Of a stretch of 64,000 nt of DNA, positions 1 to 64,000 are shown in pieces. The notes beneath the pieces were generated by a model. It was given only the letters and a program-made list of their open reading frames with translations, made no database searches and had not been told where the DNA came from. How positions within the stretch are numbered: the stretch's first letter is position 1; each line of letters begins with the position of its first letter. The stretch is from an uncultured virus (IMG/VR IMGVR_UViG_3300028809_000684) (Duplodnaviria > Heunggongvirae > Uroviricota > Caudoviricetes). Location of the stretch: the IMG/VR virus record IMGVR_UViG_3300028809_000684. One strand, 5' to 3'. Made by a program: the position numbers and the translations under genes.

Positions 1-483
1 CAGCTTGTCCGGACGTCCCAGGAAGTGCTGCCCGACTTCCTGCTTTCGCTGGCGGAACGCCTGTCGCAGAGTCTCGTCGTCGTTCGTGTGGACGCAGCCG
101 AGGTTGAGGAGGCGAAGCAAGTCGGTCAGGTTTGCCCAACGTAGCGCTTCGATCGCACGACGGTTCACCCTGGCAAGCTGCCGCTGCATGGAGGCGACCC
201 ATGCGTCTTCGTCGCGGTCGAGCAGGATGAAGCGAGCGTTCGGGTAGGCCCGGTCGAGTTCCCGAAACCGGAACGTCATAACGTTGATGACGGTGTCGAA
301 CTCTTCCAGCAAGCTGTAGTCGACCTTCCCTTGAAGGAGACAGTTCGTCGTGTCCTTCACGTGCCGCCCGGGGCAACCGTGCGTGACCTTGAAGCCACCG
401 AGGATGTTCAGAGCTTCGGCGAGTGAACAGGTGCCTGTCTTGGACAGACTCACGTCGAAGAGGAAGGGGTGGTTGTGATCCAT
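1..483 (-). CDS. Sulfotransferase-like P-loop protein (3' end runs off the window)
   Basis: Manual translation from ATG at 481-483: MDHNHPFLFDVSLSKTGTCSLAEALNILGG...YPNARFILLDRDEDAWVASM. This matches the sulfotransferase SKTGT-SL-AL-ILG and FIL-R-W-S motifs. Not in the ORF track. Confidence 0.7.
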   Translation of the reverse strand, partial: MDHNHPFLFDVSLSKTGTCSLAEALNILGGFKVTHGCPGRHVKDTTNCLLQGKVDYSLLEEFDTVINVMTFRFRELDRAYPNARFILLDRDEDAWVASMQRQLARVNRRAIEALRWANLTDLLRLLNLGCVHTNDDETLRQAFRQRKQEVGQHFLGRPDKL

Positions 484-486
484 CAG

Positions 487-557
487 TTACCCCGCTGGGA
501 TTCGAACCCAGACTACCGGCACCAAAGACCGATGTGCTGCCGTTACACCACAGAGTA
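487..557 (-). tRNA. tRNA-Gln(UUG)
   Basis: Cloverleaf; anticodon arm TCGGT-CTTTGGT-GCCGG; T arm CTGGG-TTCGAAT-CCCAG. Confidence 0.9.
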
Positions 558-560
558 AGC

Positions 561-590
561 AAAAGACCCCGTCGCATGACAGGGTCTTTC
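561..590 (-). terminator. Hairpin followed by a U-tract (terminator-like or processing signal)
   Basis: AAAGACCC...GGGTCTTTT on the minus strand. Confidence 0.5.
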
Positions 591-730
591 GTGTCCCGGA
601 TCGCTATCGGAATGCCGAACGCACGCAACCAGATGGCCCTTTTGGGAACCACGAGCCGAAGCTCACAGAAGACTATTCGCTTTCCGGGCAATTCCAACGG
701 GATCCTAGCCGACAGTTGGGGGTTGAGCAA

Positions 731-801
731 TACCGCGTATGGGATTCGAACCCACCTAAGCCGTTAGAAAGACGGCTGTCCTCCCCGAAGACGAACGCGG
801 C
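731..801 (-). tRNA. tRNA-Glu(UUC), atypical D arm
   Basis: Anticodon arm GCCGT-CTTTCTA-ACGGC; T arm GTGGG-TTCGAAT-CCCAT. Confidence 0.8.
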
Positions 802-805
802 ATAG

Positions 806-892
806 CGGAAGTCGAGGGACTCGAACCCTCACACCCTTGCGGGCCGTCCAGGTAGCAACCGGCGCCGGCAAACCAGTGGCCGGATGACTTCC
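806..892 (-). tRNA. tRNA-Ser(GCU)
   Basis: Acceptor GGAAGTC/GACTTCC with G73; loop TTGCTAC; long variable arm. Confidence 0.8.
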
Positions 893-895
893 AAG

Positions 896-979
896 CGGAA
901 AGCCGAAGAATCGAACTCCACGCGTTTTACCGCGCCCCCGGTTTTCGAGACCAGTTTGCCTCCGTTGGCGGGACCTTCC
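896..979 (-). tRNA. tRNA-Ser(CGA)
   Basis: Anticodon arm CTGGT-CTCGAAA-ACCGG; long variable arm; G73. Confidence 0.85.
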
Positions 980-984
980 GTAAG

Positions 985-1128
985 TGACGATGCCAGGAAT
1001 CGAACCTAGTGAGCAGGCCACATTGGCAGTACCTCCCGCCGCTCTGCATGCGAGCGGACAGTCCCTTCCACCGTTGGCTGATCTGCACTGGCCATACACC
1101 AGTCCCTCTGCCATTGAGGATCATCGTC
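985..1128 (-). ncRNA. tRNA-like RNA with a ~70-nt structured insertion in the variable arm
   Basis: Acceptor GACGATG/CATCGTC-A; D arm CCTC-AATGGCA-GAGG; ACTGG/CCAGT arm; T arm CTAGG-TTCGATT-CCTGG. Confidence 0.7.
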
Positions 1129-1132
1129 AAAG

Positions 1133-1208
1133 TAGCAGCGACAGGGATCGAACCTGCATGCACACGGGTCTGAGCCGTGCCGCTCTGTCCAACATGGCGT
1201 ACGCTGCC
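1133..1208 (-). tRNA. tRNA-Leu(CAG) with short variable loop
   Basis: Anticodon arm CACGG-CTCAGAC-CCGTG; only 5 nt before the T arm. Confidence 0.8.
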
Positions 1209-1212
1209 GTCT

Positions 1213-1482
1213 TTATCGACTGGCATCACCAGTCGCTCGCCTGTGATTACGAATCTGCTGGTGCGGTGAGGACGGCTCAGGATAGGGAACACTCGCCGAC
1301 CGCACCGTCCATCCCGCTTCCCAGTTGCCATCTTCGTCACGCAGGCGAATCATGCGGCCGACGATAGCGAACTTGGCGGGAATCCAACTCGTGGTTCGCT
1401 CTAATCCACGAGGGGTTAGTCGCTCCAGGAGGCATTGACAGTACAGGTCGCGAGAACGGGATGGAGTATGAGGTGCAAACAT
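1213..1482 (-). CDS. Hypothetical protein inside the tRNA cluster
   Basis: 89-aa ORF with an AGGAG RBS, filling the gap between two tRNAs. Confidence 0.6.
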   Translation of the reverse strand: MFAPHTPSRSRDLYCQCLLERLTPRGLERTTSWIPAKFAIVGRMIRLRDEDGNWEAGWTVRSASVPYPEPSSPHQQIRNHRRATGDASR

Positions 1483-1495
1483 GATGGTCTCCTAG

Positions 1496-1578
1496 TACCG
1501 AGAGCCGGAGTCGAACCGACAAGATCGCAATGATGGCGAGTCTACAGCTCGCGGGGCCTTCCAATGCCCAATCTCGGT
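1496..1578 (-). tRNA. tRNA-Tyr(GUA)
   Basis: Anticodon arm GCGAG-CTGTAGA-CTCGC; long variable region. Confidence 0.85.
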
Positions 1579-1665
1579 GGGGCGGGCCACTTCACCTGAT
1601 CCGAGTCCGGGAGTGGTGTCACAAGCACCTTCCCTTCTGTCAGGCCGTAGTACCCGTACGGACGT

Positions 1666-1737
1666 GAGACGCCGGTCAGTGTCGAGCTGACCTCACCATC
1701 GTTTGCTGCGACGGGCCATCCCGGATGGACGGCGTCT
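1666..1737 (-). ncRNA. Aberrant tRNA-like cloverleaf (GCA at the anticodon position)
   Basis: Closing stem AGACGCCG/CGGCGTCT; arms CCATC/GATGG, CCGTCG-CAGCAAA-CGATGG and GTCAG-CTCGACA-CTGAC. Confidence 0.55.
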
Positions 1738-1806
1738 TGTGGCTGCGACGGGCGGTAAACCGCCACCGCGACGTCTACGCGGTGTCCAAACGTCGCAGCC
1801 TTTGAG

Positions 1807-1879
1807 CACAGCCCCAGGGAATCGAACCCTGCCAATCGAATTTGGAGTTCGACTCGCCAGCCTTGGATCATTGGGCCGT
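1807..1879 (-). tRNA. tRNA-Trp(CCA)
   Basis: Anticodon arm TCGAA-CTCCAAA-TTCGA; G73. Confidence 0.8.
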
Positions 1880-1885
1880 GTGAGG

Positions 1886-1957
1886 CCGGAGCGACCGGAA
1901 TCGAACCGGTGACCACCGGGTTTCAACCGATGACTCTACCAACTGAGTTACGCTCCG
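1886..1957 (-). tRNA. tRNA-Phe(GAA)
   Basis: Anticodon arm ATCGG-TTGAAAC-CCGGT; canonical D and T arms. Confidence 0.85.
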
Positions 1958-2230
1958 AAATGGAACGCTCGGTAGGGTCTGTTGTCGAAGAGACTGTCTG
2001 CCGAGCTGCCTTAGAGGCAATACCACTCGAACGACTCAAGGGCGCACAAGAGGCCGGATGAGCGTTCAAGGGAACTCAGGCTAAACAGTTCGCGGGCCAT
2101 TTGATTTTGTCTCAGGAGGACGGGCAGCCAAGCGGCTGCCCGTCTCACTTCCCACTCAGGAGGCTCGGGTTTGATACCGAAGCATCGACTCCTGAAGCAT
2201 ACCTGCGATCAATCAGCTGTCAAGCAGAGA

Positions 2231-2809
2231 TTATGGATGCCACACCTCATGGTTCATCAGGCCCTCGCAACCACCGAGTGGACCCTCGACGACGCGGTAC
2301 TCAATGCCAGCCTTCTTGATCCGAGCCACGCCCTTCGAAACTGTCTGAGCGTATTTCTTGTAGGTCCGATCCAGTGCCGGTTTGTGGACCACGACAGCTT
2401 TCAGCCCCGCCATGATGACGGCCCGCGCACAGCGCTCGCAGATGGCCCAAGGGCAGTAGAGGATGGCGCCACGGGTAACGATCCCAGACCGAGCCGCGGT
2501 GAAGATGACGTCTTCCTCGGCATGGACGACTATGTCGTCCTTCACCTTCAGGTTTTCTTCGGTCGGCTCGAAGCCGAAGGGCAACCGGTTACAGCCATAG
2601 ATCAGCAGCGCGTCTCGATCATCTTCTGTTGCGAGCAGGGACCCGTTCTTCGTTTTCGGGTCGTCGCTCTTCTCTGCAGCGACCTGGTAGCACAGACGGA
2701 GCGCGGTGCGGTCTGTACGGCCTTCGTCTATCTCCTTGGATCGCTTCAGCAGGGTGAGGAGATTGTGCGGCCGGGTCTTGTCTTCCATGACGTGAGCCTC
2801 CTTGCTCAA
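2231..2809 (-). CDS. dCMP deaminase
   Basis: HAE and CxxC zinc motifs (VHAEEDVI...LYCPWAICERCARAVIMAGLKAVV). Confidence 0.9.
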   Translation of the reverse strand: MSKEAHVMEDKTRPHNLLTLLKRSKEIDEGRTDRTALRLCYQVAAEKSDDPKTKNGSLLATEDDRDALLIYGCNRLPFGFEPTEENLKVKDDIVVHAEEDVIFTAARSGIVTRGAILYCPWAICERCARAVIMAGLKAVVVHKPALDRTYKKYAQTVSKGVARIKKAGIEYRVVEGPLGGCEGLMNHEVWHP

Positions 2810-3109
2810 CGCACCTTAGACCTTCTGATAGCTAAAGAAAAGCACCTGGCCCGGCCGAAGCCGGGCATGATGCTCGTAGATCAGGAGAAACGAGAGGGTC
2901 TCCCGGCGCTGTCATTGTTGCGTCCAACTCGAACGTCGGGAGACCCTCTTCAGGCATACAAAGCCCAGGCGACGGGAACGGATATTGAGGCGGGCCAGCA
3001 CTCGCACCGCTCGACCGCCGCCTGGGACTACGAAACCCGATCACAGGAACAAGAGCAGGCGGGCCAGCTCTACCCTCGCTCAACTGTGATCGGGCTTGAA
3101 TGTGAAAGA

Positions 3110-3172
3110 CCGCCGAACATGACGTACGGGAAGGGAACGTCTGAGGGTAACCTTCCCAGATCGGCTCGACGG
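3110..3172 (-). ncRNA. Short Y RNA-like unit (distal copy)
   Basis: CCGTCGAGCCGA-N10-TTACC...CATGTTCGGCGG; same signature as the units upstream of the TROVE gene. Confidence 0.7.
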
Positions 3173-3356
3173 GCCAGAGGAACCGACGTCCAGGCTGGGA
3201 TTAACAGCTGGCTGCCAGTTTCGAGAGCGTTTTTCGCCACCTCTCTCGTGGGCGACCGCGGACGGCCAGGAACGTTCCTGGCAATCCGGCCGGCTGAGCC
3301 GGCATAGCAGTTCACAACAAACGAACTGCAGCCACGGTGGGCTCTCGCCGCTCCCG

Positions 3357-3998
3357 TTATACCCAGTGCGCTGTTGCCTTGGCAGCGAAACCGATCAGCC
3401 AGGTGTACCCGCAGATCCCGGCGGAGATCCCGAGCGTCCGAGCCACTTCGGCTCCTTCCTCGGCCGTCTTCTTCGCCGCGGCCTCAACACCGACCGAACG
3501 TGATGTTCGCAGGACGAGGTGGATCACGCGAACACTGTCACCACCAAGCCTGGATTCGAAGCTCCGCGGCATTGCGGTCGGCTCGTCGGAAATGCAGATC
3601 GAGATCTCGTCTGGCGCCGTTCGCTGAAGGATGGCCGCTCGACTCGGCTTTGTATCCTGCTCCTTCTCATACCCCAGGCACTCGAAGATCGGCTGAGTCG
3701 TCAGCCCCGTGCGACGAACCCGCTGAACACGGAAGATACTGTTGCCGTGCTCGATCTCTTTGCCGTCGACGATCCGCATCTCGTGGACCATCATCGTCCG
3801 GTTGTCGAGGGAGCGGAGCGAAAGGAACGTCTCTCCGGTCGGCTGGATCTTGCCGTTGCACTCTTCGTACACCAGCTTGAACCGGCCGGTCACGGCGTCG
3901 ATGCCGAGACCTTCTCGGAGCTGGGCTTCGGTGTCGTCGGCCAGAGCCGGCACCGCGATCAGACACGCCACAAACATGAACGCAAGCTGACGAAACAT
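3357..3998 (-). CDS. Secreted hypothetical protein
   Basis: N-terminal Sec-type signal peptide (MFRQLAFMFVACLIAVPALA); GAGGAG RBS. Confidence 0.7.
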   Translation of the reverse strand: MFRQLAFMFVACLIAVPALADDTEAQLREGLGIDAVTGRFKLVYEECNGKIQPTGETFLSLRSLDNRTMMVHEMRIVDGKEIEHGNSIFRVQRVRRTGLTTQPIFECLGYEKEQDTKPSRAAILQRTAPDEISICISDEPTAMPRSFESRLGGDSVRVIHLVLRTSRSVGVEAAAKKTAEEGAEVARTLGISAGICGYTWLIGFAAKATAHWV

Positions 3999-4017
3999 GA
4001 CTCGGCTCCTCAGAAAT

Positions 4018-4049
4018 GGAAAGACCCAGGCGGAATGCCTGGGTCTTGT
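4018..4049 (-). terminator. Intrinsic terminator-like hairpin
   Basis: AAGACCCAGGC-ATTCC-GCCTGGGTCTTT. Confidence 0.55.
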
Positions 4050-4190
4050 GGGCTAAGTGAATCCACTATGTTTATTGACGCGTTTCGGAGCGGAATTTAG
4101 GTCTCCAAACGCCTTCGGCGCTTGCCTCGCTCGTATCCGCTCACGTAATCGACGCCCCGTCGCTTGGACATCGGTCGAGCGCTGAACGCG

Positions 4191-4841
4191 TCATTGAAGC
4201 CGCGCTGCCATTCTCTCCGCGCTGGCGACGGTGGACTCGGTGATTTTGTCGACAACGACGATCTCCTCGGCTTTGACCGGGGTGAATGATCCAATCATTC
4301 CGACAGTCACTTTCCCATGTACTGCGAAGATCGGGACGATCTCACAGTCGACCCAGGCGACTTTTGCGTCTGGGGTGATCCGGAATCGCATCCGGAACAT
4401 CCGGGCCTCCGCAACCGCGGCTGCCCAGTCTGCCGTCACGGCCGGCCGGTCCTGCGGGTGAATCGCAGCCTTCCAGCCGTGACCGAGCGCTTCTTCCAGG
4501 GTAAGCCCCGTCAGGTATCGCCACTCAGGCGAAACCCAGACGCAGTACCCGTGCTCGTCCGTCTGAATGACAGCCAGGGCCAGGTCGGAGACGATCCGTT
4601 GGACCATGCCATTCATGCGCACGAGGCCGTGCTCGATCCGATTGATCGAGTCCTTCATCGTCGAACCAGAGTTGGTCGAGAACTGATCGGCGATGGAGTT
4701 CAGCGTGGAGTACGCCTTGTGGAGGTTCACCCCGAGGCGAACGAATCCAAAAATGGCCCCACACAGTCCGGATCCGCCACCGATCAACCAGGCCCAAAAT
4801 TCCCAGCTCGACAGCCAGGTCGTGATCAGGTTGTCTCCCAT
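4191..4841 (-). CDS. Membrane protein with a C-terminal PAS (PAS_3-like) domain
   Basis: N-terminal TM segment; TDEHG..VWVSPEWRYLTGLTLEEALGHGWKAAIHPQDR is a PAS signature. Confidence 0.85.
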   Translation of the reverse strand: MGDNLITTWLSSWEFWAWLIGGGSGLCGAIFGFVRLGVNLHKAYSTLNSIADQFSTNSGSTMKDSINRIEHGLVRMNGMVQRIVSDLALAVIQTDEHGYCVWVSPEWRYLTGLTLEEALGHGWKAAIHPQDRPAVTADWAAAVAEARMFRMRFRITPDAKVAWVDCEIVPIFAVHGKVTVGMIGSFTPVKAEEIVVVDKITESTVASAERMAARLQ

Positions 4842-4920
4842 CCAGACGCCTCCTTGCGTGCGGGGTCGAAGGATGCAGCCTAAACCACCTCAAGGGACCG
4901 CTCAAGGTCCGGGTTTTCCC

Positions 4921-5814
4921 TTACCCGTGCTGGGTGAGCCACTCCAGGTACACCGGAAGGTTCTCCTTCAGGCGCCGGATCGGCTTGTACGCCATCTTCT
5001 GCCGGGCCTTCGAGATGTTGCACAGCGTGAACGCCTGGTAGTTCCGACCGTACGGATTCGGGATCCACTCAACCTCCCAGTCGTTCCCGAAGATCATGAT
5101 CGCCAGGTCCCGGAAGGACGTCGCGACGCCGGACCCGATGTTGAAGATGTCGCTCATCTGGTGGAAGCCGGCCCGATGGAACGCCTGAACGGCGTCATCG
5201 ACGTGCAGCCAATCCCGCTGCTGACTTCCATCCTCGAACAGCTTTGGAGTCTCGCCGCGGAGCTTGGTCTTGAGCAGCTGATGCACCATGCTCGCACGGA
5301 GCCCCTTGTGGGACTCACCCGGGCCGTAGGTGTTGCACAGCCGCAGACCGACTGCGTTGATCCCGTGGTTTTCAGCGACCTGTTGAACCGCCCGCTCCAT
5401 GTTGAGCTTGCTCTGTCCGTACAGGTTGCAGGTTCCCACCGGAGTGACGCCCTCCACGTACGGCGCCGGCGCATCGCCATAGACAGCTGTCGAGCTGGCG
5501 TAGACGAACTGAGGACAGCCACGACTGATGACCTGGTCCATCAGGCGCATCGTGTCGGCAACGTTGATCCGGTCGTAGGCCCCGGCATCTTCACCGCGGG
5601 TGTCGTTCAAGGCGGCAAGGTGATAGCAGACGTCAATCTTCTTCGGCAGATCGTCCGGGGAGATCCCGTACAACCCTCGGTAGATCGGAATACCGGGCGG
5701 CACATTGCCGTTTCCACCGGTCACGGAATAGACCTCCTGTCCATACGCAACGAGGGAAGCGGCCAGGGCTCGGCCGATAAAACCGGACGCGCCGGTCACC
5801 AGTGCAACGGTCAT
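4921..5814 (-). CDS. hldD: NAD-dependent epimerase, ADP-L-glycero-D-manno-heptose 6-epimerase-like
   Basis: TGASGFIG, YASSTAVYG and YGQSK motifs; HldD-like GPGESHKG..ASM and YQAFT. Confidence 0.75.
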   Translation of the reverse strand: MTVALVTGASGFIGRALAASLVAYGQEVYSVTGGNGNVPPGIPIYRGLYGISPDDLPKKIDVCYHLAALNDTRGEDAGAYDRINVADTMRLMDQVISRGCPQFVYASSTAVYGDAPAPYVEGVTPVGTCNLYGQSKLNMERAVQQVAENHGINAVGLRLCNTYGPGESHKGLRASMVHQLLKTKLRGETPKLFEDGSQQRDWLHVDDAVQAFHRAGFHQMSDIFNIGSGVATSFRDLAIMIFGNDWEVEWIPNPYGRNYQAFTLCNISKARQKMAYKPIRRLKENLPVYLEWLTQHG

Positions 5815-6050
5815 GAGTCCTCCAGAAGAATGCCAAGAACACGACAGAACAGAGCAATGAGCCGCATCGCAATGAAGGAATGCAGCATCAGCGAGAAGCC
5901 AGTTATCATCTGCCCTTCGGACGGGAGCCGAGCCAGGGCAAGGAGCGCGAACATGATGCAGCAGCCGATGAGAAAGCGCCAGCTGATCCAGCTGACCGTA
6001 TCAGCCGCAGAAATCCATTCCTCCGAGCTCAACTGCATGCCGGCCTCCAT
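5811..6050 (-). CDS. Small membrane protein
   Basis: Two hydrophobic segments; ATGA overlap with the epimerase gene. Confidence 0.55.
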   Translation of the reverse strand: MEAGMQLSSEEWISAADTVSWISWRFLIGCCIMFALLALARLPSEGQMITGFSLMLHSFIAMRLIALFCRVLGILLEDS

Positions 6051-6072
6051 CCATAGGGGTGTGGGATTGTAG

Positions 6073-6549
6073 TCAGGCCGCTTCCTGAATTGCGACCTGA
6101 CCGTAGTAGGCCACCGACTTTCGGGTCAGGCCCTGGTCCGCCATGTCACGAAGCATCTCGCTGTTCATCCAGCGGAGTTCGAGGTGCTCGTCCGACAGCC
6201 GCGGCGGCTGATCCGGATTCTTCGGCTTTGCAACATAGATCAGACACTGATGTGAGTGCGTCGGCGTGATCGGATGAACGTCGACGAACCGCGGTCTGGG
6301 CATCGGGGTGATGTCCGGTTCCAGCTGAGGCGGCACCTCGGCCAGGATCTCGACTTCGAGCCCGGTCTCTTCGTCAGTCTCGCGATGGAGTGCGGCGAGG
6401 ACTGTCTCGTTGATTTCGATATGACCGCCGATCGGCAGCCACAGGCCGATCTTCTTGTGGTGGCACATCAGGACTTGGCCGTGCATAACGATGTAGAGGG
6501 CAACGGTCCAGTCGAGAGCGTAAAAGATGTGGGGCAACGTGGTCTCCAA
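6073..6549 (-). CDS. Nudix hydrolase
   Basis: Nudix box GGHIEINETVLAALHRETDEETGL. Confidence 0.9.
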   Translation of the reverse strand: METTLPHIFYALDWTVALYIVMHGQVLMCHHKKIGLWLPIGGHIEINETVLAALHRETDEETGLEVEILAEVPPQLEPDITPMPRPRFVDVHPITPTHSHQCLIYVAKPKNPDQPPRLSDEHLELRWMNSEMLRDMADQGLTRKSVAYYGQVAIQEAA

Positions 6550-6552
6550 ATG

Positions 6553-6581
6553 AAAAGACCCGCAGCAAACGCTGCGGGTCT
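6553..6581 (-). terminator. Intrinsic terminator after the TROVE gene
   Basis: AGACCCGCAGC-GTTT-GCTGCGGGTCT followed by TTT. Confidence 0.7.
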
Positions 6582-6601
6582 GGTGAGGGATCGATCGCGA
6601 G

Positions 6602-8227
6602 CTACTTCACGAAGCTCGCCATCACGGCAGGAACGTCGGCCGACGCGCCGACGATGTCGAGCTGACCGGCATCCTTCGGGTCAGCGACCGAGAACCGCGT
6701 GGCCGTCAAAGCACACACGATGAGTTTGGCCGGACGGTTCATCTGCTCGCGGTACATCTGCAGGGCCTGGGAGGCGTGGATCTGCCCCGCCCAGCTCTCG
6801 TTGTCCGTGTAGATGACGAAGACGTCGACCTCGATCTTGTGGGCCAGAGCGTACAACATCGGCAGGGCGCAGTCGGTCCCACCGAAGTTGAGCTTCCGCA
6901 TCTCAGCGATCGCTGTCGGAATCGTGTCCCGGACGCCAATCGCCAACGGCGTCACCGCCGCAGTGTCGTACCGGCCGTTACGACCCGCCGTGAAGGCAAC
7001 GACATGCGTCTCCTCTTCCGTCCGGATCGGGATCAGAGCCAGAGCCGTCGCCGCCTCCGCCGCCGAGAGACCGGGCACGCTCGCGACGTGGCTACTGTGC
7101 ATACTCCCGCTGACGTCGACGCCGAGCAGGTACTTCTTGTTCGTCGGCTCCAGGTACTGGAAGGCCTTGTAGAAGCCGTCGTCGAGGGCGGAGATGATCC
7201 GTTGATCGACGTTCCAGGTCAGGGACCCCTTCACACCCTTACCGTTCGCGTAGACCTTCGAAGCGAGCAGAAGAGCGAACGGGTGGACCCGTTCCTTCTT
7301 CAGCCGATCCGGGTTGGTCAAGGCGTTCGTGACGAACCTGGTCGTGCTCGACAACGGCTTGATGAGGTCGATGGACGTCATCTTGCCGAGGTTTCGCACC
7401 ATCGCCGTCAGCCCCATGTGCGGCAGGAGGGCCTCCCACACCTTCGGCTCGTTGAGGTACTCGGTCGGGATCGCTTCCCGCGGCAGCTGGTACGTCTCGA
7501 TCGCCTTGATGATCTCCTTGGCCGACGTCGCCGCCTTCGCAGCTTCGAAGCCCAGAATCGCGGGAGCCTCGCTGCCGGCACGGCCGTGGGCGATCCAGTC
7601 GAACACCTTGCCGTGCGGACTGTCGGAAGGCACCTTCGGCTTCGACAGCCGGAGGACGTCGCGATGGGACCACGCCTTGCCGCCTTCCGAGACGACTCGC
7701 GACTGATACTTGACGGCCTGATAGGCAGCCTGATCCGCCGGCCGGCTGAGATACCAATTCTGAATGGCACGCTTGAGGCCGCGACCCCAGCCCCGGAACT
7801 GCTCGACGGCATCGACGAACTGGAACAGGTGATAGCCCGTCCGGCAGATGTCGTTCAACGCAGCGAGGGCCTGCTGACCGAGCTCTTCCTTCTGGCCGGC
7901 GAGGTACGCCAGGACGAAGACCGCCTGGTCGTTCTTCGGCGCCAGGGCTTCGAGGCTGATCCGGCGGGTCATTTCGAGGACACGCTTGGCGTCCTCCTGC
8001 ACGCACTTGGCCAGGACGGCGATGCTGTCCTGCGTCATCTTCTGTTCGGTGACGTAGTACGATCCGCCCATCGTGCCGAGGATCAGGAAGCGTTCAAGCT
8101 GCTTCCAGTGATCAACGACGAACGAGAAGCCGCCAGCGTTGTTTTTCTCCATCGGCTTGCCGGGGATCGGCTGCGACTGCGGAGTCTGACGGGTGGAAGC
8201 CGAACGTGCGTAGCGTGACGCGTTCAT
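6602..8227 (-). CDS. rsr: Ro60-related TROVE domain RNA-binding protein
   Basis: NNAGGFSF, RFLILGTMGGSYY, GWGRGLKRAIQNWY, KYQSR, ALLPHMGLTAMVRNLGKMT; vWA DVSGSM; GGTDCALPMLYA; YTDNESW. Confidence 0.97.
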   Translation of the reverse strand: MNASRYARSASTRQTPQSQPIPGKPMEKNNAGGFSFVVDHWKQLERFLILGTMGGSYYVTEQKMTQDSIAVLAKCVQEDAKRVLEMTRRISLEALAPKNDQAVFVLAYLAGQKEELGQQALAALNDICRTGYHLFQFVDAVEQFRGWGRGLKRAIQNWYLSRPADQAAYQAVKYQSRVVSEGGKAWSHRDVLRLSKPKVPSDSPHGKVFDWIAHGRAGSEAPAILGFEAAKAATSAKEIIKAIETYQLPREAIPTEYLNEPKVWEALLPHMGLTAMVRNLGKMTSIDLIKPLSSTTRFVTNALTNPDRLKKERVHPFALLLASKVYANGKGVKGSLTWNVDQRIISALDDGFYKAFQYLEPTNKKYLLGVDVSGSMHSSHVASVPGLSAAEAATALALIPIRTEEETHVVAFTAGRNGRYDTAAVTPLAIGVRDTIPTAIAEMRKLNFGGTDCALPMLYALAHKIEVDVFVIYTDNESWAGQIHASQALQMYREQMNRPAKLIVCALTATRFSVADPKDAGQLDIVGASADVPAVMASFVK

Positions 8228-8243
8228 GGGAAGCCTTTCCTAC

Positions 8244-8274
8244 AAAAGAAAACGCCGAACAGGATGCTCGGCGT
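8244..8274 (-). terminator. Intrinsic terminator between the Y RNA array and rsr
   Basis: ACGCCGAGC-ATCCT-GTTCGGCGT followed by TTTCTTTT. Confidence 0.65.
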
Positions 8275-8302
8275 GAGTGGTCAGCGAGGCCCGCTGAAAG
8301 AA

Positions 8303-8439
8303 TCCGTGAACATGGGGCTGATGTCCCTGTTTGACGTGTGCTATCTACTACACTACGGCCCCGTGAAAGAGGGGCCGCTGGGAGTTGCACCCAGGCTACG
8401 CGATTGGAAATCGATAAGGAACGTCATTCGGCTCACGAA
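8303..8439 (-). ncRNA. yrlA: YrlA-type Y RNA (circularly permuted tRNA-like domain)
   Basis: Terminal stem GAGCCGA...CATGTTC; T arm, loop-closed acceptor CGGCCCC/GGGGCCG, then D arm. Confidence 0.85.
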
Positions 8440-8445
8440 TGCGAA

Positions 8446-8578
8446 ATCACGAACATGGAAGTTGGCATCCAGTCAATTCTTGTGCTCTACCGCTGAGCTA
8501 CAGCGCCTTTCGACGCCGACTGGATTTGAACCAGTGACCCCAAGATCCGATGAGAACAGATACCGATCGGCTCGTGAT
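8446..8578 (-). ncRNA. yrlA: YrlA-type Y RNA
   Basis: ACTGG-TTCAAAT-CCAGT, CGGCGTC-GAAA-GGCGCTG and TAGCTCAGCGGTAGAGC inside the GAGCCGA/CATGTTC stem. Confidence 0.9.
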
Positions 8579-8585
8579 GTTTTGA

Positions 8586-8652
8586 ACTGCGAACATGGAA
8601 GTCGTCGAGGGAGTCATCTTAACAGGATAACCCTCAGCATTCGGCTCGCAGT
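8586..8652 (-). ncRNA. Short Y RNA-like unit without a tRNA domain
   Basis: ACTGCGAGCCGAA...TTATC...CCATGTTCGCAGT. Confidence 0.75.
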
Positions 8653-8660
8653 GTCTGGAG

Positions 8661-8788
8661 CCGTGAACATGAAATTGCAAGTCCGCGTTTTGGTCTCGTG
8701 CTCTACCGATTGAGCTACATGGGCTTCCGCCCCTGGACGGATTCGAACCGCCAACCTCAAGAGATAACGAACTAACTTCGGCTCACGG
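8661..8788 (-). ncRNA. yrlA: YrlA-type Y RNA
   Basis: GGCGG-TTCGAAT-CCGTC, CAGGGGC-GGAA-GCCCATG and TAGCTCAATCGGTAGAGC. Confidence 0.9.
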
Positions 8789-8797
8789 TGTATTGAA

Positions 8798-8873
8798 CCC
8801 GAACGTGGGACCAACAGAAGGCGTTTTGGGCTCCGGTTGGGGAGCAAAGGTAACCGTCTGTCTTCGGCTCGGG
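8798..8873 (-). ncRNA. Short Y RNA-like unit without a tRNA domain
   Basis: CCCGAGCCGAA...TTACC...CCACGTTCGGG. Confidence 0.7.
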
Positions 8874-8875
8874 AA

Positions 8876-8975
8876 GGCGGGCGATGGAGGAATCGAACCT
8901 TCGGTAACGATCATCAGTCGGCTCGTTTCCGAGCATGGAATTGACAATCGGTTGCACACCAACGTGCGATCGCCC
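8876..8975 (-). ncRNA. Y RNA with ordinary tRNA topology (putative Ro-binding stem in the anticodon arm)
   Basis: Open acceptor GGGCGAT/ATCGCCC; D arm; CCATGCTCG-GAAA-CGAGCCGA; T loop TTCGATT. Confidence 0.75.
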
Positions 8976-9242
8976 AGTTGGACGGAGTCTACCGACTCCG
9001 TCCTTGATTGCAAGACCAGACACGCGGTCTAGGTCGTCGGTTCACCCTCGGCGGGCGGATTCGAAGCCGGATCCTTGGCCGGATCCCGCAGCAAGTTCGG
9101 AGGCATCACCATGTACATCCCCATCGGAGAGGTGCAGGCCACGACGATTTGCCCCGAGAAGGCAATGAGAAAAATGTCCACAACGTACCGCACGAAATTG
9201 CGCAACATGGAACATCTCCGGACAGACGAGCTTGTCCGCGGC

Positions 9243-9551
9243 TCAACGTGAGGCCGCGGAAACCGACGCAACGATCTCTTCGAACGTCGGGTAGTTTTTG
9301 ATTGGCGTGTCTGCTCCGATGAGGCCAGCATCGAGCAGAGCTTGCTTTCGCACTTCAGATAGCGCGGCTTCCTTCGGGATGGTCCCGAAGTCTCCGTCAC
9401 CTCGTAGCGCCCACGTCGGCCGCTGGCCGGCCGGCATGTCTTGACAGCGTGCCGGATCAGCTGGGCCAAACCAGATCCGAGCGTTTTCGAACCGATGTCC
9501 GTTCACATAGACGCGGACATGGTCCCCCTTTCGCCAGAGGGTCAGTTTCAT
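9243..9551 (-). CDS. Hypothetical protein
   Basis: Part of the tightly coupled minus-strand ORF string. Confidence 0.6.
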   Translation of the reverse strand: MKLTLWRKGDHVRVYVNGHRFENARIWFGPADPARCQDMPAGQRPTWALRGDGDFGTIPKEAALSEVRKQALLDAGLIGADTPIKNYPTFEEIVASVSAASR

Positions 9552-9928
9552 CAGATTCCCGCTCCATCCAGGTTCTCATTGAGGACTCCACGAGTCAGGC
9601 CCAGATGACGGATCTGATCTGTCATCGGGCCGTACCAGTTGAAGATGAGAGCGGATCCTCCTGGACCGAAGGAGGAATTGATGTAGCCGGTCGAGAGGAC
9701 GATGTCCGTCATCTCTCCTTCGGCCAGCGGGATATGCCAGATGCCGTTCTTGCCCTCGGTCGCGCCGAGGTCTTCAAGGATCTGGCGTCGCCACCGAAAC
9801 TCACGCTTCTGGTCCTGTTCAGTGACGGGATAGATGTCGAGCTTGCGAGCACATTCAAGACATTGCCCAGGTCTCGATTCCTCGCGAGCGGTGTAGCGTT
9901 TTTTGCGAAGACATTCCTCGCAGAACAC
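9551..9928 (-). CDS. Hypothetical protein with N-terminal CxxC...CxxC
   Basis: CEEC...CLEC; GGAGG RBS. Confidence 0.6.
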   Translation of the reverse strand: MFCEECLRKKRYTAREESRPGQCLECARKLDIYPVTEQDQKREFRWRRQILEDLGATEGKNGIWHIPLAEGEMTDIVLSTGYINSSFGPGGSALIFNWYGPMTDQIRHLGLTRGVLNENLDGAGI

Positions 9929-10300
9929 TCAGTCCTCCTGGAGGTAGGTTCGTATCTGGTCGAGCACGCTGAACGCGAACTGCACGTAGTCCTCACCTTC
10001 CTTGGTGGCCGTGTAGTATCGCGCCCGGAAGCCATGTAGCTCGTCTTCGTCCGATAGCCGGCCGGAGAGCAAGCCCTGATCCTCCAGAGCCGCCATGCTC
10101 TGATAGAAGGAAGCGACGTCATGCGGGTAGCCAGCCCGCTCCAGCGTCATGCGAATGACCCGTCCCGGCGCGGTCGTCCGCACCGTCTGGGCCAAGATCA
10201 GCAGGATCTCCAGTGAGACATCGGCCAACGTCTGTGGCGGACGAAAGGCTGGCTCGTTGAGTTGGTGGATCCAGTTGAGAATGGAACGAAAGGGGTTCAT
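9929..10300 (-). CDS. PadR-like winged-helix protein
   Basis: SFYQSMAALEDQGLL...RARYYTATKEGE is a PadR-like pattern. Confidence 0.65.
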   Translation of the reverse strand: MNPFRSILNWIHQLNEPAFRPPQTLADVSLEILLILAQTVRTTAPGRVIRMTLERAGYPHDVASFYQSMAALEDQGLLSGRLSDEDELHGFRARYYTATKEGEDYVQFAFSVLDQIRTYLQED

Positions 10301-10908
10301 CAGTCGACTCGAATTTCGACTGCGGAAGCGTCGGCGTTCTCGCGAACATCGTCCGGCATCCGCCGGGCAGTGAGCTTGTTCTCGTGGGCCTGGCGGAACG
10401 CGCTGAGAGTCATGTCCAGCAGCCGGGCCAACATCGGAATCGCGTTCTGGATCGCAGTCGCTTCGTCGTCAGCGAAGGTGATCCAGCGTTCGCCGCCGGG
10501 AGCGTAGACGGCCCACCGCGGCTTCTCGGTTTGAGCGTGGGACTCGCGAACGAGCCGACCCTCCTTGTCGAGCTTGATCAGCGGACGTCGCATTCCGACG
10601 TCCCGGGTCAGAGAATTCATCTCGTCGATGAGTTCCTGCAGGATCGGCAACCAACCACGCTGTCGAATCTCGCGGAGCAGATTCGCTCCGTGCGGGCCGA
10701 AGTTCTGCACAACGACCTGGTTGGGCAGGAGGATGTAGTTGCTGTTGCCGTTCGTGTAGAGGATCGTCGGCGGGCCGCTTTTGTGCCTGACCCGGTTGTT
10801 GATCTCGCAACTTTCGGTCAAGAACCGCTCCCAGGTGCGACCCTTCGGTTGATCACCCAGCAGAGCCTGGATCGGAACCGGGACTTCCACTTTTGCTTTG
10901 ACTGGCAT
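10300..10908 (-). CDS. Hypothetical protein
   Basis: Probable start MPVKAKVE after a GGAG RBS. Confidence 0.6.
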   Translation of the reverse strand: MPVKAKVEVPVPIQALLGDQPKGRTWERFLTESCEINNRVRHKSGPPTILYTNGNSNYILLPNQVVVQNFGPHGANLLREIRQRGWLPILQELIDEMNSLTRDVGMRRPLIKLDKEGRLVRESHAQTEKPRWAVYAPGGERWITFADDEATAIQNAIPMLARLLDMTLSAFRQAHENKLTARRMPDDVRENADASAVEIRVD

Positions 10909-11374
10909 CACTCTCTCCAGAGGTGTCGTTCTCCCAGGGCAAGCCGACTTCCGCGGAGCGGTCTTCGACTGACGGGAGTTGTCCAAACAGTTGGGCCTCA
11001 ACGAAGGTGGCCAACGCGCGGAGGGTGAGACCCAGCGGGTACTTCACCTTGTAGGCCAGCTTCGAGAGCCGGCCGTACTCGTTGGCGTGGCGAATCATCA
11101 GGATCAGGGCGCCGGCACACTCCTGCTCATGCCCCGGTTTGACGTTCTTGTCGCCGCCGTAGTCCTTGTTGTTCGGATCAGAGGAGTGGCAGACCATTCC
11201 CGGTGCTTTGCCGGTGCGGAGGCCATTCCACAGACGCCGAAGATTCTTGATCGAGTACCACTTCGCCGGATGCGGCTTCCCGTGGTTGACCTTGAGAAAG
11301 GGGCAGGTGTCGCAGACCCGAATCATCTTGGCGGCACTGCGGCCGATCTGCCCGATCTTAGGCTTCTTGCTCAT
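10853..11374 (-). CDS. Cys/His-rich phage protein (DUF6283-like)
   Basis: CxxCPF...VCH...CAGA pattern. Confidence 0.55.
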   Translation of the reverse strand: MSKKPKIGQIGRSAAKMIRVCDTCPFLKVNHGKPHPAKWYSIKNLRRLWNGLRTGKAPGMVCHSSDPNNKDYGGDKNVKPGHEQECAGALILMIRHANEYGRLSKLAYKVKYPLGLTLRALATFVEAQLFGQLPSVEDRSAEVGLPWENDTSGESDASQSKSGSPGSDPGSAG

Positions 11375-11709
11375 TCCTGCTTTCTGGGTTCGATAGGTTC
11401 GGCGATCAGATTCTCTTTCTTCATCAGAGCGAAGAGATCGGCCTGCTCGATCAGGTGCCGAGTCTCCTGAGCTGAAAGCTGCTTGCGGTGATCCGCTTCG
11501 AGCTTGTCGATGTGAGCCCGCCAGTCCCGACGTTCCTGGCGAATAAGAGAGTTCAGCCGGCTGATCTCCCGGCTGTCTTCGCGGCGAGCGTCACTGTACC
11601 GCTCCTGAAGTTCGCGACGTGCCTTGCCGTGAGTATCGTTCAGAGCGAAGAACGTCAGCATCCAGGTGATGCCGACCAGCAAGCCGGCCTTAACGAGATC
11701 CATCTTCAT
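11371..11709 (-). CDS. Membrane-anchored coiled-coil protein
   Basis: MKMDLVKAGLLVGITWMLTFFAL followed by a charged coiled coil; GGAGG RBS. Confidence 0.6.
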   Translation of the reverse strand: MKMDLVKAGLLVGITWMLTFFALNDTHGKARRELQERYSDARREDSREISRLNSLIRQERRDWRAHIDKLEADHRKQLSAQETRHLIEQADLFALMKKENLIAEPIEPRKQE

Positions 11710-12007
11710 GGTGACCTCCTGTCGTTCGGCCCATTCTACTTCTCCTTCTTCCCGAACTGAATCAACCCCTTGAAAACGAAGAACCCACGGGCCTTCGCTT
11801 CCTTGAGGAAGTCTGTCAGAGAAACGCGGCAGCGACAAACTGTTCGATCGCCTAGAAAGACCTCCCAGTTGTCGCCGCCGGACGCGTTTCGAGCCCAGCC
11901 CGAGACTGGCCGGATGCTCTCCGGCGGAATCTCCTGCTTGAGCTGGGCACTCAGTAGCCGAGCGGCTTTAGCCCGCTGCAGCCCCACAGAAACAAAATGC
12001 GGACGTC

Positions 12008-12475
12008 TCACCCACGTGCCTTACGGATCTGGGCCATCTCGTCTGGCACGTAAATGCCAGCGACGCGGAAGAGCGTGAGAACGACCTTACCGATCGGCGT
12101 CAGCACCAGGCTCTTGTTGACCCAGTGATCGCTCTCCCGCCGCGGATTGCGGATTGTCGGGATGACGCTGGGATTCTCGATCACCAGGCCTCGATTGACC
12201 AGGGCCATCTGGGTGGCGATCACGTTATTCGGCCGGAGGACGCTGCCGCCCTCCCGCGTCCGAGCCCAGTGCATTCCGCCTTCGATGCTCGTCAACATCT
12301 CCATCATCGGCTCGCTCAGGGTCAGGTGGAACCCGGTCCTGAGTGCGGTGCGAAGGAAGGCCGCAGAGCTATTGGCCAGGATCTCGTTCGCACCCGACTT
12401 CTTCACCTTCGCTGCGCCCTTGAGCCGGCGCTGGTCGTCTTTTCGAATTCGAACTGTCGGTTTACGGGTTGCCAT
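12008..12475 (-). CDS. Hypothetical protein (possible winged helix)
   Basis: ALVNRGLV...LTPIG pattern. Confidence 0.55.
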   Translation of the reverse strand: MATRKPTVRIRKDDQRRLKGAAKVKKSGANEILANSSAAFLRTALRTGFHLTLSEPMMEMLTSIEGGMHWARTREGGSVLRPNNVIATQMALVNRGLVIENPSVIPTIRNPRRESDHWVNKSLVLTPIGKVVLTLFRVAGIYVPDEMAQIRKARG

Positions 12476-12484
12476 AGGGTCCTT

Positions 12485-13042
12485 TCAATCCGCGGGTTTT
12501 GAAATTCGAAGACAGGGAGATGCCTTCGCAACACGATTCCAATCGTTGACGATCGTGAGATCGATCCCGTTGGTGGCGTCTCTCGCGGCCTCCTTGAACC
12601 GCCAGAAGACTTCGTGGACGGCCTTGCAATGCTGGCAGCTCCAGCACCGTTTGCGGCCAGGCACAAGCTCGTCAGCCAGCTTGTCGAAGCACTGACGGGC
12701 TAGGTCCGGTGGCGTCTTAAAGAAGTCGCTCCCGAACAGCCACTCCAGCTTGTCGTACTCGTAGTCGCTGCGAACCGTATGGCAGTCGTAGACGTCCTTC
12801 GGCTCGACCCAACGCTCGCAAGCCAGCGTATGGAGGTGCATCGCAACGACGATCAGCAGTCCCTCGGCCTGCCTCTCCGGCGGATCAACGAACCCGATGA
12901 CGCGACCGAAGAAGTCGCTGCCAGCGGTTCGCCATTGAATGAAATCGCCTCGCTTGGCATGGGAGTTCCGGCCAGGCGAGGCGATTGGAATTTCGGGAAG
13001 GCGAACCTCCCCTTCAGTGGTGACGGTGACGTCTGTTCGCAT
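12485..13042 (-). CDS. Hypothetical protein
   Basis: 185-aa ORF; GGAG RBS. Confidence 0.6.
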   Translation of the reverse strand: MRTDVTVTTEGEVRLPEIPIASPGRNSHAKRGDFIQWRTAGSDFFGRVIGFVDPPERQAEGLLIVVAMHLHTLACERWVEPKDVYDCHTVRSDYEYDKLEWLFGSDFFKTPPDLARQCFDKLADELVPGRKRCWSCQHCKAVHEVFWRFKEAARDATNGIDLTIVNDWNRVAKASPCLRISKPAD

Positions 13043-13104
13043 GGATCTCCGGGATGAACATGGGCAGCCAGCCGAACGCGAGGATCGTCAGGCCAATGAC
13101 AACA

Positions 13105-13311
13105 TCAAATCGGTTCAGCATCCTGCGGTCCCTTGTAGAAGTGCCGGACCATGTCCGGCTGTTGAACTCCGACGATAAAGACATCCCCTTGTGGGCCGGG
13201 AACGTACGGCGGACCCGTATGTCCGGGAGGCCCAGGGATACCTTGCGGTCCCTGGGGACATCCACAGCGTCCACGGCACCCCAGCACTCCCTGCACTTCA
13301 ATCGGTTCCAT
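13105..13311 (-). CDS. Short collagen-like (Gly-X-Y) protein
   Basis: PQGPQGIPGPPGHTGP; an alternative frame (13014-13316) also exists. Confidence 0.4.
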   Translation of the reverse strand: MEPIEVQGVLGCRGRCGCPQGPQGIPGPPGHTGPPYVPGPQGDVFIVGVQQPDMVRHFYKGPQDAEPI

Positions 13312-13312
13312 C

Positions 13313-14299
13313 TCATTCCTTGAGTGAGTACGGAGCCAACACGTGGACTCCACCAACGTCAACGTGGTGGGTGGTTAGCTCCAGCGGTTCGTTGTAGTCC
13401 CGGAACTTCGGGACGCACGCATTATCCTCACCGATCCGGAAATAACCAGTGGACATCCACGGCGCACGGTGCATGCTCGTGTGGCGCTCCGGCAACGTCC
13501 GGTAGTAGAGACGGTTCTTGTTGACCGGCGTCCCCGGCACAGGCCGGTTGAACGACAGGCCCACGACAGGCCCGCTGGGCATCGCAGTCGCGCTCAGGCG
13601 AACCCGGGCCAGCGTCGCGGCGAAGTATCTCGCCAGGATCCACTTGTGATCCTGGCCGGGATAGAACACCTGGTAGGCCGTGTAGTAGTACTGCCGCTGC
13701 TCCTCGGGGATGTCTCCCTTCCAGCCAGCGTTCTGCAGATCCGTGCCGGTGGCCCGGCCCTGCAGGTAGTTGTAGAACAGCGGCGCCAGGTTCTCGACTT
13801 CGAGGCTGAAGGACGACCAGTTCGTCAGCATCGATTCCCGGATGGGTACGACACTGTCGCCGAGCATGAACTTCAGGAGCCGCTCGAACTTGGCAGCGTA
13901 CTCATCGATCGCGGCGGCGCGAGTGACGCCGAACAGCACCCGGTCCGTAAGGTCCTCGATCCGGACGTGAAACTCGACTTCCTTCCCGTGCCGCCGCATG
14001 CCGTCCCGCAGGCACAGCAGCTGACGGACAGCGAAGAACTCCAGGATGTCGAGCGGGGTCGCGTCCTGCTTGCTGCTGCCCCAGGGAACGAGCACGTTCA
14101 GCCGATCCGAAGACCGCAGCACGCCCCGAATCGCCGCCTGGACTTCCGGGGACGGCATCGGTCCGTAGCGTCGCTGCTTCGTGCCGAACAATTCCGCGGA
14201 GATGGCTTCGAACTGCACTTCGGAGGACACGTTCATCTTGGGGAAGGACGTGTACATGAATTGCGTGATCAGGTCTTCGTAGGTCACAGCTATCCTCAT
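13313..14299 (-). CDS. Putative enzyme, weakly isonitrile synthase (Dit1/PvcA)-like
   Basis: 328 aa; VPWGSSK..D..E....QL.CL...IED spacing; family call is by eye only. Confidence 0.35.
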   Translation of the reverse strand: MRIAVTYEDLITQFMYTSFPKMNVSSEVQFEAISAELFGTKQRRYGPMPSPEVQAAIRGVLRSSDRLNVLVPWGSSKQDATPLDILEFFAVRQLLCLRDGMRRHGKEVEFHVRIEDLTDRVLFGVTRAAAIDEYAAKFERLLKFMLGDSVVPIRESMLTNWSSFSLEVENLAPLFYNYLQGRATGTDLQNAGWKGDIPEEQRQYYYTAYQVFYPGQDHKWILARYFAATLARVRLSATAMPSGPVVGLSFNRPVPGTPVNKNRLYYRTLPERHTSMHRAPWMSTGYFRIGEDNACVPKFRDYNEPLELTTHHVDVGGVHVLAPYSLKE

Positions 14300-14343
14300 G
14301 ACGTTGGTGGTGGTAGAACGAAATCACCGACAGGAGGTCAGTG

Positions 14344-14571
14344 ATGCCGTTCCGAAGCAAATCGCAACAGAGATGGATGTTCGCCGCCGAGGCCAGAAAC
14401 GAGCTGCCCAAAGGGACAGCTCGTCGCTGGGCCAAGGAGACAAAGAAACAGAAGGGCGGGTTTACGGCCCTTCCGGAGAAGGTTCCTCAGACGGAGAAGA
14501 CGGCTGCGGATCTTGCCCGTATAGCCCTTCGCGCAGTGTTTGCCGGGTCATCGACCGAACAAAGTCGATGA
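14344..14571 (+). CDS. Small basic phage protein (MPFxSKxQQR type)
   Basis: GGAGG RBS; MPFRSKSQQRWMFA N-terminus; the only convincing plus-strand gene. Confidence 0.7.
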   Translation: MPFRSKSQQRWMFAAEARNELPKGTARRWAKETKKQKGGFTALPEKVPQTEKTAADLARIALRAVFAGSSTEQSR

Positions 14572-15505
14572 CGCGGTCATTGCCCGCCGCAGCGCGGAAC
14601 AGGATAACGCGGTGCATCGCGACCAGATCCGCGTTCGTGATCGGGCCATCCGCTTCCAGGGCCTGCCGAACACCGTCGTGGAGCGATCCGACGATCGGCG
14701 GGAAAAGGATGTCGTACAGCCCGTGCAGATCCAGATCCTCCGTGTCTGACACGAACATGCACAGATCCCGGAGGAGCCGTACAATGCGATTCCGCTGATC
14801 AACGTCCATGTTCGGCAGGACGTCTTCCTGGGCTACCGATCCACGAATCAGATTCGCTATCGGCTCGATCCGGGTCACGGTCAGATACTCCGAGGGACCG
14901 ATGACCAGCCCGTAGGCGGCAACGACCATGTCCTGGTTCTCGGCCAGATCTTCCTGGACCTCAGACAAGGACTGCTCGTTTGTCGGGTCCTCCTCCAGGG
15001 TCTCGCGTTCGCCGGGCTCAACTTCGATCAAAGACGGGATCGTGATGGACCCCGTGCGATGCTCGATCGTCATCAGCACGGGAAGCCGATCCGGCTCCAT
15101 GTCCTCCTCGTCGTCATCGTCGTCAGCGTCGTCGGGCTCATTAGCGAGCCCCTGGATCTCGTCCCGCAACCTCTTGTTCCGGAGATTGATCGTGCGATGG
15201 GCCTTCGCCAGCTCGTCCTGCGTTTCCTTGGGATCCCAGGTACCCTCGGCGCCGACAGCGGCCATCGTCTTATGGATCGGCACGCCGACCGAGGCGAAGT
15301 ACGCCTCGACTCCGCCAGTGAGGCCGTCCATGTCGAGTAGGACGAGCCCGGAACGTGTCACCTCCGCGGCCACGGACGAGGCAAATGAAAACGCACGATA
15401 GAACTCGGTCATCGCTTCCTGGAGCCGTCGAATCGCGTCGCTGCCCTCCGGAGCTCCGCTTTGAGCCAAAATCAGTGAAACGTGGTGTGGGCCAAGAACC
15501 TTCAT
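14462..15505 (-). CDS. Acidic hypothetical protein
   Basis: Long ORF with a DDADDDDDEED tract. Confidence 0.7.
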   Translation of the reverse strand: MKVLGPHHVSLILAQSGAPEGSDAIRRLQEAMTEFYRAFSFASSVAAEVTRSGLVLLDMDGLTGGVEAYFASVGVPIHKTMAAVGAEGTWDPKETQDELAKAHRTINLRNKRLRDEIQGLANEPDDADDDDDEEDMEPDRLPVLMTIEHRTGSITIPSLIEVEPGERETLEEDPTNEQSLSEVQEDLAENQDMVVAAYGLVIGPSEYLTVTRIEPIANLIRGSVAQEDVLPNMDVDQRNRIVRLLRDLCMFVSDTEDLDLHGLYDILFPPIVGSLHDGVRQALEADGPITNADLVAMHRVILFRAAAGNDRVIDFVRSMTRQTLREGLYGQDPQPSSPSEEPSPEGP

Positions 15506-15519
15506 GAGTGTCCTCTGGA

Positions 15520-15551
15520 AATGAAGAAAGGCCACCCGGAGGTGGCCTTTC
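15520..15551 (-). terminator. Intrinsic terminator
   Basis: GAAAGGCCACC-TCCG-GGTGGCCTTTC followed by TTCATTT. Confidence 0.65.
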
Positions 15552-15577
15552 GTGTGACGCGGTGTGGGAGACTCAGG

Positions 15578-16888
15578 CTACGGTGCCTGGGTCGTCTTCG
15601 GCGGCAGGTTGAGGAGTGAGCTGGGCGACATCGGACCAACGTAGATCGTCGGGAATGAGCCCTTCCACTTCTCAATCTGGGTCTTCTGAACCTCCAGCTG
15701 CCGCAGCTGCAGGTAAATCGGAAGCTGCTCGCGAGCCTTCTCAATCTCGTAGGCCGACGCATCGGCACGAGCTTTAGTGGCCTCCGCTTCCGCTTCCGCA
15801 CGCAGTTGAGTCGCGGACGCCTCGCCCTGTGCGGCGACCTTTGCGGCGTCGGCCTTACCCTGGGCTTCCTTCTGGAGAGCCGCCGCCTTGGAAGTGGCGA
15901 TCGTCTGCTCTTGCTCGGCGTTGAACACCTCGACGAGCTTCGTCTGGATGCTCTTGTCCTTGTAGATGAAGCCGCCCGAGATCCCCAGGTTGGTGATCGT
16001 GATCCCGCGTTCGACAAAGAACGCAGTCGTGGCTTCGATAACCTTCTTGATGTGCGGTGTCGCTTCCAGCCGGAGCTTGTCCATCCGCTGGTCGGTGACT
16101 TCGAGCCCGAAGGCGGTCTGGACGTAGGCTCGAACCTCACGGTCCAGCACTTCGGCGAGCGTCTCGTTCCTGTAGTTGTGCAGGAACTTGACCGCGTCGT
16201 CGCGGGATGCGATTCGTGCCGTGACAGTCCATCCGGTGGAGAACTCCACCTGATCCGCCGTCATGACCCAGATGGCTTCGTTCTTGTTCGACGTACCGCT
16301 GTTCTCGTCGGCCGTCCATTCCCGGGTGACCGGCGAACGATCGACCTTGATCACGATAGCTGCGTCGCGCCACTCGCCGTCCGCACCCATGTACTCATAG
16401 CCTTTCGGGACCCACTGCTGCGGGATCTCGACCTGCTTGGTATTGACGAGCTTGGCTTTCAGGAAGGCTTCGCTTTCCGTCGAGGCCTGGTCAGCGTTGT
16501 CGCCGACGTAGGGGATGACGAACGCCTCTTCGTTCGTGCCGATCGTTTCGAACTTCACCGGTTTGAACGGCTTCCACCAGCAACCACTGGAAAGCAGAGG
16601 GAGCAGCAGAGCAGCGCCGGTGGTCCACTTTTTGAACCACTGCTTGTCGACCCCGCCGATCAGGATCGCGAGCGCGACCAAGGTCAGAAGCCCGCCACCG
16701 ACAGCCCAGCCGCTGTTCTCCAGACGGCGACGGAGCCGCTGCTCCGCCACTTTATCTTGCTGCCCGGCGTCGAACTGGGCGTGGATGGACTCATGCGTTT
16801 GCCGGACAACAGTGGTCTCCTCGTAGTATGCCCGGGCGCCGACAAACGCACCGAACATGATGAGTACGACGATCAGCCGATAGATCAT
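15578..16888 (-). CDS. SPFH/band-7 (prohibitin-like) membrane protein
   Basis: TM segments; GITITNLG; AQGEA/AEAEA coiled coil; IEKWKG tail. Confidence 0.75.
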   Translation of the reverse strand: MIYRLIVVLIMFGAFVGARAYYEETTVVRQTHESIHAQFDAGQQDKVAEQRLRRRLENSGWAVGGGLLTLVALAILIGGVDKQWFKKWTTGAALLLPLLSSGCWWKPFKPVKFETIGTNEEAFVIPYVGDNADQASTESEAFLKAKLVNTKQVEIPQQWVPKGYEYMGADGEWRDAAIVIKVDRSPVTREWTADENSGTSNKNEAIWVMTADQVEFSTGWTVTARIASRDDAVKFLHNYRNETLAEVLDREVRAYVQTAFGLEVTDQRMDKLRLEATPHIKKVIEATTAFFVERGITITNLGISGGFIYKDKSIQTKLVEVFNAEQEQTIATSKAAALQKEAQGKADAAKVAAQGEASATQLRAEAEAEATKARADASAYEIEKAREQLPIYLQLRQLEVQKTQIEKWKGSFPTIYVGPMSPSSLLNLPPKTTQAP

Positions 16889-16956
16889 TGGAACAGGCTC
16901 CTGCAGGAAAGGGACGTAACACGAACGGCAAACCGTGCCGATCGGATCACGGGAAA

Positions 16957-17517
16957 TCATTTCGGATTGAGCTTGGCGTAGAGCTCGTCAAGACGCTTCT
17001 GAAGATGACCGGCTTTGATCAACTGGTGCAGCCGCTGTCGGGTGAACCCCAATAGCGCCTGGCAACGCTTACCGGAAACCAGCTCGGGACCGAACCGCCA
17101 CATCTTATGACTTGGGCTATCGCTGAGAACCCAGTTATCCGGACCCAACGGCTGATCAGGATCTCGCTTCCGCAGATAGCGATTTGGTGGCAACGGACCA
17201 ACGACGGCAAAGAACGCCTTGAAGGACGCCTGCCATTCTGGAACCATCAAGTGACGGTGGTTATTCCAACCAGAATAAGTATGCCGATCCTTCGACGTGG
17301 GGTTGCCGCGATTAGAGACGCACCCACAAGACTTCTGAACGTAAAGCGCGGTCCGAGTTACGTCAAACTCCTTACCGCACTTCGGGCACCGACAAGCGTA
17401 GACAGCGATGTTCCGAACGAAGCCCAAATGCCGTAGGACCTCAATTCCAGTCGCGGTTGTCTGGCCTGAGATGTCTTTGAACCTGGTCCCCTTAGCGGGG
17501 CGAGGATCGATTTCCAT
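16957..17517 (-). CDS. Degenerate HNH homing-endonuclease-like protein
   Basis: DISGQ..CRCPKCG..KSCGC and EW.SFKAFF..VGPLP..LRKRD..GPDNW; HNH catalytic residues appear eroded. Confidence 0.6.
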   Translation of the reverse strand: MEIDPRPAKGTRFKDISGQTTATGIEVLRHLGFVRNIAVYACRCPKCGKEFDVTRTALYVQKSCGCVSNRGNPTSKDRHTYSGWNNHRHLMVPEWQASFKAFFAVVGPLPPNRYLRKRDPDQPLGPDNWVLSDSPSHKMWRFGPELVSGKRCQALLGFTRQRLHQLIKAGHLQKRLDELYAKLNPK

Positions 17518-18203
17518 AGGTCCTCAGCCCGAAACGGGCCAGTCAGTGGTGACGGAAAAGCCGCGGTCTGCGGCGAACGCCTCAACGATCGCGAACTTGG
17601 GATCCGGGCCGACAAAGCCGAGAACCTTGACGAAACGTCGGGAGCCGCGGGCGAGATCAGTGAAATCCTTCACGTACGAACGGAGACCTTTGTACTTAAT
17701 CCCGAGCCGCTGCAGCAGATCTCGTACGGCCTCCTTCGTTTCCTTCGCATCAGTCCTCGGAGTGTCAAGCCGGGCGCCTTCAAGAGACAGCTTGAGGCCG
17801 ACCACCTCCAATGCGGACCGGAGCTTACCGGGATCGACTTTGTAGGTCGAGCCCGGGTGGTGCAGTTGGACGTCGTCTGAGAGCATCAGACAGAGAAGTT
17901 CGATGCGATCTGTCATCGGCACAGGCTCACAATGAAGAGCAGAGGGATGAGGAACAGCAGCCAAATGTGAATCAGCGCGTTCCACCGGAAAAGCTCGCGA
18001 CCCTGCGGTGTCACGTTGTCGCCAACAATGGCCCACAGCAGGAAAAGGAATATCTGGAAGAGGAGATCCGCTCCCGCAAACCAGTTGAGGAACGTGGTCA
18101 TTCCAGGAACTTCCCGTGGGGTAAGGCGGCGGAAAACTCCCAAGCGTCGTACGGCTCGCCGTCGTCGTCCCGCTTCGTGCGTGCGAGGGCGTCAACGTCA
18201 TAG

Positions 18204-18656
18204 TCACGAACTTCGACGACGAGATCGTCCGGGAGGTTTCGAATCTCCTGAACTGCTCCGTGCTTGACCACCACGGTTATGCTTGGGTTTGACATCGTGC
18301 TTCGATCCTAGAGGTTGACTGTGGTATTCCTCGATCGTGAATGGTGCGATCGTCGCATCGTCCGTGATCTTCATCGCGAACTCGGCAGCCTGCTGTTTCT
18401 CTTCGTCGTGAAACCGCTTCAGAACGGAACGTCCGTAGCGAAGGGCGCCGATGCAGTGGTTGCCGTGCTCCAGCACGGCGTCATCGTCGAGTCCGAGCTG
18501 CTTGAGCCGCGGGATATCGACGTGGCAGATCATGTCTCCATCGTGATGAACGATGTTGTGCAGATCCTGAGGCGTCAGAGGGCCGAGCCAGCCGCGAGGA
18601 GCGCCCTGGCGAAAGGGACACTCCTGGCTCATGCGCAGCCGATCGTATCGAGGCAT
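18204..18656 (-). CDS. Second DUF6283-like Cys/His protein
   Basis: ECPFRQ...ICH...HCIGA. Confidence 0.5.
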   Translation of the reverse strand: MPRYDRLRMSQECPFRQGAPRGWLGPLTPQDLHNIVHHDGDMICHVDIPRLKQLGLDDDAVLEHGNHCIGALRYGRSVLKRFHDEEKQQAAEFAMKITDDATIAPFTIEEYHSQPLGSKHDVKPKHNRGGQARSSSGDSKPPGRSRRRSS

Positions 18657-18663
18657 ACTGCTC

Positions 18664-19578
18664 CTAGTGAATGTCGAGCGCACGGGCGTGATCCGCGTGC
18701 ATGATCTCGTGCGGAATGGCGCGGCGGGCCAGATCGAGAATGGCATCCAGCGGAAGCCGCTCGTCGATCTCCGCCTCAGCGACAGAGCCCCACTTCGATT
18801 CGTACCAGACATCTCCACGCCACTGAGCGCGGACACCGCCTACGAAGAGGGCATAGAAGCCAGGCTGGACGGGTACGGCGACCCAGGTTGTTTCGCCGGC
18901 GAACTGCCGGAGCTGGTTGTGATTTCGCCACTTGTAGGTGTACTGGTCTTCCGGCAGCGACGGCTTGTAGCGGTCAGACGTACGCCCGAAGAACAGACTG
19001 CCACGAGGAGAGATCCCTAGCAGCATCAGGTCAGGATCGGACTGCGGAAAATCGATCACGGGTTGCAGCAGGATCGTCTTGATCCGGGCCGCGTGCTTTC
19101 GGGTCCGCTCTCGCAGCCGCTTGTAGAGCAGCTCGTAGCGATCCGGCCAGCACCGTCGCCAAAGAACCCAAGCATGCTTCGGCAGAGACGTCCGGCTGCA
19201 CCGCGAGAAGAAGAACGCAATCCGGCGCTTCTTTCCGCGGGTGAACCAGGCCATGTAGAAGTGCATCCGGCGGTGTCGGTCTTTGTGAGAGAAGCTGTAC
19301 TCCTCTGGAAACCGAACGGCGAAGCCGTAGATCACACCGGAAGGCGAAAACGCCTGATCCGCGTACCGGGCCAGTATGCCGTTGATCTGGCCGTCAGTCG
19401 GCCGTTGCGACGGCGGAATAAGACGCTGGATCTCCTGCAGCCGATACTTGCGCTGAAGGTAGGACGGATCCGTCAGCTTCCAGGTCTTCTCGACAAGCAC
19501 CTTCAGCCGGTTGTAGACCTGAGGGTGCATCCCGGCCGTCCGATTCCGACCGACCTGCTTCTTACGACCCCTGGGCAC
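18664..19578 (-). CDS. Basic hypothetical protein
   Basis: 304-aa ORF; GGAGG RBS. Confidence 0.65.
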   Translation of the reverse strand: MPRGRKKQVGRNRTAGMHPQVYNRLKVLVEKTWKLTDPSYLQRKYRLQEIQRLIPPSQRPTDGQINGILARYADQAFSPSGVIYGFAVRFPEEYSFSHKDRHRRMHFYMAWFTRGKKRRIAFFFSRCSRTSLPKHAWVLWRRCWPDRYELLYKRLRERTRKHAARIKTILLQPVIDFPQSDPDLMLLGISPRGSLFFGRTSDRYKPSLPEDQYTYKWRNHNQLRQFAGETTWVAVPVQPGFYALFVGGVRAQWRGDVWYESKWGSVAEAEIDERLPLDAILDLARRAIPHEIMHADHARALDIH

Positions 19579-19826
19579 GAAACGCCTCCACCAGCTGCAT
19601 CAGCTCTTCGAATCGCTCGTCGTCGATGTCCGGGTCCCACGCTCTCCAGATCGTCTTGGTCTGGAAGTACGTGAAAACGTGCCGCTTCATGTCGTGGCGA
19701 ACGCCAGAGACCATGAACTCGGCGGCGAGCTTTGCGACTTGTTCAGCATCCGTGTCGGCCATCCGGTTGGCGTGACGGACATTGCGTGCATACCGCGTCT
19801 CTAAGACGACTTCCGGCTGATCCATG

Positions 19827-20463
19827 TCAGATCCGATAAACAGGCGAATGCTCGTCCGGCTTCGCAAACAGCTCCGGCCGCTTGTGCTCGTACAGATTCT
19901 TCGGCCAAACCGCGATCACAGTCCGACCACTGCCCTCGTAGGCGTTGTTGACTGCCTCTGTCAGTGCTGCACTGGAGCTCACGTTTGTCAGGTAGTCCTT
20001 CGAGCCCTGGATGATCGCCGGCTCCAGGTTGATACTGCATGACAACTCGGTGTCCTGTACCACCAGAATGCAGTAGTCCTGGTGGTGACCATCCGGCGCT
20101 TCGAGCAGGGCTGTATCGTCGTCCAGCCGCTCAAAATGGATCTGCCCATTCAGGATCGACAGCCGGATCGCAGAGGCTGGACCGTCCGCATGAACAAGGA
20201 TAACGTCCTTGCCATCCGGCGAATCGAAGACCCCACCGCCGTACAGTTCCGTGAAACTGTCGGCACCTCTCTCCTCGACGGGATAGTGCGGCTTCTTGGC
20301 TGCAGGCGGGGACACCACCTTCTTTTCTTTCAGCACCTGCGAACTCGTGCCTCGCGGCCTGCCCTTCGGCCAACCGCCGCGGCGTCGCGGTTTGCGTTCT
20401 TCAACTTCATCCAGGTCGTACGACTCCTTCGCACGAACCGTGGTTGCTTTCCTTTTGGCCATG
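19827..20463 (-). CDS. Hypothetical protein with an AT-hook-like basic N-terminus
   Basis: MAKRKATT...GWPKGRPRG. Confidence 0.6.
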
Positions 20464-20469
20464 ACCTTC

Positions 20470-20922
20470 TCAATACGAATGGAGATGCTCATTCCGCGGC
20501 CGGTTGCAGTGATCGACGTCGGCCAGCGTGGAGTTGAGCGGAAAATGCGTGATGTGCCCGCAACAGTCGTGATCGCGGTAGTAGCCCTTCTCGTCGCTCC
20601 ACCTCTCCCTCGGGAGGAAGCGATGATCGACAACGAACCCGCGATACTTCCGGCGGAAGTAGATCATGTACGTCACCCAGATCGAGTTGGCGATCGTGAC
20701 GTTGAGGGCGCCGACGGCACTGAACCACGCCCGGTAGCTCGGGTAGTAGATGAAGACGTTCCAGTAGCCCCAGGCAGTGAAAAAAGCGATCGGAAAGATC
20801 GAGATTCCCTTCAGCACCTTGTCTCTTCGGATCTGGCGAATGTTCAACCAGACCAGACAGCCACCGACGATTTCAAACAGCCCGTTTGTAAAGTCCAGCC
20901 AGCTCACGATGCCTCCGAGCAT
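20470..20922 (-). CDS. Membrane protein (PQ-loop/SemiSWEET-like, 3 TM) with a C-terminal Cys/His tail
   Basis: NIRQIRRDKVLKGIS..IAFFTAWGYWN. Confidence 0.5.
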   Translation of the reverse strand: MLGGIVSWLDFTNGLFEIVGGCLVWLNIRQIRRDKVLKGISIFPIAFFTAWGYWNVFIYYPSYRAWFSAVGALNVTIANSIWVTYMIYFRRKYRGFVVDHRFLPRERWSDEKGYYRDHDCCGHITHFPLNSTLADVDHCNRPRNEHLHSY

Positions 20923-21401
20923 CAAGCGTTGTCCCCGTCCGGGACGAGAAGCCCAGGTTCGTCCTCGGGCTCGACCCATTCTGTCGGGTGGACGTCGAAC
21001 TCGGCAATCTCAGGGTTGCCGATCTCATCAAGAACGCCCGGCGTCGAAGTCGCCGTGTCGAGTAACTGCCCAAGACAAACCCGGATATCCTCCGGGGTCG
21101 TCTTGGATGGATCAAACGTCACGCCCAGCATGAGCGTGATACTCGTCTTCATTTGGACCCCGCAAGGGAGCAGTCAGGCTGCTCCAAGAACAAAAGCGGA
21201 TCGTCCACAATCGGGTGCGATAGCGCAGCCGGCTTGTTGACGTCCGCTTCGACACTGTCCATGAACTCTCTCTCACTGCGGCTGGACTCGACAGCGTCGT
21301 GTCCGGCCAGCGGCAAGGCGATTAGCGTGACCACAATGACCAGCTCTGCAAACGGAAGGCAGCCCAGGGCTGCCAGAACAGCTTTCATGAGGGCTGCCTC
21401 C

Positions 21402-21431
21402 AAAAGAAAGGGCCTCCCCGAAAGGAGGCCC
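21402..21431 (-). terminator. Intrinsic terminator after the DUF1559 gene
   Basis: GGGCCTCC-TTTCGG-GGAGGCCC followed by TTTCTTTT. Confidence 0.7.
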
Positions 21432-21450
21432 CGGTGCCGGAAAAGGAAAC

Positions 21451-22620
21451 TCAGTTGGTCGACGGGAGGTCGACCTGTTCTCCGTCGTTACGAGCGATCA
21501 GCTTCGCGATGACGGCGCCGTCGGTGTTCTCGCTCAGGAACCGAACGGCTCCATCAGCGAAGACAGCCTGAGCACCACCCACATGGAAGCTGTAGATCTC
21601 GTCGTTCGGGCCACAGTTGTTGGTCGTCCACGGGCAACCCGGGGTCGGGCTGGTCGGTCCACCGGTCGGACGATTGTTGTTGTTGATCAGACGATGCGTC
21701 GAACCAGCCTGAGCCGGCGGGCCGGACACACCACTGCCGTTGTCGGGATCAGCCCACCGATTCGGGCACCGGCTGGCCGAGCCCGATCCGGAAGCGTCCT
21801 TGCAGTTGTCCGTGGTCCCACCGTTAGCGGTGGAGGCCAGGTACTTGCTGCGGATCCCGCCGTTGGCAGTGAGGTACTGCTTGCCGGCGTCTTCCGCGAT
21901 CGCGACCGTGTTGCTGGTTCCGTCCGTGATCAGACCCATCGCGGTGCCGCCCAGAGACAGAGCTCCATCGCGACGCGAGTTCCGATCCGTGGACGTCGCC
22001 GGATTCCGCCGGCCGAGGGCCACCGTCGTCGCCGAGGTCCCCGTCAGGTCCGTCGACGCGATCACGATGTCGGTGTAGACGGTCGGCATGTAGTCGGTCT
22101 GACCGTACCCCATCTCATCATCGACGTAGACACCGTTGCTCGGGCAGAGCAGGGCGGCGATCTTCGTCTTGGCGGCTTCCCGGTTCCGGTACTGCGGCGA
22201 GGTCGTGACCGTGCTGGCGGCGTTGTAGTGGTACTTCAGGTCCATCGTGTTGTACACGGGCGCCTGATCGAAGTACGGCAGCAGCGACGTGAACGTCGAA
22301 TGCGGATCGAACGCCGTGTCGTGCTTCGTGCCCACCCACTGACCGTTGGTGAGGGTCAGCCCCTCGGTCGCCAGCCCGGACGCCTGCGTGGCCGTCCAGT
22401 TCGTTCCTTCCCCACCACTCGGGAACCGCTTGTAGGCGGACTCGTAGTTGTGGAGAGCCAGTCCCATCTGCTTCAAATTGTTCTTGCAGGTGCTGCGACG
22501 AGCAGCCTCGCGCGCCTGCTGGACCGCTGGCAGCAGGATTGCCACCAGGACTGCGATGATCGCGATGACCACCAGCAGCTCAATCAACGTGAAACCCCGA
22601 CGCAAAGAAGAACGTGCCAT
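21451..22620 (-). CDS. DUF1559 prepilin-type N-methylation protein (Planctomycetota family)
   Basis: [77 protein letters not shown] (H-X9-DG). Confidence 0.97.
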
Positions 22621-22734
22621 CGGAAAAACCCTTGGCCTGTCACTCACAGGCAGAGGCCGTCTGAGACGGCGGATGTGGAGCGAATGCTCCAAAACAAATG
22701 CCAGGAGTATTGCACCCCTGGCACCTGTGACTTG

Positions 22735-23184
22735 TCAACTCGGATCGGCCGCGGCTTTGGCAGCGGTCTTCGGCTGCCAGTTCGGATTCCGCAGCCGGCG
22801 GATCTCTTCGCGAGCCGCGATACCGACAGCCCGCTGGAAGCCCAGCCGGCGCCAGAACGGCTCGTTCTTGCCGAAGTTGTACTTGCCGTGCAGCTCGGTT
22901 CCGTCCGGTCGAACGACCGTGACCGAGGTGAAGCCGCCCTTGGCCGAGACAACCTGGCCGAAGGGAATCATGGAGAGCTGCGGGAAGCCGAAAGGACGCT
23001 CCCCTCTCCAGACGAGCTTGCCATCGGCCTGAGCCAGTTCGAAGTCGTGACGAGTCATCACGGTATCGAACGTGACCGGCTTGCCTGGATCGGCGATCTC
23101 GACAGCCACTCCTTCAAGCCGGCGGTAGTGCCGACCCTTGATGAAGTAGCCGTTGTCGAGCAGAAGTTTCACTGTGTTCAATGG
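22735..23184 (-). CDS. Hypothetical phage protein
   Basis: ORF in the minus-strand string; start uncertain. Confidence 0.55.
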
Positions 23185-23842
23185 ATCCTCACGGAATGCG
23201 AAGTGGTGTGTAGCCAGCGGCAATCCGAAATCGGTTGATCCGCTGATAGAGAGCTAACCGGCCGTACTGTTGAGCGAAACGGCGCTGGCAAGCTGAGATG
23301 TCGGAGCGGTCGTAGGTCCGCTCCCAGAACAGAAGGTAGATTCGGAACATCCGTAGGCTCATACGGCCCTCAGAATGATCCTGTCTTGCATGGCCCAGAC
23401 GAAGTCTGCACCGTTCACCCAGCTCCCGGTGGAGCAGCGTCAAAGTGTGACTCATTGTCTCCTACCCGAATGCCCCGGTCTTTGAGATACCGGCGGAGTT
23501 TGACTTCCGTGCCTATGAAATAGCCCTTAACGCTGCCGACCATCATGTCCGGTGCGTTTGCGTACAGCGTGTCCAAGGACAACACCACGTCGCGTAGCAA
23601 CTCCTGCTCCACAGTCAGACGGGTCAGAGGAACAGCATCCACGCCCTTGGAAGCGCGAACCTGATCCTCGACCCATCGCATCGCCATGAACGTTCGATCC
23701 GCGACCTTCGTGCGAAAGACGCGAGTCTGAGTTCGTTTCGGGAAGTCGATCGCCGCGGTGACCGTCTTCGGCGTCGTCCAGAGCCGGACAGGAACTCCAG
23801 CCAGCTCGTAAGTTTCGTTTGGTTTCCGAGAAGGCAGTCTGT

Positions 23843-24439
23843 TCACGTGAGCCTTTTCACAAAAACGGTTTCGTCCTCGCTGCTGAAGTCCGCGCGGAAC
23901 TTTCGCCCCTTACGGACGAAGGTCGCCGACTTCTTGGGTCGACGATCCAGGACGACGACCTCCTCGCCGGTCCATGTCGTCAGGGCGGTGCCTTGGCCGT
24001 GCCGCTTCTGGTAGAAGATGCGGCCCTGACCTACTTCGCAGGTCTCGTCCAAGCCTTTGATCTCGGCTGTGCTGAGGAGCTGGTTGTGAACCTTGGCCTC
24101 CTCCGGCGTCACCGGGACCTGGCCAAAGGTCGAATCGAAGACGAGCCCGGCCTCGTTGTCGAAAAGGAAGCCGAGGTGGTGCCTCGTACCCTCCTGAACA
24201 AAAGTGAGGAAGCCACCAGTTCGATCGAGCGGAGGAAGCTCTGGAGGTTTAACCCCGGGCAGCCGGCCGATCATAACCGCGTGCGCGATCGTCGTCTGGC
24301 GTCTTCCGGAGGCCGACATCGCGACCCAGCCAGCTTTGGCCTTTTCCAGTGACTCCGTAATGCCGGCGACGGCTTGAAGCTCCTGGATCGCGATCGGGCC
24401 TTGATCGTCATCAAAGACGTTCGGATACGTGTCAGCCAT
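23843..24439 (-). CDS. Hypothetical protein
   Basis: 198 aa; GAGG RBS. Confidence 0.65.
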   Translation of the reverse strand: MADTYPNVFDDDQGPIAIQELQAVAGITESLEKAKAGWVAMSASGRRQTTIAHAVMIGRLPGVKPPELPPLDRTGGFLTFVQEGTRHHLGFLFDNEAGLVFDSTFGQVPVTPEEAKVHNQLLSTAEIKGLDETCEVGQGRIFYQKRHGQGTALTTWTGEEVVVLDRRPKKSATFVRKGRKFRADFSSEDETVFVKRLT

Positions 24440-24624
24440 GATGGTTCCTCGGGTGAAAGTTGCGGCTCCGCCACACGGCTGGAACCATTGAACCGTGCGA
24501 GTTTAGCCTTAACTCCTGCTATAACCCTGTGATCAAGATGGATGAACTAGCGGGAGCGACTGTCTGTAAGCATGGCCCTTCTGCTGACCTTCCTGCCGGC
24601 GCACCAGTTTCCTACAGGATGTAA

Positions 24625-24774
24625 CGCTCGCCAGGGCTGTGGGTGCATTGCCCGGAATCCTGGCCACTTACTCAGCGTTCCACGGGTGGTCCTGAGCGGC
24701 TAGCGCTTCAGGCCTCATCCGTGCTCGCCCCTGGCAGCGGGGCTAGAAACAGAGGTTGATTGTCAGAGCCTCTG
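24625..24774 (-). ncRNA. omegaRNA-like scaffold, copy 1
   Basis: Homologous to the RNA at the 3' end of the TnpB-like gene; four co-varying stems; invariant GAACGCTG and CACAGCCC. Confidence 0.8.
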
Positions 24775-24880
24775 CTCTTGGACTGTTCGGGCTTGAGTCG
24801 AAAATGGCTCGTGCCTGACTGCGACGTACAGCGGCCTGCGCAGCGGAGGAGCGTTTCTGCGTTAATCTGGCCAGCAGGGA

Positions 24881-24946
24881 CCACAACATCAGGATCGAGA
24901 CGTGGTGCTAAAGGTCCTCACGTTCTACCGCCACAACATCAGGATC
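24881..24946. repeat. 16-nt direct repeat CCACAACATCAGGATC (x2)
   Basis: Exact copies at 24881-24896 and 24931-24946. Confidence 0.9.
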
Positions 24947-24956
24947 TAGATCCAAA

Positions 24957-25107
24957 CATTGCCGGGGCTGTGGACACATTGTCCTGAATCCCGGCCACTT
25001 ACGCAGCGTTCCGCGAGCGGTTCCGAGCGGCGAGCGCATTCAGACCTTACTCGCGCTTGGCCCCGGTGATGGGCCTAGACATCGGGGTTGAAAGTCAGAG
25101 CCCCTAT
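24957..25107 (-). ncRNA. omegaRNA-like scaffold, copy 2
   Basis: Same architecture; P2 loop ATCACCG. Confidence 0.8.
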
Positions 25108-25424
25108 TCGGATGCAGCAGCGACTGCCGACTTCTTGGCCTTGTGGCGGATCGCCTGGGTGACCTGGCGCTCCGTCGTGACGATGGCGTGCTTGTGGCTG
25201 GTTCGCATGGCGTCCCAGCGGCCGGCACTGATCCCGACGACAATCGCGTTCGGGTTCTGCTTCTGAACTCGCACGAGCTGCTGCTCAGCGAACTCAGCAT
25301 TGCAGAAGATCAGCATCCGCCCCTTCGGATCAACGAAGGGGACCGGCTGCGGATCTGATGGAGTGAAGATGGCCCACCGGATCGAATGCGACCGGTGGCG
25401 AAGAGCGGGTTCAAACTTGGCCAT
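25104..25424 (-). CDS. Hypothetical protein
   Basis: AAGGA RBS; stop codon overlaps scaffold copy 2. Confidence 0.6.
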   Translation of the reverse strand: MAKFEPALRHRSHSIRWAIFTPSDPQPVPFVDPKGRMLIFCNAEFAEQQLVRVQKQNPNAIVVGISAGRWDAMRTSHKHAIVTTERQVTQAIRHKAKKSAVAAASE

Positions 25425-25467
25425 GAACTGATCCTTCAGAGGATGGAGTGAACGGAACGCAGCATCG

Positions 25468-26010
25468 TCACTCGGACGGGGCTTGTCCAGGCTCCTCGTT
25501 AGGGAGGTTCGCCTTCACCGCCGCCGCCAGGTTGTCGTAAACGTGGGCAATCCCCTCCGGCGACACGGACGAGAGCAGCACAACACGCTCGCTCATCCGG
25601 ACTTCGTCTTCAGGCATGCCGGTCTGATCTTCAGCGTGCGGCAGGAGGAAGAGGATGTACTCCATATCGTCCGGCAGAATCGCCTTGAACGATTCCTCAA
25701 CCACGGACGCCCAGTCGTCGCGAGTCTTGGCATCCAACTCGTTCAGGAGCGCCGGCTGACCGTCGTGGCGATAGTGCAGGTGACGTAGATACAGGCCAGC
25801 GTAGTAGATCGACATCAGCCGCGGTGGCAAGCTGCTCACAGTCATCCCGTGGAGCAGCGTCTCGCCAGTGTGCTTCTCGCCCGGTCCCGGCCGCACGCCG
25901 AAATTGAACGAGAAGTCGGTATCGGGCGGGAGCAGGTCAACAACCGCAAGCCGGATCTTTTCACCGAGCTCGCGCTGCTCCTCAGCCGACAGGTCTTTGA
26001 ACGATTTCAC
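25468..26010 (-). CDS. Hypothetical protein with an internal duplication
   Basis: Two similar halves (LLPPD...SSLPP and ILPDD...SSVSP). Confidence 0.6.
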   Translation of the reverse strand: MKSFKDLSAEEQRELGEKIRLAVVDLLPPDTDFSFNFGVRPGPGEKHTGETLLHGMTVSSLPPRLMSIYYAGLYLRHLHYRHDGQPALLNELDAKTRDDWASVVEESFKAILPDDMEYILFLLPHAEDQTGMPEDEVRMSERVVLLSSVSPEGIAHVYDNLAAAVKANLPNEEPGQAPSE

Positions 26011-26509
26011 AACAAGCCTTTCGTTTTCAGGCGTTCAACGATGAAGGCCTCGCAGTCCTCTCGGGTCGCAGGGCCGAAGATGGATTTACCGAACCAAGCA
26101 GCAGCCTGCTGATCCGACTTAGCAAGCGGATGGGCTGAGCCCCGTTCGACAACGATCGTGCGTCGCGGACTAACGCCGACGACTAGAAGATGGTGTTTGT
26201 TGGCCAGCGCTTCGAGGCGCCGCATCTGCTCCTGGATCTCGGCAATCCGAGCAGACTCAGATGGGGTAAACTCCCGAGCCATAGACTCCTTTCCGGATTC
26301 AATACCCGCGGATTGCTTATCGAGGAATGATGAAGCCGATCGCAAACCCAAAAAGGAATGCAAACGCCATAAGGCCGTACTCAGACGTATCGGACGTGAT
26401 CGGTTTCGGAACAGGCTTGCCCTCATCGCAGAAGGCGCACCACCAATGCTCTGCAGCCAAGTAGTGCGGAGTCGGTTCGATCTGGCAGCCGCAAGGCTTC
26501 CGGACCCAC

Positions 26510-26794
26510 TCAATCGTTGGGGCGTCGATTGTCGTCGCGTCCATGCTTAGCTCCGTAGATTGCATCGTGTAATCGGATCGACAGGTACATGGCGGATGAT
26601 GCCCCGCAACCAGCCGAGAACCCGAGGGTCCAGTCGCCCTTGACCACGAGAAAGACCAGGGCGACATCCAGGAACGCCATCAGGAAGGCCGTGACAATGA
26701 CCAGGCGCATGTGTCCGCCGATGACGTTCTTGTACTGGAATCCTTTAAGGAATACAGCCACAAACGACATGACGAACGAAACGAGGTAGATCAC
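26510..26794 (-). CDS. Small multi-pass membrane protein
   Basis: Three hydrophobic segments. Confidence 0.6.
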   Translation of the reverse strand: MIYLVSFVMSFVAVFLKGFQYKNVIGGHMRLVIVTAFLMAFLDVALVFLVVKGDWTLGFSAGCGASSAMYLSIRLHDAIYGAKHGRDDNRRPND

Positions 26795-27402
26795 TTCCCT
26801 TCCAGAAACTTGACCGTGTTCACCAGCACCTGGGCGAGCTGTCGTGAGATCCGGAACCGCGGCGTGTTGATGAGGATGCTGCGGAGGATGTTGCCGTTGC
26901 GATGACGCTCGCTGCTCGCCTTCCAGTCGAGGGTCATCTCCAGGATGGCCGGCAGGTTCATCTCGTTGATCGGAGAGACGTCGTTTGCCGCCTCCTCTTG
27001 GAGCCGAGCGACCAGCCGCTCCTTGACAGCCTGCGGGATATCCGTCGACCGCTCCAGCGCAGAAATATCGGAGAGCATCTCCGGATCGGGCGTACCTTCC
27101 CGGTAATGCTCGGGATGATGGTCGTTGCGGCCGTAGTGGTGATCCAGTGCTGGCTTGAGAGCCGCAAGGAACTCCTTGTACTGCGGGTCCCCGAATGTCA
27201 CGCCGTCAAGCAACGGCGTGTAGACAGCGAAGAACTCCGCTTCGGGAGACTGCAACTTGGAGAGGTCATGCCTCGATGCGCGAAGGAGAAGCTCCGTCGC
27301 CATGACGCCGAGAAGGTCACGAACCCGCGAGATGTGCGCCTGGGTCTGGACTTTCGACTCCGCCAGCGCGAGCGGGGTCACTTCCGGAAGTTGACTCGTC
27401 AA
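26791..27402 (-). CDS. DUF5662-like HD-type phage protein
   Basis: HI..V, HDLSKL, HHYGRNDHHPEHY and EMTLDW motifs. Confidence 0.75.
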   Translation of the reverse strand: MTSQLPEVTPLALAESKVQTQAHISRVRDLLGVMATELLLRASRHDLSKLQSPEAEFFAVYTPLLDGVTFGDPQYKEFLAALKPALDHHYGRNDHHPEHYREGTPDPEMLSDISALERSTDIPQAVKERLVARLQEEAANDVSPINEMNLPAILEMTLDWKASSERHRNGNILRSILINTPRFRISRQLAQVLVNTVKFLEGK

Positions 27403-28099
27403 CGAATACTCCTTGAGGTTTCAGCCGACTGATCGCACAGATGGCGTCAGCGGCCAAGACGATATCCGACAGCAAAGCGCTGTCAAAGATAATGCGAACC
27501 GCAGGGACTTCCTGTCCGTTGCGAGGCGGCAAGGACGTTGCTCTCACCTCCAGAACAGGCAGCCACCGGAACTCGCGTGAGTGAAGCCACAGGAACTTGT
27601 CCCCGACGACCACCTGAGCAGCCGCTGCCTCGTAGATGTCTCGGCCGGGTGCCAACCCACGCTCGTACACCAGACTTGCCAAACCGTCGAGGTTGGGCAC
27701 CAGCGAGGCCAGAGACTGATTCGTGCGAATGAGCTTGTCCTCCGTGCGTCGAAGGTCGTTTTGAAGCTCATAGACCAGTCCTTCGACCGCCCCACTGACC
27801 GTATCGTCATAGGCGTCGAACTTGACGTGATCGACAGAAATCACTGCCCGCACCATTCCCGAAGGAGTGGTCTGGACGCGAATGAAGTTGATGGGCTGGA
27901 GTCCATCGTATTCGCGTGTCTCAACCCAGAACGCTTCAGCGTGAAAGAACCCTTCGAACTCTCCAGTTTGCAGCTTTACGGCCGTCTCAATGGACTTCTC
28001 GTCGAGCTGCGGTACGGCCCGAGCAAGCTCGCGGCGAAATTCGAGAGCGAGGTCGTTAGCTTCGAGCGCTGACTTGGGCAGTTTGATCTCGTCGGTCAT
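27317..28099 (-). CDS. Hypothetical protein
   Basis: 260-aa ORF; ATGA coupling. Confidence 0.6.
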   Translation of the reverse strand: MTDEIKLPKSALEANDLALEFRRELARAVPQLDEKSIETAVKLQTGEFEGFFHAEAFWVETREYDGLQPINFIRVQTTPSGMVRAVISVDHVKFDAYDDTVSGAVEGLVYELQNDLRRTEDKLIRTNQSLASLVPNLDGLASLVYERGLAPGRDIYEAAAAQVVVGDKFLWLHSREFRWLPVLEVRATSLPPRNGQEVPAVRIIFDSALLSDIVLAADAICAISRLKPQGVFVDESTSGSDPARAGGVESPDPGAHLAGS

Positions 28100-28648
28100 G
28101 GTTGGCGACTGAGCCTTTCAAAGAGGAGATCCATCTCCAGCAGGTTCTCCGGTGCCAGTTCATCCGGCACGAAGTTCCAGCGGACATGGGTGTCAAAGAA
28201 GATCACCTCGATCCGCCGGCCATATCGGGAAAGGAGGTACGTCGGTGGGCCGTTGTTGGTGGCGTCCTCAAAGCCCTCCTGGAGGAGAACCGCGGGCGTG
28301 AGTTTGACCAGGCGCCGTTCTTCCATCGCCACAAGATGGCCGGCGAGCGTCATGAGGTCACGACGCTTCTGGCTGATGTTGACGTGCGGCACGGGGCCGA
28401 CGTCAGATCGGTAGGGATCCAAACCCTGGCGGCTGTCCAGCTGCCGCTTGAGTGCTTCAACGAATGCCGTTCCACGAACGATCATTCCAGTCCTGTCCTT
28501 CCTGTTGAGGCTTCTTAACCCAAGCCTGATGCTCGTACGTGTCTGCAAGGACAACGAGCACAAAGGCAAACGTGATGAATACGATCATGGCCGCGAGCAC
28601 CATGAGCATTTGAATGAGAATGTCCATAGTGCGTCGACTCCCTGATAT

Positions 28649-28863
28649 CTGCGGATGAGACGGCCACCTCTCGTAACTGCGGGATTCTTCACCGGCATTG
28701 TCCTGCGGGGTGCCGGCAGCTGCCTGCATGCGCCATGCTCTGCTTTCGTGAACGATGGTCCTGCACAGAACCTAGAGCCGAGACCTGCATCCATTGGGCT
28801 GAGCTGCCTCGTGCGTGTGAACCTGCCCTCCATAGCAACCTGCCGAAAGGCCTCCTAGCGAAC
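28649..28863 (-). repeat. GCAG-punctuated array of unique 12-24 nt segments (putative guide array)
   Basis: Plus-strand CTGC at 28649, 28677, 28703, 28720, 28724, 28740, 28761, 28785, 28804, 28823 and 28840. Confidence 0.7.
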
Positions 28864-29008
28864 GTCTCGGGGCTGTGGACACGTTGTCCTGAATCCCGAC
28901 CTTTCACAGCGTTCCGCGAGTGTCTCCAGGCGGCTAGCGCTCTGGATCTGATTCGCGCTTCGCCCTTGCAGCGGGCGTAGACACAGGGGTTGATAATCAG
29001 TGCCCCTG
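28864..29008 (-). ncRNA. omegaRNA-like scaffold, copy 3
   Basis: Same architecture; P2 loop GCTGCAA; ends CCCCGAGAC. Confidence 0.85.
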
Positions 29009-29057
29009 CTCTGGGAATTGTTCAACGTAATCTCACGTTCAGGACGTGGCACATTGT

Positions 29058-29386
29058 CTGCAATACGGACAGCAGACGCTGCCTAACCGGATTGTGCTGC
29101 CTTGATCCTGCGACATTCCCCGTAGACCTGCTGACGTACGGACTTCTTTCTGTCATGACACGATCGTCTGACGTGATACTGCGTCCGAGCGGAACATCAC
29201 TCGCCGTGTCGGTGCTGTTGCGTCCCTGAGGTCATTGCAGTGCGCCAGTGCCGGAAGCTGCGTCCGAACCCTAACGAGGTGTACTCGAACGTCCGAATCT
29301 TGCCGCAATGGTATCCTGTCGCTCCTTGCAAAGCCGACACACTTCTCCAGGGACTTGCAGTCGAGTTTCAGGCGGGTGCACCGGAC
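29058..29386 (-). repeat. GCAA/GCAG-punctuated array (putative guide array)
   Basis: Plus-strand TTGC at 29218, 29235, 29300, 29326, 29355 and CTGC at 29058, 29079, 29097, 29108, 29128, 29179, 29258. Confidence 0.6.
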
Positions 29387-29534
29387 GTTTCGGGGCTGTG
29401 AGCACATTGCTCGGAATCCCGATCTCTTTCTCAGCGTTCCGCGGTCGAACCGGGGCGGCTAGCGCTCCCGGTCGACACCGCGCTTGGCCCTGGCAATGGG
29501 CCTGATCCAAGGAGTTGAAGGTCATTGCTCCTGG
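29387..29534 (-). ncRNA. omegaRNA-like scaffold, copy 4 (overlaps the TnpB-like stop codon)
   Basis: 5' hairpin spans the TGA; P2 loop ATTGCCA; ends CCCCGAAAC. Confidence 0.85.
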
Positions 29535-30823
29535 CTCGTCTCGCCTTCGTCGGAGGACTCTTCCTCCTTCTCCGGCGGCGTCTTGGCACGAACCACGATC
29601 CGCTTCGCACGAGCCTTCTGTTCGATCATGGTGCCAAGCATGGCCCACGGGAACGAGGGTGCGAAGGAGTGGTCCGTATCGTCATAAACGATCTCCGCCA
29701 CTTTACGGCGGGCTGCGTAGGCAACAAGTGAGGCACTCACCTGGTGGCACAGCGTCTGGAGCCGGTTCCGGTCACGCCGGGCCTTCTCCTGAACGTGAGC
29801 TTGGAACGGCTTTCCGTCCCGCCGCGGTTTCCGATACTCGGCCTTGCGGTCGTCGCTCAGTCGAGACAACTCCCGCAGGTGGGCCGCGTGCCGGTTCGAA
29901 ATCATCCGGGCGTTATCGGCGTTGTAGTTCCAGATCCGCTGATCGTCCATGTCTACGCAGACCAGGAGCGAATCCTTGTCTGAGCGAACCATCAGCGTGT
30001 TGTCGGGAATGGACTCTCCCTTGATGGGGAGCCACCCGACGATCTTCGCCATCAACCGCCGGCTCGACCGGTTCCCGTTTCCGTTCTCTCGGTCCTTGTT
30101 CGCCGGCCGGTGATCGCCGGGCTTGCCTTCGATTTCCAGCAGCGCCGCCTGGCCCAGGAGCTCGGGATGCTCCATCAGCCATTCGATCGCCTTCGTCTGC
30201 CGCTTGAACTGCCGGCCGGCAGAGAGCATCAGCTCGTGCCGCACTCCGCCGACATTGGCGATCAGGAAGATCCGCTCGTCCTTGCGTTCCAGCTTGAACC
30301 CGTCCGGCCGAATGGGAACCGGCTGCGGAAAGCGGAAGCTCGGCGGCGCAATCGCGTTTCGCCAGATCATGTCATATCGCAATTTGCGATAGCGCTGCTC
30401 GACTGACATCAGAACCGCCGAAGCGGTTCCCTTGCCGATCGTCTGCCACGATGCCAGCTCTGGTCCCATCCCGTACAGGTAGATCGGCGGCATCTTCGGC
30501 AGTTTCTCCTCGCCGGGACCGCGGACAACGTCGTTCGCCAGCAGCTTCCGGATCGCCCAGTTGCTGAGGTGAGTCACTGCCTCCTGTGCCTGCCGCAGGA
30601 TCGGGCGAAAGACCTCCCAGTCCGCCGAGGCGATCGGGATCGTCATCGCGCGGATCGCGTAGGTCTTGCCCCAGCACTCCGAGCAGGTGAGCGTACTCCC
30701 AACGTTCTTCCAACCCCGCGGCGGGCGAGGCTTCCCTTTCACGGTCGGCTTGACGTTGCGCAAGGCGCCGCAGACCGAGCAAGCAATTTCGACAGTTTCA
30801 GTTGACGTTGTCGCCGTCTCCAT
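29522..30823 (-). CDS. Nuclease-dead TnpB/Cas12f-like RNA-guided protein with an N-terminal Zn ribbon
   Basis: Bridge helix and RuvC-II region RNRLQTLCHQVSASLVAYA..IVYDD..FPWAMLGTMIEQKA...IVV; no GxDxG RuvC-I motif; ends before the Zn finger and RuvC-III; N-terminal CSVC...CSEC. Confidence 0.8.
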   Translation of the reverse strand: METATTSTETVEIACSVCGALRNVKPTVKGKPRPPRGWKNVGSTLTCSECWGKTYAIRAMTIPIASADWEVFRPILRQAQEAVTHLSNWAIRKLLANDVVRGPGEEKLPKMPPIYLYGMGPELASWQTIGKGTASAVLMSVEQRYRKLRYDMIWRNAIAPPSFRFPQPVPIRPDGFKLERKDERIFLIANVGGVRHELMLSAGRQFKRQTKAIEWLMEHPELLGQAALLEIEGKPGDHRPANKDRENGNGNRSSRRLMAKIVGWLPIKGESIPDNTLMVRSDKDSLLVCVDMDDQRIWNYNADNARMISNRHAAHLRELSRLSDDRKAEYRKPRRDGKPFQAHVQEKARRDRNRLQTLCHQVSASLVAYAARRKVAEIVYDDTDHSFAPSFPWAMLGTMIEQKARAKRIVVRAKTPPEKEEESSDEGETSQEQ

Positions 30824-31172
30824 TGAGCCCTCCGAAGGTAGTGAGTAGAAGTGCCTGTACCTTTGCCTTCATCTTCTCGATGATCGCGAGCCACTCGGCC
30901 TCAGTCTCGATCTCAACGTGCGGCATCTCCGACTGGAAGAGACGCCACTTATGTGCGCCCATGCCGATTCGAGCAACACCGCGATCGGCGCCAGCTTTCT
31001 GTGCGTCTTCATCGAGCCGCTGCAATATGGTGTCCGCAAGTGCCAGCGACTTCGGGACCACGATCTTCCCTTCCGCGTCGCGGAAGGGAATTTCATAACC
31101 GCCAAGGTAACTAAGCATAAAGAACCAACGAATCGATGGCACCCCGGTTACATTGACCCTGATAGGTTCCAT
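30798..31172 (-). CDS. Hypothetical protein directly upstream of the TnpB-like gene
   Basis: GAGG RBS; overlaps the TnpB-like start. Confidence 0.65.
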   Translation of the reverse strand: MEPIRVNVTGVPSIRWFFMLSYLGGYEIPFRDAEGKIVVPKSLALADTILQRLDEDAQKAGADRGVARIGMGAHKWRLFQSEMPHVEIETEAEWLAIIEKMKAKVQALLLTTFGGLNGDGDNVN

Positions 31173-31181
31173 GACGTCCTC

Positions 31182-31215
31182 AAAAGAAAAGAGACGGCAG
31201 GAAAGTCCTGCCGTC
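31182..31215 (-). terminator. Intrinsic terminator
   Basis: GACGGCAGGA-CTT-TCCTGCCGTC followed by TCTTTTCTTTT. Confidence 0.7.
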
Positions 31216-31594
31216 CCGGGATAGCTACTCTCCGTCAGCCAGCTTGCGGTACGCCTCGATCTGAGCGAGCTCGGCTGCGGTGAACAGCTCGGGCTGCGTC
31301 GGCTGAGGCATCCGGGCTCGCTTGTAAAGGCGAGCCAGCCAGAAGTGATCGATGTGGTAGCCGCTACGGTACGCTTCCATCGTCACCAGCTTTCCGGCTT
31401 CACGCGTGGCCGGCCAATCCGGGACCGGAACGTATTCCGAAGTCTCGGGACAGGCCAGCTTGAAGTTCGGTTGCGGTCGATTCAGTGGCCGGTTCTGAGG
31501 TTGCTTTCCCTCTTGCCGATACCACGTCGCCGCCAGAGAGGTGTGCTTCCTCATCACCAGACAAAGGCGCTTGAGGAGGGCACAGGTTTCGTAG

Positions 31595-31978
31595 TTACAG
31601 GGGTGGAATCCGTACCTGGATTCCGTCTCTTTGCGTTCGGTGACCTGAGTCATCGTTGGGTTCTCCCAATTTGAGCAGTTGATATCTCTTGAGGAGACGC
31701 CGTGTCTCCCCACTGACAAGACCTGTGGCAATCGCTGTCGCCTCGTTATTCCGTGCCGGCTCATGGAAGAGCACGAACGGAATGTGACAGTGCTGGAGGT
31801 GGGCAGCGCAAGCATTGAGCTGCCGAAGATCCTTGACCCCACACAAAGCAAGATGGGGATGTTCTTCCCACGTCAGATTCAAGAGGTGTTTAGCCTCCAG
31901 AGCTGCGTGGACCGCCTGCACGGCCCGTTGGGGCGGCGGTAGATCTTGTCGGACGAAGATGTAGAGATACTGCGTCAC
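31595..31978 (-). CDS. Peptidyl-tRNA hydrolase Pth2-like protein
   Basis: YIFVRQDL....AVQAVHA and FHEP...TAIA motifs. Confidence 0.75.
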   Translation of the reverse strand: MTQYLYIFVRQDLPPPQRAVQAVHAALEAKHLLNLTWEEHPHLALCGVKDLRQLNACAAHLQHCHIPFVLFHEPARNNEATAIATGLVSGETRRLLKRYQLLKLGEPNDDSGHRTQRDGIQVRIPPL

Positions 31979-32032
31979 TGGGAGGTGCGGTCAATGTTCC
32001 ATTGTGAGGTCCTCCTTCTGAAATGAACCCTG

Positions 32033-32106
32033 TGTCGGGGGCGGGATTCGAACCCGCAACCAACGGATTTGAAGTCCGGTGCTCTAACCATTTGAGCCAC
32101 CCCGAC
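32033..32106 (-). tRNA. tRNA with UCA anticodon (opal suppressor, not tRNA-Sec)
   Basis: Canonical 7/5 cloverleaf; CCGGA-CTTCAAA-TCCGT; short variable loop; A73. Confidence 0.85.
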
Positions 32107-32975
32107 AACAGGGGACTCTACGAGACTGACGACCGGCCGTCAATCTTCCTTGGCCGTCTGCAGCCACTCGCCGAGAGCGAGGGCCGACTCGTACGAGACA
32201 TACAGCCGCACATCCTCGCAGACGGCCAGACGGCCATCCGGGGTGCAGACGGAGACCGCAATGTTCGTGAGCTGGCAGTCGACAAGAACGACGCCACCAA
32301 GAAGCAACTTCCTACCATCAGCACCTGTGATATCGGCGTACTGGCGGTAGAACTGCTCAAGTAAGGCCCGCGGACCGAGGACCCGCGACAAATGCACGGC
32401 GCCATACTTCGGCGACTTCCCGGGCGAGGACAGCTGCACGGAGCCGATCCGCCGTAGCTGAACCAGCAAACCCACTCCATCCATCCACTCGGGAATGAGC
32501 ATCTTCGCGTGGAAGATGTTCGGATCGGGCGGTATCGCCTTGGGACGAAAGAACGCTGCGATCCAACCAAACACACGTCGAAGCATGGCGGACTCCTAGT
32601 TCATCTCGGCGTGACGACGGAGGCTCCGTCTGACCATCGCGCCGAGTTCTTCGTGATCGACCCACTTTCCCCGTTCAAGGAAGCCGTCCTCCAAGTCCGA
32701 CGTTCGGACGAAGAACCGGACAGTCGTCTCTCCGCCGGCCGACTCCGTCTTGACGAGAGCATCGAAGACGAGGCCCGTCATGCCGACGAAGAAGACCGGC
32801 TTCAGGTTCGTTTCCAGGACACCGTCGTACGTCTTCGAGCGGATGCGGCGAGTCCGCTTCTTGTCCTGGTACATGTCGTACGCGTTCACGAGGAGCGCGT
32901 CGCGCACGGTTTCCGTCATCGGCTTGTCGCCCTGCATCAGACAGTACATCTGCATCGTGGGTTCCTCGGTTGGGG

Positions 32976-33533
32976 TTATTCGCGGATGCCACTTTTATTC
33001 CGAGCCAGCCAGAGCTTTTCGTCAAGGTCCACCGGGTGGATCTCCAGGCGATCGGCTTCGGCCAGGAACAGCTGCGTCACCCGCTCGTATTCACGCTTGG
33101 ACTGGGGCGTGATCTTCGGGACATTGTGGCCTTGCTCCGCGAGCCAGGCCAAGATGTGAACATCCAGGACCGCGTAGCGATCCCGGCGGTTCGACCACCG
33201 CATGAAGAAGCGGCTTGTCTTCTGCTTGATCCCTTTGATGGCCTCCAGCTCCGCGACCGTACATGTGGCCAGATCGAGCTGGGCTCTCAACAGGCCGTGA
33301 AAGGCCGCGGAGTTCTTGTCGTAGTTGCCGACGCGAGCAGCCTTGAGGCAACTCACCAGCGTCGGCATCCTCTGAGGTAGGGACTCGAACCACGTCCCCT
33401 TCCAGAGACCGCGACGTTCGAGCTCTTCGAAGAGCACGATCATCTTGGCTTCTGCGAACCTCGCCGATTTGCCGGCGACGATCACCGCGTAGAGAACCTT
33501 GTATTCCAGATCCTTTGGAAACGACCGAGGCAT
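32976..33533 (-). CDS. HhH DNA glycosylase, 8-oxoguanine glycosylase (Ogg2)-like
   Basis: LEAIKGIKQKTSRFF...AVLDVHIL with catalytic-type K and D; C-terminal LDEKLW. Confidence 0.75.
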   Translation of the reverse strand: MPRSFPKDLEYKVLYAVIVAGKSARFAEAKMIVLFEELERRGLWKGTWFESLPQRMPTLVSCLKAARVGNYDKNSAAFHGLLRAQLDLATCTVAELEAIKGIKQKTSRFFMRWSNRRDRYAVLDVHILAWLAEQGHNVPKITPQSKREYERVTQLFLAEADRLEIHPVDLDEKLWLARNKSGIRE

Positions 33534-34722
33534 CTTCTACCTTTTGAGCGGGTACAGCGGTTCGATCAGAACGTCGCCTGCAACCCACTTCTCCTGAGAG
33601 GTAAAACCACTCGTATATAGTGACGCAATTCCGCTGCCAATGAAGGCGTCGCTGCCGAACGCCATGTGCGGCCGGAAGATCATATCGCCCAGCAACAAAA
33701 CATGCGGCCGTTTGGAGCCCATCAGCAGAGGGGCGCCGTTGGTGGTCTGAAAGACACCAGCCACGTGATTGGGATCACCGGTGTCTTGAACGATGAAGTT
33801 CATCGGGATGTGAAACGCCCGATCACCCATCAGGAGTTTGGCCGGGTTCGTCCCCAGGAGGTTGTCCATCTGGTGGTGCCTTTCTCATGAGTTGCCAGAC
33901 TCGATAGCGGTAGTAGATCCACTGCGCGGCCATCGTCGTCAGGAGCAGTGCGCGTTCATTGTGCGACATGTCCTTGATGGCGACGCCACCGAGGCGGTTG
34001 TTGTGGAAGTACTTGTAGTGCTTGTTGACGAACAAGACTCCGCAGAGCATGTTCAATGACGACCCGAGCCACATGCCGGCGAGCTCAGCACGTGCACCAA
34101 ACACGACACTGAGCAGAAACCCGCCCGCGACAGTCACTAGGAACGAGGTACAGATCGCGTAGAAGAACTCAGCGACGAGGATTCGATGGAGAGGTCGCAC
34201 TCAATGGTCTCCGATTTTGTAACGACACGGCGAACACGCACTGTGCTCAGGTGCTTGATCGTGTAACCCGCATTGAGCAGGTCAGCGATGCGAGTCTGGT
34301 ACCAGACCGCGAGCTCCTCTGGCGTATCGCGAACGATGATCCGCTTCCAACCTTCGGATGTCTTCGTCTCCAGCGCATAATCCAACTGGATCTCAGGCTC
34401 ATTCGGATCCGGCTCGACCGGACGCTCGATACGATCCAAGGCGGTGTTGTAGTCGGGATCATCCGCACGACGATCCCAGTTGCCAAGTACATCCGGCATA
34501 GCTATCTCCGCGGGTAGTGGGGACCGCCGATCACAGGACCCGGGACGCTGACCTTGACCGGAAAGCCCTCCCAGTCCGCGATCTTCTCGATCTCCGGATT
34601 CTTGCGGTCGAGATAGACGAAGAGGGTCGAGACGGCGGCGCCGATCCCAACCCTCCCCTCTGATCCGACACGCTCCTGGAGGCGTTCAGCAGCCTCCTGC
34701 ATCTGCTGTGGGTTGGGCTCGT

Positions 34723-35214
34723 TCATAGGCCGAGATCTCTCAGCACGACAATGCTGGCGTCCACCGCGGCCAGGAATTGCTGGGGATTCGTCGCATCCCA
34801 CTTGCACTCCGGCAGAGCTCGCGAACCGGGCTTGTACCTCCGCTGCAAAGACTTCGCCTTCCCGAACGCCTCAAGCGTCAGAAGGCTCGGCATCTGGACC
34901 ATGTAGCCGAGCAAGCCAGCCAGCGTCCCGAGCCGAATGCAGTCGATGGCCTGCATGAGGTTTTGCACCTCTTCGGTCAAGAAGTGATAGCCCTCCTGAC
35001 CCCACGTCACCGGCCGAATTGGCAGCAGCATGGATCCAGCCAGGCAGACCATACAGACATCAGGATTGTCTGCATCAAGCCGGATGAAGACGTGCATGTT
35101 GATCTCCACATTCGGAGTCGACATCGCAGTGACGAGGTCATTCCGCGCCATCTGCAACCAGTCCGCCATCGAGCGTGCCTTCTCGCCGAACTTCTTCTGA
35201 TGAAAGTCGTGCAT
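34723..35214 (-). CDS. CxxCLAG paralogue family member
   Basis: WLQMARNDL...CMVCLAGSML...QAIDCIRLG. Confidence 0.75.
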   Translation of the reverse strand: MHDFHQKKFGEKARSMADWLQMARNDLVTAMSTPNVEINMHVFIRLDADNPDVCMVCLAGSMLLPIRPVTWGQEGYHFLTEEVQNLMQAIDCIRLGTLAGLLGYMVQMPSLLTLEAFGKAKSLQRRYKPGSRALPECKWDATNPQQFLAAVDASIVVLRDLGL

Positions 35215-36538
35215 CGCGCTCTTGCTTTCCCGGGACAGATCGGCGCCCGTTCCGGTCCCACACCTTGATCATGGCAATCATGCGCTTGGCAGCGCTGGAG
35301 CGATTCTCGGCGGTGATGGGACCGTGAGCCGAGATCGTATCGAGGAGAGCGTCAGCCAGTGCCTTTTCAAGCGTCGGCCGGTCGCTGCCCATGTTGATCG
35401 GCAAGTGGGCCTCGGTATCGAGAGCCTCCTTCCGTTGAGCATTGAGCCTTGCGGTTTCCTGCCTGTGCTTCTCCAGTGCGATCTCATCACCCTGGAGGCC
35501 AGCCAGTGTCTCTCGCAGAACGAGAATCTCGATCTGCCGCGAGGCTTCCAGCGCGGACCGAAGCCGAACCGCATACTCTTCGAGCGTATGCACGCGGTCG
35601 TTGAGGTTCCGGACGATCCGATCGCGCTGAATCCGAATGTCCTCGACAGGCTCGCCAGCCGGACCCGGAAGATCCTGAGGACCGGCTGCGCCCAGATGAC
35701 CGGATCGGCCGTCGCAGAAGCCGTCCGGCGCGTGGTGCTGATGGACTGGCCGAAAGCCGGCCGGCCAACCCGGGCACCGCGGATCCATCGCATACTTGCC
35801 ACAACCTTTGCAGCGAGGTGCGCGGTGAGGCGGATAAGGCAGCAGTGCCTTAATCCAGTCGTCAGCGAGCTGGTAGTCGCGAGTGTGCTGGTGCGTGACA
35901 GGATGCTCGTAGTCGTCCCACGAGTCGTCACCGCCGCGATACGACTGCGTGATCAGAGCCCGGCGCAACTGGTCCCAGGGAATTTTGTCGTCAGAGATGG
36001 GAACTCCTGCGATGAAGAGCGCACCTCTGACAATGATGAACGTCTCTCTATCACGAGAGATGATGATTTCGTCGGACATACTACCCTGCAATGAGCCAGC
36101 CCAGGCCGAAGCCCAGTACGAGAAGAAAGAGAAGGCAACCCACCGGACCGTGCCAAAGCGGCCGGTCCGGTGGATGCTGCGATTCAATCCGCGGGTTTTG
36201 ATCAGGCCTTGGCAGGATAGTAGCCCTCGGGCGGTGCGTGGGCCTCCCAGAAGGAGTCCTTCTCACCGTTCCAGTAGTTGGCCTGCTGGAGCATCTGCAA
36301 GGAGTGCTCCTGATCGTCCGACAGGAGCAGGAGCATGCCAATCCGGGCGACCGAAGTGGTGATCTTCCGGCGACGCTCCGAATCGCTGGAAGCGAAGTTA
36401 GCGCCGTCCATGAAGTCAGACAGCGCCATCTCCAGGTCGTCGAGTGCTCGATCCTTCGCCCAGAGGATCCCGGCTTCCGGCATGGAAACGGTCTTCATTC
36501 GATTTCCTTCAATACAGCTGCCAAAGGCCCCGGTCGCT

Positions 36539-37453
36539 TCAGTCAGGGCCTGCTCCAGCTTCGTCTTTGCCTCGTCGATCCGGGTCGCCATAGCGTCGCT
36601 TCTTGAGGAGTCGAACGGCCGCTGCCGGGTTCAGCAGCGTGAAGAAGATCAGATGAGTCGGCTCTCCGGTGAGAAAGGTCCCATCCGGGTGCGGATCGTG
36701 GACATAGTCGAAGCCCATGAGGCCACGACAGCGTCCGACAACCGCGTGCCGACCAGTCGTGCATTCCCGCGGCGAGTTCCCGATGATGATCACTGGGGCC
36801 TGGCGCGGGACAGGGTAGAGGATCGGACGGTCGTCGAGAATCAACTCGATGGCCTGGAGTCCGAAGCCAGCCAGCCACTCCTGAAACACGTCCCAGTCCC
36901 AGGAGTCGCCGTCGCAGGCGGTCGGAACGTGCTCGACAGGGACGTCCAGCACGGTCGCGACACAAGCCCGGAAACAGCTCGTCGGGGTCGGCTGCGTCAC
37001 CCGGATGGCCACAGGCACCAGTGTACGGGCAGTCAGCTGCTCCGTTAGCACACTAATGTCATTGCAGGCCGCGTCCCAGCAAGCCTTCATGGCTCGGGCG
37101 TCGGCGTGTGCCATCCGAAGCATTTTGCGGGCTGCTACGAGCGCAGGCGTCGCGTCAGGCGGCTCCGAGGACGTTTCCGCGGCCCGAATCTCTCGGGAAC
37201 GCCTCAAAACGTCTCGGAGAGCCTCTCCGTGACCCATAAGCCCGCCAAAAGCCAGCTTCGCATCGGAACTCATCCATGCGAAAGCTGGCTCAGATTCAAC
37301 TCTACCGATCTGTCCGAAGATCTGGGCGGCAATGCCGGCCAGCAGATCGAGGAGGAGGTTTTCGGTCGGGATCTCCGCCGCAGACCGCGCGAACGACTCG
37401 CGTGCTTCTGCGACAAGCTCGTCATAGGACTTAGAGGGTCCACTCGTCGACAT
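36539..37453 (-). CDS. Phage protein with a C-terminal papain-like peptidase-type domain
   Basis: SCFRACVATVL...HAVV...VHDPHP (Cys-His-Asp). Confidence 0.5.
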   Translation of the reverse strand: MSTSGPSKSYDELVAEARESFARSAAEIPTENLLLDLLAGIAAQIFGQIGRVESEPAFAWMSSDAKLAFGGLMGHGEALRDVLRRSREIRAAETSSEPPDATPALVAARKMLRMAHADARAMKACWDAACNDISVLTEQLTARTLVPVAIRVTQPTPTSCFRACVATVLDVPVEHVPTACDGDSWDWDVFQEWLAGFGLQAIELILDDRPILYPVPRQAPVIIIGNSPRECTTGRHAVVGRCRGLMGFDYVHDPHPDGTFLTGEPTHLIFFTLLNPAAAVRLLKKRRYGDPDRRGKDEAGAGPD

Positions 37454-38303
37454 CAGTTCGTGTCCAATCCGCGGATGCGATCAAACTCTTGCGGTGCGTC
37501 CTCAGGAACGGCGTCCGTGAAGGTCACCAGCCCGAGAATGTAGTGGTAGCCGTGGTAGTACATCGGCTCACAGCGGGTGATCTCGATTTTCTGCGTCTCG
37601 GGGCGAGTCAGCGAAACGATGCAGTTCTGAAACTCCACTTCGGCACCCGCTTTACTGTCCTCAAAGCCGGTGTCGATCTTCTCCAGGCGAAGTTGCGTTT
37701 TCATCTCAGACCGTCGCGAAGAAGTTGAGGGCCTTCCGAAGCAGCTCCATCGTCGTCGGCCGGATGGCGACGCGTTCCGGCATACCGGTCTGTAGATGCC
37801 ACTTCCGGAACTTCGTGTGCCAGGTGCTGATCAGCTTACGAGCGGCTTCGCTGAATTGCTTCTGCCACTCACAGCGGACACGACCGTACTTGGTCTTGTC
37901 CCACATTTCGACGATGACCGCGTACGGGAAGGTCCTCGCGAACTCATCCCCGCGGATCGTCATGACGAAAGCGACAGCCTTCGAGCTGTTCATGGACGAG
38001 TCGAGATCCTCGAACTCGGTGCGGTGTTCGGGCGGCTCGTACCGCCCTTGAAGGACTCCGCTCATTCGAGCACCTCATGATCCGATAGAGACTCGCCGCA
38101 AGCGGAGCAACGAGTGTCTGAATGAAGGCCCTTAGCGATGTTGCCGTCTGTGTCGACCAACTCGGCGCCGGCGCCGAGCCGAGACGGCGTCACCCAGGGC
38201 ATGCTGCCCGTCGCAACAAACTCGACATCCACCGAGTTCGGTAACAGAAGGTTGGCCCCACATTCAGGGCATTCAGTGACCTTGTAACGGTGACGGAAGT
38301 CGC

Positions 38304-38720
38304 TCACTCCACTACCTCGTCACCCTGGAAGGCGTGCGGGAATTCGTGGAAGCCGAGCACCTTCCGCTCGCCGGCCACTCGCTTCTCCAGCCGCCACTGC
38401 GCCAGGTTGGCGACATTGGCACTGCGGTGGGCGATGAGCCCGTACCGGCGGTCCCGGTCCCACACCTCTTTGACGACCTTAGAGATCAGGTGCGGTGGCT
38501 TGTCGTACCGCTTCGGACGAAAGACTCCCAGGATCGGGCCATAGACGACTGGCAACCAGCCATCCTTCTCGGCCCAATCCCAGAGATCCTTCAGAGCCAT
38601 GTCCACTTCAAGCTGATCTTGCTCGTGGAAGGCTCGAAGAAGACGTTCAAGGCAAAGCAATGGATCCAGGTCACGCCTCCTTTCCGTTGATGCCACGCAG
38701 GATCTGGAACTGGTCCCCAA
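38304..38720 (-). CDS. LW-x-A..LPV..G-IxG paralogue family member
   Basis: Similar to 58440-58883 and 58880-59392; start uncertain. Confidence 0.6.
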   Translation of the reverse strand: MGTSSRSCVASTERRRDLDPLLCLERLLRAFHEQDQLEVDMALKDLWDWAEKDGWLPVVYGPILGVFRPKRYDKPPHLISKVVKEVWDRDRRYGLIAHRSANVANLAQWRLEKRVAGERKVLGFHEFPHAFQGDEVVE

Positions 38721-39620
38721 TCAGGAACTGCATACCGTCCCGCTTCTCGTTGAAGATCCGATGTCCGGCACACTGTGGTTCGCGGCAGTACTTCAGCAGC
38801 TCCTGTTCGAATGCGGCGGGGATCACGATAAAGTTTGCCCGAGCGCCCACGAACTGACCGCGGGAGTGCTGGATTGCCTCGCCGATCGAGTCTCGGGTGT
38901 AGATGTTCCGCCACACCTGCAGGTCGATGTGGTCGAGACTGGCCGTCTGAGCCGACAGCAGATCGAACTTCGCGCCGACCAGAACCTGGAGGCCGTAGAT
39001 CGACCTTGTGTAGTCCCGATCGGTGGGCAGCGGAACGACGCCTTGCGGATTGTCGTTCCAAAGGTACATCGTCTGCCACATGTCGGGCGGGGCGATGAGG
39101 TGGGTCACCCGACGCTTCATCGGGCGAAAGAGCCGGTCGAGCTCCTGGATCGCCGGGGACAGCTCCTCCGGCGTCTCGGGATACTCACCGTTCAGGAACT
39201 TCGGAGCTTCGAAGTGGGTCATGAGTTGCCTCGGGATGGGCGTCGACCTTCAGGTAGAAGAAATCGACGTCGTGGAATTCGAGATAGACCCGGGCCTGCT
39301 GGAAATCCTGCCCGAGAGCGAAGGCAAGATGCTGGACGGCGGCGCGGAAGTTATGCCAGGTGTCACCGAGCTTCCAGATCTCTGGATTACGAACACCAGT
39401 GATGACGAAGACAGGCTCGCCGTCCTCGGGACAGCCGCGGGCCATCTCGTAGAGGGCATTTCCAAGCATGACAACACAGCTGACTGCATTGCCCCACTTG
39501 TCGCGAATGTGGAGGTTGTGCCTGTCGATCGCGTGCTGAAGGAGCCGACGATCATTCATCGGCACTTCGCCCTGAAGCTGTTTGTAACCCGGCTGGATGC
39601 CAAGAGTGATGCGGAAGGCT

Positions 39621-40079
39621 TCAGTCTTCATCTTCAGCTCCGAAGTGGAGAGCGTCCTTCAAGCGGACTTCCGGGTTGTCCGGAGCCGCAGAGCACTCGT
39701 CATTCGCCTGGAACGCCGTCAGGTTCGGCGTCCCACAGTAGACGCACTGCCCCAGGAAGTCCTGACCCTTCGGGCTCGTGCGTTCGAGAACATGCGTTGC
39801 CATGAGGTTCCTCAGGAATGTATCGCCGAGGGGAGCATTCACCGCTGCAAAACCCAAGCGGCGAGCGAGACACGCGCTGAGCTGGACTGTGTCGTAGAAC
39901 GGCCTTGTCTTCGACAACTCGATGACGTAGACCGGCCCGCGAATAATCCCATTCGGTATAGGCCCCGCAAACGGAATAGTGAGCCCTGCGTACGGTGCGA
40001 AGTACTGAGTGGCCGGCCGAGCTCCCAAGGCAGCGGCAAAGCCACCCAGGAGTCGGCCGAAGAAGGTTCTGCGTTTCAC
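39621..40079 (-). CDS. Protein with a twin-arginine signal
   Basis: MKRRTFFGRLLGGFAAALG. Confidence 0.6.
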   Translation of the reverse strand: MKRRTFFGRLLGGFAAALGARPATQYFAPYAGLTIPFAGPIPNGIIRGPVYVIELSKTRPFYDTVQLSACLARRLGFAAVNAPLGDTFLRNLMATHVLERTSPKGQDFLGQCVYCGTPNLTAFQANDECSAAPDNPEVRLKDALHFGAEDED

Positions 40080-40588
40080 GAGTCGTCCTCGTCTTCGTCG
40101 GGCGCAAATTCGATCTCGACGTCGAGATGGTGTTGGAGCTTAGCCAGATCCGCATCCGAAACAAACCGAAGCGCGATCTGAAAGGCTTGCTGCAGATCAC
40201 CGATCTCGTGATCCGGTTCAGACTCCTCGCCGTGCCGCTGAGCACGGTCGATCATCTGCTGATAGATTTCGTCGCGAGACACTGTTGGCTCCTGCCCCGG
40301 GCTGGGCATTTCATAAATCCGCGTCGGCGGAAGGATCTGAAGCTGGCCGAGAGCCCCAGGATTCCGAAGAAGCCCAGTGATCTTCTCGCAGTCGGCCGGC
40401 GACAGCCGATTCATCGTGAGCACCGATTGCCGCTCCATCGAGCTGTAGTCGGCGAGCCGGAACGGCATGGCTCCGGACATCGGCGGCATGTCATAGAGCG
40501 GAGACGGCGCCGAAGCCGCCACTTTACCGAGACCGAGCATCGAGGCGACACCGCCCACAACCCGGCCGAAGAAAGTTCTACGTTCCAT
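40076..40588 (-). CDS. Protein with a twin-arginine signal
   Basis: MERRTFFGRVVGGVASMLG. Confidence 0.6.
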   Translation of the reverse strand: MERRTFFGRVVGGVASMLGLGKVAASAPSPLYDMPPMSGAMPFRLADYSSMERQSVLTMNRLSPADCEKITGLLRNPGALGQLQILPPTRIYEMPSPGQEPTVSRDEIYQQMIDRAQRHGEESEPDHEIGDLQQAFQIALRFVSDADLAKLQHHLDVEIEFAPDEDEDDS

Positions 40589-40595
40589 GTAGCAC

Positions 40596-41066
40596 CTAGA
40601 CTCCCTTTGCTTTGAGCAGAGCGAGGACGGCGTCCATTCCAGTCCGCCAGTCCTCCGGGCTGTCTGTATACCGGGTCACGTGGACGTTTGGAATCTCATT
40701 GCGCAACCAGAGCTCCTCGCACCGCGAGCGCGTCGCGGCAGGGATCAGCAGCGAATGGCGCACATCACACAGAGCGGATTCGATGTCACCACTTCGAAGG
40801 TAATCCAGCGCCTGAAGAATTCGTGCGAATTCAGGCGTCATGTGGTGCGGATAGGTGGTTCGCTCAAGCGGCACTTCGCCGGTCTGAGCCATGACCGCCC
40901 CGCCCAAGCAGACCAGACACACACCCTCCGCCGGGTGGTGCCAGCTGCTCATGTCGATTTCGTAGCGAGGATCCTGCTCGCATTTGCGTAGGTCCTCAAG
41001 GGCAAGCTCCAGCCACTCGGACAAAGCCCGGGGCTGGAGCTGATCAACAGCAGCAAATTCCGACAT
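40596..41066 (-). CDS. CxxCLAG paralogue family member
   Basis: LSEWLELALEDL...CLVCLGGAVM...QALDYLRSG. Confidence 0.75.
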   Translation of the reverse strand: MSEFAAVDQLQPRALSEWLELALEDLRKCEQDPRYEIDMSSWHHPAEGVCLVCLGGAVMAQTGEVPLERTTYPHHMTPEFARILQALDYLRSGDIESALCDVRHSLLIPAATRSRCEELWLRNEIPNVHVTRYTDSPEDWRTGMDAVLALLKAKGV

Positions 41067-41340
41067 AGACTCCTTCAGCAGGGCTCGCCCCGCGCTGGTG
41101 GGACCATTTCAAAGAGCACCTGAACGAGCTGCTGCTCACTCAGGATCTCCGGATGCTGTCGCGCAGCCGCGATCAATCGCACCACAGCCACCGGGCCGTC
41201 CATACCACGAATGCTGTCGGCCAAATCGTAAAGCGACGTCGTGTCTGCGTTCGGAAAGGAGCGGTAGTTCGAAAACGACTCCTTGGCGTTGAGAATCAGC
41301 GTCGAGAGACCGTTCATTGTTCAATACCCGCGGATTGAGT

Positions 41341-41676
41341 TCAGAGCATCTTCGCGGCCAAGAGCAGCGTCAGCAGGTGGAACGCATTGTCCACCACGAT
41401 GCTGCTCCAAGGCCCCATGTTGTCACGGAAGCCGGCCTGGCCGGCATGCCCCATGTACCAGTGGATAAACTGGCTGCGGTCGATCGCAAAGTGCGTCGCG
41501 AACAGCCAGAAAAGCGGCAGCAACGACCAGCAGCCACTGCAGGTCGCCACCGCCAGGGTCCAGACAAGGCAATGCACCGCACAGGGCAGTGACGCCTTCT
41601 TCTTGTTGAGGGCCATCCAGTGGTTCTGGAGCAGATAGTCCCCAACCATGTGGCCGACAATCATCTCGGCAAGCAT
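41341..41676 (-). CDS. DUF3307-like membrane protein
   Basis: GHMVGDYLLQ, HC.VW, THFAID and VDNAFH motifs. Confidence 0.8.
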   Translation of the reverse strand: MLAEMIVGHMVGDYLLQNHWMALNKKKASLPCAVHCLVWTLAVATCSGCWSLLPLFWLFATHFAIDRSQFIHWYMGHAGQAGFRDNMGPWSSIVVDNAFHLLTLLLAAKML

Positions 41677-42167
41677 TACAACTCCACCTCTTTCAGTTTG
41701 TCGGCGACGGCCTGGATGTAGGCAAAGAACTCAGCGTTCGAATCATTGCGGCTGTAAACCCACTCGACAGCGTCCGGCAGGCTAACAGGCCAACCAGAAA
41801 AACCGAGTGGACTCATCTTTTTGCGATCTGCCTCAGGAATGTAGCCGACTGCGTCCTGAGCGTAGATGAGCGAGGTCTGGATGTGGCCACCACGGACAGC
41901 GTCGATTGCCTGGAGCAGATTTCGCTCAAACTGCGTGAGGCTGTGGAACTCGTCCGCGAACCGGCTTGTCGGGTTGTGCCCGGCACCGGCCAGCACAGAG
42001 CCAGCCAGGCAGACGCGGCAGACACCCGGACGGGTGTAGTGCTGTTTGAGAAAGCAGGTCATATCGACCTCAAAGACTGGGTCCAGTTCGACCCGCTTGA
42101 GATCAGCAATAGCGAGTTCAAGCCACGCGGAGAACTTCCGCGGGCTCATGTCGTGGGCTGGCGTCAT
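41676..42167 (-). CDS. CxxCLAG paralogue family member
   Basis: HDMSPRKFSAWLELAIADL...CRVCLAGSVL. Confidence 0.75.
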   Translation of the reverse strand: MTPAHDMSPRKFSAWLELAIADLKRVELDPVFEVDMTCFLKQHYTRPGVCRVCLAGSVLAGAGHNPTSRFADEFHSLTQFERNLLQAIDAVRGGHIQTSLIYAQDAVGYIPEADRKKMSPLGFSGWPVSLPDAVEWVYSRNDSNAEFFAYIQAVADKLKEVEL

Positions 42168-42733
42168 ATCCCAAGCTCTTTCAGCTTAGCGACCACCCGA
42201 TCCATGCCGTCGTAGAACGGCTGTTGGTCCGAAGCCGATTTCTTGTGCTCCCAGTAGCCGATTTCCAAAGAGCAGTCGTCGCCGGCAAAGCGAAGCTCAG
42301 CAATTCTCGGCCGCACAGCAGCGTCAATGAACCGGTTTTCGCTACCCAGCTCATCAAGTGCCGCGTCGATGTTGCCGTTCCGTAGCTGGTTGATCGCTTG
42401 CAGCAGCTCTTGGCTATCGGCACTGAGGTAGTTGAAGACATCTCGTTCAAAGGTCGTGGAGACGCCGGCGCCGGCCAGGACAGAGCCAGCCAGGCACATT
42501 TGGCATTGCGGAGTCAAATAATCCTCATGGCGGTGATGCGGATTGACTCTCGACTGCACGTAGAACACACCCATGTTCACTACGAACCCGGGCGTGACGG
42601 CGAACCGTCGAAGGTCCGCAACGGCAAGTTCGAGCCACGCGGAGAGGGACCGCGGACTCATGTCGTGTACGATCTGCTCCTCTTTGAATTCGAGAAGAGA
42701 TCCCAGCAGCGTCTTCGTGTCAGGCTCAGTCAC
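42164..42733 (-). CDS. CxxCLAG paralogue family member
   Basis: HDMSPRSLSAWLELAVADL...CQMCLAGSVL. Confidence 0.75.
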   Translation of the reverse strand: MTEPDTKTLLGSLLEFKEEQIVHDMSPRSLSAWLELAVADLRRFAVTPGFVVNMGVFYVQSRVNPHHRHEDYLTPQCQMCLAGSVLAGAGVSTTFERDVFNYLSADSQELLQAINQLRNGNIDAALDELGSENRFIDAAVRPRIAELRFAGDDCSLEIGYWEHKKSASDQQPFYDGMDRVVAKLKELGI

Positions 42734-43263
42734 AGCCCAAGACCTTTCAGTTCGAGAAGAACAGAGTGGATGTCTTCGAAGAACGGTTCGTTGTCGGGAT
42801 CGTTCAGCTCCCAACTCGCCATCTCGTCTTCGAAGTTCGGTAGACGAGACCCCTCGTCGAGCAGCTCACGGATCCGCTTCCAGTCGCTCTCGACGATGTA
42901 GCGGTTCTCGTCCTTGCTAAGCATGAGGTTGTAGAGAGCGCCCGCGATGCGACCACGTCGCAGCTTATCGATCGCGAACAGGAGGCCAGCGAGGTCCGCG
43001 TCGCCGCGGGTGATGTTTTCCATCGTGCCAGCCGGCGTCCAGTGATCCAATCCGGCTCCGACGAGAATGGAACCGGCCAAGCACACGTAGCACGTGTCCG
43101 TGTGGAGCGTCGCCAGGAAGTAATCCATGTGCGGCGTGTATCTGGGGTCCTGCATGACCAGCTTCAGGTCCTGCACCGCCAGTTCGAGCCACTCGGAGAG
43201 TTTCCGAGGGCTCATGTCGTGCTGTTTAAGTGCGGTTTCCATCGCTACTTTCTGCGGCGTCAC
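42730..43263 (-). CDS. CxxCLAG paralogue family member
   Basis: HDMSPRKLSEWLELAVQDL...CYVCLAGSIL. Confidence 0.75.
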   Translation of the reverse strand: MTPQKVAMETALKQHDMSPRKLSEWLELAVQDLKLVMQDPRYTPHMDYFLATLHTDTCYVCLAGSILVGAGLDHWTPAGTMENITRGDADLAGLLFAIDKLRRGRIAGALYNLMLSKDENRYIVESDWKRIRELLDEGSRLPNFEDEMASWELNDPDNEPFFEDIHSVLLELKGLGL

Positions 43264-44521
43264 AAGATGCCTTTCCGCGCTTTGAGCGCCTTGAGCTCAT
43301 CCCAAATCAGACCGAGCCGGCCGCGGTACTGCGCTCCGTAGAACGTGACCAGGGCATACCCGGGCATCGCTGTCGGCACGCCAAGGATGCCGGGCTCGGT
43401 CGTTTCGATGTTGAGGCCGGGCCAGGTCTGAACGACCTCCCGAAGATGAGGGATGTCCGCGATCTTGACGTTCTGATCGCACACCCACTGTGCGTTCCCG
43501 GTCCGCATCTTTGCTTCGTAGGCCAGAAACTTTTCATGCCAGTCATCGAAGCCCGGCACCTGCAGCTTGAGCATGTCAGATCCCCGTAATTTCGTCGTCG
43601 AACTCGTCAAACGCGTAGAGCAGCTTGATCGCCCAGTACATGGCAAGCAGCGTCAGTAGCACAACCTGCGAGAGCGGCTTCACGTGAAAGGCAGTCCACA
43701 TCAGAGCCACGAAGGTGCCGCCCATCATGATGATGTGGACCCACAGCAGGAAGCGTTTCATCGCAGCCCTTTCCAGCGGTCGCGAGATCGGAGCTTGCGT
43801 CGCTCCTTTCGCTGGGTTTTCTTCTTGGCCCTCAGCCTCTGCAGATCCTCGCCAGTCGGCTTGACGTGGTAGCCGTTGTGGTGGCTACCCCAGGCCGCAA
43901 CGATCGCCTGCAGGGTGTCGTGAGGCTTAATCTTGATATCCCAGCTCACGAAGCTCCTCCTTGGCCTGCTTGCCAACTCCGATACGGAGGTGGTGCATGA
44001 AGACCGGCTGGCCCGGTGCTTCCAGCGGCGAGCGCATCCATGCGCCAGGCAGAGCCATAGATTTCCCGATCGAGCGACCGATCCGAAGAACAATGGATCG
44101 TTCCTCGTAATACGCAGCCGGCAGGTCAGTGTAGGGCGGTGCTGTAAAGCGATGAGCCTCCAACAGCATATTCTCCAGCGTCGTGACGTGGTCAAACGAC
44201 GCTGGATTGGTTGCAGGTCTCAAGGCGTTCCTTTCTCTGGCTCTTCAACCAGCGTCACTTCCCAGAAGTAGTAGAGCGCGTCAACCGCCTCACCATCCTT
44301 GCCGGCAGAGCGGACACGAACCATCTCCGGATAGACTTCACGCACATAGCCAGGCAAACCGGCCTTTGGCTGCACCCGCTTGCCCTTCCACTGGGTTTCG
44401 AGGTCCTGCATCCGGGCGTTGTAGGCTTCGTTGGCCTCCCGGGTCTGGATCACAAGGTGAGCCAGCCCGTACAAAACGGCACCGCCGAAAACGGCGGTCA
44501 GGACGCCACTCCAGAACTTGT

Positions 44522-45178
44522 TCATTCCCTTGCCTCTCCCGTGTAGGTCTTGCCACACGCCCGCGACCAGCCGTCCGGAATGTCCGGCTCAAAGACGGTG
44601 CCAAACTTAACCTTTCGGCAGCCACAAGCCCAGATCGTCCCCTTCGGACTGATCAGCATGTCCTCGCAACAGCACCAGTCGTCGTTTGACTGGATGCCGT
44701 TCTTGAGAGCCGAGCCGTGAGGAGTGATGATCGTGTTCGACCGCACACCCTCGTGGTTCTTCCGGCGTTGCAGGTCGCGAAACGCGACAACGACAGCCTT
44801 GTCGATCGGGTCGTGCCACTCGTCTTGCGAGAGCACAGCCTCCAGCTTTCCTTCAGCGCACAGTCGAGCCAGCCGGAGAGCCGTCTTCGTCTGTGAGCCG
44901 TTGGTGATGATCAGCAGCGGGATACCGCTGTTGGAGAGCATCACTTCCTCACGGCGGTCCCACTCGTGGTACTCCAGCGCCCGCGTGACGAACGGCCAGA
45001 ATTCCGGATGAAGCGTCGGTTCACCGCCACCGAGGCAGAAGTGATCACCGCGGTCGTGCGTGAGGCCCAGCGCCCGCAGAAAGACCTCACGTGACATGTC
45101 GACACCGATGCCCGGTCTGCAGCTGAAACAGCAGTGGGCACAGGCCATATCGCAGCGTGTCGTGATCTGGATGTAGAT
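44522..45178 (-). CDS. Radical SAM protein (probable non-canonical start)
   Basis: IYIQITTRCDMACAHC (CxxxCxxC), GGGEPTLHP, TNGS, SQDEWH; SPASM/twitch-like tail. Confidence 0.85.
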   Translation of the reverse strand: MYIQITTRCDMACAHCCFSCRPGIGVDMSREVFLRALGLTHDRGDHFCLGGGEPTLHPEFWPFVTRALEYHEWDRREEVMLSNSGIPLLIITNGSQTKTALRLARLCAEGKLEAVLSQDEWHDPIDKAVVVAFRDLQRRKNHEGVRSNTIITPHGSALKNGIQSNDDWCCCEDMLISPKGTIWACGCRKVKFGTVFEPDIPDGWSRACGKTYTGEARE

Positions 45179-47070
45179 GACTACCCTCCGGCGTGAGCGA
45201 ACTCAGGCGCGCTCTCGGCGAAGTCCTCCACAGTGCACAGCTCAACGAGCGACGTCGGGCTAACCGAGATCAGGTCGCCAGTCGGCGAAGCGCCGTAAAC
45301 GAGCCGCGGGTTGAGCCCGTGATGCTGCACGGACTTTGCGCTCAGTCGGAGATGGACCTTGCCACCGCTCCGCTTCCGGAAGTACTGCCCTTCGGCAATG
45401 ACCTCCGCGTCAACGATCAGTCTCATTTCGACTCCAGGATTTGAGGATCGAACGAGCTCATCTCCCAGTAGGCGAGAGGATCGAGATCGTCCCAGGCTTG
45501 ATGTGGCAGATCGCTGAACTGAGGCGAGAATCTCGCTCGCCAGGACGCAGCAAATTGCCGGACATAGATACGTCTGACATTGACGACCCGGATCCGCGGC
45601 ACAGGTTCGCTCGGATCCTTCCGACCGAGGCAGATGCAGTAATCGACCTCAGTCATCCGCCGGCTCTCCCCCATCCGGATCCGGATTGGGCCTGTTGTGC
45701 CGGCTAGTCTGGTCGACCGTGAAGACTCCAGTCGCCGCGAGAACGCCCTGGATCCAACCCAGCCAACGGAAGGCTTTGTCGATCCGGTTGTCCCGCACAA
45801 ACCCGATGATCCCGTCGCAGACGTAGATCAGGTGGTTGTGCTGCTGCTCGTCAGTCCACAGGCTCCAATCCAGTTCGACTGGACCGCGGACCGGCTCGCC
45901 CTTGAGCAGCTTTCGGTAGAGCTGCGCCACCTCAATGATCTTTTCGTTCGTCACACTGTGCCTTTCAAATGCTCCAGTACTGCGGAGGGTCGTCGTTCCG
46001 TCCCCAGAAGAGGATGATCAGAACAACGATCCCAACCGCGACATAGAAACGCCAGTCGCTCGCAGCATCTTGCATGGGATCCTTCCCAAGTCAGCGGCGT
46101 CTGGATCTCACCCGGCGCCGGAGATCCTTCAGCTGTTCAGCCCGGTCATGAGCCGTGACCAGGCCTTTCTTCTTCCGCCAATTCTCTACGATCTGGCGAG
46201 CTGCATTCCACCATGCGGCCACCTCTTCTTGGCCGTAGATGCCTTTCGTCTGGCGGTGTGCGACCGGCGAGGGTAGTTCCGCGGCCGTCAACCGGCCCTG
46301 GTCTGACCCGTCGATCATGTCTCCGCACTGGATCACCAGCGCGGTGAAAGCCACCCGGGTTTTGAAGTCCGGGAAAGTCTCCCTCAGGAGATCGGGGAGC
46401 GACCTCGCGTTGGGGCGAGGCTCGACGTACGGGCAGAGCTTGGCGCCGGAGATCTCGGGGATCGGCCAAGCCTCCGCCCAGTTGACAGTCGGATCGAGCC
46501 GTGGCTTAGCCATCAGCAAACTCCTTGTCAGGCACTGATCGGCGCTTCGCAACGAGCGCACTTGGCGTCGCCTGGCACAACTGACGGCGACAGATCCTTG
46601 TAGTCGTGGGCGTGGCCAGGACTGAATGGGAGCGTTGCCCCGAAACGGCAATCCGCGCTGCAGAAGTACCAGACGACGCCGGATGGCTCCGGATCCCGAT
46701 CACTGTTGGGGTTCTTGAACATCCAGTCCTGCCACGGAACTTCGCCCCGCGAGGCATGCTGACTCGGGGTGAGCACGCTGCCATTGTCGTCAATGGCGAA
46801 CGCCTCTTCGAGATCCCACTGAATCGAGTTGTTCGGTGCGTCTCGATAGCTCCAGAGGCAGATGACTGCCTCGACCGGCCGCTTTTCTTTAGCCATCAGC
46901 TTCCTCTGCCGCAGCATAGATGCTCTCCTCGGGCTGGCGTCGCTCCGCGAACAGAGCATAGCCGTACCAAGTACCGGACGCGAAACAGAACATGGCGAGC
47001 AGACAGATGCCTGAGAACAAACTGATTCCGCAGACGTCCTCCAGATAGAGCCACGCCCGAATGACGGCCT

Positions 47071-47415
47071 TCAAGAGTTCGTCATCTGTCGTGATCGTGA
47101 ACTCTGTGAGCTGCACGGACGGTCCTCGCGAACGATGTTGTGGGGATAGGAGTAGTCGTGGTGCGTCCCGGTGCAGCGACCGGCGTCCACACTGTCAGTG
47201 GAACGATCGTAGCGATGGCGCTTATCGCTACAGATCAGCGTTTCGTAGCCCCTCGTGGTCGTGCGTCCGAGCACAGTGATCCACTTGCCGGCCTGAGTCA
47301 GATACTGCTGGCCGACAACGTACTTGAAGGGGCTCGGTGCGGCTGGCACAGCTCCGGGAAGAGCCAGCGCCGCCGTAAGCCCGGCAGTCTGTGCCAGAAA
47401 GGTTCGTCGCTTCAT
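47071..47415 (-). CDS. Protein with a twin-arginine signal
   Basis: MKRRTFLAQTAGLTAALALPG. Confidence 0.65.
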   Translation of the reverse strand: MKRRTFLAQTAGLTAALALPGAVPAAPSPFKYVVGQQYLTQAGKWITVLGRTTTRGYETLICSDKRHRYDRSTDSVDAGRCTGTHHDYSYPHNIVREDRPCSSQSSRSRQMTNS

Positions 47416-47427
47416 GGTGCTCCTGTT

Positions 47428-48012
47428 CTACTGGTAGTCGCCAGTGGTTCTGGGAATGGTCGCCTCGATCTGTCGCTCGCTCGCAAGGGCACGGTCGTGC
47501 ACTTCTTGAGTGACCTTTTTCTTCCCACGGCAAGTTGGACAAATCGGGTTGTGCGAATGGACCTCACCCGCTCCGCCACAGGATGGGCAGTCCGCCAACG
47601 CCTCGATTTTCTTTGGAACGTAGGCCGGCGGATTGCCGGACAGGCAGCAGGGCTCGCCGTCCTTATCGAGGTCGATGAAGCCCTTTGAATCGAGCTCCGA
47701 GTCCAGCTTGAGCAACGCGTCCCTGGCTGCTTGCTTCTGCTCTTTCGTGCCAGCAATTGGATCAACGCCGGCGATGAAGTACCGCGTCGGGATGTGCCGC
47801 AAGCGGTGCATCTCTTCACGAACGGCCTCTGTGATCGCTGCGACGGCTTCAGTCTCATTCGCCATCAAGGCGGCGATCAGACTGCCGTTCGGATCCGGCT
47901 TCAGTTTCAGAAGCTCCCGACACTCGGTGATGAGCGGGTCGAGCTCTTCGTCGCTGAGGTCCTCGTCGTACCACTCAACAAGGCGTCGAGCGATCTCTTG
48001 AGCTGTCAGCAT
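47428..48012 (-). CDS. Protein with a DnaJ-like CxxCxGxG zinc finger
   Basis: CPSCGGAG...CPTCRGKK. Confidence 0.6.
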   Translation of the reverse strand: MLTAQEIARRLVEWYDEDLSDEELDPLITECRELLKLKPDPNGSLIAALMANETEAVAAITEAVREEMHRLRHIPTRYFIAGVDPIAGTKEQKQAARDALLKLDSELDSKGFIDLDKDGEPCCLSGNPPAYVPKKIEALADCPSCGGAGEVHSHNPICPTCRGKKKVTQEVHDRALASERQIEATIPRTTGDYQ

Positions 48013-48573
48013 GTCAGAGTGCTCCTTTCCGAGTCCAGCCGTAAATGGCAAGCGCGATCAGCACCATTGCGATCCAGCCTGTCAGCAGACGCGACAGTGG
48101 ATCCAAGTCGCCCAGACCCACAACCAGGATGAAGCAACCAGCAATGGTGAGCTGACAGACAGCCAGGAATTGAAGGAAGGTCATGTCAAGGCTCCTTATG
48201 CCGGTTCGCCCGCCGCTTGTGGATCTCGGCCAAAGCACGCTCGGCTTGCGCCCGCTCTTCCGGATCCGGCGATTCGTTGATGATCAGACGCAGGGTCAGG
48301 GCATCTGTGTCGTCAAGGGCGTCCTGCAGCCAGGGGTCAAGGTCGTCGCTCATGGCTGCGGGATCAGCTCCTTGAGTTTCGCAAGCATCTCCGGCTTCGA
48401 CTTTGCCACGAAGAAGCCGTCACGTTCCTGCACGCCCCAGGTGTTCGGAGTCAACTGGCACATGTCGACCAGGAGAGTCCACGAGATGTCGTAGTACGGG
48501 ATGGGCACCAGCACCACATGAGTCAGCTGCCCGTCCCGAACGAAGTAGCTTCCGTCACCAAGGCTGACGTCGC

Positions 48574-48936
48574 TCACGGCTTCAGTCGCTCCTTGAAGGC
48601 CTCGACCTTCTTGTTGAACGCGGCCTCCTCACGACGAGCCGCGGCGTCACTGCTCCCCGTTCCCAGGAAGTCGAGGTAGCCGGCAGCCTCCTCCATGATG
48701 GCGAGGAAGTCCGTCAGCAGTGAGTGCTTGAACCAGCTGATGTCACCTGTGGTGAGCCCGCGGTGGGCATTCCAGCTGGTGACGAGCCGCTCGTAGACCT
48801 CTTTGGTGTCGGGGTTCGTGCGCAGCTCACTGTTTGCCCATCCGTTTGCAACGAGCTGACCCTCGGTCGTCTCAATGCACAGAGGGTTGTTGGGGTCGAT
48901 CCGTAGTTCGAGGTTGCGGAGGTCCTTGTCTCTCAT
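48574..48936 (-). CDS. ERLVxCWNA paralogue family member
   Basis: ERLVTSWNAHRGLT. Confidence 0.6.
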   Translation of the reverse strand: MRDKDLRNLELRIDPNNPLCIETTEGQLVANGWANSELRTNPDTKEVYERLVTSWNAHRGLTTGDISWFKHSLLTDFLAIMEEAAGYLDFLGTGSSDAAARREEAAFNKKVEAFKERLKP

Positions 48937-51900
48937 CCGATCACCACCTCTTTCGCGTAGAGGGACTGCGCCTGCTCATCGAGTTCTGCGTAGTCGAGTT
49001 TGGCATCGTCACAGGCATGCCGGGCTTCGGCAAGAACTGTAAGGATCGCCAGCTCGGTGGTCTCCACGCCGAGCTGGATGCGGAGTTGTGCGAAGAGCTT
49101 CCGCGCCCGCAGCGTGTGCGGATCGACAGGCTCCTCCAGCGCCTCGGCAGGGAACTTCAGCTTGTGGCGGGTACACAAGGCCTTGATCGGAGTGATCGCA
49201 GCCTTGAGCTTCGCCTCTGTCGCTGTCGTCGGCTCCTGAATCAGAGCCACGAGCTTCTGGACAGCCTTCTGTGGCGCCTTCCAGTAGGCCCAGCCGTCTG
49301 AGTTGGCGTCGACAAGGTCTTGAAACTCGGACAGCAGGCGGGTTGCGCGACCGAGGACGGGATGCGACTTGTGTCGATCCGCAGCCTCGCTCACTTCCCA
49401 GGTGTTCATGAAAATCACGGCTTCTGTCCTTTCTTCTCGCGGACGATGGAGGCGTCGATCTCTCGAACGCCTGCCTTCGCTGTTTGCCAGACCTTGTGGT
49501 CGACAGTGACACCGACGACCCCTTCAAGAATCCAGGCCAGCGTCGTCCACTGCCTCGGCGTCAGATCAAGCGTTCGCTTCATCGGGTTTCGGCTCCGCAA
49601 ACTTGTCTTCCGGCTTGCGCTCAGACTTCGCCTCAATGAAGGAGCTCGGCTTGCGCGACTGCGTGGCGATGTACGCCTCGGAGTAGATGGTGAAGTCGCC
49701 GTAGTAGACCCCGTCGTAGTAGACGAGGTCTTCGACGACCCACAGCATGTCTTCGTCACCGTTCGCCTTCATCAGGCGAATGGTCGACATGTACGTCTGG
49801 TGGACGCAGGTGTAGGGACCGAACAGCGGACCGTTGACGCCCCAGTCATCAAGCTCCTCATCCTTCGGACTGCGGCCGTGGAAGAGCTCGATATAGACCC
49901 CGCGGCCAGGCTGCTGGATCTCCGGGCTGACCTGGCTGATCGCTTGAACCTGGAACCAGCTGCGAAACCATCGCATGAACCACTGCATCAACTCGGATCC
50001 CTCGGGAACGGAATAGCGCTTGGGCGGGCGCATTTTGGCGTACATCTCGGTCATAGCTCCTCCACCCACAATGGATCCAGGCGGGCTTCCTGCTGCTCGC
50101 TCGGCGGGGAGATTGGCAGCCAGAACCACGTGTACCACATCTCGACCAGCCCGCTCGCCAGCGGATGCAGGACGAGCTTTGGATAGGAGGCCAGGACCGA
50201 GTGCTTCGGTTGCAGCTCGAAGACCTCCATGTACCGCCCGAAGGAGGTCTGCGCGAAGTTCCGGAAGGCCGGCAGAGTCGGTTCCATCACAGCGTGCGTC
50301 GACTGCCGCTTCAGTTGGCCGTGCGGAGCGAGAACAGCCAGGAAGCAGTCTTGCACGACCTGAACGTACTCGCTCATCATCACATCGCTGCGATGGCCGA
50401 GCAGGACTGCCAGCAGCGAGCTCTCAAGGGCTTTCTTCTTCCCCGGAGTCTCCAGGGACCGCACCACCCGAGAGAACTCCATCTCCAGCATCAGCTTCAG
50501 GTCGGGAAATTCCACGGTTGGCATCAGGGGCCTCAGGCGCGGGGTCTTCGGGGACGTGGATCCGATCGCCGGTATCGAGCCACACCCGCTGGGAATAGCT
50601 CAGATCCTCATACGGACGGTTCTTCAGCTTCTGCCGCTCGACCTCGATCATCTCGGGCGTAACGGGCGAGCGCAGGAAGGGCGGCATCTCTCCGTGGTAG
50701 GCGAGATACGCGTCGAGCGACGACCAGTGGAGGCCGTGCTCGGTCATCTCCCCGGCGAGCATCGTGCGAACTGCTTCGGTGACGGCCTGGACCAGCGTCA
50801 AGCTACCGACCGCACGGTGGTAGTGGATGTAGTTGCTGGGATGCAGCCGATAGAACACGTAGGCGATGGCGGTTTCCTGGGGCGAATCCCAGGGGACGAC
50901 CCTCGTCACGTAGAGGCCGGCAGCGACCTTACGGAACTGGACCGGCGCCACGTCGTACGGGCTCTTCGCCGTCAGCCTGCGCAGCGCGGGATGCAGCGGG
51001 TTCGTTGCTGTGAAGTGGTGGACAGCCAGAGCCTTGGTCGACTGCAGCACAGCCGCAACAGTCGACGGGTCCAGTTCGGCCTGGTCCATGTCCAGAACCT
51101 GATTGGCTTCGTCTCTGTTTTCCTCCTTGCGCTGGAAGCCGTCCATCGTAATGGCGGAGTCGAAGATGACCTGGATCTCCGCCGGCGTTATGCCGTACGT
51201 GCGGAGTTCCTCAGCGGCAGCTTCACGAATCGTCATGGTTTCTCTTTCTTGAGGAGGGCCTCGGCAACGTCCAAGGCCTCTCGGGCAATCTCGCGGGGCT
51301 CTTTGTGGTTTCCCCTAACGGCGTGGTAGGCGATCACCGCCAGGAAGGCGATCACGCGGACGCCCAGAACGACGGGCAGAATCGGCGTTTCGGTCAGAGG
51401 CGATTTCATGGGTGTTCCTTGGAGAATGTGTGTGCGGAGCAGATAGCCGACAGCCTTGTGGCCGGGATCCGCCCGCCGGGATGCTTCGCTCTCCCACAGG
51501 AATCGCCGAGAGCGGCCGAGGCCAGACTGCATCCAGTGGGAACCAAGAACGCAGTTCGGGTAGGTCTTCCGTGCCGCGGCGACCGCCGACCTCTCGTTAG
51601 GAAACTGCTGCGTCTCGGGCTCGGTCTTGTACAGGCAGAGGGTGTACCTCATCAACTCCTCACAGAATCTGGCGGAGGTTGGCTTCGAAGTCCTCGCCTG
51701 CGATCTGGATGATGTCCAGGTTGGTGATCTGGTAGTGGAAATTCCACTTCCCAGAGAACCCGTTCAGGCGAGCCCCGGGATCCTTCGGGTAGTGCGGCAG
51801 AAGCCGCTTGGCTTTGTCGACATCATCGAACCGACAGGCGATCCAGTTCCCGTAGACGTGAACCTTCAGCTCGCCGGCCTGGGTGTCGATGGTGTATTGC

Positions 51901-52334
51901 GTGGGATCCTCGGTGAGTGCCGGCTCGGCGCCGTGCTTCTGAAGGATCCCACAGATGGTGCGGATGAAGGTCTGCTCGCGCTTGACCTCAACCTGAGACT
52001 TGCCGTGGCGTTTGGTTCTCATAGGCAATCCTATCGGCTGGGTGGTCATGGTCTCCCTAAGCGAAGTTGACGCGATCAAGGGCCGCACGGCTGTAGATGC
52101 ACGTGACAACCCAACACTGTCGGGCTGGACAGAAGCCGAGCGACCCCAGCAGATGCGTGCCGGTGACGCTCTTCTGACTCGGATCCACGATGGCGTTGAC
52201 AGTCTCGCCGAGCAGACCTTTGAAGGTGACCTGCGTTCCGGCTGGCGGCGGATTAGCACCGTCCACAAACAGCTCGTCGTGTGGACCGCGGAGCTCTACG
52301 CCAACGACCTCGACAGGCATCTGAAAAGTCATGC

Positions 52335-52760
52335 TCATCTCGCGTGTCGAAGTTCTACGACGCCGAGAGCTTCCCTCGGCTCCTGGAAGACGCGATTTGC
52401 GTCGGTCGACTGCTGGATCTGGAAGTCGATCGGCAGGCCGGTCATCTTGTGACCCAGCTCACTGAAGGCCATGTTGAACGCCGCTAGCTTACCGTTCAGG
52501 CCTTGGTGACGCACGTCACCGAACAGGGCCTGGTATTCGTTGTCGGGCAGCATCAGCCGCACGTCAACATCTCGCCAGTCCCGAGTGTGGAGCGCGGAGC
52601 CAACCAGGTACGGCGGATGCCCGAAGGCGTGCCACACCTGGTGACCGAACTCCTGCAGATAGCGATAGGCCGGCATCCCAACGCGGGACGGGCCGTGCCG
52701 CTCAGGCTTGGGCGGGTGGATCCGGCTGAGCGCTCTCAGGTTTCCGAACAGCATTATCAT
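52335..52760 (-). CDS. Pol-beta-type minimal nucleotidyltransferase-like protein
   Basis: YLVGS..WRDVDVR (GS plus DxD) and a downstream IDFQ. Confidence 0.6.
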   Translation of the reverse strand: MIMLFGNLRALSRIHPPKPERHGPSRVGMPAYRYLQEFGHQVWHAFGHPPYLVGSALHTRDWRDVDVRLMLPDNEYQALFGDVRHQGLNGKLAAFNMAFSELGHKMTGLPIDFQIQQSTDANRVFQEPREALGVVELRHAR

Positions 52761-54344
52761 CCTCCCATCCATCACGTTGCCGCAGGTACTCGTCGGGAAC
52801 GGCCGCGAACAAGACCTCAGGTGCGTTGAACTCGACCTCGTCTTCCCACGTGCCATCGTAGTCAGAGCGGACGCTCTTGAGCGTGCCTACTGTCAGCACC
52901 TGGTAGTTGCCTTCGGCCGGCAGCTTGAACAGATCGCGTAGCTCAGCATCATCGTAGGTGAGCTCGATGACCTCCTTGGCCCACGTCGCCAGAGGGATCA
53001 CTGAGCCACTGGTTGGAACGAGCTCGTGTGCCCAGGTCTCAACCTCGATCCCGTCCTCGCCGAGAAGCCACAGGCGTACGAAGAATGTCCTCACCCGGAC
53101 GCTCCTCCCGAGATGATGGGCTTCGTCTCGACGTACTCCTCGATCTGCACGTGATCGTAGTAGGAGTCGTCATTCGAGTTGAAGATCCACCACTGGTTCT
53201 CCTTCTGGAGACGGGCGATCGGTTGGAACGTACCGCCGCCGGATCGCATGCCCGGCAGATCATTGTTCGCGAAGCGGACCGTTGAGAATGGCCCCTCGAC
53301 ACGTCGGTCCTTGACGTCGACCTTGTCCCAGAAAGCGACCTGGAATCGCGTGGACCTCTCCTGCGGCGATGCGAACGCCGGCGAGGTCAGCTGGTTCACG
53401 AGGTGCTCGGCGTGCTGGGCGAGCCAACCGTTGCACAGTCGGTGAAGCGCGTTCGGAGTTTCCAGCAGCACGGCCTCCATCACTCCGGGTGTGACGTGGT
53501 CCCGCATCAGGTGGTAGATGAACGCGACCAGCGGCGGGTACTCCACCTCCAGCCCGCCAGAGGCAGCCACCAGCTTTTCACGGGAATCAGTTCTCGTCAG
53601 CGTCATCGTCTTCCTCGGTTTCGTCGAGTTCTTCCAGGTCCGCTTCCAGCTCTTGCAACTCCTCCCCGATCTCTTCGGCGTAGTTCTCCTCGACTGAGAA
53701 CAGCAGCGTATGGATCGAAAACTCACCGTTACGATGAGCGAGGTGGCACAAGTCGACCATCAGATCCGTGATGGCACTCATGGGATCCGCGGTCAGCACT
53801 GAGGGGTGATCCCCGCAGGCTTTCACGAATGTTTCGAGCGCTTCCTGCGCCCAGTCAGCCCGTTGGTCGTTCGTGGGCGTTGTCATGATGGCTTCTCGGG
53901 AGCAGGAATCGGTTCAAGCCGAGTCCGCTCGATGAACTTTTTCGCGGCGGACGCCAACGCGTTCCACTGCTCAGTGCTGACCTGGACTTTCGTCCAACCG
54001 TCTGCCCCGGGGTGACTCATACTTTCAGCCAGAACTCCAGCCACCCGCCGCACGATCTGGATCGCCTGGTGGGCATCGGAAAGATCGTCATACTGCGGTC
54101 GGAACTGCTGTACGGCGAGATCGTCTTCCCACCGGTCGTCGAACATCTGCATGATGTCGTACTGCACGGTCCCCATCCGTTCGAACAGTTCTCGCAGGTG
54201 GAATGCGAGTCTGGCACGCTCTGAAGCGTAGGTCGTAGGTGGGGACAGTTCTTTGACGACCTCTCTGATCAGGTCGGCGCCGGCGCAGGCCTCCGCTACC
54301 CGAGCCAGCAATTTAGTTGCCAGGGCCACGTGGCCCTCCTTTCA

Positions 54345-54668
54345 TTAGGGTCGGACTGCCGTCTCTCCTGTTTCGCCGGTCCGGATACGGATCGCCTCTT
54401 CCAGGTTGCTCACCCAGATGAGTCCGTCTCCAGTCTTACCGGTCCTGGCCTTTGCGATCGCTGCGACGGCCGCGTCGACCTCGCTGTCCAGGACCACGAT
54501 GTCGAGCTTCAGCTTCGGCAGGAAGTCGGCGCAAAAGTCCTTCGGGTTTTGCTTCCGACCGATTCCACGAGCCTCGGTCACCGTCATCGCGTGGATGCCG
54601 GCTTCGAGAAGTGCTTGCTGGACATCCGACAGCTTGTAGTGGCGGATGACCGCTTCGATCTTCTTCAC
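54345..54668 (-). CDS. glnB: P-II nitrogen regulatory protein with a shortened T-loop
   Basis: MKKIEAVIR, DFLPKLKLDIVV, ARTGKTGDGLIWV and IRIRTGETG. Confidence 0.95.
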   Translation of the reverse strand: MKKIEAVIRHYKLSDVQQALLEAGIHAMTVTEARGIGRKQNPKDFCADFLPKLKLDIVVLDSEVDAAVAAIAKARTGKTGDGLIWVSNLEEAIRIRTGETGETAVRP

Positions 54669-54679
54669 GTCGATTCTCC

Positions 54680-55150
54680 TCAGACGACCTTGTGCTGGCG
54701 GTACACGACCGCCATGTCGACATGGCGGTCAGACTCTGGAAGCCGATATCTGCAGGTCTTCGGTTCCGCGGTGAGGTCATAACCTTCTGAGGTTCCGTGG
54801 CGAAGCAACCACTTAATCCGGGCAACGGCCGCGTTCCGATTTGCACAGCCGGCCTGCATCAGGAACAGAAAGGACGCGAGCTGCCCGTTCAATCCAAGAT
54901 GCGCGGCCGCTGCATCAAACACTCCACGTTGGCGGGCGTGGATGTCGTCACCGTGCAGATCAAACAAAATGCACGCGTGCCCAGCAACACACGCAGTTGT
55001 CCCGCAGTTGTAGACTGCACCCTTCGTGCCTTTCTTCGCCTGGAACTTCCGCTCGGCTATCGAGCGCCCGAAGTAGATCTTGTAGTTGAACTTCTCGGGC
55101 GGAGATTCCAGCAGGTACTTCATCAACCTTCGCAAACGACCCTTTCGCAT
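54680..55150 (-). CDS. CGTxAC-AG phage protein
   Basis: NCGTTACVAGHA...AAAHLGL...FLF. Confidence 0.6.
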   Translation of the reverse strand: MRKGRLRRLMKYLLESPPEKFNYKIYFGRSIAERKFQAKKGTKGAVYNCGTTACVAGHACILFDLHGDDIHARQRGVFDAAAAHLGLNGQLASFLFLMQAGCANRNAAVARIKWLLRHGTSEGYDLTAEPKTCRYRLPESDRHVDMAVVYRQHKVV

Positions 55151-55679
55151 GATTACTCCTCAGATCGGGTTAGAAGGGATTTGTGGAAGCGAACTTCCTC
55201 GTCGGGCAGTGCATCGGGAACGAGATACCCGTGCTCCCAGACCTTTTTGCCGTGGCTGTCTGCGAACATGACGCCGAAGCAACCTGGCCGGTTGAGTCGA
55301 TGTCCGGTCAGCGGATTCCAGCCGATGATGATGTAGTCTCGGTATGCGGAATTGGCGTACGGGGTCCGCGTGTAGGTGAACAGCTCCCCGTTCCGCATCT
55401 GCATCAGGATCGGAATTCGCTGGTGTGCGACCATCCGTGTGACCGTGAAACTCCTCGCGGAGATCCTCGGGAGCTTGGATAGGGGCGTTGAGTCGTCAGC
55501 CACTCTTGTCCTCCACGACGAGGGTCTCGTTGCCTTTCGGCTCGCCCTCATCGACCCAGCCGATGCCGACCCAACGGAGGCGTTTGCCTCCGGCGACAAC
55601 TACCTGCGGCAGGTCCTTGCTGTTGGTGAACTCCAGCCGTTTGAGGCGGGAGTATTCGATGGTCTTCCGTGGCTTCTTT

Positions 55680-56105
55680 TTAGCCATCACAATCTCCCGG
55701 GTTGAACTGGTTGAGCGGGATCATCGGATAGTGCGTGACCCCGAGAGCCTTCAGAGCGTAGAGGCGATGGTAGCCGTCTCGCAGCAGGCCACGCAGGCAG
55801 TCGATGATCAGCGGCGGGAACTGGCAGCCACGAGCCATCGCAACCACGTACTCCGCAGCTTTCTTGTAGTCCTCACTGGACCAGCAGGCGCCGCTGCTGC
55901 GGTCGTCGTTGCACAGATCGTCCCACTCGTCCCAGTGGTCTGAGATGGGGCGGAGCCACACCTGAATGACCTGGTCAGGCCGAAATCCTCGTCTGACCAG
56001 GTCGGTGAGCAGCACCTGCATGTCAGCCGGCAGGCTGTCGAAGCGAATCCGGAATGGCGGACCGCCCACGTCAGTTCTGCGGCGTGAACGAGTCGGGATC
56101 GGCAT
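55680..56105 (-). CDS. ParB/sulfiredoxin-like N-terminal domain protein
   Basis: FPPLII...DGYHRLYALKALG. Confidence 0.65.
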   Translation of the reverse strand: MPIPTRSRRRTDVGGPPFRIRFDSLPADMQVLLTDLVRRGFRPDQVIQVWLRPISDHWDEWDDLCNDDRSSGACWSSEDYKKAAEYVVAMARGCQFPPLIIDCLRGLLRDGYHRLYALKALGVTHYPMIPLNQFNPGDCDG

Positions 56106-57460
56106 CGAACGCCTTCTTGTCCACGATGTCGCCGTGTGGTGTTCGAACGAGGTTCATGGCAGCCAACTCGGCATCTGAGAGGTGAGGCGCCTGGGCTGGA
56201 ACGATGTCCTCCGGCCGAGCCGGCATCTGGGGATTGTCCGGCAGCCCCACCGCCCGTAGCTGATCGTTGGACGGGTCCACGTAGTCGCGATAGTACCACG
56301 TGAAGGTGAGGCGGATTGCTCCAGCCTCCTGTCGCTCTGCCTCGATCGTAGGCATGGTCAAGAATCGCTGACCGTCCGAGATCAGGTTCTCGCGGATGAA
56401 GTCGCCGACCGCCGTCTCCATCGCCAGTTCGACCGAGTTGGAAAGAAGCACTGCGGTGTAGAAGGCCACCCGCTTCTTGATGTTTCCTGGGGCGCTGCTG
56501 GTCGCCATGACGATCGGCATGACGCTGTGGACCCTCGGGTACGGCGCACCGTTGACGTACTTGGTGACGAACCAGAAGTGCTCGACGGGCTGCTTGGTCC
56601 CGACTGGCTCCAGCATGAGCTTTCCAAGCTGCTCCATCAGGAGCTTCATGGCGAACTGCAGCAGGATGATACCGCCCATTCTCGACTGGGCCTCGTCGAT
56701 TCCGAATCTCGTAGTGGTCATTGTGTTCAATGCGCGGGTATTGGAATTGGGGATCGGGAATTGGGAATTTCAGCCAGTGTGGTCCGGATGCGGGTAGGCC
56801 GCGATCGACTCCAGCTGCTGCGGCGTCGGCACAGGGCGGAATCGCCAGCCCCACGAGAAGCCCAGATCCATCGTTTCTGGGCTGGCCCGGGTCACGCGGA
56901 TCCGCGGCAGGCAGGCCAGACCCACAAGGCCGCTCTTCTCGCCAGGGTCGCCGGCCAGTGTGAAGCGCTTGTAGATCTCACGCAGGGCGAGGTAAGTCTG
57001 ATCCGGCTGACCGACAGCGGCCGACTGCGAGAGGTAGCCGTGCTGCAGATCACTGGGTTCCCCGGTAATCGCCAGCACCTGCGGAGTGACCAGGTAGATG
57101 CGTGGGCAAGGCTCAATCGAGCTCGCCAGCAGGAAGTACAGCGCCGTCAGATCCTTGGATTGATCCAGGTCGACGCCGGCTGCGTTGCGATGGAGGCGAA
57201 CAGCCTCCTTGTGGAGCATTTCGTACTGCTCATCCGTCACGGGATTCTCCTCGGGTATTGGAGTTGGTAAGTCGGATCTACCAGTTTCCACCGGCAGTGC
57301 TGGCGTCGCCGAAGGAGCAGGGACCGCACATGCCCGTTGCAGGAAGCGTCGGCACACTTCCACAGACACTGCACGGTTTTGACCAGTCTGGCTTCGTCAT
57401 CTCGGGCGAGAGGACTTCCGGCTCTGGCTCGTCATTAGCATTTTCAGTATCAGACACTAC

Positions 57461-58249
57461 TCAGACCTCAGCTTCGAGAAACAGGGCGACGGCTGCCTCC
57501 TGCGCAGGCGTGATGCGCGGCACAAACCGACAGCACCAGCACATCGAAAACTCGACTTCCAACTCATTGAACCGATTGGCCCACAGATGCGGCGTAGTCG
57601 TGAGGCTGACGAGGTCGCCATCGCCTGGATTCGTAAAAGTGAGGTAGCGAGCGTAGAGCTGGTCTACCGTCGATACGAATCGAGCAGCACTTCCGGCATC
57701 GAGCCCAATCGTAAACAGGAGCTGACCGAACTTGATGTCGGCGGGCGGGCCAAACATGGCGATAACTTCGGCACCAGCCAGTACGGTGTTCGGCTGCTCC
57801 GCCGCGCCGTGAAAGTAGAAGTACGCAGTTTGAACCCGCCGCTTTTCGCCGATCGGGAACGCCTTGACCTTGCCAAGGAGTTCCTCGGCGTCTGCGAGCG
57901 GCGTGAAAGTCGTATGACGGGATGCGTTTGACACGCCAAACTTGTCCTTTCTGTTGAGATCTCGGAGGAAGGCCTGAACGTGGTAGGCCCCGCTCTGAGC
58001 GCTAGCCGCAAAGGCATCGACCGGTAGACCGTAGATGTGCTGCCGCAGCCGCACAGCAACGAGACCCCGGCACTTTTCGATGAAGCTCTTCTGCAATGGG
58101 CCTTCGCTGTGCTGTCCGGCGCGGGCCAAAACGTCCTCCGCCAGGCCGGCGTCGAACATGGGGAGATCGCCTGCCATCTTACGGAGTTCGTAGTGCGGGC
58201 AGTTGCTGAAGATGTTTGGCAGCTTCGGTATGTCAGTTGGTCTTTTCAC
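57461..58249 (-). CDS. Hypothetical protein
   Basis: 262-aa ORF. Confidence 0.6.
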   Translation of the reverse strand: MKRPTDIPKLPNIFSNCPHYELRKMAGDLPMFDAGLAEDVLARAGQHSEGPLQKSFIEKCRGLVAVRLRQHIYGLPVDAFAASAQSGAYHVQAFLRDLNRKDKFGVSNASRHTTFTPLADAEELLGKVKAFPIGEKRRVQTAYFYFHGAAEQPNTVLAGAEVIAMFGPPADIKFGQLLFTIGLDAGSAARFVSTVDQLYARYLTFTNPGDGDLVSLTTTPHLWANRFNELEVEFSMCWCCRFVPRITPAQEAAVALFLEAEV

Positions 58250-58439
58250 AGCGTCTTTTCAACTCCAGATACCGATGGCAAAGAGAGCGAAGAAGAACAG
58301 CAGCACCCACTCGTACCAGCTCCAGCCCCACCGCTCCCGGTCGCAGTGCAGGCAGACGTAGCGAAGCGGAACGGGAAAGCGAGCCGGGCAGTGCGGGTTG
58401 TTTCGGTTGCAGCGTTTGCAGTGCATCAGGTTTCCTGGG

Positions 58440-58883
58440 TCAGTAGTCGCCGGCAACACGGTACGGGAAGACGTGCGACTTGACCGTCTTCAAGACATTC
58501 GGCTGCATCTCGATCCACTCGATGTGCCAGCGCCGCTCGGGCGCCGCATCTGGATCGTCGGTGTGCTCCTCGAATTCCACGATCCGGATCGACTGAGTGG
58601 AGTTAGTGACCGATTTGATCACCTGCCGTCTGAGGTACGGATACGGCTCCTCGCCGGTGTCGCGCTGTGTTGTTCCGAAGATCGCACCGCGCAGAACCGG
58701 CAGAGCCCGTCCTAATTCCGCGTGATCCCACAGAGCTTTCAACGCTTTGTCGATATCCGCCGTCCCTCGACGCGACTGGCGAACTCCGACAGCCGCGACC
58801 AGCCAAGCCACAATCTCCAGACCCTTGGCCGCTTCTTCCATCCGTTGTCTATGCGCCGGGTTCGTTTCTTCGGTTGCGCTCAT
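58440..58883 (-). CDS. LW-x-A..LPV..G-IxG paralogue family member
   Basis: DKALKALWDHAELGRALPVLRGAIFG. Confidence 0.65.
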   Translation of the reverse strand: MSATEETNPAHRQRMEEAAKGLEIVAWLVAAVGVRQSRRGTADIDKALKALWDHAELGRALPVLRGAIFGTTQRDTGEEPYPYLRRQVIKSVTNSTQSIRIVEFEEHTDDPDAAPERRWHIEWIEMQPNVLKTVKSHVFPYRVAGDY

Positions 58884-59392
58884 GATCCGGTGACTTCCTT
58901 TCTGAGACGCTTGTAAGGGAATGCGTAGGCGGACACGACACGCAGATCCTCGTCGCGATCGACCACGCTCTCAATCCGCCATTCTTTGTGCTTGAAGACC
59001 TGGCCCAGAATCACCGTCTCGACCTGCCGCATGCGAAGGGTCTTGGTCGAGTTCACCACGGAGGTATTGTCCGCGTACCAGAGGATCGGAGACTCCGTTT
59101 GGCCGGCCAGCAGGAGTTCTGGAATCTCGTAAACCCCGAAGATCGGCCCTATGAGCACAGGGAGTGCCAGCCCCTCAGAGGCGTGTTCCCAGAGCCGGTT
59201 CAGCCATTTGTCCACATCCGCATCCGCCCACGAGCTATTCAGCTGCTTGACAAACAGGCCACCCAGCAAAGCTCTGACGTATCCCAGCGCAAGGCGGGCG
59301 TCCTCTGTTTCTTTGCTCGTCTGCTCGCTGGGCGCCGGTTTCCGCGGCTCCCGATCAAACGCGGAACCGGCACTTCCTGGTCCGTCACCCAT
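58880..59392 (-). CDS. LW-x-A..LPV..G-IxG paralogue family member
   Basis: DKWLNRLWEHASEGLALPVLIGPIFG. Confidence 0.65.
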   Translation of the reverse strand: MGDGPGSAGSAFDREPRKPAPSEQTSKETEDARLALGYVRALLGGLFVKQLNSSWADADVDKWLNRLWEHASEGLALPVLIGPIFGVYEIPELLLAGQTESPILWYADNTSVVNSTKTLRMRQVETVILGQVFKHKEWRIESVVDRDEDLRVVSAYAFPYKRLRKEVTGS

Positions 59393-59851
59393 GTTCGTTG
59401 TCCTCGTGTATTGGAATCAGCCCTGGCCCGGAAAAGGTGAATGAGTGTCGGGGTTGCCTGACTCATTCACCCTCCCCGCGCCATTTTGCATCACTCTCCC
59501 ACGCTCCGCCCAGAGGGGCGCAATCGCACGGGATGGTCAAATTCGGCGTTTCACACTACGCCAGCGAACAAGGGCCGCATCGTGCTCCCGTGACCAGAAG
59601 TAGGCAATAATCCACGCCAGCATCAGAAACCGTGTTTTGCACGTCTTCTGTGGATACGGGCAGATATCGCCGTACCACGTGTGTTTGCTCACCTCGTAGT
59701 ACACATTCACTCCTTCCTGCGTTGTCTTCAGACGCATCCCTGGTTTCGCATTTCTCTCTCAGGAGTTCTTTCGCCCGTAATCCGCCTGATCTCTCGTTGT
59801 TGGCGGGCTTCACGTTCCAATTCTCCCCACGTCACTTCGCATCACCTCCTC

Positions 59852-60505
59852 TCACGGCCCCAGCAATCTCTCCAGGGCTTGTAGATCCGCAATCGCGTTC
59901 TGGCATTCCGTATCGTTCGAGTCTTCCTCCATGACCGCGTACTGCTCTGTTTCCAGCGCAGCAATCTCATCCTTGATCGTGTTCACTGCAGCATTCTTCT
60001 GCGCAATGAGGGCGTCAATGCGTGTCAGCTTCTCTTTTCGCACTTGGGCTCGGCTCGCAATCGTCTCCAATCGGGCGAGTTTCTCCGACAGGGACAGCTT
60101 TGGTGGCTCAGGCTCTGGGGTAGCTGCCTCCAGCGTCTCTGGTTCCTCGTTCGGTGGCAGAAGTTTGTCGTCGTACCGCTCGAAGTGCATGTGGATGTCT
60201 CGGGCGTCCCATTCCTTGAAGTCCCCGATGATCAGGGCTTCATAGATTCCGCCGTTGTCCATTCCATCCGGCCTGAGCAGGACAATGATGGCGTTTCGTT
60301 GGTACGGGCGCAGCCTCACTTCCCCTGGTGGGAGGCCCGACTTCACTCGCCGCGAGATCCGCACCGAATAAGAGCCTGGCGGAGCATCCCGCTCCTGGAG
60401 AAAGTCCAGAACCTGCTCCCGGTAGGGATTCCAGTTCTTCAGAATGAGGTTCCCGGTCTCGAACTTAGAGATCCGGTGCTGGCTTTGGGCCTTGGTGACG
60501 TTCAT
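59852..60505 (-). CDS. Hypothetical protein with a C-terminal coiled coil
   Basis: Start MNVTKAQ after GGAGG. Confidence 0.65.
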   Translation of the reverse strand: MNVTKAQSQHRISKFETGNLILKNWNPYREQVLDFLQERDAPPGSYSVRISRRVKSGLPPGEVRLRPYQRNAIIVLLRPDGMDNGGIYEALIIGDFKEWDARDIHMHFERYDDKLLPPNEEPETLEAATPEPEPPKLSLSEKLARLETIASRAQVRKEKLTRIDALIAQKNAAVNTIKDEIAALETEQYAVMEEDSNDTECQNAIADLQALERLLGP

Positions 60506-60581
60506 AGAGCCTCCCGTGGGTAGAAGTGAGCATCCAAGGCCGGAGCTCTCTGGCAGGCTCCGGCGCGGGGCGCCCACTCCC

Positions 60582-61049
60582 TTACAGAAGGGCAGAAATG
60601 CTGCAGCTCTTCAGCCCAGTCGTGAGATCGGTCAGCTGCAGCCCCTTTGTGAGCGCTTTCGCCACGTCCTCGTATTCGTCGCGAGCGAAATCCTCGCCGA
60701 GACCAGGTCGGCCCGGCCTGCTCAGATGCGTCTCGAACACATTGTCGAACAAGCGGATCCTGAACTCGTGTCCGTTGACCGGGTTGTAGATCCTCCTGTC
60801 CGTCAGGCGTTCAATCGTTGCTTCGACGCTGTCGGTCTCCAGGTCGCGGCGTGAAACCACACCCGCCTTGAGATCCTCCAACGAGATGTCTCTGCAGGCA
60901 TTCCAGCACGCCACGAGGCGCTCAGCGTCCTGCGGATCCGACGCTGTGAAGATGACAGTCCCAGAGAAGTTCGCCGGGACCGCGTTCGTGTAGTCCTGGT
61001 CCTTCTGGAGTTTGGGATACACCATCAGGACCGTAATGGGGTCAGTCAT
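60582..61049 (-). CDS. ERLVxCWNA paralogue family member
   Basis: AERLVACWNACRDISLEDLKAG. Confidence 0.65.
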   Translation of the reverse strand: MTDPITVLMVYPKLQKDQDYTNAVPANFSGTVIFTASDPQDAERLVACWNACRDISLEDLKAGVVSRRDLETDSVEATIERLTDRRIYNPVNGHEFRIRLFDNVFETHLSRPGRPGLGEDFARDEYEDVAKALTKGLQLTDLTTGLKSCSISALL

Positions 61050-61715
61050 CGGAACTCCCAGGGTTGATTTCGTGAGCCTGGTCCTCCGGATCGAGCTTCC
61101 TACTCATCACGCCCATGACGGTCGTGTACTCCTCATCCTTGGTGTCGCCGGCCAGGGCCTTCTGGATTGCCGCCTCAAGTGAGTCGGCTTCCACGGTGTA
61201 GTCGCACCCGTGCATCTCAGTTGTGATGACGGGAACACGATAGAGCGGCAAAGCGGCTCCTTTCAGGCTGGTGGAAGAAGTTCCTCGGGCTGGTAGCCAT
61301 ACTTGTTGAGAACGGCAGCCATATCGGCTGCCGTAAGAGACTGAGTCACCATCCCATCGGACAGCGAGATCGACACATAGCGTTTCGACGGCGTTTCCAG
61401 ACACTCCGTGCCTGCCACGTAGCCGATCAGCCAGCGTTCTTTCGTATCTGGCTTTCCATAGCGGCGCCCAGGCTTGATGTCGTCGGCTTGCCATTCAACT
61501 TTCATTGGGCATCATCCATTCTGGGAAGGTGATGTTGATCCGGACGGGCATCCAGTCCCCGTTCGGGTCGCTCGTCACCTCTACGTTGATCTCTGGCGGG
61601 CCGTACACCTCCTCAGCGACAGCCTTGAACGCCTGCAGGAACTTCGCGTGGGTCTCTGGTGTCAGAGGCTTGCCAATGAAGCCCTGGAGGCGTTCGCGTA
61701 GCTGGTCCTTGTAGC

Positions 61716-62174
61716 TCACGGGAGCTCGTCCGCGTAGACAGACTCGTAGTGCAAGCCGAGAGCATGTAGCTCACCGCCCAGAACCGAGCACCACATGTGG
61801 AAGAGATACTCCAGGGACAACGCGTTGTATCTCCGCAACAGTTCTCTACAGGTTTCGGGATCGGGTTCCTGAAACCAGAGGCAGTGAGGCGCAATACGAT
61901 CGCCAGAATGCAGAGCCAACGTGAGAGTCGGCCAGTTGCGCTGTGGGAACGTAATGCGGATCCCTCGCAGGGCGTACTTCTGGCCAGTGAGGAACTCGTG
62001 AGCGGCGGTGATATCGACCAGACGCGGCATGTACTTCTGGCAGATGTAGTGCAGCTCCCTGAATACCTCGGCATGGCTGCGTCCGTAGACAGGTGCAGCC
62101 GCCGGCACCCTGCTGACGACAAAGGTCGACAGGGCCGTGGCAGCCATAGTTCGTAGAGCGTCGCGTCTGTTCAT
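61716..62174 (-). CDS. Protein with a twin-arginine signal
   Basis: MNRRDALRTMAATAL. Confidence 0.6.
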   Translation of the reverse strand: MNRRDALRTMAATALSTFVVSRVPAAAPVYGRSHAEVFRELHYICQKYMPRLVDITAAHEFLTGQKYALRGIRITFPQRNWPTLTLALHSGDRIAPHCLWFQEPDPETCRELLRRYNALSLEYLFHMWCSVLGGELHALGLHYESVYADELP

Positions 62175-62575
62175 GGCGTTTCGTTCTCGTGGGCGCTGAC
62201 ATCGAAATCTTCCAGATTCCGTATCGGCACAGTTTCGTGAAACCAATCCAGAGCATCATCCTCTGTTTCGTCGCGGCCGGCGGGGACCTCGTAGTCCCGA
62301 TAGGACAGCTTTCCGTCGAGGCCGGCTGGCAGGTCCACACGATCGTCAGCGTCGAGCTTTTGCGTCGGCACCAGCTGCGTGCATCGCACAATGTAACCGA
62401 GGCTCATGGCGACTTCCTCCGATACAGGTCAGTCAGCTGCAGGCGGCGATTCTTCCACCAGCCCTGCATATCGTAGTTCCTCTGTCGCTGGTGGAACTCC
62501 TCGTGCTGCATTACCGCTAGGGCTGCAGTCGCAAGGGCGTCTCGGGAGAGACGAAAGTCCTCGGGGAAGAGGTGT

Positions 62576-62626
62576 GTCAGAACCATGCTTTGAAAGGGGT
62601 GGGTCAGAACCATGCTTTGAAAGGGG
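62576..62626. repeat. Tandem duplication (24-nt exact unit, period 27)
   Basis: GTCAGAACCATGCTTTGAAAGGGG at 62576 and 62603. Confidence 0.9.
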
Positions 62627-62975
62627 CCAGGATGCGACGTAGAGACTTGGTAGCGCTGTACTCCTCGCCAGTCTCATCGTTCCTGTCCTCGCCAGTATCC
62701 TGCAAATCCAGCAGCTGAGCACGGGCCGCGTTGACCACCTTCTTGAGTGCACCAGTCTTGAGCTGGACTGTCGAAATCCCGCGGCAGGCGTTCCAGCAAG
62801 CAATCAAGCGTTCGGTTGTGATCTGCTCAGTGGCGTCGCTGAATTCCGTACCTGAGCATTTGGCGATGATCGAGTTTGTTGCGTCTCGCCAGATCGTCGC
62901 CTTTGGGCCACTCGACAGCTTTTCGAGTGAAAGATCAATCGGTCCAGATGACGTTTTCTTCTTCGCCACACTCAC
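62604..62975 (-). CDS. ERLVxCWNA paralogue family member
   Basis: TERLIACWNACRGISTVQLKTG. Confidence 0.65.
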   Translation of the reverse strand: MSVAKKKTSSGPIDLSLEKLSSGPKATIWRDATNSIIAKCSGTEFSDATEQITTERLIACWNACRGISTVQLKTGALKKVVNAARAQLLDLQDTGEDRNDETGEEYSATKSLRRILAPFKAWF

Positions 62976-63507
62976 CTCCGCTCTTTGAATTCCTTGTGGG
63001 CCTTAGCGGTCGCCTCGATCAGCGAGGCCCGCTTTCCTACAGCGTCAGCCCGCTCCAAGTAGGCCTCACACTGGATCTTGGTCTCGGAGTGATCATCCCC
63101 AGGCTTCGTCAGGCCGAGTTTCTCTGCCATCCTGTGGCGGGTCACCCAAGGCAACTCGAAGAGCTGGAACACAAACGTCCGCAACTCTTCTACGGTGAAC
63201 TCCTTCTCCGGCGGCTTGCCGAAGGTTTCGGTCAGAAGGGCCTCAGCCGCCTCCACCTCTTCCTTCGTCACCTTCCCTGGATGAACAGGACAGCCATAGA
63301 CGTAGATGAACTCGCCAGGCCGCTCGCGATAGCCGCGGCCGTAGCAGTTGTCGATCGCAGGGCACTGGCAGCCAGCCGCGATCGCTTCTTTGGTCCCAGG
63401 GTTGGGCGCCAGCTGCTCCTGGTATTTATCGCCGCAGAGGCAGTCGTCTCCAGGAGCGTAGGGAGCGTCCTGAGTCGAGCCACAGCTGGGGCATTTGAGA
63501 AACGTCA

Positions 63508-63906
63508 TCAGGGATCCTGTCTGAGCAGCCCGTTCTCACGAGCCTTTTCCTCGTAGATTGCGTGCAGCTGATCGAGCATTTGTTTTGAGTCTGCACGGAC
63601 CGGGCCTCGACGTATGCGCTCGGCCCGAAGAGCAAACAGATTCTGGTCGTAGACGACCTCTCGTCGGCGAGCTTCGACATAGTCTGGGCTGTTAGCGTGG
63701 CTGCCCACTGTGCCGAGCATGATCGTACGAATCCGGCTTGTTTTCACCAGGTCGTCGAAGATGTAGATGAGACGCTGCAGTTGTGCGTCCGACAGCTCAG
63801 CAAGCCGATAGGGCCTGATGTCTTTCTCGACAGCACCGGCAACAGGGATGCTCGGCAGCACGAGGGCTGCCAGCGTGGTCTTGAGAAACTCTCTGCGGTC
63901 CATCAT
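63508..63906 (-). CDS. Protein with a twin-arginine signal
   Basis: MDRREFLKTTLAALVLPS. Confidence 0.6.
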   Translation of the reverse strand: MMDRREFLKTTLAALVLPSIPVAGAVEKDIRPYRLAELSDAQLQRLIYIFDDLVKTSRIRTIMLGTVGSHANSPDYVEARRREVVYDQNLFALRAERIRRGPVRADSKQMLDQLHAIYEEKARENGLLRQDP

Positions 63907-64000
63907 CCCTCCGCCCAGGAGAACCACTCTGCGCCAGCAGCAATCAATGCAAGGCGAACGGCTACCGACGCTGACACCATGTTGATGTATCCGATCCCGA

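What the first reader, a model, noticed from the sequence alone, without database searches (positions are those of the whole stretch)
24593..29485. The array separator is complementary to, and co-varies with, a loop in its own scaffold
Seen: the 7-nt P2 loop differs between scaffolds, and its positions 2-5 are the reverse complement of that scaffold's separator. Copy 3 has loop gCTGCaa and an array with only GCAG (11 times, no GCAA). Copy 4 has loop aTTGCca and an array with GCAA (5 times) plus GCAG, which U-G wobble allows. Copy 1 has loop gCTGCca with GCAG at 24593, 24581 and 24516. Copy 2 has loop aTCACcg with proximal GTGG, GTGA, GTGG (24931, 24918, 24881); this case is weaker, with n=3 and two inside a duplicated 16-mer. 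Established: TnpB and Cas12f guide RNAs use a short pseudoknot next to the guide. Inference: the loop docks any downstream motif, so one scaffold can present alternative guides by register switching or as processed mini-crRNAs.
Basis: partly seen in the sequence, partly recalled or inferred. Interest (0 to 1): 0.92.

Follow-up and report, generated by a model that had tools for sequence, protein, structure and literature searches.

The report
Phage guide-RNA scaffolds with four-letter repeats
A giant phage carries one cutting-dead Cas12f-like protein and five copies of its guide-RNA scaffold, and a loop in each scaffold base-pairs with a four-letter motif that marks where a guide starts, a motif that in two places recurs like a CRISPR array shrunk to four-letter repeats.

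Summary
The four repeats, plus a fifth just outside the window, are about 150-nt structured RNAs on the minus strand. One overlaps the 3' end of a 433-aa ORF that profile and fold searches identify as Cas12f-like with a truncated C-terminus, so probably nuclease-dead.

In 17 related scaffold-array pairs the scaffold precedes a CRISPR array. The four repeat bases next to the spacer are the complement of loop positions 2-5. Together with the phage's own five, 20 of 22 pairs are fully complementary, in nine pair types.

This pairing is the known Cas12f/Cas12b "short repeat/anti-repeat" pseudoknot. It is distinct from a second pseudoknot inside the scaffold.

What is unusual is the repeat length:
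- Most relatives have 24-38-nt repeats.
- One related phage has about 45 repeats of 12 nt with 8-22-nt spacers.
- In this phage only the tetranucleotide recurs.

The recurrence is strong for copy 3 (GCAG 11 against 1.5 expected), moderate for copy 4, marginal for copy 5, and absent for copies 1 and 2.

Docking of the motif in the loop is well supported. Use of the extra motifs as alternative guide starts is inferred. No targets and no RNA data were found.

The parts
29522..30823 (-). 433-aa Cas12f-like effector. It has an N-terminal CxxC...CxxC zinc finger and a truncated C-terminus, so it is probably nuclease-dead. It is the only copy in the phage genome.
   Evidence: No Pfam or NCBIfam hit. 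A profile of 28 homologues hits Cas12f1 9i8y at E 1.2e-10 and 'nuclease-deactivated Cas12f' 9n9c at 1.1e-5. The AF2 model has pLDDT 87. Foldseek best hit is AsCas12f 8j12 at E 3.7e-16. The HMM alignment ends at chain residue 373 of 500 and places the SpCas12f1 'IENLEG' glutamate in a gap. tblastn finds one significant copy in G001.
29388..29539 (-). Scaffold copy 4. It overlaps the last 18 nt of the effector ORF. P2 loop ATTGCCA at 29491-29497.
   Evidence: cmsearch 170.3 bits; loop coordinates.
29015..29387 (-). Linker and motif array after copy 4. It holds GCAA x5 (complement of UUGC), then mostly GCAG (x7 in all, six of them in the 190 nt just upstream of copy 3).
28865..29014 (-). Scaffold copy 3. 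P2 loop GCTGCAA at 28966-28972.
   Evidence: cmsearch 167.4 bits.
28640..28864 (-). Copy 3 array. GCAG occurs 11 times, spaced 17, 19, 19, 24, 21, 16, 4, 17, 26 and 28 nt. The stretch is non-coding and ends at the start of the next gene.
   Evidence: P = 7e-7; 11 on the RNA strand, 1 on the other.
24960..25112 (-). Scaffold copy 2. It starts at the stop of the 106-aa ORF 25104-25424. P2 loop ATCACCG at 25064-25070.
   Evidence: cmsearch 166.1 bits.
24881..24959 (-). Copy 2 linker hairpin and two short repeats. The 16 shared bases GATCCTGATGTTGTGG end in the motif GTGG, which pairs with UCAC through one G-U. About 34 nt lie between the two repeats.
   Evidence: Repeat family D8; sequence; linker fold.
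24629..24780 (-). Scaffold copy 1. P2 loop GCTGCCA at 24732-24738.
   Evidence: cmsearch 169.6 bits.
24516..24628 (-). Copy 1 linker hairpin and three GCAG (24593-24596, 24581-24584, 24516-24519). Three more GCAG lie in the 100 nt upstream of copy 1 (24781-24880).
   Evidence: The enrichment here is not significant.
28872..28910 (-). Example, in copy 3, of the second, intra-scaffold pseudoknot: GCUG (28907-28910) pairs with CAGC (28872-28875). The equivalent pairs are 24673-24676/24636-24639, 25004-25007/24967-24970 and 29432-29435/29395-29398.
   Evidence: Helix 6: 94% of cells paired, 2 of 4 pairs with compensatory changes. Coordinates.

Best explanation
The repeats are guide-RNA scaffolds (tracrRNA fused to a vestigial first repeat) for the phage's single Cas12f-like protein. 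That protein lacks the RuvC-II and RuvC-III catalytic parts, so it should bind DNA without cutting it.

The 7-nt P2 loop acts as the 'short anti-repeat'. Its positions 2-5 form a 4-bp pseudoknot stem with a 'short repeat' tetranucleotide in the downstream RNA. The bases just 3' of that tetranucleotide are the guide.

In most relatives the tetranucleotide is the end of a 24-38-nt CRISPR repeat. In this phage the repeat has shrunk to 16 nt (copy 2) or to the tetranucleotide alone (copies 3, 4 and probably 5).

The extra tetranucleotides, spaced 16-28 nt apart in copy 3, are most likely alternative docking points. Each would put a different 12-24-nt stretch into the guide position.

The five scaffolds carry four different loop codes (CUGC twice, UUGC, UCAC, CGGC), each matched by its own downstream motif.

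Shown: the RNA structure, the protein family, the loop-motif covariation, and short-repeat arrays in a relative. Inferred: that docking happens in this RNP, that the extra motifs are used, and what the complex regulates.
For: (1) RNA structure. RNAalifold on the four copies gives 42 pairs, 19 with compensatory changes. On 17 distinct sequences, 94.7% of cells are paired and 43 of 46 pairs show changes on both sides. None of 500 shuffles reaches this, and slid controls pair in 32-46% of cells.

(2) Protein. The catalytic residues of SpCas12f1 are D228, E327 and D434 (PMC12255294, passage read).

(3) Relatives.
- One search found 11 related viral loci.
- The model finds a scaffold downstream of the gene in all 11.
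- One search examined 12 of their scaffolds and found repeats after every one: 2-6 repeats of 24-38 nt.

(4) Covariation.
- Of 16 scaffold-array pairs, 14 are fully paired, which is 62 of 64 cells. Shuffles give a mean of 6.8 fully paired, and none of 20,000 reaches the observed value.
- Six further pairs were read by eye and all fit: L049 CCGC/GCGG; L051 TCGC/GCGA and L050 CCGA/TCGG; L060 CTGC/GCAG and L055 and L061 CCGU/GCGG.

(5) An unseen test case. Copy 5 has loop ACGGCTA, with GCCG four times at 21-27-nt spacing before the next gene.

(6) Position. The first motif lies +22 to +33 after the scaffold in all five copies. In 11 of 13 relative scaffolds it lies +15 to +27, usually after a hairpin.

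(7) A short-repeat array in a relative.
- Phage G005 (46.6 kb) has four scaffolds.
- It has 44 matches to the core of the 12-nt repeat GGAAGCTGCGGG. Spacers are mostly 8-22 nt, on both sides of the scaffolds.
- Each of its scaffolds is followed by GCTTCC, the complement of GGAAGC.

(8) Literature. [quoted passage not shown] That stem can be reprogrammed, and scrambling it abolishes function (PMC11246509, passages read).
Against: - Motif recurrence is significant only for copy 3 and, more weakly, copy 4. It is marginal for copy 5 and absent for copies 1 and 2.
- No conserved sequence precedes the extra motifs in copies 3 and 4. They therefore lack the long repeat/anti-repeat pairing that relatives keep, and a 4-bp contact alone may be too weak.
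- Two of the 22 pairs have only 3 of 4 positions paired (L030b, L031).
- No target was found for any putative guide: not in the phage's own genome, not in the related loci, and not for L050's guide in the Planctomycetales MAG that carries it.
- SR-anchored matches in the genome number 17, against 2-13 in 20 shuffles. The longest match (11 nt) is within the shuffle range.
- The PAM is unknown.
- The alignment used for the pair counts was fitted to the model's structure, which favours that structure.
- The five copies are paralogues and several relatives are related to one another, so the pairs are not fully independent.
Confidence: 0.6

Rival explanations
1. Each scaffold is a fixed single-guide RNA. 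Only the first complementary tetranucleotide, about 22-33 nt after the scaffold, docks and sets one guide. The further motifs in copies 3 and 4 are relics of a decayed short-repeat array, or hitch-hiking sequence with no present role.
For: The first motif sits at the canonical distance in all five copies. Relative L050 shows no further repeat in the sequence downstream of its scaffold. Published nuclease-dead Cas12f and TldR systems use single guides of 14-16 nt (PMC13472631, passages read). Copies 1 and 2 show no significant recurrence. The extra motifs lack any long-repeat pairing partner.
Against: Eleven GCAG in 225 non-coding nt, all on one strand and 16-28 nt apart, are unlikely to survive as relics (P = 7e-7). 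Units of 17-28 nt are too short to be decayed 12-nt or 36-nt repeat units. G005 keeps about 45 well-conserved 12-nt repeats, which argues that short-repeat arrays are maintained in this family.
Confidence: 0.25
2. The motif arrays serve the DNA or the transcript in another way. They could be sponges that titrate the scaffold loop. They could also be self-targets: the RNP made from the transcript binds its own array DNA and blocks transcription into the downstream operon.
For: Copies 1, 3 and 5 and their arrays lie directly upstream of the next gene. Every guide is by construction complementary to its own array DNA. A nuclease-dead effector makes self-binding harmless. All the motifs end in a purine, and one published dCas12f needs only a 5'-G next to its target (PMC13472631, passage). 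CRISPR repeat-like mini-arrays that autoregulate cas genes are on record (10.1101/2023.03.03.530964, abstract only).
Against: There is no direct evidence. The PAM of this family is unknown. The relatives' ordinary arrays would then self-target as well.
Confidence: 0.1
3. The loop-motif match is a by-product of base composition or of an unrelated protein-binding motif. The loop has another partner.
For: GCAG and GCCG are common tetramers in a 60% GC genome. The enrichment for copies 1 and 2 is not significant.
Against: There are nine different complementary pair types across 22 pairs, and none of 20,000 shuffles reaches the observed pairing. The motif is at a fixed place, namely the end of the repeat next to the spacer. 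The other GCAG-rich regions are coding runs, mostly spaced in multiples of three.
Confidence: 0.05

Closest known systems
Cas12f1 (type V-F) tracrRNA:crRNA with a long repeat/anti-repeat stem and a short repeat/anti-repeat pseudoknot (for example AsCas12f, PDB 8J12)
   Same: The protein fold matches. A structured tracr-like RNA lies beside the gene. A short stem forms between a tracr loop and the repeat bases next to the guide. In relatives a long repeat/anti-repeat duplex or hairpin comes just before it. Literature: PMC11246509, passages read.
   Different: The stem is 4 bp rather than the reported 5-7 bp. The scaffold is often fused to the first repeat. The effector lacks RuvC-II and RuvC-III. 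In the window the long repeat part is vestigial (copies 1, 2 and 5) or missing (later units of copies 3 and 4). No Rfam family matches.
Nuclease-dead Cas12f homologues (dCas12f-sigmaE activators, and a dCas12f cluster next to CRISPR arrays; PMC13472631)
   Same: Both are C-terminally truncated Cas12f with part of the RuvC site lost. Guides are short. Some published members lie beside CRISPR arrays with a covarying RNA upstream (passages and an Extended Data legend read).
   Different: Twelve neighbouring ORFs were scanned against Pfam. None matched a sigma or HTH family, and DUF5662 was the only hit above Pfam's threshold. This system is phage-borne and has five scaffolds for one protein. The similarity to the published dCas12f (9n9c) is partial, E 1.1e-5. 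I could not test whether this family is the paper's CRISPR-associated cluster, because its figures and supplements were not seen.
TldR, phage-encoded TnpB-like nuclease-dead repressors (10.1101/2023.11.30.569447 and PMC13418256, listings and abstracts only)
   Same: Both are phage-encoded, nuclease-dead, RNA-guided proteins whose scaffold overlaps the 3' end of the gene and whose guide lies 3' of it.
   Different: The best matches here are Cas12f rather than TnpB (ISDra2 TnpB E 3.5e-7 against AsCas12f 3.7e-16). There is no Pfam OrfB_IS605 or OrfB_Zn_ribbon hit. Relatives have CRISPR arrays.
CRISPR repeat-like mini-arrays and stand-alone repeats (10.1101/2023.03.03.530964, abstract only)
   Same: Both are small, non-canonical repeat units near cas genes that yield cr-like RNAs.
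   Different: By its abstract, that paper describes additional stand-alone repeats in CRISPR-cas loci. I did not read how long or how many they are. Here the repeated unit is 4-16 nt and recurs up to 11 times.

Membership tests
Cas12f / type V-F effector | Cas12f-like fold (WED with zinc finger, REC, RuvC) | tested here: met
   The AF2 model has pLDDT 87.4. The top 10 Foldseek hits are all Cas12f chains, at E 3.7e-16 to 1.7e-14. Profile against PDB sequences: Cas12f1 at E 1.2e-10. C15, C18, C47 and C50 are nearly invariant.
Cas12f / type V-F effector | Complete RuvC catalytic triad (D228, E327, D434 in SpCas12f1) | tested here: not met
   The HMM alignment puts the 'IENLEG' glutamate in a 7-residue gap of this family. 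It ends at chain residue 373 of 500, with about 20 residues left in the query. No acidic residue is invariant at the RuvC-I or RuvC-II positions in the 28 homologues. Residue numbers are from PMC12255294.
Cas12f / type V-F effector | Pfam or NCBIfam family assignment | tested here: not met
   No TnpB or Cas12 family reaches any threshold.
Cas12f-type guide RNA (tracrRNA:crRNA with short repeat/anti-repeat pseudoknot) | A short stem between a tracr element and the repeat bases next to the guide | tested here: met
   Twenty of 22 scaffold-array pairs are fully complementary, in nine pair types (by eye). The pairing itself has not been observed physically.
Cas12f-type guide RNA (tracrRNA:crRNA with short repeat/anti-repeat pseudoknot) | A long repeat/anti-repeat duplex before the short stem | tested here: inconclusive
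   Relatives have it: a hairpin inside the fused first repeat, or an anti-repeat tail. In the window, predicted hairpins exist in the linkers of copies 1, 2 and 5, and weaker ones in copies 3 and 4. Nothing comparable precedes the later motifs.
CRISPR array | Direct repeats of roughly 21-48 nt (range recalled, not from a call) alternating with unique spacers of similar length | tested here: not met
   In the window the repeated unit is 4-5 nt (copies 3, 4 and 5) or 16 nt (copy 2). Relatives meet the definition, with 24-38-nt repeats. G005 has 12-nt repeats.
dCas12f-sigmaE transcription activators | An adjacent rpoE (sigmaE) or HTH gene | tested here: not met
   Twelve ORFs around the locus were scanned against Pfam. 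None matched a sigma or HTH family. No neighbouring gene is shared with relatives.
TnpB / TldR with omega-RNA | IS200/IS605 context or OrfB domains, and a single guide at the transposon end | tested here: not met
   There are no OrfB Pfam hits. TnpB structures score below Cas12f. Relatives carry arrays. Transposon ends were not looked for.

The most novel reading that the evidence does not exclude
This phage uses the smallest CRISPR-like repeat so far seen, a bare 4-nt 'address' (GCAG, GCAA, GCCG, GUGG). Any stretch of the transcript that follows the address can dock into the matching scaffold loop and become a 12-24-nt guide. About 225 nt would then encode 11 guides without Cas1/2-made repeats and perhaps without processing. 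The five scaffolds with four loop codes would form an addressing system that sorts guide sets onto one nuclease-dead effector. A bolder variant: each unit is both guide (RNA) and target (its own DNA), giving a tunable, self-templated roadblock in front of the downstream operon.
Probability: 0.4. Interest if true: 0.9.

Novelty: new variant of a known kind. Interest (0 to 1): 0.8.

Why it matters
If the four-letter motifs really set guides, three things follow.

- The sequence needed to turn an RNA into a Cas12f-type guide can be as small as four bases. The full series of intermediates (24-38 nt, 16 nt, 12 nt, 4 nt) is preserved in living phages.
- This bears on how single-guide, tracr-dependent and array-based type V systems convert into one another.
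- It also suggests very compact multiplex guide cassettes and orthogonal scaffold-guide pairs for miniature dCas12f tools.

Biologically, it adds a family of RNA-guided, probably non-cutting regulators. They occur in phage genomes, and two homologues lie on contigs of MAGs labelled Planctomycetales and Gemmataceae. Their targets are still unknown.

Tried and rejected
- Rfam: nothing on the scaffolds at gathering or at E <= 10.
The window's own assembly is not held.
- Alignments A2 and A5 were too diverse for the search for related loci.
- A scaffold DNA pattern in viral contigs gave 13 stretches, none of them a scaffold by the model.
- A longer pattern in metagenome contigs returned the phage itself and three chance matches.
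- tblastn against GenBank phages: no match.
- P0018 in viral contigs: none.
- A6 in genome contigs: none.
- A4 gave only an N-terminal fragment with no scaffold.
- Tandem Repeats Finder did not report the L036 array. I used a k-mer script instead.
- Target searches:
  - Window guides against the phage genome gave only chance-level matches.
  - Relatives' arrays against all held loci gave none.
  - L050's guide in its own MAG matched only itself, plus a 2-mismatch hit at control rate.
  - G005 mini-spacers gave 6 anchored 12-mers against about 1.6 expected. One matched 14 of 18 in the terminal repeat of G003. This is not significant on its own.
  - SR-anchored matches numbered 17 against 2-13 in shuffles, and the longest was within the shuffle range.
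- No RNA holder is listed among the sequencing runs.
- Laying contigs of four DNA runs showed no informative variants in the arrays.
- The sigma-70 promoter scan was at shuffle level.
- No neighbouring gene is shared with relatives.
- No further scaffolds were found in five more related records.
- Literature searches turned up no description of 4-12-nt repeats in type V systems or of this phage family. The library lacks most subscription papers, and supplements and figures were not seen.

Full report
**What is there**

The region holds four copies of a roughly 150-nt element on the minus strand. A covariance model built from them (R1) finds exactly these four in the window. It finds a fifth in the same genome, just outside the window (L005:1501-1653).

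The genome is a 229,210-bp viral record (G001) that CheckV rates as complete. The window holds a cluster of seven tRNA genes, plus an eighth tRNA at 32032-32106.

The element is a structured RNA:
- On the four copies, RNAalifold gives 42 pairs, 19 with compensatory changes.
- On 17 distinct sequences including relatives, 94.7% of cells pair and 43 of 46 pairs change on both sides. None of 500 shuffles reaches this. Slid controls pair in 32-46% of cells.
- That alignment was fitted to the model's structure, which favours it.
- No Rfam family matches.

**The protein**

Copy 4 overlaps the 3' end of a 433-aa ORF (29522-30823, minus strand). The ORF has no Pfam or NCBIfam hit.

It has 27 homologues, all without a Pfam annotation. 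Some lie on contigs of 112-229 kb.

- A profile of the family hits Cas12f1 (9i8y, E 1.2e-10), other Cas12f and TnpB chains, and a "nuclease-deactivated Cas12f" (9n9c, E 1.1e-5).
- The AlphaFold model (pLDDT 87) matches Cas12f structures best (AsCas12f E 3.7e-16; TnpB E about 1e-7).
- SpCas12f1 uses D228, E327 and D434 for catalysis (PMC12255294, passage read).
- In the HMM alignment the "IENLEG" glutamate falls in a gap of this family. The alignment stops at chain residue 373 of 500, with about 20 query residues left.
- No acidic residue is invariant at the RuvC-I or RuvC-II positions.

I therefore read the protein as a nuclease-dead Cas12f-like effector. It is the only copy in the genome.

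**Check of the observation**

Against genome-wide tetramer frequencies, the complement of each loop occurs downstream as follows:

| Copy | Motif | Observed vs expected | Poisson P | Rank of 256 |
|---|---|---|---|---|
| 3 | GCAG | 11 vs 1.5 | 7e-7 | 1 |
| 4 | GCAA | 5 vs 1.2 | 0.008 | 4 |
| 5 | GCCG | 4 vs 1.4 | 0.049 | 6 |
| 1 | GCAG | 3 vs 1.3 | 0.14 | 29 |
| 2 | GTGA | 1 vs 0.6 | 0.45 | 71 |

- The true loop-to-region assignment is the best of 120 permutations, tied with one other.
- The other GCAG-dense windows of the genome are coding stretches, mostly spaced in multiples of three.
- Copy 3's array is non-coding. Its spacings are 17, 19, 19, 24, 21, 16, 4, 17, 26 and 28 nt. It has 11 motifs on the RNA strand against 1 on the other.
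Its loop is ACGGCTA, and GCCG occurs four times, 21-27 nt apart, before the next start codon.

**Relatives decide what the motif is**

A search of viral contigs with five homologues gave 11 loci. The model finds a scaffold downstream of the gene in all 11. Later searches added:
- one more viral locus;
- two MAG contigs titled Planctomycetales and Gemmataceae;
- three further scaffolds in two of the records.

All 12 relative scaffolds examined are followed by repeats: 2-6 repeats of 24-38 nt. In several, the scaffold's last bases are the first bases of the first repeat.

The four repeat bases that come before the final base of the repeat (usually G), next to the spacer, are the complement of loop positions 2-5. 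Examples are CCGC/GCGG, CTGC/GCAG, CCAC/GTGG, CCGA/TCGG and CCGU/GCGG.

Counting the window's five copies by their first motif:
- In a table of 16 pairs, 14 are fully paired (62 of 64 cells). Shuffles give a mean of 6.8 fully paired, and none of 20,000 reaches the observed value.
- The two exceptions pair at 3 of 4 positions (L030b, L031).
- Six more pairs, read by eye, all fit.
- The total is 20 of 22 pairs, in nine pair types.

Rows dropped before these counts:
- L035, which is identical to L034.
- L033:4639-4790, a 31.5-bit hit that lacks two helices, has no array, and shows no complement of its loop in 250 nt.

In 11 of 13 relative scaffolds the first motif lies +15 to +27 after the scaffold, usually after a hairpin. 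In the two others it lies at +106 and +108. Those two have a tail after the scaffold that looks complementary to the repeat (by eye). In the window the first motif lies at +22 to +33.

**Comparison with what is known**

[quoted passage not shown] In AsCas12f1 both stems can be reprogrammed, and scrambling the short anti-repeat abolishes function (PMC11246509, passages read).

- The P2 loop is this family's short anti-repeat, with a 4-bp stem.
- A second pseudoknot lies within the scaffold. GCUG in the junction pairs with CAGC in the last hairpin. It co-varies as GCGG/CCGC, GCGC/GCGC, GGCC/GGCC and GCCG/CGGC, with 94% of cells paired.
- Nuclease-dead Cas12f homologues are published, some of them beside CRISPR arrays (PMC13472631, passages read).
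- Phage-encoded TldR repressors are published as well (listings and abstracts only).

**What is unusual**

The repeat is shrinking.
- Copy 2 keeps two 16-nt repeats that end in GTGG, with about 34 nt between them.
- In copies 3 and 4 nothing is conserved before the motif. Only GCAG or GCAA recurs, 16-28 nt apart in copy 3 and 11-51 nt apart in copy 4.
- This is not peculiar to one genome. The related 46.6-kb phage G005 has four scaffolds.
- G005 has 44 matches to the core of the 12-nt repeat GGAAGCTGCGGG. Spacers are mostly 8-22 nt, on both sides of the scaffolds. It also has some full 35-nt repeats.
- Each G005 scaffold is followed by GCTTCC, the complement of GGAAGC. That 12-nt repeat therefore still carries a 6-nt long-repeat part as well as the 4-nt short repeat.
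- By analogy, the GCAG motifs just upstream of copies 1 and 3 may belong to those scaffolds, whose loops are CUGC. There are 3 in 100 nt upstream of copy 1 and 6 in 190 nt upstream of copy 3.

**Mechanism**

I consider it most likely that each scaffold with its linker hairpin, first motif and following bases is a natural single-guide RNA for a DNA-binding, non-cutting effector. I put this at about 0.9 for the docking.

In copies 3 and 4, and perhaps 5, the further motifs would offer alternative docking points, each with a different 12-24-nt guide. I put this at about 0.55.

Tethering in cis could compensate for the weakness of a 4-bp contact. Whether the RNA is processed is unknown.

The four loop codes among the five scaffolds would keep guide sets apart. 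GCAG can also pair with copy 4's UUGC through a G-U pair.

**What is missing**

- No target was found for any putative guide.
- No PAM is known.
- No RNA run holds the region.
- Laid contigs were uninformative.
- No gene neighbour is shared with relatives.
- The closest homologues could not be fetched.

**Verdict**

The element is a new variant of a known kind: Cas12f-type guide RNA with a nuclease-dead effector. Its unusually short repeats are worth an experiment.

Noticed in passing
window 486-1957 and 32032-32106 (minus strand): A cluster of seven tRNA genes, plus a separate tRNA with anticodon TCA. ARAGORN calls the latter tRNA-SeC, and it scores 73.9 bits as a tRNA in Rfam. It could be a UGA-suppressor tRNA of the phage.
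   Followed up: no
window 21451-22692 (minus strand): A 413-aa ORF with an N-terminal prepilin-type signal. From memory it looks like the DUF1559 proteins that are abundant in Planctomycetes; I ran no family search on it. This fits the Planctomycetales and Gemmataceae MAG titles of two homologue loci.
   Followed up: no
G001:158362-158376 and G001:158563-158574 (outside the window): Two motif-anchored segments from different arrays match the plus strand of one gene, 200 bp apart. One is copy 4's unit at window 29100 (GCAG plus 11 nt). The other is copy 1's unit at 24584 (GCAG plus 8 nt). Match lengths are within the shuffle range, so this may be chance, but the clustering is odd.
   Followed up: partly
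G003:49 and G003:65314 (terminal repeat of a related phage): One 18-nt mini-spacer of phage G005 matches 14 anchored bases in the direct terminal repeat of phage G003, which encodes the same effector family. This is a single hit, with about 0.1 expected by my rough estimate.
   Followed up: partly
G005 (L063-L065): 28270-28680, 4420-5260 and 43340-43900: Arrays of 12-nt repeats (GGAAGCTGCGGG) with 8-22-nt spacers lie on both sides of four scaffolds in a 46.6-kb phage. The arrays after L055 and L061 share diverged spacers, so they look like duplicates.
   Followed up: partly
window 26791-27402 (minus strand): A 203-aa ORF between copies 3 and 2 matches DUF5662 (E 8e-28). It is the only Pfam hit above threshold among the 12 neighbouring ORFs.
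   Followed up: no
window 31191-31217 (minus strand): A strong terminator-like hairpin (12 pairs followed by a T-run) lies just upstream of the 124-aa ORF that precedes the effector gene. It may mark the start of the transcription unit that holds the effector and copies 4 and 3.
   Followed up: no
window about 33300-33700, against G001 ends: The window runs across the ends of record G001: window 33500 maps to G001 229014, and window 33600 maps to G001 52. The whole window is not found in a simple circularisation, so the two assemblies differ slightly at the junction.
   Followed up: partly

Follow-up and report, generated by a model that had tools for sequence, protein, structure and literature searches.

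A 215-nt non-coding stretch of a soil phage genome carries 11 copies of the tetranucleotide GCAG on one strand, directly behind the scaffold of a guide RNA. We tentatively interpret this GCAG run as a collapsed, degenerate CRISPR-type guide array of a phage-encoded, putatively nuclease-dead Cas12f-like (dCas12f) system; the interpretation is our leading one, although we regard it as possible rather than probable. We take the connection of the motif with the guide system to be real, because the enriched tetramer is also the end of the repeat in related phages, sits at the place where their arrays lie and is evenly spaced at guide-like distances.

The window analysed here is the whole 64,000-nt stretch of DNA taken from the IMG/VR record IMGVR_UViG_3300028809_000684. 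The phage genome is a 229,210-bp IMG/VR virus record with a terminal overlap of 148 bp, of which the window is a permuted copy; the host of this 229-kb soil phage probably belongs to the Planctomycetota. The features of the locus within the window are as follows.

24592–24782, minus strand: scaffold E with a stable 44-nt hairpin (24592–24635) whose 3' arm ends in GGCAGG; nhmmer E = 1.9e-9
24962–25114, minus strand: scaffold D; nhmmer E = 1.3e-11
28457–28625, minus strand: gene for a small hydrophobic protein, with a predicted ATG start codon at 28625 and GGGAG 9 nt upstream
28649–28863, minus strand: GCAG run, with 11 GCAG at 16–28-nt spacing and one GCAGGCAG doublet; non-coding and poorly structured
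28822–28858, minus strand: first ~37 nt of the run, containing two GCAG and predicted to form a small hairpin that ends in ...GGAGGGCAGG
28859–29018, minus strand: scaffold B (termed scaffold 3 in the initial annotation); nhmmer E = 3.9e-23
29009–29381, minus strand: flank behind scaffold A, with eight GCAG and a decayed partial scaffold at ~29026–29069
29382–29542, minus strand: scaffold A, whose 5' hairpin overlaps the last codons of the Cas12f-like gene; nhmmer E = 2.9e-21
29522–30823, minus strand: gene for a 433-residue Cas12f-like protein with an N-terminal CxxC...CxxC zinc ribbon, ending soon after the RuvC-II region

The run begins directly 3' of scaffold B, 660 nt from the Cas12f-like gene. 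It also lies in the upstream region of the gene starting at 28625, since the small hydrophobic protein is encoded by the next gene on the same strand.

Composition and spacing of the GCAG run

The first letters of the minus-strand GCAG copies are at 28843, 28826, 28807, 28788, 28764, 28743, 28727, 28723, 28706, 28680 and 28652, and the plus strand of 28649–28863 contains a single copy. This recount agrees with the initial annotation, which had reported 11 copies against one on the other strand, and the intervening segments are as it had written them. The phage-wide rate of GCAG is 0.69 per 100 nt per strand, corresponding to ~1.4–1.5 copies per 215 nt. The enrichment withstood a shuffle test: at least 11 GCAG were found in 11 of 20,000 dinucleotide-preserving shuffles of the 215 nt (shuffle mean 4.7, s.d. 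1.7), and any 4-mer reached 11 copies in one of 3000 such shuffles. The test is conservative because the GC, CA and AG steps made by GCAG itself are retained in the shuffled sequences. The gaps between consecutive copies are 17, 19, 19, 24, 21, 16, 4, 17, 26 and 28 nt (coefficient of variation 0.33), and the regular spacing noted previously proved to be more even than random placement (P = 0.00067, or P = 5e-6 when the GCAGGCAG doublet is counted as a single site). The segments between the copies are 12–24 nt in length and all unique, so that regularly interspaced unique segments are indeed present.

Denser 4-mer clusters occur elsewhere in the 229-kb phage (TCGT up to 22 copies, CTGC up to 12). 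Three other minus-strand clusters of at least nine GCAG were found (up to 12), all of them inside open reading frames; in the two that were frame-checked, 10 of 12 and eight of 12 sites share one frame. The GCAG run is the sole non-coding cluster of at least nine GCAG in the 229 kb. Its sites are split 4/4/3 among the three reading frames, no conserved open reading frame spans it and the small open reading frames across it (82, 72, 90 and 67 residues) have no match in Pfam or PHROG. A conserved peptide as the source of the motif, an alternative that had been raised with the original observation, was dropped on these grounds, with GCAG present in all three frames and the overlapping reading frames lacking family matches.

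Beyond GCAG itself, no motif was detected in the aligned sites apart from a weak preference for G at position +1 (nine of 19 aligned sites; GCAGG at six of the 11 sites of the run). C at position −1, as in CGCAGG, is present at six of the 19 sites and is not enriched. The run is unusually poor in predicted RNA structure (z = +2.31), with all 200 of 200 shuffles folding at least as well. CRISPR-type repeats of ~20 nt or more were not detected in the region by Tandem Repeats Finder or a repeat finder, and a k-mer scan of the whole phage revealed no regular CRISPR array. Promoter and terminator scans at the locus gave nothing above shuffles, no switch in GC skew was seen near it and Rfam returned zero family matches in 27500–31500. 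Of the sequencing runs listed for the locus, seven are soil metagenomes and none is of RNA; contigs aligned to it contained identical pieces or other scaffold copies, with no variants of the run among them.

The Cas12f-like protein, its scaffolds and their flanks

The 433-residue protein and its 28 homologues have no match to a Pfam domain, and a PHROG search with the protein was likewise negative. A profile of the 28 homologues searched against the PDB matched Cas12f1 (E = 1.2e-10) and, over part of the protein, the entry described as nuclease-deactivated Cas12f (9n9c; E = 1.1e-5). An AlphaFold2 model of the protein (pLDDT 87.4) used as a Foldseek query retrieved AsCas12f (E = 3.7e-16) and dCas12f 9n9c (E = 9.2e-13). 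The profile stops ~15–20 positions past a RuvC-II-like block that aligns to residues 285–373 of a 500-residue Cas12f1. The C-terminal zinc finger and RuvC-III are absent, and no invariant acidic residue is found at the RuvC-I or RuvC-II positions among the 28 sequences. Because its C-terminus ends without the zinc finger or RuvC-III, the protein is presumably nuclease-dead and, judging from its sequence, would bind DNA without cutting it. The nearest homologues (P0002–P0006) are 48–60% identical to the protein. The family is rare, with members in two of the 401 Planctomycetota genomes searched; a search for related loci seeded with the protein returned the same phage only, and GenBank phages gave no match. 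The neighbouring open reading frames of the locus have no family matches, and Pfam scans of 23 neighbouring open reading frames in the window revealed no sigma factor gene beside the Cas12f-like gene.

A profile search located five copies of a scaffold RNA of ~155 nt (A–E) in the 229-kb phage, all on the same strand; scaffold C lies outside the window. Scaffolds A and B are 71% identical over 152 nt. A consensus structure derived from ten scaffold copies from five sources (phages G001, G403, G404 and G405 and the bacterial G002) shows compensatory changes in 18 of 24 pairs. The scaffold profile, the conserved structure and the fold of the protein thus agree with the earlier placement of the run after a genuine guide-RNA scaffold of a TnpB/Cas12f-type protein. 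Similarity among the copies stops immediately past ...CACAGCCCC in C, D and E, whereas in A and B it extends ~12 nt farther. An omegaRNA-like layout, with repeats of more than 60 nt and a sharp 3' boundary followed by unique sequence, is found in the scaffolds and not in the GCAG run. The phage itself has no ordinary array; unique sequence follows each scaffold, and the GGCAGG hairpin follows scaffold E.

The 330 nt after each core contain seven (A), 12 (B), four (C), four (D) and three (E) GCAG, compared with ~2.3 expected. Four further copies occupy ~95 nt upstream of scaffold E, and scaffold B is immediately preceded by a smaller cluster of matching spacing; no such cluster was found upstream of scaffolds C or D. 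The hairpin behind scaffold E is predicted at −20 kcal/mol and accounts for 90% of the ensemble (z = −2.0, with six of 200 shuffles folding as well), and scaffold E together with it looks like a tracrRNA fused to a half-repeat. Behind scaffold B, the segment 28822–28858 may likewise be a fused half-repeat that closes a single-guide scaffold, with the guide starting at 28821. The GGAGGGCAGG end of its hairpin resembles by eye the repeat ends GGGAGCGCAGG of the related loci L017 and L018, and the corresponding local alignment was matched by 73 of 300 shuffles.

Duplexes between each scaffold tail and its flank were no better than those of shuffled sequences: of 200 shuffles, 117 (A), 191 (C), 34 (D) and 85 (E) paired at least as well. 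The same holds for the pairing of the scaffold B tail with the run, which 175 of 200 shuffles equalled or bettered. Counts of 6-mers complementary to the scaffold's own tail were six in flank A (1.8 expected; P = 0.03) and three in flank B (1.05 expected; P = 0.13), a weak hint of pairing between a scaffold tail and its own flank that is confined to A. Flank A has repeats of its own: the 10-mer TCGGACGCAG is present in two exact and two worn copies, and TCGGACG, which is complementary to the tail of scaffold A, occurs three times, twice running into CAG. Five of the GCAG in this flank lie at 29131–29061, spaced by 20, 11, 18 and 21 nt.

Flanks A and B align end to end with 72.7% identity, and four of 300 shuffles score as well. 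The GCAG-anchored units at 29261 and 28723 are identical at nine of ten positions from the junction on (P = 0.022 for random anchors). This likeness is attributed to an old duplication of a scaffold together with its flank, because the flanks align as a whole. Three of the 11 GCAG in the run face a GCAG in flank A, which fits the fraction predicted from the background identity of 73% (0.73^4 = 0.28), so that selection on the motif is not apparent. When the flanks were searched by nhmmer with a model of the five scaffold copies, there was no match, possibly owing to the short targets.

Arrays in related phages and searches for targets

Homologues of the protein are encoded by three IMG/VR phages (loci L016, L017 and L018 in G403, G404 and G405, respectively). 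They are 33–37% identical to the 433-residue protein and are accompanied by the same RNA core, in one or two scaffold copies per phage. Downstream of the core these relatives have a tail and, beyond it, true CRISPR arrays, with a period of 65–66 nt in L016, L017 and L018. The array of L018 comprises six or seven repeats of 35 nt, with spacers of 29–31 nt and one of 20 nt; that of L017 has two or three repeats and that of L016 three. The second scaffold of G404 is associated with a distinct 32-nt repeat and with spacers of 37, 16 and 16 nt. In all four systems the whole repeat of 32–36 nt pairs with the tail, which starts at the end of the core, with duplex energies of −38 to −49 kcal/mol, and the scaffold of these relatives is therefore identified as a tracrRNA.

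The last letters of all four repeat types are CGCAGG, directly before the spacer. True arrays at the homologous place and this common repeat end lend support to the connection to CRISPR made in the initial annotation. By a rough estimate, the chance that the single enriched 4-mer of the run would equal the repeat terminus of the relatives is ~1%. The guide-like length of the segments is upheld as well: 12–24 nt is compatible with the 16-nt spacers of the second G404 array and with the 14-nt optimum for dCas12f given in the available part of PMC13472631. This second array carries tandem duplications of its repeat end (GAGTCGCAG twice, GCAGGCAG), and its tail contains a unit of GCAG, 24 nt and GCAG without a full repeat. 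Aligned locally to the run, the four repeats score poorly; the highest-scoring, the second G404 repeat, is equalled or beaten by 15 of 300 shuffles, and homology of the run to these repeats was set aside as weak. The GCAG end is not universal in the family, since the repeat of an array in a more distant bacterial relative (G174) ends in GGAAGG. A degenerate scaffold pattern matched 25 loci in IMG/VR, and the gene is present at only the three known ones.

The segments had been expected to match targets with a shared flanking motif, and none stood out in the phage or in the Planctomycetota genomes sampled. The units of the run gave no match beyond chance in the phage and no common flanking motif there, and in 401 sampled Planctomycetota genomes searched with 28626–29390 of the window the best match had E = 0.0026 per genome, as chance predicts, with the two best matches lying in unrelated contexts. 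For the five post-scaffold sequences, the first 16 nt and windows of 14 nt matched the phage at chance level only. The 15 spacers of the relatives have no match in the four viral genomes; for the bacterial homologue, two candidate guides matched its own genome at chance level.

Origin of the run and relation to known systems

If the run is a collapsed array, GCAG(G) would be the guide-proximal end of the family's repeat, a role suggested by the CGCAGG that ends all four repeat types before the spacer. Behind scaffold B, the first two GCAG would lie in the half-repeat fused to the scaffold at the close of a single-guide RNA, whose guide would run from ~28821. The nine later copies at 16–28 nt would be leftovers of repeat ends that separated units of guide size, whether former or auxiliary. 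The scaffold would be physically joined to the first unit only. An array minimised to a half-repeat and fused to the tracrRNA, with the 3' end of the repeat kept, has been proposed (PMC10691335, in the part of its text available), and the hairpin behind scaffold E ending in GGCAGG fits this published scenario. Several considerations nevertheless weigh against collapse. Decay of an array with a 65-nt period by point mutation would not yield a period of 19 nt, an exact deletion of the greater part of each repeat is difficult to envisage and the even spacing argues for function, or for a process that makes units, over plain decay. Because the 19-nt period and the even spacing are unlike simple decay, a working array and a binding platform are retained as rival explanations.

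A working array would use GCAG as a minimal repeat and each 12–24-nt segment as a guide with one of the five scaffolds, in cis or in trans. Loading might proceed through a 4-bp GCAG:CUGC pseudoknot with the first loop of the scaffold or through direct recognition of GCAG by the protein. The regular spacing would suit such a mechanism, as would unit sizes matching the 16-nt G404 spacers and the published 14-nt optimum (more than 10 nt being sufficient, according to the available part of PMC13472631), the invariant guide-adjacent position of GCAG in the relatives, a lack of structure of the kind expected of free guides and the near-identity of the GCAG-anchored units at 29261 and 28723. In addition, CUGC, the complement of GCAG, is present in the stem-1 loops of scaffolds B and E, of both the primary and the secondary scaffold of G404, and of the G405 and G403 scaffolds. 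This complementarity is weak, however, with own pairs averaging 5.0 nt and cross pairs 4.05 nt (suggestive only), and four letters are too few for the repeat:anti-repeat duplex that the relatives clearly use. The pairing of scaffold tails with the run at shuffle level, the absence of targets or a common flanking motif in the phage and of above-chance matches in the Planctomycetota genomes, and the conservation of GCAG between flanks A and B at no more than background also count against it. The proposal that each segment is a separate guide found no support, a 4-nt repeat offering no handle for docking onto a scaffold. We consider a working multi-guide array unlikely, and find it just as doubtful that the run is a functional array of ~10 guide-sized units whose ancestral CRISPR repeat has shrunk to its four guide-proximal letters, which would place it as a present-day stage between CRISPR arrays and omegaRNAs.

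The GCAG copies could instead be binding or processing sites for a protein or ribonucleoprotein, either the dCas12f complex or an unrelated phage or host factor, acting on the transcript or on the DNA. Such a platform might define the 3' terminus of guide RNA B, sequester a factor in the manner of a sponge RNA or regulate the operon starting at 28625. The protein-sponge RNAs CsrB and RsmZ have a similar layout, with a short motif about every 17–20 nt in a non-coding RNA. The run shares with them a short bare motif at regular distances of 16–28 nt, confined to one strand and set in sequence with little secondary structure, and its position between a guide-RNA gene and the same-strand gene that follows, together with the GCAG clusters upstream of scaffolds B and E, would be in keeping with this role. 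The motif differs from that of CsrB and RsmZ, however, being GCAG and not GGA; GGA follows GCAG at only three of 19 sites. There is no candidate binding protein among the neighbouring open reading frames, which are without family matches. No comparable cluster lies upstream of scaffolds C and D or elsewhere in the non-coding sequence of the phage, the spacing is no fixed multiple of the DNA helical repeat, and the agreement of the motif with the end of the relatives' repeats would have to be fortuitous if the binder were anything but the dCas12f complex. We regard a binding platform as rather unlikely. Chance or composition would explain the run as a GC-rich non-coding stretch that is rich in GCAG by accident and was picked post hoc among 256 4-mers and 229 kb. 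Denser 4-mer clusters exist in the genome, a Poisson tail at the genome-wide rate multiplied by all windows, motifs and strands gives ~0.1–0.5 (a rough estimate), no extended motif was found and conservation between the flanks is at background. Against this, the conservative local shuffles seldom reach 11 copies of GCAG or of any 4-mer, the spacing is regular in its own right, dense clusters elsewhere consist of tandem repeats or of coding repeats held in frame, and the motif equals the repeat terminus of the relatives in a run lying exactly where their arrays do. Chance is accordingly the least credible of these explanations in our judgement, and quite improbable.

Taking the collapsed array as the preferred, if tentative, reading, the system can be compared with those in the literature; the papers concerned are cited here for the available portions of their text. 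Hoffmann, Wiegand et al. (Nature 2026, PMC13472631) mention a cluster of dCas12f proteins that are truncated at the C-terminus and associated with arrays; the guide RNAs are predicted to lie upstream of these arrays, with targets at efflux promoters. The present family resembles it in having a Cas12f-like fold minus the C-terminus, including part of RuvC, and a structured guide or tracr RNA upstream of the relatives' arrays. It differs in residing in a 229-kb soil phage with five stand-alone scaffolds and no regular array. The profile of the present 28-member family matches 9n9c only at the E-value given above and over part of the protein. Single guide RNAs of dCas12f-sigmaE systems and tandem whole-guide 'omegaRNA-like arrays' have also been reported (Altae-Tran et al., PNAS 2023, PMC10691335; Hoffmann et al. 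2026). The scaffold and guide units of the phage are similarly duplicated in tandem (A, the decayed copy and B; D and E), whereas the Pfam scans of the 23 neighbouring open reading frames found no sigma factor gene of the dCas12f-sigmaE kind beside the phage gene. In the available text of PMC10691335 and Hoffmann et al. (2026), there is no mention of bare 4-nt repeat ends behind a scaffold, and repeats cut to a few letters were not met in the literature consulted, in a search that was not aimed at that point.

The loci L016–L018 are similar to type V-F CRISPR–Cas12f systems: their repeats measure 35–36 nt and lie on the 5' side of spacers of ~30 nt, and their tracrRNA carries its anti-repeat at the 3' side. 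Unlike type V-F, the window has a 'repeat' of 4 nt, units of 16–28 nt, no detectable anti-repeat pairing and a protein without RuvC-III. The phage system also recalls TldR (Wiegand et al. 2024) in being phage-encoded, in the presumed nuclease-dead, RNA-guided DNA binding of its protein and in having the guide RNA 3' of the gene and overlapping its end. TldR, however, arose straight from TnpB without a CRISPR stage, whereas the present family groups with Cas12f by profile and by fold, and its relatives keep arrays.

For dead Cas12f it has been proposed, on the basis of the end states, that a CRISPR array was first minimised and then gave rise by fusion to a single guide RNA (PMC13472631 and PMC10691335, as far as their available text goes). 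Both end states stand side by side in the family described here, in the true arrays of the relatives with their CGCAGG ends and in the five stand-alone scaffolds of the phage. If the run is a remnant, it would document the way in which arrays break down. Should its units be in use, loading a guide onto a Cas12f-type complex would require far less than has been assumed, with a bearing on the evolution of guide repertoires without Cas1–Cas2 and on the design of compact multiplexed guides. A jumbo soil phage, probably of Planctomycetota, would join the hosts of RNA-guided DNA binders, binding being predicted in this case. The bacterial homologue and its scaffold in a Planctomycetaceae MAG (L044) lie directly upstream of a gene for an efflux-adaptor-like protein, an arrangement like the efflux-promoter example in the available part of PMC13472631.

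Scaffold copies in the phage genome

A partial copy of the guide-RNA scaffold, in a decayed state, lies between scaffolds A and B, the two copies that lie closest to the gene for the Cas12f-like protein.

29026–29069, minus strand: decayed partial scaffold copy (3′ part of the scaffold)

Its presence suggests that units consisting of a scaffold and its flank have undergone repeated rounds of tandem duplication and decay. The phage carries further copies of the scaffold at the following positions.

24592–25114, minus strand: scaffolds D and E
31837–31989 in phage genome G001, outside the window: scaffold C

All three are distant from the Cas12f-like gene, and each occupies a non-coding interval that precedes genes in the same orientation. 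Scaffold E has a fused hairpin that ends in GGCAGG. Scaffold D is followed on its 3′ side by an exact 16-nt direct repeat (24931–24946 and 24881–24896, minus strand), with one copy within the presumed guide and the second 50 nt downstream.

Loci in related phages and bacteria

Two related phages with a dCas12f-like gene, G404 (locus L017) and G405 (locus L018), contain an additional ORF, and the 65-kb relative G404 also contains a second scaffold (locus L068).

L017 4178–4858 and L018 4006–4689: 226–227-aa ORF that separates the dCas12f-like gene from the tracrRNA
L068 ∼6560–6960, minus strand: second scaffold with its own array

The two ORFs are 77% identical and show a weak match to the ParB N-terminal domain (E = 0.0077, which fails the Pfam cut-off); the phage of the window lacks a counterpart. 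The second G404 array has its own 32-nt repeat, which differs from that of the other array of this phage, and contains 16-nt spacers; the end of the repeat is duplicated in tandem and the trailing unit retains GCAG only.

Two Planctomycetota-derived assemblies supplied bacterial relatives.

L044 3010–7194 (Planctomycetaceae MAG): chromosomal homologue (404 aa), diverged scaffold and long ORF
L047 704–1362 (contig 62 of Planctomycetota MAG G174): CRISPR array of 10 repeats

In L044, the homologue and scaffold are directly upstream of the long ORF, which carries a CPICGMDL metal-binding motif that is typical of an efflux adaptor. This arrangement recalls the efflux-promoter targets of dCas12f mentioned in PMC13472631. 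A search of its own genome with two candidate guides from L044 gave chance-level matches and no convincing target. The L047 array is regular, with a 36-nt repeat and a period of 66; a second homologue of the Cas12f-like protein, this one fragmentary, lies close by.

Host and genome ends

One ORF of the window may bear on the host of the phage.

21451–22692, minus strand: 413-aa ORF with DUF1559 (SBP_bac_10) and an N-terminal methylation motif

Since the DUF1559 family is hugely expanded in Planctomycetota, this ORF would be a clue to the phage host. At ∼33550–33697 the window crosses the point where the two ends of the IMG/VR record meet. The opening 148 bp of this record are identical to its closing 148 bp, so the phage genome is circular or terminally redundant.

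Follow-up and report, generated by a model that had tools for sequence, protein, structure and literature searches.

The phage locus described here carries several RNA-like scaffolds behind a single effector gene, each followed by short units that are separated by tetranucleotides in a polar order, which raises the question of how such arrays grow. The window (the whole stretch of DNA that was analysed, 64,000 nt) belongs to a large soil phage, whose record (G001) measures 229 kb and has a CheckV value of 100%; a further contig (L040) represents the same phage, with 1 mismatch in 14,173 nt. On the best reading, in which we place somewhat more than even confidence, the arrays grew at their scaffold-proximal end as ordinary CRISPR arrays and were eroded afterwards, the repeats of the window arrays having been reduced to the tetramer that pairs with the loop of the scaffold. 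The order of units is thus probably the usual CRISPR polarity, and a novel growth machine is not required. The interest of the locus lies in the shrinkage of a repeat to a four-base code and in the association of one protein with five scaffolds and four codes, and not in polarity itself.

Effector protein and scaffolds

The system is predicted to consist of a nuclease-dead Cas12f-family gene and five tracrRNA-like scaffolds, one of them beyond the window. The following features are involved:

29522..30823, minus strand: Cas12f-family effector, 433 aa (fold and profile matches, catalytic columns, C-terminal tail)
30798..31172, minus strand: 124-aa ORF overlapping the effector start (homologue, tblastn and structure searches)
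29394..29533, minus strand: scaffold S4, tracrRNA-like, overlapping the effector stop codon; loop TTGC at 29496-29493 (sequence copies and folding)
28871..29008, minus strand: scaffold S3; loop CTGC at 28971-28968
24966..25106, minus strand: scaffold S2; loop TCAC at 25069-25066
24635..24774, minus strand: scaffold S1; loop CTGC at 24737-24734
L074:11948-11839 (G001:C1, about 1.4 kb past the window end), minus strand: fifth scaffold S5, loop CGGC, followed by four GCCG units; far from the effector gene

The AlphaFold2 model of the effector (pLDDT 87) finds its best fold match in Cas12f (AsCas12f, E=3.7e-16; dCas12f 9n9c, E=9e-13), with structural alignments to Cas12f of Z 18.5 (rmsd 19.4, 335 residues) and Z 16.2 (rmsd 2.7, 179 residues). 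Profile searches matched SpCas12f1 and OsCas12f at about 1e-10, and by fold and profile comparison the WED-REC-RuvC fold of the Cas12f/TnpB superfamily is present; in the fold searches Cas12m comes out far behind Cas12f. The features of an active type V-F (Cas12f1) protein that the effector lacks are the catalytic D-E-D triad, the C-terminal zinc finger and RuvC-III. Its RuvC-I Asp column holds Arg280 and is Asp in 0 of 178 family sequences, and its RuvC-II Glu column holds Asp381, an Asp shared by 123 of the 178. The chain stops before the zinc finger and RuvC-III, a median of 23 residues past the last aligned strand in the same 178 sequences, none of which has a C-terminal CxxC. Because the RuvC-I Asp is replaced and RuvC-III and the zinc finger are missing, the effector is predicted to be nuclease-dead. 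An extra N-terminal CxxC...CxxC zinc ribbon is conserved in the family. The gene is intact, and variants in a related contig fall mostly on third codon positions, as judged by their spacing and not by a formal test.

The effector belongs to a large family (1,369 clusters at E<=0.001; 1,011 clusters at 50% identity at E<=1e-10) that resides on phages and prophages and has no model in Pfam, NCBIfam or PHROGs, none of whose families was matched by the protein. There is no paralogue in the source phage, no relative came up when viral contigs were scanned with the protein or with its close clade, and none was found in GenBank phages or PLSDB plasmids. Related loci were fetched (54 in number), and 41 were kept after removal of 13 duplicates, re-fetches and the phage's own record; one of those counted, L055, belongs to an unpublished genome.

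If the effector gene and the reading frame on its opposite strand are set aside, the most widespread gene family is present in 5 of the 41 loci. The ORF at 30798-31172, which the initial annotation had put forward as a candidate accessory factor, is not a conserved component: it has two homologues (98% and 81%) among proteins of near its own length, to which the homologue search was confined, no significant tblastn match in the 41 loci (best E=0.05) and a poor model (pLDDT 0.46) without usable structural match. A gene of about 225 aa stands beside the effector gene in 3 of the 41 loci (L013:4279-4956, L015:9556-10245, L025:4006-4686), in two of them between gene and scaffold. The window also contains a tRNA gene with a TCA anticodon (32032-32106, minus strand; tRNA-SeC according to ARAGORN), which is set apart from the tRNA cluster at 486-1957 and could be a UGA suppressor.

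S4, S3, S2 and S1 are four copies of an element of about 140 nt located downstream of the 433-aa ORF, and in each the tetramer sits in the middle of the 7-nt loop of the second hairpin. Compensatory changes occur in 16 of 38 predicted pairs among these four copies, and the loop stem is paired in 18 of 18 scaffold sequences, a level reached by 0 of 500 shuffles. The four GCCG units behind S5 are weak evidence alone (p=0.055) and agree with the rule that loop and separator correspond. Rfam had no match for the scaffold, scans of viral contigs with its DNA pattern gave chance-level matches only, and a promoter and terminator scan of the locus gave no informative signal.

A nucleotide profile detects scaffolds in most of the 41 loci (hits lacking the downstream anchor or the loop were excluded, i.e., L008, L045, L046, one in L050, and L051). 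In 26 of 36 relatives' scaffolds the loop complement lies +54 to +58 from the anchor, where the first 36-nt repeat has its 3' end; this count allows wobble (24 are exact), and some loci are related, so that the events are not all independent. The 26 cognate matches involve 9 different tetramers, and permutation of the loops gives a mean of 9.5 matches and a maximum of 19 in 5000. Among the 10 scaffolds without a match are some whose array has a leader or whose first repeat is degenerate, and by eye the rule is kept in L045 (TCAC/GTGA), L048 (TTGC/GCAA) and L056 (CTGC/GCAG) as well. Covariation shows the scaffold hairpin loop to be the predicted partner of the last bases of the repeat, directly before the guide, a tracrRNA-like pairing of scaffold and repeat as in type V CRISPR systems. 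Cas12f guide RNAs are described as containing a pseudoknot and a repeat:anti-repeat stem (PMC12255294), and the natural reading of the loop-repeat pairing, by analogy, is that it would be a pairing of this type. Several scaffolds per locus, some with differing loops, are seen in relatives too, namely in L050 (8508, 11498 and 11811, with a degenerate copy after the gene), L005, L022 and L031.

Arrays of the window and of related loci

The arrays behind the four window scaffolds are composed of the following elements:

29354..29393, minus strand: first unit after S4, a degenerate 40-nt repeat; its 5' arm (29387-29381) is complementary to TCGGACG
29040..29358, minus strand: array A4, 12 separators (5 GCAA, mostly proximal, and 7 GCAG, six of them distal); period 11-51 nt, median 23
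28649..28870, minus strand: array A3, 32-nt first unit; 11 GCAG separators in all (1.4 expected), median period 19
24930..24965, minus strand: full-length 36-nt hairpin repeat ending GTGG+1, behind S2 at the family's canonical distance
24901..24929, minus strand: 29-nt spacer containing GTGA
24881..24900, minus strand: 5'-truncated copy of the S2 repeat (3' 20 nt, 95% identical)
24819..24860, minus strand: three GCAG units, non-cognate to S2, directly upstream of S1
24581..24634, minus strand: array A1, 43-nt hairpin first unit and two GCAG separators (24596, 24584)

Separator coordinates refer to the first base of the tetramer on the minus strand, whereas the initial annotation had given the low ends. 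Behind S4, GCAA separators lie at 29358, 29329, 29303, 29238 and 29221 and GCAG separators at 29261, 29182, 29131, 29111, 29100, 29082 and 29061, in the order GCAA x3, GCAG, GCAA x2, GCAG x6. A recount agrees with the original statement that five of the six proximal separators are GCAA and all six distal ones GCAG; 4 of 792 orderings are equally polarised (rank test, p=0.005, post hoc). With 12 GCAA/GCAG tetramers per 330 nt, the arrays of S4 and S3 form the two top minus-strand peaks of the window (mean 3.3, next peak 9), and the separators keep no fixed reading frame. The parallel statement on S2, i.e., GTGR proximal and three GCAG distal, holds with one amendment. The tetramers there are GTGG 24934, GTGA 24921, GTGG 24884 and GCAG 24860, 24839 and 24822, but GTGA 24921 falls inside the 29-nt spacer and is probably no separator, so that polarity behind S2 rests on 2 versus 3 units and is weak (3 GTGR observed vs 1.5 expected).

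S2 preserves a full repeat at the canonical +56, followed by a 29-nt spacer and then by the last 20 nt of the repeat. This is the only full repeat left in the window: S4, S3 and S1 are without a canonical one (+60, +52 and +63 vs +54 to +58), and their first units are degenerate. Three copies of TCGGACG had been noted behind S4 and are found at 29296, 29267 and 29188, where they form residual repeat arms within A4. The triplet in itself is unremarkable, 67 of 579 windows of 330 nt containing a 7-mer three or more times; what is notable is its complementarity to the arm right after S4. Two of the three copies adjoin GCAG, and both pair with the S4 arm better than at least 96% of random 10-mers of the window, which is why these two shared sub-sequences are read as putative repeat remnants and not as related guides. 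Pairing with the arm follows no monotonic gradient along A4 (rho 0.10). The two similar 13-mers reported earlier are located in the S3 array at 28863 and 28839, and may represent a degenerate repeat copy or a local duplication. The S4 first unit (29385-29372) also shows 9-12 nt of complementarity to the first units of S1 (24592-24634) and S5, at their 3' ends, which may reflect an old shared repeat or chance. No strain variant of the window arrays was found: L040 is the same phage, in contigs from 4 of the 8 listed sequencing runs, which cover the window arrays thinly, no indel or joint was seen, and the single listed contig within A4 does not differ from the window.

Related loci have arrays with longer repeats. 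Among 28 arrays scored, 16 contain full repeats only and 12 are mixed. The former have 36-nt repeats at a period of 64-78 nt with a few shortened spacers, and full arrays of relatives contain spacers of 29-39 nt, some matching real DNA exactly; full-length repeat arrays with captured spacers, as in type V systems, are thus present in the family. Four loci contain long mini-repeat arrays:

L018:9290-10160: mini-repeat array, about 29 units
L022:9330-10560: mini-repeat array, about 38 units
L019:9330-10790: mini-repeat array, about 50 units
L024:9390-11390: mini-repeat array, about 65 units

Their median period is 25-28 nt and their remnants measure 7-12 nt; CRISPR finders are unlikely to call any of the four. 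Judged by sequence, the 4-nt separators of the window form the extreme of a series within the family that leads from 36-nt repeats over 7-12-nt remnants to four bases. By eye, the remnant in L022 and L031 also pairs with the arm after the scaffold. Deletions in relatives begin within a spacer, reach into the repeat that follows and vary in their breakpoints, and the 3' end of the repeat is always kept (10, 21, 24 and 14 nt in L018; 25, 11 and 11 nt in L027). L019, L021, L024, L027 and L054 contain duplicated spacers, and local duplication, one of the two routes of growth originally proposed, does occur in relatives. Arrays of the family are likely reshaped by tandem duplication and cassette recombination as well.

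The spacers of relatives fall into two classes, one (L013, L025, L043, L044, L056) with a period of 65-66 nt, spacers of about 30 nt, a leader and throughout the CTGC/GCAG combination, and another (most other loci) with a period of 70-78 nt and spacers of 34-39 nt, which suggests capture by two different host adaptation systems. In three Acidobacteriota genomes (L055, L057, L058) a single repeat with an identical 13-nt guide start lies downstream of the gene, followed by a conserved pair of what we take to be regulator-like and permease-like genes. This unit resembles a domesticated single-guide regulator; counts of exact 12-mers for its guide start are no higher than in the control.

Direction of growth and alternative readings

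Addition of new units beside the scaffold, with the distal units being older, is supported at the level of the family by repeat truncation and by pairs of variant arrays. Shortened repeats are distal in 10 of the 12 mixed arrays. Four of these (L005, L008, L010, L013) keep the full period, reflect divergence and were removed from the deletion set, in which truncated repeats are distal in 7 of 8 arrays (one-sided binomial 9/256); three of these 7 rest on one terminal unit, which is possible in any CRISPR array. L056 and L141, from one genome, have leader, distal spacer and trailer in common and differ in three proximal spacers exactly at repeat boundaries. Three distal spacers are common to L052 and L069, the proximal part of L069 lying at a contig end and being error-ridden in appearance, and L043 and L044 have the trailer alone in common. 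L022 is contrary: its full repeats stand in the middle of the array, and the units at the distal end are the most uniform. Blocks of repeat variants in the four mini-arrays are not significant in runs tests (p 0.07, 0.55, 0.08, 0.12), and the corresponding rank tests give 0.02, 0.04, 0.14 and 0.14. The initial annotation had named indels scattered in relatives without regard to unit boundaries or position as the finding that would speak against polarised growth. This applies by half: the deletions observed do cross the boundaries between repeats and spacers, yet without being scattered, for the 3' end of the repeat and the 5' end of the spacer are spared and most of the deletions are distal.

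The unknown growth mechanism once invoked is unneeded if the separators are 3' remnants of CRISPR repeats, because ordinary spacer acquisition followed by erosion then explains the polarity. In the mechanism held likeliest, spacers would be added beside the scaffold by host Cas1-Cas2 acting in trans on a full repeat, given that the phages are without cas1. Deletions, whose pattern is observed and whose cause is presumed, would take the 3' part of each spacer together with the 5' part of the next repeat, and selection would keep the pairing tetramer and the first 10-20 nt of the guide. The protein-scaffold complex would dock on any separator, use the following bases as guide and bind DNA without cutting it, most likely so as to stop competing mobile elements or host defence loci from being transcribed. 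At S4, the GCAA block would have been added after a C-to-T change in the loop, ahead of older GCAG units still read by wobble. Since S4, S3 and S1 have no canonical full repeat, they could not now acquire spacers by the standard route, and even the proximal GCAA units have by now shrunk to 4-7 nt.

An ancestral CTGC loop, which the distal units were proposed to match, is plausible for S4 and likely not the explanation for S2. TTGC and CTGC differ by one transition, and a TTGC loop can pair with GCAG if a G.U wobble is allowed; S2 and its own GTGG repeat have their wobble at this position too. A CTGC loop cannot read GCAA, which fits an arrival of the GCAA units after the loop change. The ancestry stays unproven because TTGC still pairs with GCAG and the GCAG blocks adjoin present-day CTGC scaffolds. 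As judged from pairwise identity, by which scaffold and protein ancestry were assessed, the five scaffolds are 68-80% identical with conflicting splits, S1 and S3 being grouped by 1 of 32 informative columns; the presence of CTGC in two non-sister scaffolds is compatible with an old CTGC. Three of the four bases of the S2 loop TCAC deviate from CTGC, and the same loop is found in L045 together with a cognate repeat, which makes replacement of the whole module the more likely event than loop drift.

For the pattern of the window itself the main rival is a serious one, though we hold it to be considerably less probable than not: scaffolds and their cognate units would have recombined ahead of GCAG units that belong to, and are at present read by, the neighbouring CTGC scaffold (S3 or S1), the separators still being repeat remnants. 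Both distal GCAG blocks indeed end directly upstream of a CTGC scaffold, and TCAC, three changes away from CTGC, is unable to pair with GCAG. Mini-array units upstream of the scaffold in L031, full repeats in the middle of the L022 array that are of the same types as those of its second cassette (cassette mixing), and scaffold identities with conflicting splits, as recombination would give, point the same way. Such a fusion is at odds with the single GCAG (29261) that lies among GCAA units in A4 and with GCAG units 4 and 7, which carry arm pairing with the flank of S4 and are thereby tied to it, and a single transition suffices for the difference between TTGC and CTGC. We consider it improbable that the four-base arrays are an active format in their own right, in which one dead Cas12f would use five scaffolds and four loop codes as addresses, each reading its own guides, and new tetramer-plus-guide units would be written beside the scaffold by an undescribed route free of full repeats. 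Direct building of mini-units without any full repeat, by an undescribed route (e.g., reinsertion of a piece resembling mature crRNA) or by repeated local duplication and divergence, is likewise improbable, and a little more so. It would account for the likeness of each mini-unit to a trimmed crRNA (3' end of the repeat plus 5' end of the spacer), for the uniform remnant length within L022, L024 and L031, for arrays of 50-65 units without an internal full repeat (L019, L024), and for the duplicated spacers listed above. Yet the transitional arrays L018 and L027 keep variable remnant lengths, as random deletion predicts, the four mini-arrays have only 0, 1, 4 and 1 pairs of duplicated spacer starts, the 41 loci have no conserved neighbour gene, and no reverse transcriptase or Y1 transposase occurs in five phage records (source phage and four relatives).

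That the arrays are dead CRISPR relics in neutral decay is very unlikely: the units of the window and the mini-units have no targets and the first units of S4, S3 and S1 are degenerate, as decay would have it, but such decay would not spare exactly the loop-pairing tetramer 11-12 times per array, and the compensatory changes in the scaffolds and the intact effector gene argue against it. At IS200/IS605 ends a tetranucleotide pairs between a hairpin guide and the cleavage site. A strand transfer of this kind, with the loop as TnpA guide tetranucleotide, the separators as cleavage sites and the fragments captured by an HUH transposase, has this precedent in its favour, as well as the descent of the effector family from TnpB. 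It has next to no probability in our view, being largely refuted by the bona fide 36-nt repeat arrays of relatives, which end in the same tetramers; the phage and four relatives also have no Y1 transposase. A dead RuvC and the presence of arrays also set the system apart from IS200/IS605 TnpB (OMEGA).

Spacer capture, targets and known systems

The full-length spacers of relatives are captured DNA: five of them have exact protospacers, two outside their own element and three inside. Both outside matches are those of L052 spacers in the host genome, with 5' flanks TTT and TTC. This host encodes cas4-cas1-cas2 and has an array with a 37-nt repeat and spacers of about 34 nt, which we take to be a type I-C-like system with a TTC PAM. 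One target lies near a phage integrase gene; the other is in an HTH gene that has a PD-(D/E)XK nuclease downstream of it, and its spacer possibly silences a defence operon. In L071:2-2093, this HTH gene and the nuclease are accompanied by an ORF resembling an Argonaute N-terminus by eye (no Pfam hit). None of the three exact self-element matches (L049, L035, L041) has a TTN flank, and so the TTT and TTC of the two outside targets do not establish a family-wide PAM. The first spacer of L041 (array at about 1503) matches its own effector gene at L041:254.

No cas1 is found in six phage records (source phage and five relatives), from which we infer acquisition in trans by host Cas1-Cas2; type IV-A3 systems reportedly acquire spacers in trans. 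Cas1, Cas2 and Cas4 gave no tblastn match in the 41 loci, and an adaptation module of their own (cas1, cas2, cas4) is also missing from many described V subtypes (PMC10691335).

Matches of the window units did not exceed shuffled controls in the whole phage, the best match within the window measured 11 nt (a search without control), and only chance-level matches were obtained in 401 Planctomycetota genomes and 50,697 phage records. These searches are of low power, with guides of 10-20 nt, the true host not among the genomes, and the phylum guessed from a DUF1559 gene. This prepilin-type gene (window 21451-22620, minus strand), presumably typical of Planctomycetota, is the sole hint of the host. 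The arrays of L027, L054 and L024 had no convincing target, and 211 unit prefixes of six relatives matched their own contigs no better than 633 shuffles did, with the exception of one full-length spacer.

The system is predicted to work like a dead Cas12f CRISPR system, and it lacks the hallmarks both of active V-F and of the dCas12f-sigma-E systems. It resembles CRISPR-Cas12f1 (type V-F; SpCas12f1, AsCas12f1, OsCas12f) in fold and profile and, as far as described in PMC12255294, in a scaffold with a pseudoknot and a repeat:anti-repeat stem and a guide 3' of the repeat; TTC, the SpCas12f1 PAM, is also one of the two outside protospacer flanks. Unlike in Cas12f1, the RuvC-I Asp is lost, the C-terminal zinc finger and RuvC-III are absent and an N-terminal zinc ribbon is added; the scaffold lies directly 5' of the array, and repeats go down to 4-12 nt in part of the family. 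The dCas12f-sigma-E activators are described as pairing a dead truncated Cas12f with an RNA downstream of the gene, and as using short guides (14 nt, more than 10 being needed) from an array minimised from a CRISPR ancestor (PMC13472631; bioRxiv 10.1101/2025.06.10.658880; RpoE-TnpB, PMC10691335). Altae-Tran et al. report a Cas12f array minimised to half a repeat (PMC10691335). The present family shares these traits, i.e., the dead truncated protein, downstream RNA, short guides and a minimised array; in dCas12f-sigma-E, as described there, the half repeat is fused to the tracrRNA and whole sgRNAs are duplicated, whereas here one scaffold serves many mini-units. A linked rpoE with HTH gene and single fused guides are not seen, the 41 loci having no conserved neighbour family and the arrays having multiple units. 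A CRISPR-associated dCas12f cluster without sigma-E, C-terminally truncated, near arrays, with a gRNA predicted upstream and with repression proposed (Hoffmann et al., PMC13472631, Extended Data Fig. 1), resembles the present family in these described traits, and the two may overlap; that description, as far as it extends, does not mention a phage location, an N-terminal zinc ribbon or eroded mini-repeats.

Cas12m (V-M), V-O, V-P and type IV-A are described as lacking adaptation genes, not cleaving, silencing by binding and taking part in inter-element conflict (PMC11656645, PMC12669027), and V-O and V-P are given as inactive by Makarova et al. (PMC12669027). The present system is like them in having no adaptation genes of its own, and absence of cleavage as well as silencing by guide-dependent DNA binding, as in the RNA-guided repressors TldR and Cas12m, are predicted for it by analogy. 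Phage CRISPR mini-arrays, for their part, are described as having few spacers, full repeats that match the host system and no effector of their own (PMC11656645).

TIGR systems have Nop-domain Tas proteins and regular dual-spacer units. Phage mini-arrays, single-repeat units and TIGR arrays are, in the available descriptions, compact phage guide arrays, as are those presented here, and TIGR arrays are missed by standard CRISPR finders, as is expected here. No description of arrays with 4-12-nt repeats was found in titles and starts of abstracts; most subscription papers, bioRxiv supplements, figures and data files lay outside this search and could name the clade.

If the arrays function, a CRISPR repeat can be cut down to the pseudoknot partner alone, dozens of guides can be held at about 20-28 nt per guide and be missed by CRISPR finders, and the family keeps intermediates between a tracrRNA-crRNA system and a single-guide RNA. 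The swappable loop-tetramer code would in that case offer multiplexed repression in a very compact form. Contigs of other organisms match parts of the scaffolds at about 84% (window 28901-28976 in runs X3 and X6; 29440-29474 in X4 and X6), matches which indicate that related systems exist in the same soils.
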